The notes under the pieces were generated by a model. The model saw only the letters and a list, made by a program, of their open reading frames with translations. It was not told where the DNA came from and made no database searches. A DNA stretch of 25,018 bases from Candidatus Thorarchaeota archaeon (GTDB lineage: Archaea > Asgardarchaeota > Thorarchaeia > Thorarchaeales > Thorarchaeaceae), in the NCBI GenBank assembly GCA_048882485.1, contig JBHLRP010000025.1, forward strand, positions 19,195 to 44,212, in the 5' to 3' direction. Each line of letters starts with the position of its first letter. Position 1 is the stretch's first letter. Position numbers and translations under genes: made by a program. This document shows, piece after piece, positions 1-25,018 of the stretch.

Positions 1-33
1 TAGCAAACAGTCCCAAGTTAGGAGTATCAAAGC

Positions 34-420
34 ATGCACGAGTTCTCAGCCGCGTGTTCAATAGTAGATGCCGCAGTGCAAGCAGCTGAAGCTCACAATG
101 TGAAGAAAGTCACTGCTGTCAACGTAGAGGTCGGTGAGTTCACTTTTCTAATACCTGAACAGCTTGAGTTCAACTTTGAGATAGCAAGCAAGAAGACGAT
201 ACTTGAGGGTTCAAAACTGAACATCAAGAAGGTGAGGGGGCGGATCAGATGTCAGCAATGTGCACACGAAGGTGAAGCCCAGATGCAGGATGAGACTCCT
301 TCACAGGTTGCAATGTTCGCCCCGATGAAATGTCCAAAATGTCAGAGCAGTGCAACTGTGATTATTGGCGGAAAAGACTTTGTTATCTCGAATATTGAAG
401 CTGAGGTCGCCGCTCCATAG
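34..420 (+). CDS. hypA: Hydrogenase maturation nickel metallochaperone HypA
   Basis: N-terminal MHE motif, two CxxC pairs (CQQC, CPKC), C-terminal GGKDFVI; GGAG upstream of the ATG. Confidence 0.95.
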   Translation: MHEFSAACSIVDAAVQAAEAHNVKKVTAVNVEVGEFTFLIPEQLEFNFEIASKKTILEGSKLNIKKVRGRIRCQQCAHEGEAQMQDETPSQVAMFAPMKCPKCQSSATVIIGGKDFVISNIEAEVAAP

Positions 421-502
421 ATTTTAGATGCATTTCTAACAATAATACGAAACACACAAAAAGCCAACAAGGTGCCGCTGATTGGCTTTGCGAGGGAGTC
501 AA

Positions 503-1276
503 ATGAACGAAGACCAGGTTGAAACGATTGAACTTGAATCATTCAAATCGACTAGTTCCTCCAAGATCATCGCAGTTGGTGCCATATTATCAGCAGTGTA
601 TGCTGTAGCCGTTTTCCTTCCTATGAGCCAGTTCATTGGAACGGGGTCTGGAAGCGTCCTGAGTTTTGCGATATGCATTGCTCCCCTATTTGGTCTAGTA
701 CTTGGCCCTCGTTATGGTTTTGTCTTTGGGGGAATTGCAGGTGTTCTGGCAACAATAGTGTCCATTCAGTTCGGAGCTCTATATCTTCTCGTTCCAACGA
801 TAATCATTGGCCCAGCCCTCTCTGGCCTACTGACTGGACTATGTCTCCAACCGGTCACGGTCATCGACGTTCAGGGCATCGACGTTCCTGGACCCATGAT
901 AACTGCAGGTTATCTGTTCATTGTAATCCTTCTGTACCTGCTACCATTGTACGATGCATGGTGGTTTATTCTACCGTATGCACTAGCCGCACTGGTAGCG
1001 GTCATTCTTCAGCTATCCAAGTTTCGTTTCGACTCAACGGTTTCATTTTCAAGAATCCCCCTCCAAATACTACCTCTAACTCTTATAGGGTCCTTTACAG
1101 ACTATTCGATGATGACGATGGGCGCAGTCTACCTCCTCAATCTCGATGCTTTTGTCTTTGGCACTCTTATTTTTCCAGTGATGCTTGTCGAACGGACCTT
1201 GTCGGTAATCATCAGTGCGATAATAGCAGGTGTGCTGTTCACAGCCTTTAGGAATGAGCTGTTTGTGGAAGCCTAA
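503..1276 (+). CDS. Polytopic membrane protein, ECF-transporter S-component-like
   Basis: About 7-8 hydrophobic segments; GAILSAVYA and APLFGLVLGPRYGFVFGGIAG resemble S-component motifs. ATG 503 follows GAGGGAG and is preferred to the track's TTG 482. Confidence 0.6.
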   Translation: MNEDQVETIELESFKSTSSSKIIAVGAILSAVYAVAVFLPMSQFIGTGSGSVLSFAICIAPLFGLVLGPRYGFVFGGIAGVLATIVSIQFGALYLLVPTIIIGPALSGLLTGLCLQPVTVIDVQGIDVPGPMITAGYLFIVILLYLLPLYDAWWFILPYALAALVAVILQLSKFRFDSTVSFSRIPLQILPLTLIGSFTDYSMMTMGAVYLLNLDAFVFGTLIFPVMLVERTLSVIISAIIAGVLFTAFRNELFVEA

Positions 1277-1316
1277 GGACAATTCAGACGAAAACACTTC
1301 AGTCTAAGGATGTCAG

Positions 1317-1694
1317 CTAAATCAGAACTGCGTTAAGAATACCATCTTGTCCGGGTCTGCTTGTGACCTTAGCACGACCCTTCTCAGTCTTGATAATGGT
1401 GCCTCTAGTGATGACCTTGCGGCGTTGGTAGTCCATGCTGGCTGGATTCATCTCTACGTCCTGAATCTCTACACGATAGGTCTCTTTCTTCTTTGGGTCT
1501 GTGACATTCACCATTTGGGCTCTGAGAGCTGGACTCTTTGTCTTCAAGCCTTTGCTCTGTATGAGCTTCCTCTTGGTATCTCCAATTACTGTTTCAGTAG
1601 GAGTGCGGCCCATCTGATGCTTTCTCTTTCCTCTGAATCGCTTGAGCCTTGCACCTGTTTTCGTGCGACCTGATCGTCTATGCCAGACACCCAT
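1317..1694 (-). CDS. rps8e: 30S ribosomal protein S8e
   Basis: RSGRTKTGA, RKHQMGR and VTSRPGQDGILNAVL motifs; 125 aa; GAGGT SD upstream. Confidence 0.97.
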   Translation of the reverse strand: MGVWHRRSGRTKTGARLKRFRGKRKHQMGRTPTETVIGDTKRKLIQSKGLKTKSPALRAQMVNVTDPKKKETYRVEIQDVEMNPASMDYQRRKVITRGTIIKTEKGRAKVTSRPGQDGILNAVLI

Positions 1695-1845
1695 TTCTGA
1701 CTACCTCTTAGTTGGGTCACTGTCGCTCACTGCAGAGTGGTTTTAAGTCTTGCTTACTGGCCAAGATACTGTGGATACTGACCCGTCCGAATAGTCCGTT
1801 TCAAATACCACAAGCGGCTTTGATAATCTCAGCGGAGGCAGAATA

Positions 1846-2859
1846 ATGACACGAATCGAGACCGCACACGGTGCTGGTGGAAAGGTGATGCAACGCCTAC
1901 TAGAGGATGTGATAATTCCTTCATTCAGTCATAGAAGAGTCGGAACAATAGGTCTCGATGAGATGGATGATGGTGCTACGCTCCAAATCGACGACGCTAG
2001 GTTCATTGTGTGTACGGATGCTCATACCGTTCATCCATTGTTCTTTCCAGGTGGCAACATTGGAACACTCACAGCCTGCGGCACAGTGAACGACCTGGCA
2101 GTGATGGGTGCGCAACCAGTGGCTATGACGAACACAGTCATTGTGGAAGAGGGATTTGAGATTGACACATTACAAAGTATCCTCAAGTCATTGAATGAAG
2201 TGATTGAACCCATTGGTATAGCGATGATTGCTGGCGATACAAAGGTCATGCCCAAAGGTACGCTTGACAGACTTGTGATGTCTACAACCGGCATTGGAGT
2301 CATCTACGGAAATGGGCCTGTGGCAGATAGCGGAGCCCAACTAGGTGACGACATCATCGTGACGGGGCCAATAGGCGATCATGGGACATCTCTTCTTGCT
2401 CATAGAGAGGGGCTAGAGTTTGGCACCGACCTTACAAGCGATGTTGCACCATTATGGGACCCAATTCGGTCCTGCCTAGATGTGGGCGGAGTGCATTCAA
2501 TGAAGGACCCCACACGCGGAGGCACGGCAGTTGCATTGAATGAGATAGCATCCAAGTCCGGGGTAGAATTCGAGATACAGGAGAGTTGGATCCCTCTACG
2601 ACCAGCAGTGGTTTCTTTGTGCGAGATTCTCGGATTGGATGCACTGCACATGAGTTGCGAAGGCACTGCGGTCATGACGGTTGACTCTTCAAAGACAGAT
2701 GATATCTTGCGAGCTTTGAGAACGCATGAAACAACAATGGACTGTCGTGTAATAGGAAAGGTGAATGAGGGCAGTCCTCGAGTTGTCATGAAGACAGAAA
2801 TTGGTGGGAGAAAGATAGTGCAGGTTCCCTACGGAGAGCCAATACCGCGGGTGTGCTAG
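1846..2859 (+). CDS. hypE: Hydrogenase maturation carbamoyl dehydratase HypE
   Basis: AHGAGG, GTVNDLAVMGA, GDTKV, MKDPTRGG and the C-terminal PRVC. Confidence 0.97.
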   Translation: MTRIETAHGAGGKVMQRLLEDVIIPSFSHRRVGTIGLDEMDDGATLQIDDARFIVCTDAHTVHPLFFPGGNIGTLTACGTVNDLAVMGAQPVAMTNTVIVEEGFEIDTLQSILKSLNEVIEPIGIAMIAGDTKVMPKGTLDRLVMSTTGIGVIYGNGPVADSGAQLGDDIIVTGPIGDHGTSLLAHREGLEFGTDLTSDVAPLWDPIRSCLDVGGVHSMKDPTRGGTAVALNEIASKSGVEFEIQESWIPLRPAVVSLCEILGLDALHMSCEGTAVMTVDSSKTDDILRALRTHETTMDCRVIGKVNEGSPRVVMKTEIGGRKIVQVPYGEPIPRVC

Positions 2860-2874
2860 ATGTCTCTCTCCATA

Positions 2875-3435
2875 CTAGATTCCCAAGTCTGCTCTGGCTT
2901 CGATTTCCTGCTGATCCTGTAGAATCTTTTTCATTTGATGGCGAAGCTGTGCCTTAAGCCTGATTCTATCATGGTCGAGACCAAAATAATCAGCAAAGAG
3001 GGTCGTAGTCTTCAGCAATTTACTCCTTCCCTCAGGGACCGCCTCAATGAACTTCTTCTCAATCAGTTCTTTGATGTGGTCATAGCAGTGAGTCCCCCTC
3101 TCAGCCACAAGCTCTGATTGTAGGATGGGCTGCTTTAGGGCCACATAAACCAGTGTTTGAAGCGTGGCGAATGATAGAAGTCCGCCTGGGATGAGCTTCG
3201 CGACATGGGGAGTCAATTCAGGCCTGAGTTGCATCACCCATCGCTCTCGGGGAAGCTCCACAACCTCAAGTGCTCCCTTTCGTTTGTTGTACATATGACC
3301 AATCTCTTCCAACACTCGTTTTGTAGAGGACTCGGCTTTTCCTAAGACCGCAGCCAGCTCCTCTATTGAAATGGGCCTTCCTGCTACATAGAGGGCAGCC
3401 TCCAGTTTCACCTTGTCATCATCCATAGAACTCAC
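2875..3435 (-). CDS. scpB: SMC-Scp complex subunit ScpB
   Basis: LEAALYVAGRP, TLVYVALKQPI, TTTLFADYFGL; overlaps the scpA stop. Confidence 0.95.
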   Translation of the reverse strand: MSSMDDDKVKLEAALYVAGRPISIEELAAVLGKAESSTKRVLEEIGHMYNKRKGALEVVELPRERWVMQLRPELTPHVAKLIPGGLLSFATLQTLVYVALKQPILQSELVAERGTHCYDHIKELIEKKFIEAVPEGRSKLLKTTTLFADYFGLDHDRIRLKAQLRHQMKKILQDQQEIEARADLGI

Positions 3436-4148
3436 TTCGTTTCAATAGATGGGTGTATCTCATCATCATCCTCAGACGGCGGTGGGGGAGGAAGCATCTT
3501 TACCCAGATGATTTCGTCTTCATCCATCCAGATGTCAATAAACGCTCTTCCATAGAGGTGAAGCAGGGCAAAGAAGACGCGGACAATCTCCCTTCGCGTA
3601 TTGTTCATAAGAATATCAACAAATTTCGCAGTTTCGCCAATCTCCATTATTTTCAAGAGGTCGTCATAGACTTCAGTTATGTTCTCCTCAACGTCTGCCC
3701 GTGTGGTTTCCATTTTGAAGTCCATTGGCTCTATGCTGGGTCGATATCTTTTCTTTCTCGGAATAGCGCGCTGACGGGGACCTTTACTCAGCATTCTGTC
3801 CATCGCTATAAGCAGTTCTTGAAGAGTGACTCGCTGATTGCTCACTCTAAATGGAGGCCGAATCAAAGGAATGACGAGTTCTTCATCATCTGCATCTCTA
3901 TCCGGAGGAAGAATCCCAAGCTCAACGAGTTCACGAGTTTTCCTCATGAAGATGACAGATGCCGAATACAACGCACTTCCTGAGATTCTGAAGTCAATGT
4001 CTCCTAGTCGCTTCATCTCGCGAATGAACCCTGCAACTAGCTTACCGACATCAACATTCCATGGTTTGATTTTATCCAGTTGAAGTACATCAGTGAGGAG
4101 AATATAAGGTGGAGACGCCCAGAATGGTGAGTCCTCTTCCTCACTCAT
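3432..4148 (-). CDS. scpA: Kleisin ScpA
   Basis: IKPWNVDV, IDFRISGSAL, VTLQELL, FFALLHL; lies between smc and scpB with 4-nt overlaps. Confidence 0.92.
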   Translation of the reverse strand: MSEEEDSPFWASPPYILLTDVLQLDKIKPWNVDVGKLVAGFIREMKRLGDIDFRISGSALYSASVIFMRKTRELVELGILPPDRDADDEELVIPLIRPPFRVSNQRVTLQELLIAMDRMLSKGPRQRAIPRKKRYRPSIEPMDFKMETTRADVEENITEVYDDLLKIMEIGETAKFVDILMNNTRREIVRVFFALLHLYGRAFIDIWMDEDEIIWVKMLPPPPPSEDDDEIHPSIETK

Positions 4149-7100
4149 GCTACTTCCGCCACCTCCTCTAAGTCGAGCTTTACGATTCTTGAAATGCCAT
4201 CCTGATTTGACACGCCAACTAGGAGGTCTGCTTTCCTAACTGTCGTCGTTCTCAAAGATACAACAATGAACTGAGATGATTTCGCCATCTCTGCGATAAG
4301 AAGAGCTACATTATGGGCATTGACATCATCTAATGCAGCATCAATCTCATCGAACACATAGAAGCTTGCTGGATTGTACATCTGGATTGCGAATATGAGC
4401 GCAAGACCTGTGATCGTCTTCTCGCCACCACTCATGGCATCTAGGGTCACCAATTCTTTTCCTCTCGGCTTGGATCTAACGGTGATGCCGCCCATAAGTG
4501 GATGTTCTGGATTTTCAAGCATGAGTGTCGCCTCACCACCAGGCGAGAGCTTGGCAAAGACCTTTGCGAAGTTGTCTGCAATGTCATTGTAGACCTGGAG
4601 GAATTTTCTGGTCTTCTCAGCTTCAATCTCTTCCATAAAGGCAAGAATCTCCTTGTGCTCCTCTTCAAGTCGAGTCTTCTTGTCAACAATCTCCTCGTAT
4701 TGGTCTTTCTCGATATCATAATCTGTGAGAGCCTTCAAGTTGACAGGTCCTAGCACATCGAGCTCTCTCTCGAATTCCTTTATCTTGTCGTCGAAGGCAT
4801 CAATCTCCTTGTAAGTCAGCTCCGGCTCTTTCGCCTTCTTAGCCATCTCTTCACTGGCATCCGCTAGTTCATTCAGTTCAGCTATGAGTCCAACTAAGTC
4901 GCTTTCAAGTCTTGATTGCTCAGTCTGAAGCCTATAGACTGCCTTCTCATTCGCAGTCTGTTCCTCTCGAATCTCCTCATGACGGAATCTGAGGTTTCGG
5001 AGATGTTCTTTCAACTCAAGCTGGCGAACTCGTTTGTCTTTCACCGCTTCGTCTATTTTCTCACGTTCGGCCTTCAGCTTCTCGAAGTCCTGTTCTTTCC
5101 CCTTCACATCAGATTGTAACGCATCTACTCGGTTCTCTAGGTCTGGAATACCCTTCTGTACTGTCTTCAGGCGCACATCTAACTCGGTGAGCTTTGGCTT
5201 GAGACGTTCATCCAGTGCTACTTTCAGACCAGTTATTTCGCTTGTTAGAACCTCGCGTTCCTGGTTGTGGTGATTGAGAACCTCTTTGAGATCTTTTAGA
5301 TACTGCGTTAGTTTAGCGGTGTCGGATGTAGCTAAGGTTTCATTGGCCTCATCTCTTTGTTCTCTGACCCTCTCTCTGTGCTCTGACAGTTCAGAGTTTC
5401 TCTCCTGAAGCTCTGAAATCTGAGTTTCGAGTTCCTTGATTGTAACTTGTGCCTTCTCAATCCTTTCCTTGAGAAGGGCAGTCCTATTCTCCTTCTCTTC
5501 CAATCGTTCTTCAAGTCCTTCTAGATCGAGCTTCGCTCTATAGTTGTTCTTCGAGAGGTCTTGAATCTCTAGGTCCAGCTTGCTCTTTTCCTTTTGAAGG
5601 CTATCCTGCTTACTGCGTAACTCCGCCAATATTTCACTCAGTCCCTTGAGACGTTTGGCTATCTCTGGACTGGTGTCTTCCAATTGAAGGGAGAGACCGG
5701 TTGCAGGTTTGTAATAGTGACCGCCAGTAATCAGACCTGATCGTTCAACCAGATCGCCCTCTAGTGATACTGCTCTACGCCCCTTGAATCCCATTACCTT
5801 TGCGGTTTCAAAGTCCTCCGTGACTAATGTGTCCTGGAAAACAAACTCGAAGGCTGGTCGCATTTTTTCATCGAATTTTACAAGGTCAATCGCCAGACCT
5901 ATGACTCCTCTGTCATGAGGGACTTTCCCTGGCTTTTTGGTGCTAATTCTATTAAGGGGGATGAATGAAGCTCTACCGACCTTCTCAATCTTAAGTATGT
6001 TAACACATTTAGTGGCCACATTGTCATCCTCTACCACAATATGAGTGAGCCTGCTCCCTCCAGCGATTTCCATGGCTGAGGCATACTCAGAGTCGATTGT
6101 ACCCAGCTCAGCTACTGTTCCATGGATGCCTTCTATAGTCTTTGAGTCACGGAGTTCGAGAATTCGACGGATTGCACGTTGTCGCTTTAGGAATGCTTCT
6201 TCAGCCTCTTTCAAGGCATCCTGTCGCGCCTGGACGCGAATCAGTTCCTCTTTTGTCTTCTCGACTATCTGGGCTGATTCTCGAACCTGCGCTCCGACAT
6301 TCTTGAGATTGTTCTCAATTCTCACGACTTCAGTTCTCTTATTCTCTTCACTCTCTTCAGCTTGCTTGAGGGTTTCGCGTCTTTCAGGTATCACTCTGCG
6401 GAGGTCTGACAGCTCCTCTTCCGTCTTTTCCAGCATCTCTGTCGAATCGCGAAGCTCCTCATAGGTCATTCCAAGCTCTTTGCTATCGGTCTTTATGGCT
6501 GAACGAACCTCAGACACACCTTCATCAAGCGCTCTCATCTGATTGTTGAGATCCTGCAGCCTTAGGGTGATTTCAAATGATGTTGCCTGTTCCTTCTCTA
6601 TTCGATCCTCCAATCCGCTAATCTTGTTTGTACAGCTCAGTATCTCATCATCCAATCTAGCAAGCTCTTGATCCTTCTCCTTGATGAGTGCCTCTGAACC
6701 ACTCACTTGGTCTTGAATTGATTGAATCTCAACCTCAACAGAATTTCGTTCTTCCATCTTCGTGTTGTATTCGCCCTGCACACGTTCAAGATCTGCTCTT
6801 GCATGGTCTAAAGCAGCTGAAACAACTCCGTATTGCTCTGAGATTCTGGCAGAGTCTCCACCTGTTATTTGGTCAATTTCTCCATCAATGTTCTCGATCT
6901 CAAGGTCTGTGTCACTAATGCCTTGTTCAACTTCAACGAGTTCCCTAGAGAGATTCTCCGCCTCTTCTGCTCTTTCGGCCAGAGTCTCTTGGATAGTTTC
7001 AATCCTGCTCTTTCCTTTGATAGTCCGCCAAGCTATGCTGTCGATTCTGACCTGTTCTATTTGCTTGTGAAGACTCTGATGTCTGCGGGCGTCCGTCATT

Positions 7101-7735
7101 TCCTCCTCAAGCTTTTCCAGCTGGCGCCTTCGTTCCTGAAGCTGCATCTCGACTTTTCCGAGATTGGTTTCACTCTCTGCGAGCCTCTTGAGCGCGCGTT
7201 CCTTCTGTTCATCGTATGCAGATATTCCTGCAATCTCTTCTACTAGCTTACGTCTATCTGTGGGGCTTACTTTCACAATCTGTGCAATCTCTCCTTGTAG
7301 AACCAGATTGTATCCGTTGGGATCGACACCAATTGCCCCTAGGACCTCTATGACCTGCGTTCTTGTTACAACTTTGCCATTGATTCGGCAAGTAGATTTG
7401 CCGGAATCATCCAGCTCTCTCTCAATCATAACTTTGTCTGAGTCTATCTGTAACTTTCTATCTCTGTTATCAAAATGAAGCTCTACGGTGGCAGACTTGG
7501 CTTTTGGAGGCATATCCGGTTTTGGTGGCGAATACAGAAGGTCCGAGAAGACGTTTGCACGAAGTGTCTTTGCACTCAGCTGACCAAGAACAAACAATAC
7601 CGCATCGATGACGTTTGACTTACCTGATCCATTTGGTCCAACAATACACGTGAAGCCCTCGTTGAGTCTGATGGTGACTGTGTCTCGTCCAAATGACTTG
7701 AAGCCCTTGCATACTAGCTTCTCTATGTGGACCAA
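4145..7735 (-). CDS. smc: Chromosome segregation protein SMC
   Basis: GFKSF, Walker A GPNGSGKS, hinge (GIHGTVAEL...GRASFIPL...GLITGG), signature MSGGEK, Walker B/D-loop FDEIDAALD; TTG start. Confidence 0.98.
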   Translation of the reverse strand: MVHIEKLVCKGFKSFGRDTVTIRLNEGFTCIVGPNGSGKSNVIDAVLFVLGQLSAKTLRANVFSDLLYSPPKPDMPPKAKSATVELHFDNRDRKLQIDSDKVMIERELDDSGKSTCRINGKVVTRTQVIEVLGAIGVDPNGYNLVLQGEIAQIVKVSPTDRRKLVEEIAGISAYDEQKERALKRLAESETNLGKVEMQLQERRRQLEKLEEEMTDARRHQSLHKQIEQVRIDSIAWRTIKGKSRIETIQETLAERAEEAENLSRELVEVEQGISDTDLEIENIDGEIDQITGGDSARISEQYGVVSAALDHARADLERVQGEYNTKMEERNSVEVEIQSIQDQVSGSEALIKEKDQELARLDDEILSCTNKISGLEDRIEKEQATSFEITLRLQDLNNQMRALDEGVSEVRSAIKTDSKELGMTYEELRDSTEMLEKTEEELSDLRRVIPERRETLKQAEESEENKRTEVVRIENNLKNVGAQVRESAQIVEKTKEELIRVQARQDALKEAEEAFLKRQRAIRRILELRDSKTIEGIHGTVAELGTIDSEYASAMEIAGGSRLTHIVVEDDNVATKCVNILKIEKVGRASFIPLNRISTKKPGKVPHDRGVIGLAIDLVKFDEKMRPAFEFVFQDTLVTEDFETAKVMGFKGRRAVSLEGDLVERSGLITGGHYYKPATGLSLQLEDTSPEIAKRLKGLSEILAELRSKQDSLQKEKSKLDLEIQDLSKNNYRAKLDLEGLEERLEEKENRTALLKERIEKAQVTIKELETQISELQERNSELSEHRERVREQRDEANETLATSDTAKLTQYLKDLKEVLNHHNQEREVLTSEITGLKVALDERLKPKLTELDVRLKTVQKGIPDLENRVDALQSDVKGKEQDFEKLKAEREKIDEAVKDKRVRQLELKEHLRNLRFRHEEIREEQTANEKAVYRLQTEQSRLESDLVGLIAELNELADASEEMAKKAKEPELTYKEIDAFDDKIKEFERELDVLGPVNLKALTDYDIEKDQYEEIVDKKTRLEEEHKEILAFMEEIEAEKTRKFLQVYNDIADNFAKVFAKLSPGGEATLMLENPEHPLMGGITVRSKPRGKELVTLDAMSGGEKTITGLALIFAIQMYNPASFYVFDEIDAALDDVNAHNVALLIAEMAKSSQFIVVSLRTTTVRKADLLVGVSNQDGISRIVKLDLEEVAEVA

Positions 7736-7882
7736 GACGCTCCCTTCCCGGCTCTAGACGATTGTCATGTGATAGGCATGTCTGTTGTACAGCCTTGATA
7801 TTACACAGCCCTAAATATGATTGGTACTACCTGGGTAATACCTTTGCCTTATTCAGGTGTGCCTGTGCATCTTCGACTAGCC

Positions 7883-7899
7883 AAAAAAGTCCAAAAAAA
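7883..7899 (-). terminator. Oligo(T) terminator of the roadblock gene
   Basis: Tandem T7 and T6 tracts on the minus strand about 30 nt after the stop at 7931. Confidence 0.55.
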
Positions 7900-7930
7900 G
7901 GTAACTCTGTAGCATTTTGAATACAGAAAG

Positions 7931-8293
7931 TCAGCTGACCATTGCCATCAAAGCTCGTTTGAGAGCCATTCTAAGCAGTCCCATGGACTCGCGAGCTCCT
8001 TCTCCCGCAATTCCAGCAAGAACAACCTTTACGTCGCCTAGAATCACAATGTAGCCATTGTCGGCCGCGACTGATACCTCTTTCAACCCTCCCTTGTCGA
8101 GACCGCTGGATAGTTGCGAGGAGTTTCCAGCAATCTTGACTGCGAGGTTTGCGACATCCGAATGTTTGATGCCCCCACTGATAGTATGACCAAAAATCAC
8201 CTTCCCCTTGGCATCGCATACCACTATGCCCTCTAGGTTCTCATTGGCCGCCATTGTATCGGCAATCACTTGTTTTACCTTTTCTTCATCCAC
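7931..8293 (-). CDS. Roadblock/LC7 (LAMTOR2/MglB-like) domain protein, ~120 aa
   Basis: LEGIVVCDAKGKVI, GGLKEVSVAADNGYIVI, SMGLLRMALK. GTG at 8293 is preceded by GGAGAG; the track's longer N-terminus overlaps the divergent ORF. Confidence 0.8.
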   Translation of the reverse strand: MDEEKVKQVIADTMAANENLEGIVVCDAKGKVIFGHTISGGIKHSDVANLAVKIAGNSSQLSSGLDKGGLKEVSVAADNGYIVILGDVKVVLAGIAGEGARESMGLLRMALKRALMAMVS

Positions 8294-8432
8294 TTTGACA
8301 TACTCTCCGTGGGCACTGCCTCTTTGATTTGGTGCTGTTCTTCTAAAAACCGTTTCTCCTATAAATGGGAGTATTTCATTCGACTCCTTTCTGGAGAAAA
8401 ATAGATGAGGATGCGAGGGAAATATCTTTGAC

Positions 8433-8627
8433 ATGGACGAGGTTGAGATTCGTGATTTCATGAAGTATCTGTTGATAATCGAAATCCTGTTCTTCATACC
8501 GGGAGGGGTCATCGTGACAAACATGCACCCTCTATGGATGCAACAAATGGTCTATACTCTTTTCCTGAGTATTATTGTCACAGGTGCCGTCTACGTGTTG
8601 GTGTCCAGAAGAATCGAGAGGTACTAA
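8433..8627 (+). CDS. Small two-TM membrane protein (64 aa)
   Basis: Two hydrophobic segments and a basic C-terminal tail (SRRIERY); fills the gap upstream of the Sec23/24-like gene. Confidence 0.6.
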   Translation: MDEVEIRDFMKYLLIIEILFFIPGGVIVTNMHPLWMQQMVYTLFLSIIVTGAVYVLVSRRIERY

Positions 8628-8729
8628 TCAGATTCAAACCACCGGAATTGAGGATTGGTGCATGATTTTCATAGCTTAGGTTAAATACGTAAATGTGAAC
8701 CTAGTCCCAAGACTTTTGGAGTCGATTTT

Positions 8730-10355
8730 ATGCCTATGCTGAGAACTACTTCGGAGGCCTTTCCTTCATCAAAAGATGTACTGAAAGACCTCCCATACGT
8801 CTTGCGAGTCGAATTTGGAGACTTGGCACGAGACGTTACCAAGATTGTTGGCAAGCCAATTGCTTGCCATAAATGCAATGGCTTCCTTCTCAGTGTAGAT
8901 CAGATACTAGAGGATGACAAGGTCGGAAAGCACTTTGTCTGTCCCTTCTGTGGTACACTGAATGTTATTGAAGGGGAGATAGTCGTCGCAGGCGACGATA
9001 CAGACTTCGTTGTGAAGCCACCACAAGAAATAGAGACCGGTACTGATACAATCTCAACAGGCGGCCGGTCTTTCTTGGCGTTGATAGACGTTTCTGGATC
9101 CATGGCTGGTGAGAACCTGGCTGCAGTGAAGCGCAGTCTAAACACATCAATTGACAGTCTGGCAGCCAACACTCCAGACACAATGTTTGGTCTGATTGAG
9201 TTTGAGAGCTCTGTAATCTGCAGGAATCTGGAGACCGGAGAGCCCATCGAACTCCCAAGAGAGTCCTTCCAAAGTCTGGACTCAATCATGGACTCGACAA
9301 AACGCTTGTTGGACAAAATCAAGATGGTCAAGGTCGGTGACAAGTCATCAGACCTGAAGAATCACGTCGCAGCTCTGCGAGACCAAGGCGGAACTGCGCT
9401 GGGACCAGCTGTGGGAATGGCCTACACCATAGCCAAACACCGAGATGTTGGTCGAATTGTCCTTCTTACTGATGGACTTGCAAACGAGGGAATTGGCGCC
9501 CTTGAGGGATACCAGGTCACACCTGCGAACAAATACTACGAGGACCTTGGTGATGAGTTCAGAAAGATTGGAGCCGCCTTCGATGTCGTAGGCATCGCGT
9601 CAGGTGGAGCCATGGAGCTCAAGACACTGGGCCTGCTGCCTGAGGCTACCGGGGGCACTATGTACTATGTGACTCCCAATGAACTGGATAGAAGCCTCTC
9701 AGAGCTTGCAGGAGCAACCCTTCTAGGCCGTGACGTTGAGGTCAAACTCATCACACCTGAGGGTGTCAAGCTCAAAGATGCATCAGGAGCATCCCGTGCA
9801 GTTCTTGATGAGCTCAAGAAGAAAGGCGGCGGAAAGATTGGAGTTGTTGGTGAGGACCATGAGCTATACTTCGAGGTAGAGCCTGAGAAGAAGATCAAGG
9901 GTGAAGAAGTCCCGATTCAGGTACAGGTTTCCTACACCGACAATGAGGGCGCGAGGAGGGTCCGTGCAGTGACAACCAAGCTCAAGGTCTCTGAGAAAGA
10001 AGATGAGATCATGAAGACTCTCGACCCAACTGTAGGCGCTACCTTTGTCACTCAGAAAGCTGGTGAGGATGCAGTAAGAGGGGACCGCAAGAAGGGCAAG
10101 GAGAGACTTGCCTCATTCAGGACCGCTATGAAGGCTCGTGCTAAGGCCGCACCCAAGCCAGTCAAGGCGATGCTCGATAAGGCGGATGATGTCCTTGAGA
10201 GTGAGGAAGAAGAGCTTGAACGTCAGGAGGCACGAATGATGGAGGCTCCTGCCGGAGGTGCTGCACCATCTGCAGCCGCTGACATGACCGCGGTCGAGAA
10301 CCTTGCTCAAATGAAGCGCAGCTCCAAGAGAATGTTCGAGGACGACGAAGAATAG
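8730..10355 (+). CDS. Sec23/Sec24-like protein (Zn finger, vWA trunk, beta-sandwich, helical tail)
   Basis: PIACHKC...FVCPFCGTLN matches the Sec23/24 Zn finger. vWA motifs IDVSGS, GGTALGPA, LLTDG. IQVQVSYTDNEGARRVRAVT matches the Sec23/24 beta-sandwich signature. Confidence 0.85.
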   Translation: MPMLRTTSEAFPSSKDVLKDLPYVLRVEFGDLARDVTKIVGKPIACHKCNGFLLSVDQILEDDKVGKHFVCPFCGTLNVIEGEIVVAGDDTDFVVKPPQEIETGTDTISTGGRSFLALIDVSGSMAGENLAAVKRSLNTSIDSLAANTPDTMFGLIEFESSVICRNLETGEPIELPRESFQSLDSIMDSTKRLLDKIKMVKVGDKSSDLKNHVAALRDQGGTALGPAVGMAYTIAKHRDVGRIVLLTDGLANEGIGALEGYQVTPANKYYEDLGDEFRKIGAAFDVVGIASGGAMELKTLGLLPEATGGTMYYVTPNELDRSLSELAGATLLGRDVEVKLITPEGVKLKDASGASRAVLDELKKKGGGKIGVVGEDHELYFEVEPEKKIKGEEVPIQVQVSYTDNEGARRVRAVTTKLKVSEKEDEIMKTLDPTVGATFVTQKAGEDAVRGDRKKGKERLASFRTAMKARAKAAPKPVKAMLDKADDVLESEEEELERQEARMMEAPAGGAAPSAAADMTAVENLAQMKRSSKRMFEDDEE

Positions 10356-10364
10356 ACGATGACA

Positions 10365-10407
10365 GAGTGGCGTTGCAGCACGCAGCGTCGCTCAAACCTC
10401 TTTTTTT
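10365..10407 (+). terminator. Hairpin plus T7 terminator
   Basis: 12-bp stem 10365-10376/10382-10393 with three G-U pairs, followed by T7 at 10401-10407. Confidence 0.6.
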
Positions 10408-10550
10408 CTATCATATGTGTCTGATTGACCAAAGTTTCAAAATGCGCAAACGGGCTCTCTTATCATAATAATGTCATCATAACTGCTAAATACCCAACTG
10501 CGGCGTTAGGATTTGTCAAATGGACAATTGATAGCAGCGGAGATTCTACT

Positions 10551-10847
10551 TTGATAAGTCAAGAGCGACTAAAAAGCATCCTTCAACAGCTCAAGGCCCA
10601 AGACGGAGTCCGTGGGGTTGTGGTCACCACCATGGAAGGTCTTCCTCTGAGCAGTGACTTGGATGCAGACACAACCGAAAATGTCGCTGCAATCATCACC
10701 TCTCTTGTAGGAAAGGCACTGGACACGGTGCGCCTCCTACGTGAGGGATCATTGTCCTTCCTAACCTTGGACACAACACAAGGTCAAATAAACATCGCAC
10801 CCGATGAAAAAGAGGGCCTAATATTAGTGGTCCTCAAGAAGAACTAG
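10551..10847 (+). CDS. Roadblock/LC7 protein, dynein light chain roadblock-like (98 aa)
   Basis: GVRGVVVTTMEGLPLSS...KALDTVR...LSFLTL...INIAPD; TTG 10551 follows GGAG. Confidence 0.88.
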   Translation: MISQERLKSILQQLKAQDGVRGVVVTTMEGLPLSSDLDADTTENVAAIITSLVGKALDTVRLLREGSLSFLTLDTTQGQINIAPDEKEGLILVVLKKN

Positions 10848-10864
10848 TATATGGGGCTATATCC

Positions 10865-11335
10865 ATGAGCGATCCGAAAGCGTTCGACAGAATCCTCACG
10901 GACATCATCCGTCAAGAGAAGGGAATCCGCAAGGTCATCCTTGTAGATAAGACAGGTCTGACCATTGCTAACGTGAGCAAGCTGTCATATTATCCAGTGG
11001 ACGTCGACAGTATCGGCGCAATTGCGTCCGCGGTCTTTTGTGCCTCAGAGGAACAAGGGAAAAATCTGCAGATTGGCGAGCTTGAGATCGTAACGAGCGA
11101 GTTTAGCGAGGGCAAGATATTCGCATCTGCGTGCGGGAAGGGTGTGCTGTGCGTTGTGTCTGATGCCGATGTCAACATAGGCATGATACGCCTTGTCATG
11201 AAGAAGCAGGGTGTACAGCTCGCAGACGAGCTTGACAAGTTCCTAGCAGTGGAGCCATTAGCTCCCAGCGGCAAGGACAAGGAGCTGGATGAGGAGGACC
11301 TAAAGTCCGCCCTCGCAGAGCTTGAGAGGGTCTGA
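10865..11335 (+). CDS. Roadblock/LC7 protein, MglB-like with acidic C-terminal helix
   Basis: GIRKVILVDKTGLTIA, VNIGMIRLVMKK; tail LDEEDLKSALAELERV; lies directly upstream of the MglA-type GTPase. Confidence 0.88.
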   Translation: MSDPKAFDRILTDIIRQEKGIRKVILVDKTGLTIANVSKLSYYPVDVDSIGAIASAVFCASEEQGKNLQIGELEIVTSEFSEGKIFASACGKGVLCVVSDADVNIGMIRLVMKKQGVQLADELDKFLAVEPLAPSGKDKELDEEDLKSALAELERV

Positions 11336-11391
11336 CCGCTGCGAGGCGGTTGACCTTGTACGCTCTACAGTCCCAATTGTGCCACAAACCC

Positions 11392-11484
11392 TTTTATGAG
11401 ACCACACTTTTGGGCTTATCAGCCCCCCGAGCAGGGCCTCTATTTGAGGCCAAAACCAGCACAGGCAGTGACGCAGCGAGGTGA
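11392..11484 (+). promoter_or_regulatory. Putative TATA element, two hairpins and SD upstream of the GTPase
   Basis: TTTTATGA at 11392; hairpins GGGCT/AGCCC (11412-11425) and GGCCTC/GAGGCC (11435-11451); SD GAGGTGA at 11478-11484. Confidence 0.45.
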
Positions 11485-11490
11485 ACAGCG

Positions 11491-12054
11491 ATACGTAAAG
11501 ACGACAAAGGCCGCATACATCTCAAGTTGGTCTTCTACGGACCATCACTCGGAGGTAAAACAACTGCACTTCGTTGGCTCTACGGAAAAGTTGAGGGCCT
11601 CCAGAAAGGAGAGTTCACTGCAATCGAGGATGAAACCAACCGCACTCTGTTCTTTGACTATGTTCCAATGAGTGCTGGAGGCCGAGTGCTCTTTGATGTG
11701 TTCACCGTCGCTGGTCAGAAGCGGCACAGGCACCAAAGAAAAGTAGTGCTCCAGGGCACTGATGGCATACTGTTTGTTGCTGACTCTTCCCCAGATCAGA
11801 GAGATGAGAACACGGAGAGCTTTGAGGAACTCAAGCTTTTCTTAGGAGATGCTCTGGGGCGCGAGATACCAATTGTAGTCATGCTAAACAAGCGAGACCT
11901 ACCTAATAGAATGTCTCGAGATGAGATGCTAGACCTTCTCGGTCTTGGAGGCAATGTCCCCATCTACGAAACGATTGCTGTCCAAGGCGTAGGAGTTAAG
12001 AGGGCGTTTCAGGCAATAGCGAGGGAAGTAATCCTCAAAAGAATGTACAAATGA
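11491..12054 (+). CDS. MglA-family small GTPase (probable ATA start; track start TTG 11527)
   Basis: G1 GPSLGGKTT, MglA-type switch I RTLFFD, G3 TVAGQ, GILFVADS, G4 NKRD, G5 TIA. Confidence 0.92.
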   Translation: MRKDDKGRIHLKLVFYGPSLGGKTTALRWLYGKVEGLQKGEFTAIEDETNRTLFFDYVPMSAGGRVLFDVFTVAGQKRHRHQRKVVLQGTDGILFVADSSPDQRDENTESFEELKLFLGDALGREIPIVVMLNKRDLPNRMSRDEMLDLLGLGGNVPIYETIAVQGVGVKRAFQAIAREVILKRMYK

Positions 12055-12071
12055 TTGACTAGGTGAGGCGA

Positions 12072-12443
12072 ATGTCAGAGACCCGCGGAGACACTTTGGA
12101 AGGCGTTCTTAATGAACTTCAGGGGAGTATACCTGAGATTGAGGCGTGCGCAATAGTCAGCGTAGAAGGACTTCCGATTGTGTCAGCTTTGCCAACGGAT
12201 GTTGATGAGGCAAAGGTTGCTGCGATGACTGCGGCTATGCTGACTCTTGGCGAGAAAGCCGCAATTGAACTTGGAAAGGGCAATCTAGAGCAGGTCAATA
12301 TCAAAGGTATCGAAGGCTGGCTTCTTGTTATTCAGGCTGGAATGAACGCCTGTCTCACGGTGTCTACTACCGCTAGTGCCAAGCTAGGAATGGTCTTCCT
12401 TGAGATGAAACGTGCAGCAGAGAAAGTTTCTGGGATGATCTAG
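12072..12443 (+). CDS. Roadblock/LC7 domain protein
   Basis: IEACAIVSVEGLPIVSAL, VAAMTAAMLTLGE, LGMVFLEMKR; ATG 12072 lies 5 nt after AGGTGA. Confidence 0.92.
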   Translation: MSETRGDTLEGVLNELQGSIPEIEACAIVSVEGLPIVSALPTDVDEAKVAAMTAAMLTLGEKAAIELGKGNLEQVNIKGIEGWLLVIQAGMNACLTVSTTASAKLGMVFLEMKRAAEKVSGMI

Positions 12444-12523
12444 TCATAGTACACACACTGACCCAACATCAAGCCTTTTAGGGGATGCACTTAGATTCAT
12501 AGTGAAATAGGACGTGCAACTGA

Positions 12524-13291
12524 GTGAACCTGACAGGCCCCGTGTACAGACTCTATGAATACTTTCTACATAGGCAGTTACACAAAGACAAGGCGCCCCG
12601 TCATGTTGGGATAATTCTGGACGGAAATAGACGCTATGCACGTCAACATGGACTTGAGGTCCCTTGGTTCGGACACCAGAAAGGTGCTCAGAAGGTCATG
12701 GAGGTCTTGAAAATTCTCTGGGAGGCTGGAGTCAAAGTCTGCACTCTCTATGCCTTCTCGGTAGAAAACTTCCAGCGAAAGCAAGATGAAGTCGATGAGA
12801 TAATGGCCATTGCCAAAGACAAGTTCAGCGAGGTAGTGGGCAATCCGGATGTACACAAACATAGGGTTCGTATCCAAGCTATTGGAAGAGTAGACCTCTT
12901 GCCAGACGAGGTCCAACTGGCCATAGCACAGGCCGAAGAGGAAACTCGGGACTACAATGATCACATCCTGAATGTTGCCATTGGCTATTCAGGTAGAGCA
13001 GAACTTGTGGATGCAGTACAGGCGATTGGAGAGAAGATTCAGTCAGGCAGTCTAGATCCCTCCAAAGTCGATGAAGAATTGATTGAGAAACACCTCTATA
13101 CCAACGGCATTCCTGATCCCGACCTGATAATTAGAACATCAGGTGAAGAACGCCTGTCAGGCTTCCTTCTCTGGCAGTCTGCCTATTCAGAGCTATATTT
13201 CGCACAGATGTACTGGCCTGCTGTTAGGCGGATTGATATCTGGAGAGCACTTAGATCATATGAACGAAGGGCTCGTCGCTTTGGTTCATGA
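12524..13291 (+). CDS. uppS: cis-prenyltransferase (polyprenyl diphosphate synthase)
   Basis: HVGIILDGNRRYA, YAFSVENFQR, PDLIIRTSGEERLSGFLLWQSAYSEL. Confidence 0.96.
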   Translation: MNLTGPVYRLYEYFLHRQLHKDKAPRHVGIILDGNRRYARQHGLEVPWFGHQKGAQKVMEVLKILWEAGVKVCTLYAFSVENFQRKQDEVDEIMAIAKDKFSEVVGNPDVHKHRVRIQAIGRVDLLPDEVQLAIAQAEEETRDYNDHILNVAIGYSGRAELVDAVQAIGEKIQSGSLDPSKVDEELIEKHLYTNGIPDPDLIIRTSGEERLSGFLLWQSAYSELYFAQMYWPAVRRIDIWRALRSYERRARRFGS

Positions 13292-13318
13292 GATATCTGC
13301 AATTTGGTGACACAGCGC

Positions 13319-13356
13319 TTTATATTGCTCCAACGGCTCTTCGATTGAACGGAGGA
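13319..13356 (+). promoter_or_regulatory. TATA box and SD of the 13367 gene
   Basis: TTTATATT at 13319-13326; GGAGGA at 13351-13356. Confidence 0.5.
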
Positions 13357-13366
13357 GACTATATCC

Positions 13367-14563
13367 TTGGCACGAAAGCCAATTGATGTCTACCAAGGTC
13401 TGATTAAGACAAAGCTCTTGGTAGATAGCGTTTCACATATCGATTCTGTAGTTGGACGTTATAAGGACCACATGCTGGTTGGCCAGAAGCTCTCTTTTCA
13501 TCTCAGAAGGTTCGTAGAATTCTGGAGTAGACACTACGCATTCCTTGATAACCGTGAAACAACGACTCTCTCCGACCTAACGATCGCCATAGATTTGCTG
13601 GATTATTTCACATCCACTTCTAAATGGTGGACAATGACAAGAGAGGATCCCGGACTTGTCTTGAGGCTTCCATCCCGCGACCCTCGAGAATTCATAAAAT
13701 CGATTCCCCTAATTCAGATGGGAGGTGAAACTCTCGGTCGTGTTACTGGTGCAAGAAACCGTCTCGTTCGCTTTCTAGAGGAACATGAATTAGGCGACGA
13801 TAATACTCGTGCAGCACTGGCTGAACATCTAGTATCGACTTGGCTGCTCCTTTGTGGCTTTTCCTGCAAAGGGCAGGGACGGAACATCACAACGGAAGAA
13901 GATTTTGAAACTGCATATGACATTGTTCGGATTCTTCTCTTCTACATGTCCCTCAACGATTTCAAGGCACTCACTGCAGTGCGTCAGATTGCCACGGATC
14001 CTAACCTCCCTAAGATTGCAGTGATTGGTTTCTCCCCTGGGTTTGAACGAAAACTCGACTCCTCACTCGCTGCAAGCTTGGAACGTCTGCATGGCGAATA
14101 TCTTACAAAAGTGGCTACTTCAACTTCTGGTGCATCAAGAAACATTCTCACCAACTCTTTGCGCATCCTAGGGCAAATACAGGCGATGAAACTTGAGTTG
14201 ACTAGGATTGAGAAAGAAGACTATGACTCAATTATTGTCGGAGCTATGGGCCTCCTTGAAACGCTTGATGTACCTGCAAGGCTGCTCCAGGACGAAGACG
14301 AAGTTGTAGCGTTGTTCAAGAGCCTACAACCAGGAGAAGGTTTTGAAGAGAAGCTATCTCTTCTAACAAGAAGAATAGAGGGATTGCTTGTAGACTCGGC
14401 TGGTAACAGGGACTACGTGCTTCAATATGCTAGAATGGTTCCGCGGATTATAGCTTTGTTACTCTTGGTTGCTGCGGCAACCAAGACGGAACCGACAGAG
14501 CCTCTTCAAGATCAGGATTTGAAGAGAGGTCTCATTCTACTCAATAGACTGTTCAGTGGCTAG
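13367..14563 (+). CDS. Hypothetical helical protein with four ~100-aa AAA+ lid-like repeats
   Basis: Long ORF with TATA and SD; a recurrent motif centred on D70, D179, D285 and D384. Confidence 0.7.
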   Translation: MARKPIDVYQGLIKTKLLVDSVSHIDSVVGRYKDHMLVGQKLSFHLRRFVEFWSRHYAFLDNRETTTLSDLTIAIDLLDYFTSTSKWWTMTREDPGLVLRLPSRDPREFIKSIPLIQMGGETLGRVTGARNRLVRFLEEHELGDDNTRAALAEHLVSTWLLLCGFSCKGQGRNITTEEDFETAYDIVRILLFYMSLNDFKALTAVRQIATDPNLPKIAVIGFSPGFERKLDSSLAASLERLHGEYLTKVATSTSGASRNILTNSLRILGQIQAMKLELTRIEKEDYDSIIVGAMGLLETLDVPARLLQDEDEVVALFKSLQPGEGFEEKLSLLTRRIEGLLVDSAGNRDYVLQYARMVPRIIALLLLVAAATKTEPTEPLQDQDLKRGLILLNRLFSG

Positions 14564-15299
14564 TAGAATCTCCTTTATTGGGATTATCGATGAGGATACG
14601 GGCATCCACAACAAGTGCGCCTTTTCCTTTATCATAAACAAAGGTTGGATTGCAATCAAGTTCATTGATTTCTTGGTTCTCATCTATCATCTTTGAAACC
14701 GCCATAATCACCTCGACCAAGGCATCCACGTCTCTAGGAGCTTGTCCTCGGATACCCTCCAGTATCTTAGCGGCTTTGATCTCTGATATCATTTCTCGAG
14801 CGTCAATTTCTGTGAGGGGAATGAGCCGAAATGAAACATCCTTAAGGACCTCGACAAAAATTCCTCCAAGACCAAACATGATGGCATGACCGAATTGCGG
14901 GTCACGTGTGACCCCCACAATGACTTCCGTCCCCATATCTGCGAAGTCTGAGATGAACACTCCTTTACTGAGATCAACCTCTATCCCCTTCTCTTTCCCG
15001 AATTTCTTGGCATTCTCCATTATTTCTTCAAATGCTTGACGGACCTCGTCCTCGTTCTTGAGATTGACCTTGACACCACCTGCATCTGACTTGTGGAGAA
15101 CGTCCTTAGAAAGTATCTTCAAAACAACCGGAAACCCGATTTTCTTTGATTTCTCTACTGCTTCGTCAGCTGTAGCAGCTGTGTCATAGGCAGGGATTGG
15201 GATTCCATATTCCTTCATTATGTCCTTGGCCTCATGCTCAAGAACAAAGGTCCTTCCCTCATCTAGAGCCGCTTTGAATATCTTCTTGGCTGCTTTCAT
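14553..15299 (-). CDS. Acetate/acyl-CoA synthetase (ADP-forming) beta subunit, ATP-grasp
   Basis: IGFPVVLKILS, HKSDAGGV, DPQFGHAIMFGLGGIFVEVLKD, ELDCNP, VDARI. Confidence 0.93.
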   Translation of the reverse strand: MKAAKKIFKAALDEGRTFVLEHEAKDIMKEYGIPIPAYDTAATADEAVEKSKKIGFPVVLKILSKDVLHKSDAGGVKVNLKNEDEVRQAFEEIMENAKKFGKEKGIEVDLSKGVFISDFADMGTEVIVGVTRDPQFGHAIMFGLGGIFVEVLKDVSFRLIPLTEIDAREMISEIKAAKILEGIRGQAPRDVDALVEVIMAVSKMIDENQEINELDCNPTFVYDKGKGALVVDARILIDNPNKGDSTSH

Positions 15300-15446
15300 C
15301 CTTCTTCAGACCTCTCTGCATTTGCTGGCATGTCGGTCTTATTTATCATTTGAGGCAGGAACTGTCTTTTTGAACTTGCCTCCACACCCGATTCCATAAC
15401 ACAATTCTAATAGCAGCGCGCTATAAGCAGACTATGAGGCACGATC

Positions 15447-16454
15447 TTGGGATTTGACATACTTACTGATGGTCAGGCTATCATGGATTCCTCAAGTGCT
15501 GATTTTGAAAACCAAATGAGAGAGGCCTATGAGAGTCGATTTGAGGTGTTTGGAGCTGAATTACTATGCTACAGTCCCACTGCCTATCCCTACAAGATAG
15601 ATGACCATCAACAGGTCAGCCGCCACAATTTCATCTCTATTAGTGTCACAGGCACATCCTGTTCTCTTCAGTGTGATCATTGTGAAGGCCGTCTTCTCAA
15701 AGGAATGGAACCTGCAATGACTCCTGATCAACTCGTTCAGGTATGCAACGAGGTCAGAATGCGTGGAGCAGAGGGAGTATTGATCAGTGGAGGGTCTGAC
15801 TCAAAGGGCCACGTTCCGCTCTCTCAGTTTGGAGAAGCAATTAAGACAGCCACCTTGGAACTAGGTCTCAAAGTCGTTGTCCATACTGGCCTTGTCGATG
15901 ACAAGACTGTTCAATTGTTGAAGGAAGCATCAATCGATGCTGCAATGCTGGACATAATCGGAAGCAGAGAGGTCTCAGAGAGGGTCTATCACTTGGAAGA
16001 TGGCCCCGAGCGCATGGAGCAATCACTCGAATTGCTATATGCAGCAGGCATTCCAACTGTTCCACATGTCTTAGTGGGACTTGATTACGGTTCACTTGGA
16101 GGCGAGATGGAGGCTCTAGACATGATATCTCGCACCAACCCGGCCGGAGTGGTGATTATCGCTCTAAGCCCATTGCGGAAGACTCCAATGGCTTCTGCTA
16201 TGCCACCTTCTGCGGAATCAATAGGCAAAGTTCTCACCGTCGCTCGGCTGGCAATGAAAGAAACACCAGTCTTACTCGGATGTGCAAGACCAATAGGGCA
16301 ACACAAGATAGACACAGACAGGTATGCGCTTCAAAGTGGAGTCAACGGAATCGCTTACATTAGCCAAGAAGGTGTCGACTACGCAAAGTCGCTCGGTCTA
16401 AAGCCGGTATTTAGGGATGTGTGTTGCAGTCTCGCTTATGAAATAATCAGGTAG
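15447..16454 (+). CDS. Radical SAM protein, LipS1-type archaeal lipoyl synthase component
   Basis: CSLQCDHC (CxxxCxxC), LISGG, C-terminal GCARP and CCS motifs characteristic of LipS1. Confidence 0.8.
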   Translation: MGFDILTDGQAIMDSSSADFENQMREAYESRFEVFGAELLCYSPTAYPYKIDDHQQVSRHNFISISVTGTSCSLQCDHCEGRLLKGMEPAMTPDQLVQVCNEVRMRGAEGVLISGGSDSKGHVPLSQFGEAIKTATLELGLKVVVHTGLVDDKTVQLLKEASIDAAMLDIIGSREVSERVYHLEDGPERMEQSLELLYAAGIPTVPHVLVGLDYGSLGGEMEALDMISRTNPAGVVIIALSPLRKTPMASAMPPSAESIGKVLTVARLAMKETPVLLGCARPIGQHKIDTDRYALQSGVNGIAYISQEGVDYAKSLGLKPVFRDVCCSLAYEIIR

Positions 16455-17016
16455 TCCATCTGCTGATAACGAATCCCGCAAGCTCATACCCCAGGTCAAA
16501 AAACCAGAGCCCGACAGCTGCGGCAAAGAAACTAGGCCATATGATTGACAAGAAGACTACTGCCACCTTCAAAGTGAATCTATAATAGAAAAAGTACGAC
16601 ATCCATTGTTTCTTACCACTATCTGCCCAGTCATTCCCACGTTCGTCTACTATTGCTGCCAGAAGTAAGATGAGCAGGAGAGCAAAGAGTGTAAACCCAT
16701 TGGATATTACAGGTATACCACCCAACAAGAGCAATGCACCTATCATGATGAAACCAACTAGAAACTGAGGCTTGTTTACCTTCCCAGACAGGAGAACTCC
16801 AAGGACGATTGCACCCAGAAGAACCAGATCCCATTCAGACAGTGTCATAATTTGTCCAAATAGCACTCCTGAGAGCGCCAGTGGCACAACTGCACCAGTT
16901 GGTCGATTCAGTTCATCAAGAAGGTCATCACCTATCTTTAGAGTCAGACCAGCCAGTAAATATGCAGCATAGTAAATAAGCCACTCAATCACAAGGTTCG
17001 CCATCCAGGAATTCAC
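16447..17016 (-). CDS. Integral membrane protein of unknown function
   Basis: About 6 TM segments with acidic loops KIGDDLLDE and IVDERGND; start is GTG 17016 or ATG 17004. Confidence 0.75.
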   Translation of the reverse strand: MNSWMANLVIEWLIYYAAYLLAGLTLKIGDDLLDELNRPTGAVVPLALSGVLFGQIMTLSEWDLVLLGAIVLGVLLSGKVNKPQFLVGFIMIGALLLLGGIPVISNGFTLFALLLILLLAAIVDERGNDWADSGKKQWMSYFFYYRFTLKVAVVFLSIIWPSFFAAAVGLWFFDLGYELAGFVISRWTT

Positions 17017-17147
17017 TGTGGACTAGAATAGTGGCTCCTCAGTCTAACTATGACTCGTCGCTGGGCATCTCTGCCCTCAGATAGCCAATTGCATCATCGG
17101 AGCCTAGTCTGCATTCGATGATTGATTGATAAAAGTTGGTACATGTT

Positions 17148-17432
17148 CTACTGAAGAACAACTGGAGTTCCTATAGCCTGTCCGGGCAGGTTTGTGCGGA
17201 ATTTGGCACGCACAACGCCACTATTTCCATGAGGTCCCAGAACACTCCCCAAAAACTCCCTTCCGGTTTCTGAAGTCCATTTCACTCTCCGACCCACAAG
17301 TGCTGCAGCTTCGGTACGAGTCTTGATGGCGTCGAATAGCAAGAGCACTTGATTGGGATGCTGAAGGTGCTTGCCTCTTCTATAGCTTGTGACAATACCT
17401 TGTAGACCCTTCTTGACTTCTTTCTTAGACAA
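17148..17432 (-). CDS. rpl35ae: 50S ribosomal protein L35Ae
   Basis: GIVTSYRRG, QHPNQVLL, HGNSGVVRAKFRTNLPGQAIG; TTG 17432 follows GGAGGA. Confidence 0.95.
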   Translation of the reverse strand: MSKKEVKKGLQGIVTSYRRGKHLQHPNQVLLLFDAIKTRTEAAALVGRRVKWTSETGREFLGSVLGPHGNSGVVRAKFRTNLPGQAIGTPVVLQ

Positions 17433-17508
17433 GTGGAGTTCCTCCTGAGGAGTTCTCGTTGACGCCCTGGAGATGGAATATAAGAGTTGTGTCATGGGAA
17501 CAGTTAGG

Positions 17509-18141
17509 TCACACTATCCCAGGGCCCTTATCGGAATCTGGTTTCCTGCCAATCTCAGACATATGTGAATCGATACGTTCTGCAATTGATTTACTCTTCT
17601 CCATCAGAACATCACGCACCGACCAACCAATAACATCCTGTTGTTGGGCGATTTTGAATAGTGCAAACCAAATCTGCCCATCAGCATATGCTCCAGCCTG
17701 ATATAGCTCTTCCACCATCTGCCTTACAATACTAATCTTGTCAACTGAGTCATCAATTTTCTTCAGAATGACCTTTTCCTTCTTCAGAACCTCTCTGACG
17801 CGCATAATCATTTGAACCGAGCTGAGAGCTGACAACACAACAACAAAGAGTGTAATGGCCAACAGATCAAAGACCAATTCAACGCCTCCTCTCGGGTAGA
17901 GAATTGCTACTATTGATCCAACTAGGATTATCTCAAAGACGATTCCCTCAATGACGATGTTTAGAAGGTTCTTGATTCTCCACGCATAGTATCTGGCGAG
18001 AGAAGATTTCGGTTTTCGGAAGTTCATGACAGAGTTTAGATATGCATTCCTTCCACCTCTCACAAGATAGATGAGAATTCCCTGCAAGAATAGAGCGTCT
18101 ATCACAATGGTGAAGGAATAGAGGTTGACAAGTGTCTGCAT
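17509..18141 (-). CDS. Hypothetical membrane protein (3 TM plus cytoplasmic helical tail)
   Basis: 210-aa ORF; TTTTAAAC at 18171-18164 lies about 23 nt upstream of the ATG, suggesting a leaderless mRNA. Confidence 0.75.
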   Translation of the reverse strand: MQTLVNLYSFTIVIDALFLQGILIYLVRGGRNAYLNSVMNFRKPKSSLARYYAWRIKNLLNIVIEGIVFEIILVGSIVAILYPRGGVELVFDLLAITLFVVVLSALSSVQMIMRVREVLKKEKVILKKIDDSVDKISIVRQMVEELYQAGAYADGQIWFALFKIAQQQDVIGWSVRDVLMEKSKSIAERIDSHMSEIGRKPDSDKGPGIV

Positions 18142-18179
18142 AGCTACACATATTCACTGCGTTGTTTAAAAGCTATTGA

Positions 18180-18800
18180 AGTGCGCCTGCCAAATTACTT
18201 TCGGTCCCCTCTCCAGACCCAACACGTATCCGGAAGCGCATATCTCTCTACAGAAAGGACTAATGCTGTCTAGCTCAGTATCAATCATACTCGATTCGTT
18301 TTGGGTATACGCGGGTCCGGGTGTGGCCCTCCCGGAATACAACCTGGGCTCGCGTCTTATTCTTCATCTTACGAATGACTTCTGACCTGTTGATTCAGTG
18401 TAAACCTCTGTGTTCCACCCTTCTCATGTCCAACGTCGCCGCTTTTTGGATTATTTTCTAATCCAAAACTAACACAAGCTTTGTCTACAATCATAGGACT
18501 AATAGCCCTCCTGCAATCCTGGCTTCCTTCTTCTGTTGAATATTGGCTGTATCATATCCATTTACAGAAAGTCTTTCCACAGTTCTTGCCACGGTGGGAT
18601 CATTATCACCCATCTCAGATTTGTCACCAAAGCTGAGAAGAACCATCTGGCTACGGTGAACAACCGCGGACTCTCCAAGATTCGATACGCAATCCTTTGT
18701 GGAGAGTAGGAGCTTCCGTTGAACGGTCTTGAACCGTCCTGAGGTTTTCGGTTGCGCGCCTTGTATCGGAGTACAGTCGCGCTTTCCTAGCTCCCTCATA
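18180..18800 (-). ncRNA. Candidate large structured non-coding RNA of unknown class
   Basis: At least nine stems or hairpins, mostly with G-U pairs and purine-rich loops favouring the minus strand; TTTAAG at 18829-18824 upstream; no convincing protein. Confidence 0.55.
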
Positions 18801-18871
18801 TCATCCTGTATTCAAAAGCCCGTCTTAAACTCCTATATCCAAATGACTTATCTCAGGTCCTAAGACTCTCG

Positions 18872-19804
18872 ATGTCTGTGCCCGACATGAGACCTGTACG
18901 TCACATAGACCCAGCAGATGACATAACTCTACGTAGCATTCTAGAATCCATGAGAGATGTGGGCGTCCTTGGAGCTGGGCGGCTTGGGAGAGCCGCATCA
19001 ATTGTTGCGCGCATGTTCAAAGAATCTGACTGTTTCAAGTTCCTATCACTCTCCGGCCCAATGGTCCCTGGTGGTCTAAGGGGAATAATCTGTCATCTAG
19101 TAGCGGGTGGATATATCAATGCCATCGTCACAAGCGGCGCAAACATCGTTCATGACCTCGTTGAGGCATATGGAGGCGCACATTACCGCGTTCCGCCTCA
19201 GAAGGATGACCATGAACTTAGAGAGGCAGGGATGGGCAGGATTGCAGATCTCTACGTAGAGGAGAAGGACTTTGAAGTCTTCGAGAAAGAAATCTACGAA
19301 TTCCTAGAAACACTTCCTGATGAGAAAATGACAGGTCTTGCTCCAAGTGAGTTCATGTCGGAATTGGGTGGCGCTCTGAAAGATGACGCATCGATAGTGC
19401 GACAGGCGGCCCTACACAATGTTCCTGTCTTTTCCCCTGGACTGATGGACTCGATGCTGGGGTTCCATATGTACACTTACAGTACCACGAAACCTTTTGC
19501 ACTTGACTTTGTGAAAGACTTGCGAATTCTGGGAGAGCTTGTGACCAACGCCAAAAAGACAGGCGCAATTATGCTGGGTGGCGGTCTTACAAAGCACTTT
19601 ACCATGGGCTCGACAATATTGCGGGGTGGCCTCGATATGGCTGTCCAAATCACGCTCGACCGTCCTGAAGGCGGCAGTCTTGGCGGTGCGCCTCTGGTCG
19701 AAGGGATTTCATGGCAGAAGGTTCAGACCGAAGCCCGATTTGAAACAGTCATTGGTGATGCAACAATCATCTTTCCAATCCTAATTCTAGGTGTACTCAG
19801 ATAA
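18872..19804 (+). CDS. dys: Deoxyhypusine synthase
   Basis: SGPMVPGGLR, TSGANIVHD, LGGGLTKH, GSLGGA, EGISWQK (catalytic Lys), GDATIIFP. Confidence 0.93.
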   Translation: MSVPDMRPVRHIDPADDITLRSILESMRDVGVLGAGRLGRAASIVARMFKESDCFKFLSLSGPMVPGGLRGIICHLVAGGYINAIVTSGANIVHDLVEAYGGAHYRVPPQKDDHELREAGMGRIADLYVEEKDFEVFEKEIYEFLETLPDEKMTGLAPSEFMSELGGALKDDASIVRQAALHNVPVFSPGLMDSMLGFHMYTYSTTKPFALDFVKDLRILGELVTNAKKTGAIMLGGGLTKHFTMGSTILRGGLDMAVQITLDRPEGGSLGGAPLVEGISWQKVQTEARFETVIGDATIIFPILILGVLR

Positions 19805-19813
19805 TATCTGACT

Positions 19814-20035
19814 TCAATAGTCAGATGAGCGCGCCATAGCGATAAGTCCAATCAGCATGATTAATGCGCCTATGTACAGATGCTGCAGATGAAACCCACC
19901 TATTATAATGGGGGGGAAATCCGGCATCCAATGTAGCCACTCTGTGCCTGGTATAAAGTCATGGAGGTCATCTACAAAGATGGCCAGTCCAATTACAAAG
20001 AGTATTGCTCCAGGAATCTTAGAAATCTCTTTCAC
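19814..20035 (-). CDS. Small membrane protein (73 aa)
   Basis: GGAGGA SD before GTG; two TM segments; His-containing loop (DDLHD...FHLQHLYIG). Confidence 0.7.
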   Translation of the reverse strand: MKEISKIPGAILFVIGLAIFVDDLHDFIPGTEWLHWMPDFPPIIIGGFHLQHLYIGALIMLIGLIAMARSSDY

Positions 20036-20167
20036 TCTCCTCCGTCAGTAGATGACGGTACTAGACTTCTGTATGCAGCAGTTGGATATCAACTATTGCA
20101 CGCCTTAGAGAAGATTTATCTCGATTTACAGTTAACAAATGTTAAGACAAATATTGAGAGGAAACTA

Positions 20168-20575
20168 ATGACGGACAAGTATCCAATCCCGTACAGTAAG
20201 GAATCAGTCTACTTCCAGTATGACGTCAAGGACTTCAATCGAGCCAGGAAATTCTATGAAGACATTCTAGGCCTCGAGAAGACTTGGGACGGCGGGGAAG
20301 AGGTTGGTTGGATGGAGTTTGCTTTACCAATCACCGGTGCACGACTGGGTCTAAACTATAAGCCAGAAGGAGAGATTGCAAGAGGGTCAGGAACCCTCAC
20401 ACTTGTAGTAGATGACCTCGTGGTCACAAAGGAGTATCTGAAGAGTAAGAGCATTGACTCAGACGAAATTGTGGACATCCCCGATATGGTTTCTTACTTC
20501 AACTTCGAGGACTCTGAGAGCAATCCGATTCAAGTCGTTTCCGATCCTCGTGTGAAATCTGAGGAAGACAAATGA
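20168..20575 (+). CDS. VOC/glyoxalase family protein
   Basis: VKDFNRARKFYEDILGL, LVVDDL, FEDSESNPIQV; ATG 20168 follows GAGAGG. Confidence 0.88.
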   Translation: MTDKYPIPYSKESVYFQYDVKDFNRARKFYEDILGLEKTWDGGEEVGWMEFALPITGARLGLNYKPEGEIARGSGTLTLVVDDLVVTKEYLKSKSIDSDEIVDIPDMVSYFNFEDSESNPIQVVSDPRVKSEEDK

Positions 20576-21063
20576 CTGAGGAAATAGAGCCAATCGCGAG
20601 GGCTTTGGTAAACCAGTACACGTCAGTATGGAAGATGCTGCAGAACGCCATCACGGAAGTTCCTGATGAGAGATGGCATGACGGAGTGGGTCAATGGTAT
20701 TTCTCACAGACTGCCTACCATATCATCGAAACAGCACAGTTCTATCTTGGCAGTGACCCTGATGCAATGCAATGGGGTGCACGTGCTGGCATAGTCTGGG
20801 ATGATATTGAAGACATAGAGAACGAAGTTTTGCCTAGACTGAACAAGGAACTAGTCAACTCCTATCTGCAGGAGATTGAGCAAAAATGGGCTGAAACCTT
20901 GAAATCAGCTTCTGATTCCAATCTTCTTGAAACAGATGGTTTTCATTGGTTCAGTTCCATACTTGACAAGCTCATCTACCTCTTGAGGCATACCAACTAT
21001 CATGTTGGAGAGCTCAACCGGGCCCTCAGGGAGTGGGATCTATCACCTGCTAGATGGGGGTAA
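20572..21063 (+). CDS. DinB/YfiT family protein
   Basis: AYHI and RHTNYHVGEL His triad; ATGA overlap with the VOC gene. Confidence 0.85.
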   Translation: MTEEIEPIARALVNQYTSVWKMLQNAITEVPDERWHDGVGQWYFSQTAYHIIETAQFYLGSDPDAMQWGARAGIVWDDIEDIENEVLPRLNKELVNSYLQEIEQKWAETLKSASDSNLLETDGFHWFSSILDKLIYLLRHTNYHVGELNRALREWDLSPARWG

Positions 21064-21089
21064 AAGTGCCGAGAGTCGTCATTGCTGAA

Positions 21090-23267
21090 TCAATTTTCCC
21101 GTCTTCTATCGTTTAGTCGTTGTCCAAGAAGGAAAAGCACTATGGTAATCTCTAATCCGACCACTACCCCCAGCGCAAAGTCTGGCAGCCTGTACAACAT
21201 CAACTCATCATTAGAAACTCGCGGGTCATTCGGATTGAATCCGTTGTTCACTTCCCACACGTCGGGGATATGATCCCCGTCACTATCCACCAAGTTTGGC
21301 GACGTGCCAGCAAGATATTCTTCGTAGTTCAATAGGTGATCATTGTCGCGGTCCCCCATGGCGTCGTTGAACAATGGATCTAGACCGTATTGAATCTCCC
21401 ATGAATCGGGCATGCTATCGCCATCTGTGTCTGAGTTCCTTGGTGATGTATCATGATTGTACTCTTCGATGTTAGTAAGAGAGTCCCCATCTGCATCTTC
21501 GAGAGAATCATCGGCAAGAGGGTCTAGTCCATATTCTACCTCCCATTCATCTGACATCATATCATCATCAGAATCCTGATCGATCGGAGAGCACCCATTC
21601 AGATACTCATCGAGATTTGATAACCCATCCGAGTCAGCATCACCATTTGCATCGTCAGCCAGCGGATCTAGGTCATATTGGTACTCCCACCCATCAGGCA
21701 TGAGATCAAAATCGCTGTCGAATAGGTGCGGATTCGTACCTATCGCAATTTCGATACAGTCTGGGAGTAAGTCATCATCCGAATCTGAGAGGTCCATGAG
21801 TTTGAACACAAAGGCATCTTCATTACCGTTATGGGTGGCGTCTGAGGCGTTTAAAATTGGCAAGTCTGTGGAAAAGGTCCATCCAGAAGCATAGATGTAT
21901 CCATTATCATCTACACAAATGCCACCGGGGCCATCAGACTCACTCCCACCAAAAAACGTTGAGAAGAGCGGATCGCCAAAGGTATCAAACTTGATTACAA
22001 ACACATCATAGACACCGTTGTAAGTATCATCGTACGCATTAAGGACTGGGAAGTTTGATGATGGTGTGCCGCCTATTACAATAGCCTCACCCCACTCATT
22101 AACAGCAACATCTCTGGCTCTGTCATAATTGATGCCGCCTATGTGGGTTGAAAAAACCAAGGAATCACCAGTTGGACCAAGCTTGGTCAAAAAGGCATCA
22201 ATTCCTCCCATCTCGCCCTGAAACGGATTCCACAATGGATAGTCATACGAAGATGTTTCGCCGGTGATGTATGCACATCCCTCAGAATCTACAGTAATAG
22301 AAGACCCTGCATCGTAGCTTGAGCCGCCGAGGTACGTGGAATAGTCTAGGAAATCACCGTTCGGACTAATCTTGAAAGCTATCGTATCCCAATCGCCGCC
22401 ATTCGAATCATCGTGGCCGCTCACAGTAGGAAAATCCAATGATTCGCTTGATCCCGTGACATAGACCGCGCCTGCTGTGTCCATGTCGACTCCATACGCA
22501 TGGGCCCATCCTGAGCCGCCAATATATGTGGAATAGACTAGAGAGCCAGTTGGGGTGAATTTAGTCACAAAGCAGTCATCAAGTCCATTATGGGTATTAT
22601 CTATTGCATTTTGTCTAGGGAAGTCAGATGACTCGGTTAGTCCGACAACACATACCACTCCCTCACTAGAAACCACAAGATTCTCACCCATATCAACAAG
22701 TGCGCCTCCAAGGAATGTAGAATAGACTAAATCGTTGCCAGCCGCATTGAGTTTGCAGACAAAGGCATCCATCTGTTGGATAGTGTCATCTAGAGCATTG
22801 ACAGTTGGAAAGTTGGTCGAAGCAGTTGAGCCAGCGATGTAGACGCAACCGCTTGAGTCCACTCCAATTCCTCCAATCATATCATCATCATTGCCACCGA
22901 TGAACGTGGAATAGACAATGGTTCCATTGGAATCCAACTTAACCACAAAACAATCACTATATCCGCCGTTCCACGAATCGTCATAGCCGCCTACCGCAGG
23001 GAAATCACTGGAGAAGGTCGTACCTCCGACATAGACGTTGCCAGCATCATCAAGAGCGAGATGATACGATCTGTCTTCATCGGAACCTCCAATAAACGTC
23101 GAGTAGGCAAGAACATCTTCAATAGACAGGGTGATATTCAGGTCTGATAGGGCTCTCTCAACTACTTCTACATGTCCGTCTTCTACATTTGTAGATGGAC
23201 TCCCACATGTTCCCAGCCCAAGGAACATGCATGTGAGGAGCAGGAATGCCGATATTTGGAATCTCAA
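21090..23267 (-). CDS. Cell-surface protein: signal peptide, 7 SBBP beta-propeller repeats, 8 TSP3-like Ca-binding repeats, C-terminal TM anchor
   Basis: Seven (Y/F)STx(I/L/F)GG...VYVxGxTxSxDFP units; DxDxD...E repeats; TM segment followed by RLNDRRREN. Confidence 0.88.
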   Translation of the reverse strand: MRFQISAFLLLTCMFLGLGTCGSPSTNVEDGHVEVVERALSDLNITLSIEDVLAYSTFIGGSDEDRSYHLALDDAGNVYVGGTTFSSDFPAVGGYDDSWNGGYSDCFVVKLDSNGTIVYSTFIGGNDDDMIGGIGVDSSGCVYIAGSTASTNFPTVNALDDTIQQMDAFVCKLNAAGNDLVYSTFLGGALVDMGENLVVSSEGVVCVVGLTESSDFPRQNAIDNTHNGLDDCFVTKFTPTGSLVYSTYIGGSGWAHAYGVDMDTAGAVYVTGSSESLDFPTVSGHDDSNGGDWDTIAFKISPNGDFLDYSTYLGGSSYDAGSSITVDSEGCAYITGETSSYDYPLWNPFQGEMGGIDAFLTKLGPTGDSLVFSTHIGGINYDRARDVAVNEWGEAIVIGGTPSSNFPVLNAYDDTYNGVYDVFVIKFDTFGDPLFSTFFGGSESDGPGGICVDDNGYIYASGWTFSTDLPILNASDATHNGNEDAFVFKLMDLSDSDDDLLPDCIEIAIGTNPHLFDSDFDLMPDGWEYQYDLDPLADDANGDADSDGLSNLDEYLNGCSPIDQDSDDDMMSDEWEVEYGLDPLADDSLEDADGDSLTNIEEYNHDTSPRNSDTDGDSMPDSWEIQYGLDPLFNDAMGDRDNDHLLNYEEYLAGTSPNLVDSDGDHIPDVWEVNNGFNPNDPRVSNDELMLYRLPDFALGVVVGLEITIVLFLLGQRLNDRRREN
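21222..21785 (-). repeat. Eight coding DxDxD repeats alternating 22 and 26 aa
   Basis: DSDDD, DSDFD, DADSD, DSDDD, DADGD, DTDGD, DRDND, DSDGD units. Confidence 0.85.
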
Positions 23268-23432
23268 GCCTCTTCCACCACGACCTGGCCCCTGGGCCTA
23301 GATGATAATTCGCATCTGGGCATATATGTTATGCTAGACAATTCTCCACTTGTCTGTAGGCATCAGCCATGCCAAAATCGCAAGAGTCAAACCTTATTTC
23401 CTCTTCAATCCCATAGTGTAGGAGGCATAGAG

Positions 23433-23909
23433 ATGGGAAATGCGAGGGTTCAGGAGTTCCCCCAGAAAGAACTTGATACACCAAGATTAGTAGTCAAGCT
23501 ATTCTTGCATGGCTTGGGCTATTCGATTCTGGTCTCCCTCTTGGGGATGGCGTCTGGCTTAATGGTCTTCTTTTTTGCTGGTATTGGATCAGTTGTAGGC
23601 TTTTTTCTCGCATTAGGACTGCTTTTCATGATATTAGGATGGAGTAATGGGGGATTGGCTCTGCGACTTTGGGGAATTGACTGTGATGACAACTGGCTTA
23701 TCTTGATAGTTCACGGGATAGTGCTGCTTTTGACATTCATCATCGCTGGAGTGCCAGCATTCATCCTGCAGGTGCTGGTGATACCTTATACAGGCTTGAT
23801 GCCCTTTCTAGCCTTCACAGTAGCTACGGTGAGCGTTTATGCCGTAGTCTATGGGTACCTGGGTAGAAGAATCGCCTATTTCTTCAGGGCAGACTCATCT
23901 GTTTCTTGA
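23433..23909 (+). CDS. Hypothetical four-TM membrane protein
   Basis: AGGAGG SD before ATG 23433; hydrophobic throughout. Confidence 0.75.
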   Translation: MGNARVQEFPQKELDTPRLVVKLFLHGLGYSILVSLLGMASGLMVFFFAGIGSVVGFFLALGLLFMILGWSNGGLALRLWGIDCDDNWLILIVHGIVLLLTFIIAGVPAFILQVLVIPYTGLMPFLAFTVATVSVYAVVYGYLGRRIAYFFRADSSVS

Positions 23910-24182
23910 AGAAACCCCGCTAGGATTACCTTCCAGGTCAATCTCTGAAGCGCTAATTGGTGGATTAATCCACACATAATACAGGGTGAATAGAAGCATG
24001 GACATGAGTATACCAATAGTGAGCATTAGTGCATACTCCCTGAGGACGTCTCCCACCATTTGGACCGATATGAGGATGAATCCGAGAATTAGGTAAACAT
24101 AGATTAGGTCATAACACATTCTTCTGGGAGGTTCCCCTCTCTCAATGATGGCTGGTTCTTCTGATTCAACCATTTTCGTCAC
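23895..24182 (-). CDS. Small two-TM membrane protein
   Basis: Two hydrophobic segments with charged termini; start is GTG 24182 or ATG 24173. Confidence 0.6.
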   Translation of the reverse strand: MTKMVESEEPAIIERGEPPRRMCYDLIYVYLILGFILISVQMVGDVLREYALMLTIGILMSMLLFTLYYVWINPPISASEIDLEGNPSGVSSRNR

Positions 24183-24282
24183 ACATTACAGACCCTTAGA
24201 CGCTATCTATATCCGAGCCCAGCCTAATAGCACTATGCCTATCCAAAGAACAGACCGCAACTGACAAGAATCATCGGACCTA

Positions 24283-24633
24283 GTGTTAATGGGTACAAAA
24301 GTGTTAGAGAGAATTAAAGCGAGATTTCAAGACCTTATTCATTACATTCGAACCAGAGATAAGCAGTACTGGCTCTATAGAATTGCTGGACCGACACGCC
24401 TCGCGTTCGCTGGAAATATGATATTGCTCCTCATACTCGCCAACATCGATATAATTCCTCCAGAGATGCAGCCTCCTTTCATAATTGCTTGGTTTGTGGT
24501 TCAGGTGATCCTTGCAGCCATTTCTATGGGGGCACAACTAATGACTGTCAACAAGACAGGCAGGGCAGTTTTTGGCGTCTTGATGACTCTTCTCCTCCTC
24601 CTTGTAGTAATCGTGTATCTCCTACTCCGCTAG
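24283..24633 (+). CDS. Hypothetical three-TM membrane protein
   Basis: Basic N-terminus then three TM segments; start is GTG 24283 or ATG 24289. Confidence 0.7.
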   Translation: MLMGTKVLERIKARFQDLIHYIRTRDKQYWLYRIAGPTRLAFAGNMILLLILANIDIIPPEMQPPFIIAWFVVQVILAAISMGAQLMTVNKTGRAVFGVLMTLLLLLVVIVYLLLR

Positions 24634-24785
24634 TATATGTCACTTGTTGAATTCAGCCGCCACTCAGCATGAATATCCCTGCTCTAACCGTATCTCTTAA
24701 CAAAAGGTCGACGGACATACTGTTTTTGAAAGCATTTCTAGCATTTGCTACTATTCCGATGAGATTTGCTAATAGAGTGAACAAA

Positions 24786-25018
24786 ATGGTGAGATGTAAG
24801 ATTACGGTACTGAAACGAACCTTCCACAAAGACCTTGCAGAAGAATACCTGCAGACAAAGACGGGTAAATGTGGGGACTTTGAAGATGGTCAAGAATTCA
24901 TAACAGAGAGCCCGACAGCCAAACCTGACAATTTCCCATGTAGCTTTGCTTGGCATGACATTCATAGATTTCTCTTGACCCTTATGCAGGGAGGAAGCTT
25001 TGATAATTATGTGGGCAA
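24786..25018 (+). CDS. TIGR04076-family-like Cys-containing protein, runs off the window end
   Basis: Manual translation MVRCKITVLKRTFHKDLAEEY...CGDFEDGQEFI...PDNFPCSFAWHDI; absent from the ORF track. Confidence 0.8.
   Translation, partial: MVRCKITVLKRTFHKDLAEEYLQTKTGKCGDFEDGQEFITESPTAKPDNFPCSFAWHDIHRFLLTLMQGGSFDNYVG

Follow-up and report, generated by a model that had tools for sequence, protein, structure and literature searches.

The window, that is, the whole 25,018-nucleotide stretch of Thorarchaeota DNA that was analysed, carries a roadblock gene on the minus strand (Robl0), followed on the plus strand by a Sec23/24-like gene (Sec23L, 8730-10355, 541 aa), two roadblock genes (Robl1 and Robl2), a gene for an MglA-type small GTPase and another roadblock gene (Robl3). 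This gene order and the domain assignments agree with the original prediction, each gene lying at or near its predicted position and the domains being supported by Pfam, PDB and Foldseek matches. Within the ORF 7931-8524, Robl0 most likely occupies 7931-8293, giving a protein of ~120 aa from an inferred GTG start at 8293; it is transcribed away from the remaining cluster genes. Robl1 (10551-10847, 98 aa) belongs to an ORF listed from 10425, and its TTG start at 10551 was assigned from the conserved TTGATAAGTCAAGAG. Robl2 (10865-11335) encodes an MglB-like roadblock protein of 156 aa. The GTPase gene (11491-12054, 187 aa; ORF listed from 11527) starts at a non-canonical ATA codon at 11491 rather than at the TTG at 11527, and its orthologs have ATG, GTG, TTG or ATT at the same start codon, behind the same Shine-Dalgarno sequence. 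Robl3 (12063-12443, 126 aa) begins 9 nt past MglA and is followed on the same strand by the cis-prenyltransferase gene UppS (12524-13291; Pfam Prenyltransf, E 1.5e-77).

A small membrane protein of 64 aa, encoded by the plus-strand ORF 8433-8627 between Robl0 and Sec23L, had also been predicted. This ORF is most likely no gene and was rejected as such: it was matched by tblastn solely in the window's own species cluster, none of the fetched loci beyond that cluster holds a similar ORF, and the gap is short in relatives, measuring 133-197 bp in 14 of the 16 other family genomes (369 and 991 bp in the remaining two). It sits within ~260 bp of lineage-specific DNA between Robl0 and Sec23L, and is 87.5% identical in a species-cluster genome whose Sec23L is 100% identical.

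Transcription units of the cluster

Upstream of Sec23L (promoter and leader, 8680-8729, plus strand), a TATA-like element, GTTAAATACGTAAATG, lies at 8680-8695 and a Shine-Dalgarno sequence, GGAG, was read directly at 8718-8721; an A/T-rich box ~45-55 nt upstream and a TTTTGGAG motif ahead of the ATG recur in Sec23L orthologs of the family. A terminator-like element follows the gene on the same strand (10365-10407). The automated terminator scan did not list this element, but direct reading reveals an 8-bp hairpin with two G-U pairs (10365-10393) and a T7 tract (10401-10407), in keeping with the terminator that had been predicted there. Approximately 10 of 17 family members have a T-rich tract after the Sec23L stop, mostly with a preceding hairpin. 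Read-through of the archaeal T-tract terminator after Sec23L may occur.

The promoter region of Robl1-Robl2 (10442-10550, plus strand) comprises a box, ATGCGCAAA, at 10442-10450 (variant TTGCGCAA in some relatives), a TATA-like CTAAATAC at 10486-10493 and a Shine-Dalgarno sequence, GCGGAGA, at 10537-10543. Of the 17 family genomes with Sec23L, 16 have a TGCGCAA box ahead of Robl1, as do G018 and G019, in which the cassette lacks Sec23L, and a CTAAAATA-type box recurs there in most family genomes. The Robl1 promoter box occurs once in the intergenic DNA of the cluster, and no TGCGCAA was found ahead of Sec23L or MglA. The plus-strand MglA promoter and leader (11379-11490) contain GTGCCACAAACCCTTTTATGAGAC at 11379-11402 and the Shine-Dalgarno sequence GAGGTGA at 11478-11484. 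This promoter motif is recognisable in 7/14 family orthologs shown, and it stays beside MglA where foreign genes separate Robl2 from MglA (loci L031 and L057), being kept despite upstream insertion of a ClC channel gene or of methyltransferase and TetR genes. These comparisons suggest that Sec23L, Robl1-Robl2 and MglA-Robl3 each have their own conserved promoter. Sec23L need not be co-transcribed with the other genes, as had been proposed, the terminator and the conserved Robl1 promoter separating them.

A known Asgard Sec23/24-like protein

The predicted structure of Sec23L clearly has a Sec23/24 fold. All of the best 46 Foldseek matches of its AF2 model (pLDDT 90.2, pTM 0.89) were Sec23 or Sec24, with yeast Sec23 (1m2v_A) at E 5.5e-29 and TMq 0.74. 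The Pfam domains Sec23_trunk (1.2e-10) and Sec23_BS (6e-8) scored above cut-off, and zf-Sec23_Sec24 gave a weak match. From the N-terminus, the protein consists of beta strands, a zinc finger (C46, C49, C71 and C74), a vWA trunk, a beta-sandwich (331-421) and a helical domain (424-536). The MIDAS is intact, its residues D120-x-S122-x-S124, T222 and D248 being invariant in the alignment. A conserved C-terminal motif, R-S-S-K-x-(L/M)-F, reads RSSKRMF here and precedes an acidic tail.

Overall fold and domain order are those of COPII Sec23/Sec24, but the MIDAS of Sec23L is intact and a gelsolin domain is absent, as judged from Pfam and the AF2 model. Sec23L would therefore have no arginine finger to offer to Sar1. 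In a pairwise comparison, Sec23L is only marginally similar in sequence to canonical Sec24 (18.8 bits, E 0.007), and the locus provides no Sar1, Sec13/31 or Sec12 context. Sec23L belongs to the already known Asgard Sec23/24-like family: it is 77% identical to the 'SEC24 family transport protein' of Thorarchaeota SMTZ1-45, a member of the same family, and differs in nothing essential from the described Asgard Sec23-like proteins, which have the same predicted architecture and lack both the gelsolin domain and the Sar1-contact residues (PMC11914678). When three of these were tested, nucleotide-dependent binding to an Asgard Arf was not seen (PMC11914678). A full-text literature search found no paper discussing the gene neighbourhood of Asgard Sec23-like proteins.

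The MglA GTPase and its roadblock neighbours

The assignment of the GTPase to the MglA type held up, since it matched solved MglA in the PDB at E 1.8e-36 (~45% identity over the aligned stretch) and Arf at just 1e-11. Invariant in the alignment are GxxxxGKT, R51, T72-x-x-G75 and N133-K134-x-D136, with Q76 nearly so; the hallmarks of MglA from Myxococcus xanthus and Thermus thermophilus, namely TxxGQ instead of DxxGQ, an intrinsic switch-I arginine and NKxD, are present.

Robl0 falls under the Pfam Robl_LC7 cut-off (E 1e-3) but matches the solved roadblock 9jq8 at E 4e-7, independently of Pfam, and is predicted to be a divergent roadblock/LC7 protein; its orthologs adjoin the cassette in families f1, f2, f12, f4 and f8. 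From its matches to Pfam Robl_LC7 (9e-15), LAMTOR5 (1.7e-6) and eukaryotic dynein light chain roadblock (E 2e-12), Robl1 is assigned to the short roadblocks of LC7/DYNLRB type. It also matches PDB chain 7f8f, a 94-aa Robl_LC7 domain-containing protein, at E 4e-24. Judged from its length, 7f8f is presumably the Odin-RBLC7 of PMC10933270. In the reduced loci of families f5 and f14, Robl1 is the sole roadblock found beside MglA. Robl2 scores 6e-10 with Robl_LC7, 4.7e-7 with MAPKK1_Int (LAMTOR3) and 6e-4 with MglB in the PDB, and Robl3 scores 1.3e-15 with Robl_LC7 and 1.4e-22 with PDB 7f8m.

As in the bacterial MglA-MglB(-MglC) systems, the GTPase gene lies beside roadblock genes. The MglB-matching protein, Robl2, carries an acidic C-terminal extension past its roadblock domain. 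In bacteria, further roadblock paralogs such as MglC join the MglA system (PMC7949163, PMC9481161). The cassette, in contrast, is archaeal, has four distinct roadblock paralogs against one or two in the bacterial systems, including one that resembles the dynein LC7 of eukaryotes, and appears to be divided among three or more transcription units; neither RomR/RomX nor Frz genes were seen near it. Association of several different roadblock proteins with a small GTPase also recalls Ragulator (LAMTOR2-5) and the Rag GTPases, and Robl1 and Robl2 pass the respective Pfam cut-offs for LAMTOR5 and LAMTOR3. However, the cassette GTPase has no C-terminal roadblock domain, a LAMTOR1-like wrapper is absent here, and roadblock heterodimers at this locus are hypothetical.

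An old cassette and a probably later neighbour

At least seven Asgard families share the arrangement Robl0 | Robl1-Robl2-MglA-Robl3-UppS, and UppS adjoins Robl3 in six (f1, f2, f12, f13, f4 and f8). An MglA ortholog was found in 40/41 sampled genomes and Sec23L in 115/301. Cassettes without Sec23L (G019, G025, G035, G036, G030, G027 and G031) span seven families, and among the sampled families beyond the window's own Thorarchaeota family, f1, the cassette never has Sec23L inside. MglA is 91-100% identical across genera, Robl2 and Robl3 80-98% (Robl2 81-94%, Robl3 over the full range), and Sec23L 53-85%; MglA, Robl2 and Robl3 appear to be under a different selective regime from Sec23L. The MglA-roadblock cassette is, on these comparisons, probably older than the presence of the Sec23L gene in it. 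The original idea of a GTPase switch that works with multiple, distinct roadblock proteins is upheld, the cassette being real, very old and strongly conserved.

Outside one Thorarchaeota family, the adjacency of Sec23L and the cassette is not conserved: Sec23L lies within the cassette in 17 genomes from 14 sampled genera of f1, at Sec23L identities down to 53%. In eight other families, representing ~12 gene contexts, Sec23L stands among mostly unrelated genes, as in f2, f12, f19, f27, f9, f16 and f24. The cassette persists without an adjacent Sec23L within f1 itself, with no visible decay of its genes. Sec23L is reduced to a 30-aa C-terminal remnant in G018 (96% complete); it is absent from G052 (98% complete), where the locus is broken immediately upstream of Robl1 and Robl1, Robl2, MglA and Robl3 are kept; and in G019 it has moved elsewhere in the genome, the copy nesting in the f1 clade in a quick tree (SH-aLRT 99). 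Since synteny in f1 is equally strong for SMC-ScpA-ScpB on one side and for UppS with orf398 on the other, the adjacency carries little independent weight. Other cassette gaps have been invaded by unrelated genes, encoding a ClC channel, a methyltransferase with a TetR regulator, or a zinc-ribbon protein.

We favour, with a probability of about 0.7, the reading that two separate things adjoin here: an ancient Asgard-wide MglA-roadblock switch and a known Sec23L gene inserted in one family. The unified GTPase-switched proto-coat originally proposed finds no support: the cassette occurs in families without Sec23L and survives its loss or relocation, a terminator and a separate Robl1 promoter (retained in G018 and G019) lie between Sec23L and Robl1, and other gaps hold unrelated genes. 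Because Sec23L entered the cassette in one family only, with transcription signals of its own, its position is no evidence of a primitive vesicle coat, and position alone does not establish a functional link with the cassette.

Counting against this reading, Sec23L stayed at its exact position across the whole family while diverging to 53%, and shares a short divergent intergenic region with Robl0. Such retention over deep divergence in 14 genera could mean that Sec23L is, in Thorarchaeota, an effector or platform of the switch, in a proto-coat or polarity module: recruitment of the MIDAS-vWA adaptor to the membrane, or its release there, would be governed by MglA-GTP as set by roadblock dimers, and the insertion would have been kept for co-regulation. 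Eukaryotic Sec23 is itself a Sar1 effector (PMC11914678), and the zinc-finger/MIDAS-vWA/beta-sandwich half of eukaryotic CPRas proteins (Elias and Novotny 2008, PMC2430557) is among the closest non-Asgard sequence relatives of Sec23L (100-127 bits), with invariant DxSGSM, TALGP and TDGxAN motifs in common. A circularly permuted Ras domain is fused to the module in 22 of 80 long representatives of those closest relatives (PMC2430557); a module of this type does work with small GTPases recurrently. In CPRas the link is covalent, whereas Sec23L stands alone and the GTPase near it is of MglA type and probably on a separate transcript. Three other lineages have small GTPases near Sec23L: an Arf-related one 126 bp upstream in G055, and Ras-like ones 0.7-1.5 kb upstream in genus g17 and ~4 kb away in genus g51. 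With the window locus included, a GTPase lies within 1.5 kb in 3 of ~13 contexts against ~0.65 expected from measured GTPase densities (p ~0.03, a rough and post hoc estimate), and a functional GTPase link of Sec23L is possible. The G055 GTPase, however, has orthologs in 70/81 genomes of its family, few with Sec23L (7/68 in the phylum sample). The adjacency is far younger and less widespread than the cassette, Sec23L and the cassette genes have no operator in common, and the domain that would bear an arginine finger is missing; we consider a functional module in Thorarchaeota unlikely.

Sec23L might instead be a signalling adaptor of the ArnB kind, without any connection to GTPases and only incidentally placed here: a phosphorylation-driven switch, like Sulfolobus ArnA/ArnB, that would control some other process through phosphorylation of its C-terminal R-S-S-K-x-L-F. 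This is compatible with the favoured reading, whose Sec23L part it would refine, but very unlikely. The ArnA/ArnB archaellum regulators (PDB 8s05), called an archaeal counterpart of the Sec23/24 core by the authors of the structure (PMC12852372), share the vWA with intact MIDAS, beta-sandwich, helical domain and zinc finger in the same order, and the motif occurs in most families with a charged tail that switches between acidic and polybasic among lineages. Yet Foldseek matches to Sec23/24 are far stronger (E 5.5e-29 against 2.5e-15; TMq 0.74 against 0.45), the zinc finger of ArnAB belongs to another protein, one with an FHA domain, genes for a kinase, a phosphatase or an FHA protein are absent near Sec23L within the window, and motif phosphorylation is pure inference.

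For an old switch with a later neighbour, we infer two mechanisms, the architecture, ancestry and transcription-unit boundaries coming from sequence comparison. The switch would comprise the MglA-type GTPase and up to four roadblocks, Robl1, Robl2, Robl3 and the divergently transcribed Robl0. By analogy with bacterial MglA-MglB(-MglC), roadblock dimers would bind MglA-GTP at its switch regions and position its own R51 and Q76 for hydrolysis, and additional roadblocks may serve as scaffold or modulators. The ancestor of a single Thorarchaeota family would have gained the Sec23L gene between the divergently transcribed Robl0 and Robl1, with a promoter and a terminator of its own. The gene product, predicted to be an adaptor that combines zinc finger, MIDAS-vWA, beta-sandwich and helical domain and lacks a gelsolin (GAP) domain, would bind a partner through the MIDAS metal site, and this binding may be modulated by the C-terminal motif and its charged tail.

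Gene content and gene models of the cassette

The gene order of the original prediction, in which roadblock genes, a Sec23/24-like gene and a GTPase gene lie side by side, was borne out: all are present between condensin genes and a cis-prenyltransferase gene, in a stretch whose source MAG is 90.5% complete. The condensin genes ScpB (2875–3435), ScpA (3432–4148) and SMC (4145–7735) lie on the minus strand, as does the first roadblock gene, Robl0 (7931–8293). They are followed by the Sec23/24-like gene (Sec23L, 8730–10355), the roadblock genes Robl1 (10551–10847) and Robl2 (10865–11335), the GTPase gene MglA (11491–12054), a further roadblock gene, Robl3 (12063–12443), the cis-prenyltransferase gene UppS (12524–13291) and orf398 (13367–14563), a 398-aa ORF that is found in all family members at 39–62% identity and gave no match in a Pfam search. 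The small membrane ORF that had been included in the cluster (8433–8627, 64 aa) is not a gene. It is confined to the species cluster of the window and is not conserved even within the genus; within its own species cluster its conservation falls below that of its neighbour, and in 14 of 16 other family genomes its place is taken by just 133–197 bp.

Alignment of 20 orthologs showed that the MglA frame runs 12–13 codons upstream of the TTG at 11527. The start codon in the window is ATA (11491), 6 nt after a GAGGTGA Shine-Dalgarno sequence (11478–11493 region); orthologs use ATG (7), GTG (4), TTG (2) or ATT (4, in three genera), in most cases after a Shine-Dalgarno sequence of GAGGTG type. The encoded N-terminus, M/I-RKDDKGRIHLKLVFYGP, is conserved from the 11491 codon in orthologs, which rules out both TTG 11527 and the ATG ORF at 11396–11671 as the GTPase start. 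An ATA start in so conserved a gene suggests deliberately weak or regulated initiation. Robl1 starts at TTG 10551 to give a protein of 98 aa; the motif AGCAGCGGAGAT...TTGATAAGTCAAGAG is conserved across genera, and distant orthologs measure 98–113 codons from stop to stop. For annotation, the practical points are the ATA/ATT start for MglA, the TTG start for Robl1 and the promoter motifs described below.

The designation of the GTPase as MglA-type also held, with PDB MglA chains matching at E 1.8e-36 to 6.8e-36 against 1.2e-11 for the best Arf. Replacement of Asp by Thr in G3 (TxxGQ) is a hallmark of MglA. The G3 motif of the window GTPase reads T72-V-A-G75-Q76 and aligns with TVPGQ of Myxococcus xanthus MglA; T72 and G75 never vary among the 20 orthologs, in which conservation of Q76 is at least 90%. 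The protein also bears an NKxD motif. R51, invariant in the same alignment, aligns with the Arg of TDRTLFFD in MglA; the role of an intrinsic switch-I arginine finger, Arg53 in T. thermophilus MglA, has been described (PMC10933270).

Three of the roadblock proteins exceed the curated cut-off of 23 bits for Pfam Robl_LC7 (PF03259), namely Robl1 (54.6 bits), Robl2 (39.2 bits) and Robl3 (57.4 bits). Robl0 scores 17.5–19.2 bits, under the cut-off, and has 9jq8, a roadblock of known structure, as a match at E 4e-7. Robl1 is similar to dynein LC7 and to the solved 94-residue roadblock chain 7f8f, and passes the Pfam cut-off for LAMTOR5. Robl2, which has a C-terminal extension, passes the cut-off for LAMTOR3 and matches PDB MglB at E 6e-4. 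The best solved match of Robl3 is the roadblock chain 7f8m. Judged by their lengths, 7f8f and 7f8m are probably the proteins from Odin and Thor whose crystal structures are given in PMC10933270. The MglA–roadblock cassette would most plausibly operate as an MglA/MglB-type switch. The window's own genome encodes two further MglA-type paralogs, on contigs C51 (L049:5750-8253) and C6 (L048:7883-8773); one lies behind a 331-aa protein that contains two roadblock domains in tandem, and the other has an N-terminal extension of ~120 aa fused in front of it.

Predicted transcription units and history of the Sec23L adjacency

Sec23L is followed by the putative terminator that had been proposed, an 8-bp hairpin with two G-U pairs (10365–10393) and then a T7 tract (10401–10407). 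An automated sigma-70/terminator scan, bacterial in design, did not list 10365–10407; a T-rich tract past the Sec23L stop, mostly with a hairpin before it, is present in ~10 of 17 family genomes. Sec23L is preceded by a TATA-like box and by a Shine-Dalgarno sequence of the form TTTTGGAG. Beyond the T-tract lies a conserved, separate predicted promoter for Robl1: a TGCGCAA box (ATGCGCAAA, 10442–10450) and then a TATA box of CTAAAATA type, after which come the Shine-Dalgarno sequence and start of Robl1. Of 19 family genomes examined (loci L026–L057), 18 have the TGCGCAA box, ~35–45 nt upstream of the Robl1 TATA box; it takes the palindromic form TTGCGCAA in some relatives, is sometimes duplicated, and within the intergenic DNA of the cluster occurs only upstream of Robl1. 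It looks like a transcription-factor operator, a putative assignment. The box is also kept upstream of Robl1 in two genomes of the family, G019 and G018, whose cassettes have no Sec23L gene, and it therefore belongs to the cassette. MglA has a motif of its own, GTGCCACAAAssCTTTTATGAGAC (11379–11402), recognisable in 7 of the 14 family orthologs shown, which stays beside MglA where genes for a ClC channel, or for a methyltransferase and a TetR regulator, separate it from Robl2. Read from these conserved non-coding motifs, the cluster would comprise at least four units: Robl0; Sec23L; Robl1–Robl2; and MglA–Robl3, possibly with UppS.

Within the window's own Thorarchaeota family (f1), the block ScpB-ScpA-SMC-Robl0, Sec23L-Robl1-Robl2-MglA-Robl3-UppS-orf398 is conserved in 17 genomes from 14 genera, across which Sec23L identity falls to 53%. 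Since the housekeeping flanks are equally conserved in f1, conservation of the block says little about function. Across lineages, the adjacency of Sec23L with MglA and the roadblock genes did not hold up: it was found in f1 only and is absent in ~12 other contexts from eight families. An MglA ortholog is present in 40 of 41 sampled genomes, accompanied by three or four roadblocks in families f2, f12, f13, f7, f4 and f8 and by Robl1 only in f5 and f14; in none of these cassettes does Sec23L lie between Robl0 and Robl1. Sec23L itself was found in 115 genomes of an Asgard sample of 301, spread over nine families, and in a quick tree it follows the families. Its neighbours outside f1 are unrelated and include DUF998, TauE, PHO4/PhoU, beta-lactamase-like, hexapeptide transferase, AsnC, FGGY kinase, homoserine dehydrogenase, threonine synthase, Nre and OsmC genes.

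Losses and a relocation of Sec23L are also seen within f1. In G018 (96% complete) it is reduced to a 30-residue C-terminal remnant between Robl0 and Robl1, and G052 (98% complete) is without it, at a locus that breaks off shortly before Robl1. The cassette of G019 is intact and free of Sec23L, and a fast-evolving Sec23L lies elsewhere in that genome; a horizontally acquired replacement was rejected for this copy, which nests inside the f1 clade, in a quick tree only. MglA and the roadblocks are still highly conserved in all three genomes. In other genera, foreign genes lie elsewhere in the cassette: between Robl2 and MglA a gene for a ClC chloride channel with CBS domains, or those for a methyltransferase and a TetR regulator, and between MglA and Robl3, in another genome, a zinc-ribbon gene (insertion loci L057:2066-6031, L031:3644-6000, L032:4112-6034 and L026:10485-11273). 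A 293-aa inserted ORF in L032 has no Pfam match. The gaps of the cassette are recurrent insertion sites that have accepted foreign genes repeatedly.

Two further observations concern the surroundings. UppS directly follows Robl3 in six Asgard families, and SMC-ScpA-ScpB lie beyond Robl0 in three; this gene order is unusually old and may reflect a link to the envelope or to segregation, or chance. In a complete-looking genome of the window's genus, a second, partial copy, SMC(1-556)-Robl0-Sec23L(1-179), lies ~330 kb from the full locus (L035; G004:C1:924700-939200) and reflects either duplication of a segment or an artefact of assembly.

Sec23L and its relation to small GTPases

In Pfam searches Sec23L exceeded the cut-offs for Sec23_trunk (41.8 bits; cut-off 27) and Sec23_BS (33.6 bits; cut-off 33.5), and VWA was also matched. 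zf-Sec23_Sec24 scored 18 bits, under its cut-off of 25; the four zinc cysteines are invariant. The domain order, Zn finger, trunk and beta-sandwich, agrees with that of Sec23/Sec24. An AF2 model built on a 46-sequence alignment (pLDDT 90.2, pTM 0.89) comprises N-terminal beta strands, the Zn finger, a vWA trunk, a beta-sandwich (331–421) and a helical domain (424–536); no Pfam model of the Sec23/24 helical domain matched Sec23L. When the model was used in Foldseek, the best 46 matches were all Sec23 or Sec24, with TMq up to 0.75 (1m2v_A: E 5.5e-29, TMq 0.74), and a bacterial vWA protein and then Sulfolobus ArnAB (8s05) ranked after them.

In COPII, Sec23/Sec24 acts together with Sar1 and Sec13/31 to coat membranes, and the C-terminal gelsolin-like domain of Sec23 carries the arginine finger for Sar1. 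Neither Pfam nor the AF2 model revealed such a domain in Sec23L, which ends at residue 541, just past the helical domain, and no Sar1-type partner for Sec23L was identified. All Asgard Sec23-like proteins are reported to be without a gelsolin domain, and in published experiments their co-immunoprecipitation with an Asgard Arf was independent of its nucleotide state (PMC11914678). A complete MIDAS (D120-x-S122-x-S124, T222, D248) and the four zinc cysteines are conserved in 45 of the 46 aligned homologs. MIDAS conservation extends to 700–770-aa forms in the alignment (P0160, P0161 and others), in which no Ras domain was detected. In a plain sequence search canonical Sec24 was marginal for Sec23L, at 18.8 bits, and longer MIDAS-bearing proteins matched it at 100–127 bits. 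Among 80 longer representatives (at least 600 aa), 22 carry an N-terminal circularly permuted Ras domain; these Ras-fused relatives were described as CPRas proteins by Elias and Novotny (PMC2430557). By sequence, the 'Sec23-like' protein of Asgard archaea groups with Zn-finger-vWA proteins that bear a MIDAS, including the eukaryotic cpRAS fusions, and this grouping favours an adaptor with metal-dependent ligand binding over a GAP.

At the C-terminus of Sec23L, an R-S-S-K-x-L-F motif (window 10300–10355) recurs in most families and is followed by a strongly charged tail, acidic in f1 and f12 and polybasic in families f9, f24 and f27, as well as in one f1 genome, G098. The motif and the sign-flipping tail may correspond to a site of phosphorylation or to a tail that binds the membrane or the MIDAS. 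We infer that Sec23L is most plausibly a MIDAS-dependent adaptor, its metal binding being predicted, which would perhaps be regulated through its C-terminal motif in the manner of ArnB (PMC12852372).

Three lineages besides that of the window locus have a small GTPase gene close to Sec23L. In G055 (L064:6194-6865) an Arf-related GTPase gene, whose product has PDB chains titled 'Arf GTPase' (8ouk, 8oul) as its best solved matches, lies 126 bp upstream of the Sec23-like gene on the same strand, an arrangement seen in a single genome. A Ras-like GTPase lies 0.7–1.5 kb upstream of Sec23L in the Asgard genus g17 and ~4 kb from it in the genus g51. The compared Sec23L genomes with nearby GTPases carry 33–79 Ras-family genes each, and a GTPase within 1.5 kb of Sec23L in 3 of ~13 contexts (window locus counted) compares with ~0.65 by chance, a rough and post hoc estimate (p ~0.03). 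The G055 pair was rejected as an independent conserved association: orthologs of its GTPase are present in 70 of 81 family genomes, few of which have Sec23L, and in G235 and G281 these orthologs and Sec23L are on different contigs. Prediction of a complex of Sec23L, MglA, GTP and Mg scored 0.00 in both runs, which counts neither for nor against binding. The CPRas fusions show that a Sec23L-type module can work with a Ras-like domain; MglA is not singled out by any of this.

Meaning of the cluster

The original prediction had read the cluster as a GTPase-switched proto-coat or polarity module with a heteromeric roadblock scaffold. The observation of the genes stands; the proto-coat interpretation is supported only in part, and the argument from gene position for a GTPase-switched coat is mostly removed. 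If true, the coat reading would place a coat-like adaptor under the control of a small GTPase in archaea and so provide a precursor of COPII logic that can be tested. In its most specific form, Thorarchaeota Sec23L would be a downstream effector of the MglA switch, with MglA-GTP, set through heteromeric dimers of roadblocks, controlling the place at which the MIDAS-vWA protein engages its ligand at the membrane; such a pre-eukaryotic adaptor would be the source of the later Sar1–Sec23 logic, with another GTPase, and, in parallel, of the cpRAS-vWA fusions. We consider this unlikely, at roughly one chance in eight. As gene position was the main argument, the cluster should not be cited as a proto-coat. 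We conclude that it is most probably an expanded MglA–roadblock switch in which, in one family, a known Sec23-like gene has lodged.

Asgard Sec23/24-like proteins, MglA groups and roadblocks have already been published (PMC11914678, PMC10933270, bioRxiv 10.1101/2024.02.28.582541); in the literature searched we found no description of the conserved cassette of MglA and four roadblocks, or of where Sec23L sits within it. The combination of a single MglA with as many as four different roadblocks, one of them of dynein-LC7 type, has been kept across Asgard families under very strong constraint. This MglA–roadblock switch has a bearing on how GTPase platforms of the Ragulator and MglB types arose and is a good target for reconstitution.

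Follow-up and report, generated by a model that had tools for sequence, protein, structure and literature searches.

The interval at positions 18180-18800 of the window, by which we mean the whole 25,018-nt stretch of Thorarchaeota DNA analyzed here, very probably covers two unrelated elements. The first, at 18382-18841, would be a non-autonomous derivative of a TnpB insertion sequence that carries an omegaRNA, and the second, at 18142-18381, the ancestral spacer between the genes mem210 and dys with a hairpin on the plus strand. An earlier note on this DNA had proposed one independently transcribed minus-strand RNA of ~620 nt. The present analysis retains from this proposal a large minus-strand RNA with many helices and strong covariation, but reduces its length to ~390-415 nt. 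A false lead is thereby removed, in that 18180-18800 does not hold a new class of 620-nt RNA.

Locus and Boundaries of the Insertion

The spacer at 18142-18871 separates two divergent genes, namely mem210 (a 210-aa membrane-protein ORF at 17509-18141 on the minus strand, upstream of ribosomal protein L35Ae) and dys (deoxyhypusine synthase at 18872-19804 on the plus strand, Pfam DS, E 1e-90). Apart from a 102-aa ORF, no ORF of at least 90 aa lies in it, and no other such stretch of the window is as long, in agreement with the earlier note, which had seen no longer stretch lacking a credible gene. Folding of the 621-nt interval is somewhat more favorable than that of shuffled sequences, yet the z-scores are modest (-2.9 for the minus strand and -2.0 for the plus strand, 20 shuffles). 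A search of the interval against Rfam, a check that the earlier note had named, gave no relevant matches at the gathering thresholds and none at E<=10, and a scan of the stretch for tRNA and tmRNA found none. Archaeal RNase P RNA was also considered and was discarded, as RF00373 has no match in the window and the RNase P RNA of this genome is found on contig C110 with 162.7 bits.

The boundaries of the insertion were obtained by using the 730-bp spacer as query against 40 related genomes and comparing the retrieved loci by BLAST. Genomes G005 and G011 have, at the corresponding locus, a conserved counterpart of the first 240 bp (18142-18381), with identities of 92% and 88%, respectively. In both, this segment is immediately followed by the final 30 bp in front of dys, giving an empty site in which ...ACGAATGACTT is joined directly to ATCTCAGG.... 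The 460 bp at 18382-18841 therefore constitute an insertion that is missing from the closest relatives, and 18180-18800 cannot be treated as a single unit. At the dys locus, the insert is present only in the genome of the window (G000) and on contig C39 of G015, the two copies being 83% identical and fully colinear. In G015, it is found on one of two contigs, while at precisely this site G013 carries a 41-nt micro-remnant consisting of left end and right end; the remaining relatives, G005 and G011 among them, are without it. Such a patchy distribution fits either repeated use of the site or precise loss.

The insertion is flanked by an 8-nt direct repeat, AATGACTT, with the left copy at 18374-18381 and the right copy at 18842-18849, which is present as a single copy in the empty sites. 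A flanking direct repeat of this kind is untypical of classical IS200/IS605 transposition, which makes the mechanism of mobilization uncertain; classical elements produce no target-site duplication and have subterminal hairpins and a Y1 TnpA. No tnpA gene was seen beside those copies of the element whose flanks were read. The left ends of the copies contain an inverted copy of the right-end motif and also an internal segment of ~90 nt bounded by repeats. The latter makes the left-end boundaries ambiguous, so that a TAM could not be derived from the flanks of the copies in G018 and elsewhere; the right-end boundary is set at 18382 by the empty-site comparison. Elsewhere in the genome, the 20-nt flank of the right end, which is the presumed guide, is not closely matched, the search giving only hits with three mismatches at chance level.

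Relationship to TnpB

The middle part of the insert is ~70% identical to a dispersed multi-copy sequence that occurs in many genomes of the family. At related loci, long ORFs of 558-576 aa end in this repeat; in L009, L011, L153, and L159 the homologous sequence covers the last ~305 nt of an intact tnpB gene and the ~110-135 nt downstream of it. The full-length homologues match Pfam PF07282 (Cas12f1-like TNB, formerly OrfB_Zn_ribbon) with E 5e-13, as well as solved TnpB and Cas12f structures, the best chain being 9nzp_A with E 6.6e-11. In the related TnpBs, RuvC-I (GIDLG) and RuvC-III (NADRNG) are intact, while VAIGRL is found where the RuvC-II glutamate is expected. These ~560-aa proteins fit the "RuvC-II rearranged" type, in which Gly replaces the glutamate. 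RuvC-II-rearranged TnpBs have been described as probably active, and some of their branches as archaeal (PMC10691335).

Homology to these genes accounts for the different parts of the insert. As a remnant overprinted on the omegaRNA, the 102-aa ORF (18491-18799, minus strand) derives from the C-terminal tail of TnpB (residues ~455-558); its motifs ...LGESAVVH...DNDPTVARTVERLSV... correspond to ...LGESAAVHH...DNDPAV...ETLSV... of the full-length proteins. For TGGATATAGGAGTTTAAGACGGG (18841-18819, minus strand), with which the insert begins on its 5' side, the homologous sequence is the AACTTTATATAGGAGAAGACG promoter region located just before full-length tnpB genes. This left-end stub (18818-18841, minus strand; compared with L153, L159, and L059) contains two TATA-like boxes, GATATAGG at 18839-18832 and TTTAAG at 18829-18824. 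The latter was already pointed out in the earlier note and does lie just upstream of the first helix; the stub may act as a promoter. On the other side, the 3' tail (18382-18407, minus strand; from right-end alignments and the empty-site boundary) terminates in ...CAACAGGTCAG at 18382, matching the conserved right-end terminus ...GAAACAGGTCAG. From these left-end, ORF, and right-end homologies it follows that the insert keeps both ends and that ~1.3 kb of tnpB is gone, the remnant being the last ~102 codons together with the promoter stub and the right end. Compared with most copies, which have CAGTTGAG-GTTCACTCAC at this position, the tail lacks ~14 nt; CAGTTGAG... is missing beside the GTTCACTCAC motif, and because of this loss the window copy could be defective at its guide-proximal end.

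Structure of the OmegaRNA Scaffold

The secondary structure was derived with RNAalifold from an alignment (A6) of 16 full-length and truncated copies from 13 genomes in the tnpB-sense orientation. The resulting scaffold of ~390 nt (18408-18795, minus strand) has 20 helices and 112 consensus pairs, 110 of which are formed by the window copy. Compensatory double changes occur at 66 of the 112 pairs, with a covariation term of -13.1 kcal/mol. In the alignment, 94% of the cells pair, compared to 42-45% when the partners are slid by 1-3 columns; pairs with double changes number 66, but 19-26 after sliding and 33 after shuffling, and none of 500 shuffles reaches any of the observed measures. The many invariant or frequent G-U pairs assign the structure to the tnpB-sense strand, which is the minus strand of the window. 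The single-sequence fold of 18405-18798 on this strand has z = -2.3 (0 of 100 shuffles). Relative to the gene, the scaffold covers the last ~100 codons of tnpB and the ~85 nt that follow the stop codon, from where another ~25-45 nt lead to the right end.

Six of the 11 helices proposed earlier coincide exactly with covarying consensus helices (18789-18794/18709-18714, 18754-18782, 18721-18739, 18670-18707, 18613-18638, and 18444-18468). The hairpin proposed at 18653-18667 is not recovered, its bases being paired in the consensus with the distant 18589-18610. The earlier note had been unable to place its RNA in a known class. The predicted minus-strand RNA is a TnpB omegaRNA (reRNA), a class that is already known, with homologous copies at the 3' ends of the intact 558-576-aa TnpB genes. 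The assignment is made on the basis of position, strand, link to tnpB, and structural conservation, which are the defining features of an omegaRNA. The result is a covariation-backed 20-helix model of an unusually large Asgard omegaRNA, whose partner TnpB has a rearranged RuvC-II site.

Standalone Copies and Selection

Copies that have lost the nuclease are not limited to the dys locus. Genome G018 contains two full-length copies and five minis of ~450 nt, whose identity to the 3' end of one full copy is 82-92% (91-92% for four of the five). All five start at ...ATGAGAGGACTAGGCAAGTGG, i.e., at the start of helix 1, where the homology to the window also begins. A TATA-like CCTTATCAG precedes at least four of them, and in two the ORF is interrupted by a stop or a frameshift. 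A protein search with TnpB in five genomes gave ~24 near-full-length matches and another ~15-20 that cover only residues ~445-558, roughly half of the latter with in-frame stops. Together, the G018 minis and the C-terminal-only matches in five genomes show that units of promoter plus omegaRNA arise and spread repeatedly. This is in line with OMEGA systems, in which mobilized standalone omegaRNAs act in trans with compatible effectors (PMC10691335).

The copies in G000 and G015, which have the deletion in common, are separated by 65 substitutions across 388 aligned scaffold sites, and this makes it possible to compare what has been kept of the ORF and of the RNA. Codon-level conservation of the 102-aa ORF had been named in the earlier note as evidence that would speak against an RNA. 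Between the two copies the ORF is nearly neutral, with no codon-level purifying selection: dN/dS is 0.81, the substitutions are distributed as 21/17/17 over the codon positions, and the amino-acid identity is 65% at 82% nucleotide identity. The pairing, on the other hand, is maintained. In a count over 83 pairs, 12 one-sided pair-preserving and 3 double compensatory changes stand against 3 breaking ones. In the full model, G015 keeps 106 of the 112 pairs, compared to 90.4±2.9 (maximum 102) for random placement of the 65 substitutions in 20,000 trials, a test that involves two sequences only, both of which also belong to the consensus that defined the structure. The comparison argues that the RNA, and not the peptide, has been under selection since the loss of the nuclease gene. 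Mini-elements in Thorarchaeota that are under RNA selection after nuclease loss bear on how guide RNAs can persist and spread apart from their nucleases.

Three other readings have to be weighed against these data. That the whole interval is one host-encoded, independently evolved, ornate minus-strand RNA of ~620 nt and of a new class is suggested by its many helices, the negative folding z-scores, and the lack of an Rfam match. This reading is nevertheless hardly tenable, since an insertion that the closest relatives lack, and that is homologous to tnpB 3' ends, makes up 460 of the 620 nt, while the other 200 nt have no conserved minus-strand structure and their sole conserved helix favors the plus strand. 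Only slightly less improbable is that the 102-aa ORF is a real small-protein gene, exapted from the C-terminal piece of TnpB. The ORF is open in both G000 and G015, starts with ATG at the position of GTG in the full-length genes, and is preceded by a TATA-like box; however, the dN/dS of 0.81 and the even spread of substitutions over the codon positions do not agree with a conserved protein, equivalent minis elsewhere have stops or frameshifts in roughly half of the cases, and the sequence is low-complexity and charged, with no Pfam domain found.

A stronger competitor, which we still judge to be rather unlikely, is that 18382-18841 is inert transposon debris in which the RNA structure is a fossil and nothing is functional now. 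The deletion of tnpB, the absence of ~14 nt near the right end, the single copy in the genome apart from that on contig C99, and the lack of the element in the closest relatives would all be accounted for in this way. What debris would not be expected to display is the retention of pairing beyond random placement (106 vs 90±3 pairs after 65 substitutions) while the ORF drifts, nor the presence of similar minis in G018 as multiple, near-identical copies.

Proposed Working of the Mini-Element

A scheme for the working of the mini-element can be put together from these elements. A deletion of ~1.3 kb would have removed nearly all of tnpB, leaving the promoter stub, the complete scaffold of ~390 nt, and the right end. 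One of the TATA boxes of the stub (GATATAGG or TTTAAG) would then start a minus-strand transcript near 18800-18810, which would fold into the 20-helix scaffold. Its 3' guide would be copied from the DNA beside the right end (AAGUCAUUCG...). A TnpB made elsewhere could load the omegaRNA in trans. A candidate source is contig C99, which carries the one further copy in the same genome; its reading frame is open, with the 5' end cut by the contig edge. The compatibility with the C99 TnpB is uncertain, because the nearest full-length relative of the window copy has just ~70-74% nucleotide identity. The loaded TnpB would cut vacant alleles of the site, and repair would restore the element, i.e., it would home; homing by IS605-family TnpB has been described in a preprint (bioRxiv 10.1101/2023.11.20.567912).

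Ancestral Spacer and Plus-Strand Hairpin

The gene order L35Ae, mem210, and divergent dys is the same in all 43 loci inspected, which represent all genera sampled. With few exceptions, the spacer measures 247-270 nt, most often 256-263 nt. Among 30 genomes, no ORF or uORF of the spacer is shared by frame or position. RNAalifold applied to the minus strand of 25 orthologous spacers gives 6 pairs, no covariation, and -5.4 kcal/mol, so that the minus-strand helices proposed earlier within 18217-18336 are left unsupported.

On the plus strand, RNAalifold predicts a single hairpin of 14 bp (18309-18355, with arms at 18309-18322 and 18342-18355). It contains the ACGCG/CGCGU pairing that had been described as enclosing a smaller hairpin: the pairing is real, but it is part of the continuous 14-bp plus-strand helix, and the inner CCGGG/CCCGG hairpin is not conserved. 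The G-U pairs are valid on this strand only, 317 of 350 cells being canonical on the plus strand vs 255 of 350 on the minus strand. In alignment A3, 92% of the cells pair, compared to at most 48% when the arms are slid, with exchanges between G-U, G-C, and A-U; in twelve more distant genera, 9 of the 14 pairs have compensatory changes in an alignment that was fitted to the model. The 19-nt loop contains a near-invariant GCCCUCCCGGAA at 18326-18337, a C-rich sequence that resembles an anti-Shine-Dalgarno sequence. A covariance model of the hairpin (R1) matches 74 of the 85 genomes of the family, mostly with exactly one copy and in three cases with a second match, and none of 119 genomes from 24 other Asgard families. 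In each of the 43 loci inspected, the hairpin lies between mem210 and dys, upstream of dys.

Additional plus-strand pairings were considered, namely that of the 5' UUUCGG with the loop CCGGAA, that of AUUCGU with ACGAAU near the dys promoter, and CUUUCGG/CCGGAAG. All three were rejected: as read from the alignments, they are confined to a subclade or to 4 bp, and RNAalifold does not predict them.

The hairpin is surrounded by other conserved sequence blocks. It is followed by a pyrimidine/U-rich tract (18356-18369, plus strand), present in all orthologues, which is a possible archaeal termination signal. At the other side of the spacer, the alignments show a conserved TATA box TTTAAAA (18165-18171), 27 nt from the start codon of the leaderless mem210, which possibly serves for a plus-strand transcript as well. 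On the plus strand, this box is followed after ~25 nt by the block AATTACTTTCGG (18193-18204), whose family form is UACUUUCGG and in which TACTTTC is almost invariant family-wide; this block is predicted to be the 5' end of the plus-strand RNA. Further conserved blocks of the spacer are CUCYCC and RAAA..CUGAAY. Close to dys, the near-invariant motif AATGACTTATCTC is found at 18842-18854 (plus strand), i.e., at -30 to -18 relative to the start codon. Its ancestral form, GAATGACTTATC, is at -31 to -20; the G of this form was lost to the insertion in the window, and the flanking repeat restores a motif of the GAATGACTTATC type on the dys side. A Shine-Dalgarno sequence is absent from dys. The motif probably serves as BRE/TATA of a leaderless dys gene.

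Two explanations of the hairpin can be compared. The one that we favor, although we put it somewhat below an even chance, is that the hairpin forms the 3' end of a separate small RNA of ~165 nt transcribed from the shared TATA box; for the window sequence, the fold of this predicted RNA has z = -2.5. In the other, which is rather doubtful, 18190-18370 contributes the hairpin to a long regulatory 5' leader of dys, responsive, e.g., to polyamines or aIF5A. The constant dys-sense orientation of the hairpin and its distance of 50-90 nt from the dys ATG in the ancestral arrangement would be natural for a leader. However, hairpin and dys can be separated by inserts of 460 bp (G000, G015) or 41 bp (G013), the near-invariant BRE/TATA-like motif lies at -31 to -20 of a gene without Shine-Dalgarno sequence, no conserved uORF was found, and the U/C-rich tract directly follows the hairpin. 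Inserts are in fact tolerated on either side of the hairpin, with 74 nt upstream (G014 and contig C14 of G015) in addition to the 41 or 460 nt downstream, and it is for this reason that the separate small RNA is preferred over the leader.

For the two elements, we tentatively consider two further readings, with more doubt than conviction. The spacer may encode an undescribed family-specific RNA, either a small RNA or a dys-linked regulatory one. The orphan omegaRNA, being kept by selection at a fixed site, may have a role beyond selfish homing, e.g., the guiding of a TnpB to the promoter region. If the first reading is true, the hairpin RNA could tie the hypusination enzyme, or other mRNAs, to an RNA signal. 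The family-specific hairpin upstream of dys is a small and clean candidate for a new archaeal regulatory RNA.

Comparison with Known Systems

The inserted element shares with the TnpB omegaRNAs (reRNAs) of IS200/IS605-IS1341 and OMEGA systems the tnpB-sense strand, the overlap with the 3' end of the gene, the reach to the right end, and a conserved secondary structure. The scaffold is larger, with ~390 nt, 20 helices, and ~100 codons overlapped, whereas the omegaRNA scaffold of ISDra2 has ~130 nt. The element differs further in its long partner TnpB (~560 aa) with Gly at the place of the RuvC-II glutamate, and in being flanked by an 8-nt direct repeat. As for standalone omegaRNAs of OMEGA systems, nuclease-less copies occur in genomes that also have full copies (PMC10691335).

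The haloarchaeal IS1341-type sotRNAs (RF02656/RF02657) also are archaeal sense-overlapping RNAs at the 3' end of tnpB, and such transcripts are now regarded as omegaRNAs (PMC12558985). Their covariance models, however, have no match here at E<=10, and we are dealing with another sequence and structure family. In Asgard TnpB groups, a conserved GTTCACTCA motif has been described downstream of tnpB (Altae-Tran et al. 2023, PMC10691335). The related copies here have CAGTTGAG-GTTCACTCAC ~20-25 nt past the last scaffold helix, while the window copy retains little of the motif. In contrast to those groups, the sequence preceding the motif shows no hypervariability in the analyzed set, and a Cas1-like gene was not noted beside two copies, for which the upstream ORF lists were inspected rather than searched for Cas1.

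The similarity to OLE and ROOL that had been suggested earlier is one of size only. These RNAs and GOLLD have in common with the present one the size class and the many helices; the RNA of the window is instead transposon-derived, coding-overlapping, and archaeal, and the Rfam models do not match it. The dys hairpin resembles the hairpin and U-tract arrangement of small-RNA 3' ends and leaders in having a U/C-rich run after the hairpin and a TATA box ~140 nt upstream. It differs in being present mostly once per genome and always at dys, with no match to described families, and compared to terminators its 19-nt loop with the invariant GCCCUCCCGG is conserved far beyond what termination needs. 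The novelty is thus modest and consists of a large omegaRNA with a solid structure model, evidence of selection on an orphan copy, and an undescribed, family-specific hairpin linked to dys.

Inserts and variants at the mem210/dys locus

In genome G013, the spacer between mem210 (the divergent 210-aa membrane-protein ORF) and the deoxyhypusine synthase gene dys (L026:1108-1410) carries a 41-nt insert, at a site identical to that of the 460-bp mini-element of the window. This insert is composed of a left-end fragment (ACGGAAGTACGAGTTCAAAA) fused to a right-end terminus (...GAGAGGGTCAG). The AAGTCATT / AAGTATT site seems to be a target that has been hit repeatedly.

A different insertion, of 74 nt (GCTGACAGCCAAAGACGACTTAGGGC...), separates the hairpin upstream of dys from the conserved GTTTTGG block in G014 (L014:1327-1665) and in contig C14 of G015 (L022:1082-1417). 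Comparison of the orthologous spacers shows that this insertion is limited to these two. It may represent an intron-like insert or a mobile element of small size.

The G015 MAG contains the L35Ae-mem210-dys locus in two versions, on contigs C39 and C14 (L002 and L022), one with the mini-element and the other without it, which points to either a strain mixture in the bin or the coexistence of occupied and empty alleles. In G009 (contig C23, L006), the match to dys does not begin until residue 100, and the spacer appears to be rearranged; the locus may have suffered a deletion, or its assembly may be faulty.

The mem210 gene appears to be leaderless (window 18139-18171): its ATG is preceded, at a distance of 27 nt, by a conserved TATA box, TTTAAA. 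The conserved ATATTG on the far side of the box is likely the BRE, and the palindromic box may serve both directions.

TnpB proteins and element ends

The Thorarchaeota TnpBs [L011:1595-3268(-), L009:1517-3202(-), and L057:8-1432(+)] have VAIGRLKNIR at the expected RuvC-II glutamate motif, the Glu being replaced by Gly, and both GIDLG and NADRNG are intact. Their C-terminal tail, a low-complexity stretch of ~100 aa, is overprinted on the omegaRNA over its full length.

The first codon of the tnpB segment retained in the minis, immediately upstream of helix 1 of the omegaRNA scaffold, is ATG in the G018 copies (L154-L158) and in the window (18797-18799), whereas full-length tnpB has GTG (Val).

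Inside the left ends of full-length elements lies a segment of ~90 nt (L153, sense 640-750; L159, sense 600-710; L059:1917-2020), with the promoter sequence AAC(C/T)TTATATAGG present at both of its borders. The segment contains TACGAGTTCAAAAC, which is the right-end motif inverted (GGAGTGAACTCAACTG vs CAGTTGAGGTTCACTC), and also the right-end terminus, GAAACAGGTCAG, copied in direct orientation. In the architecture of their ends, these full-length elements differ from a classical IS200/IS605 element.
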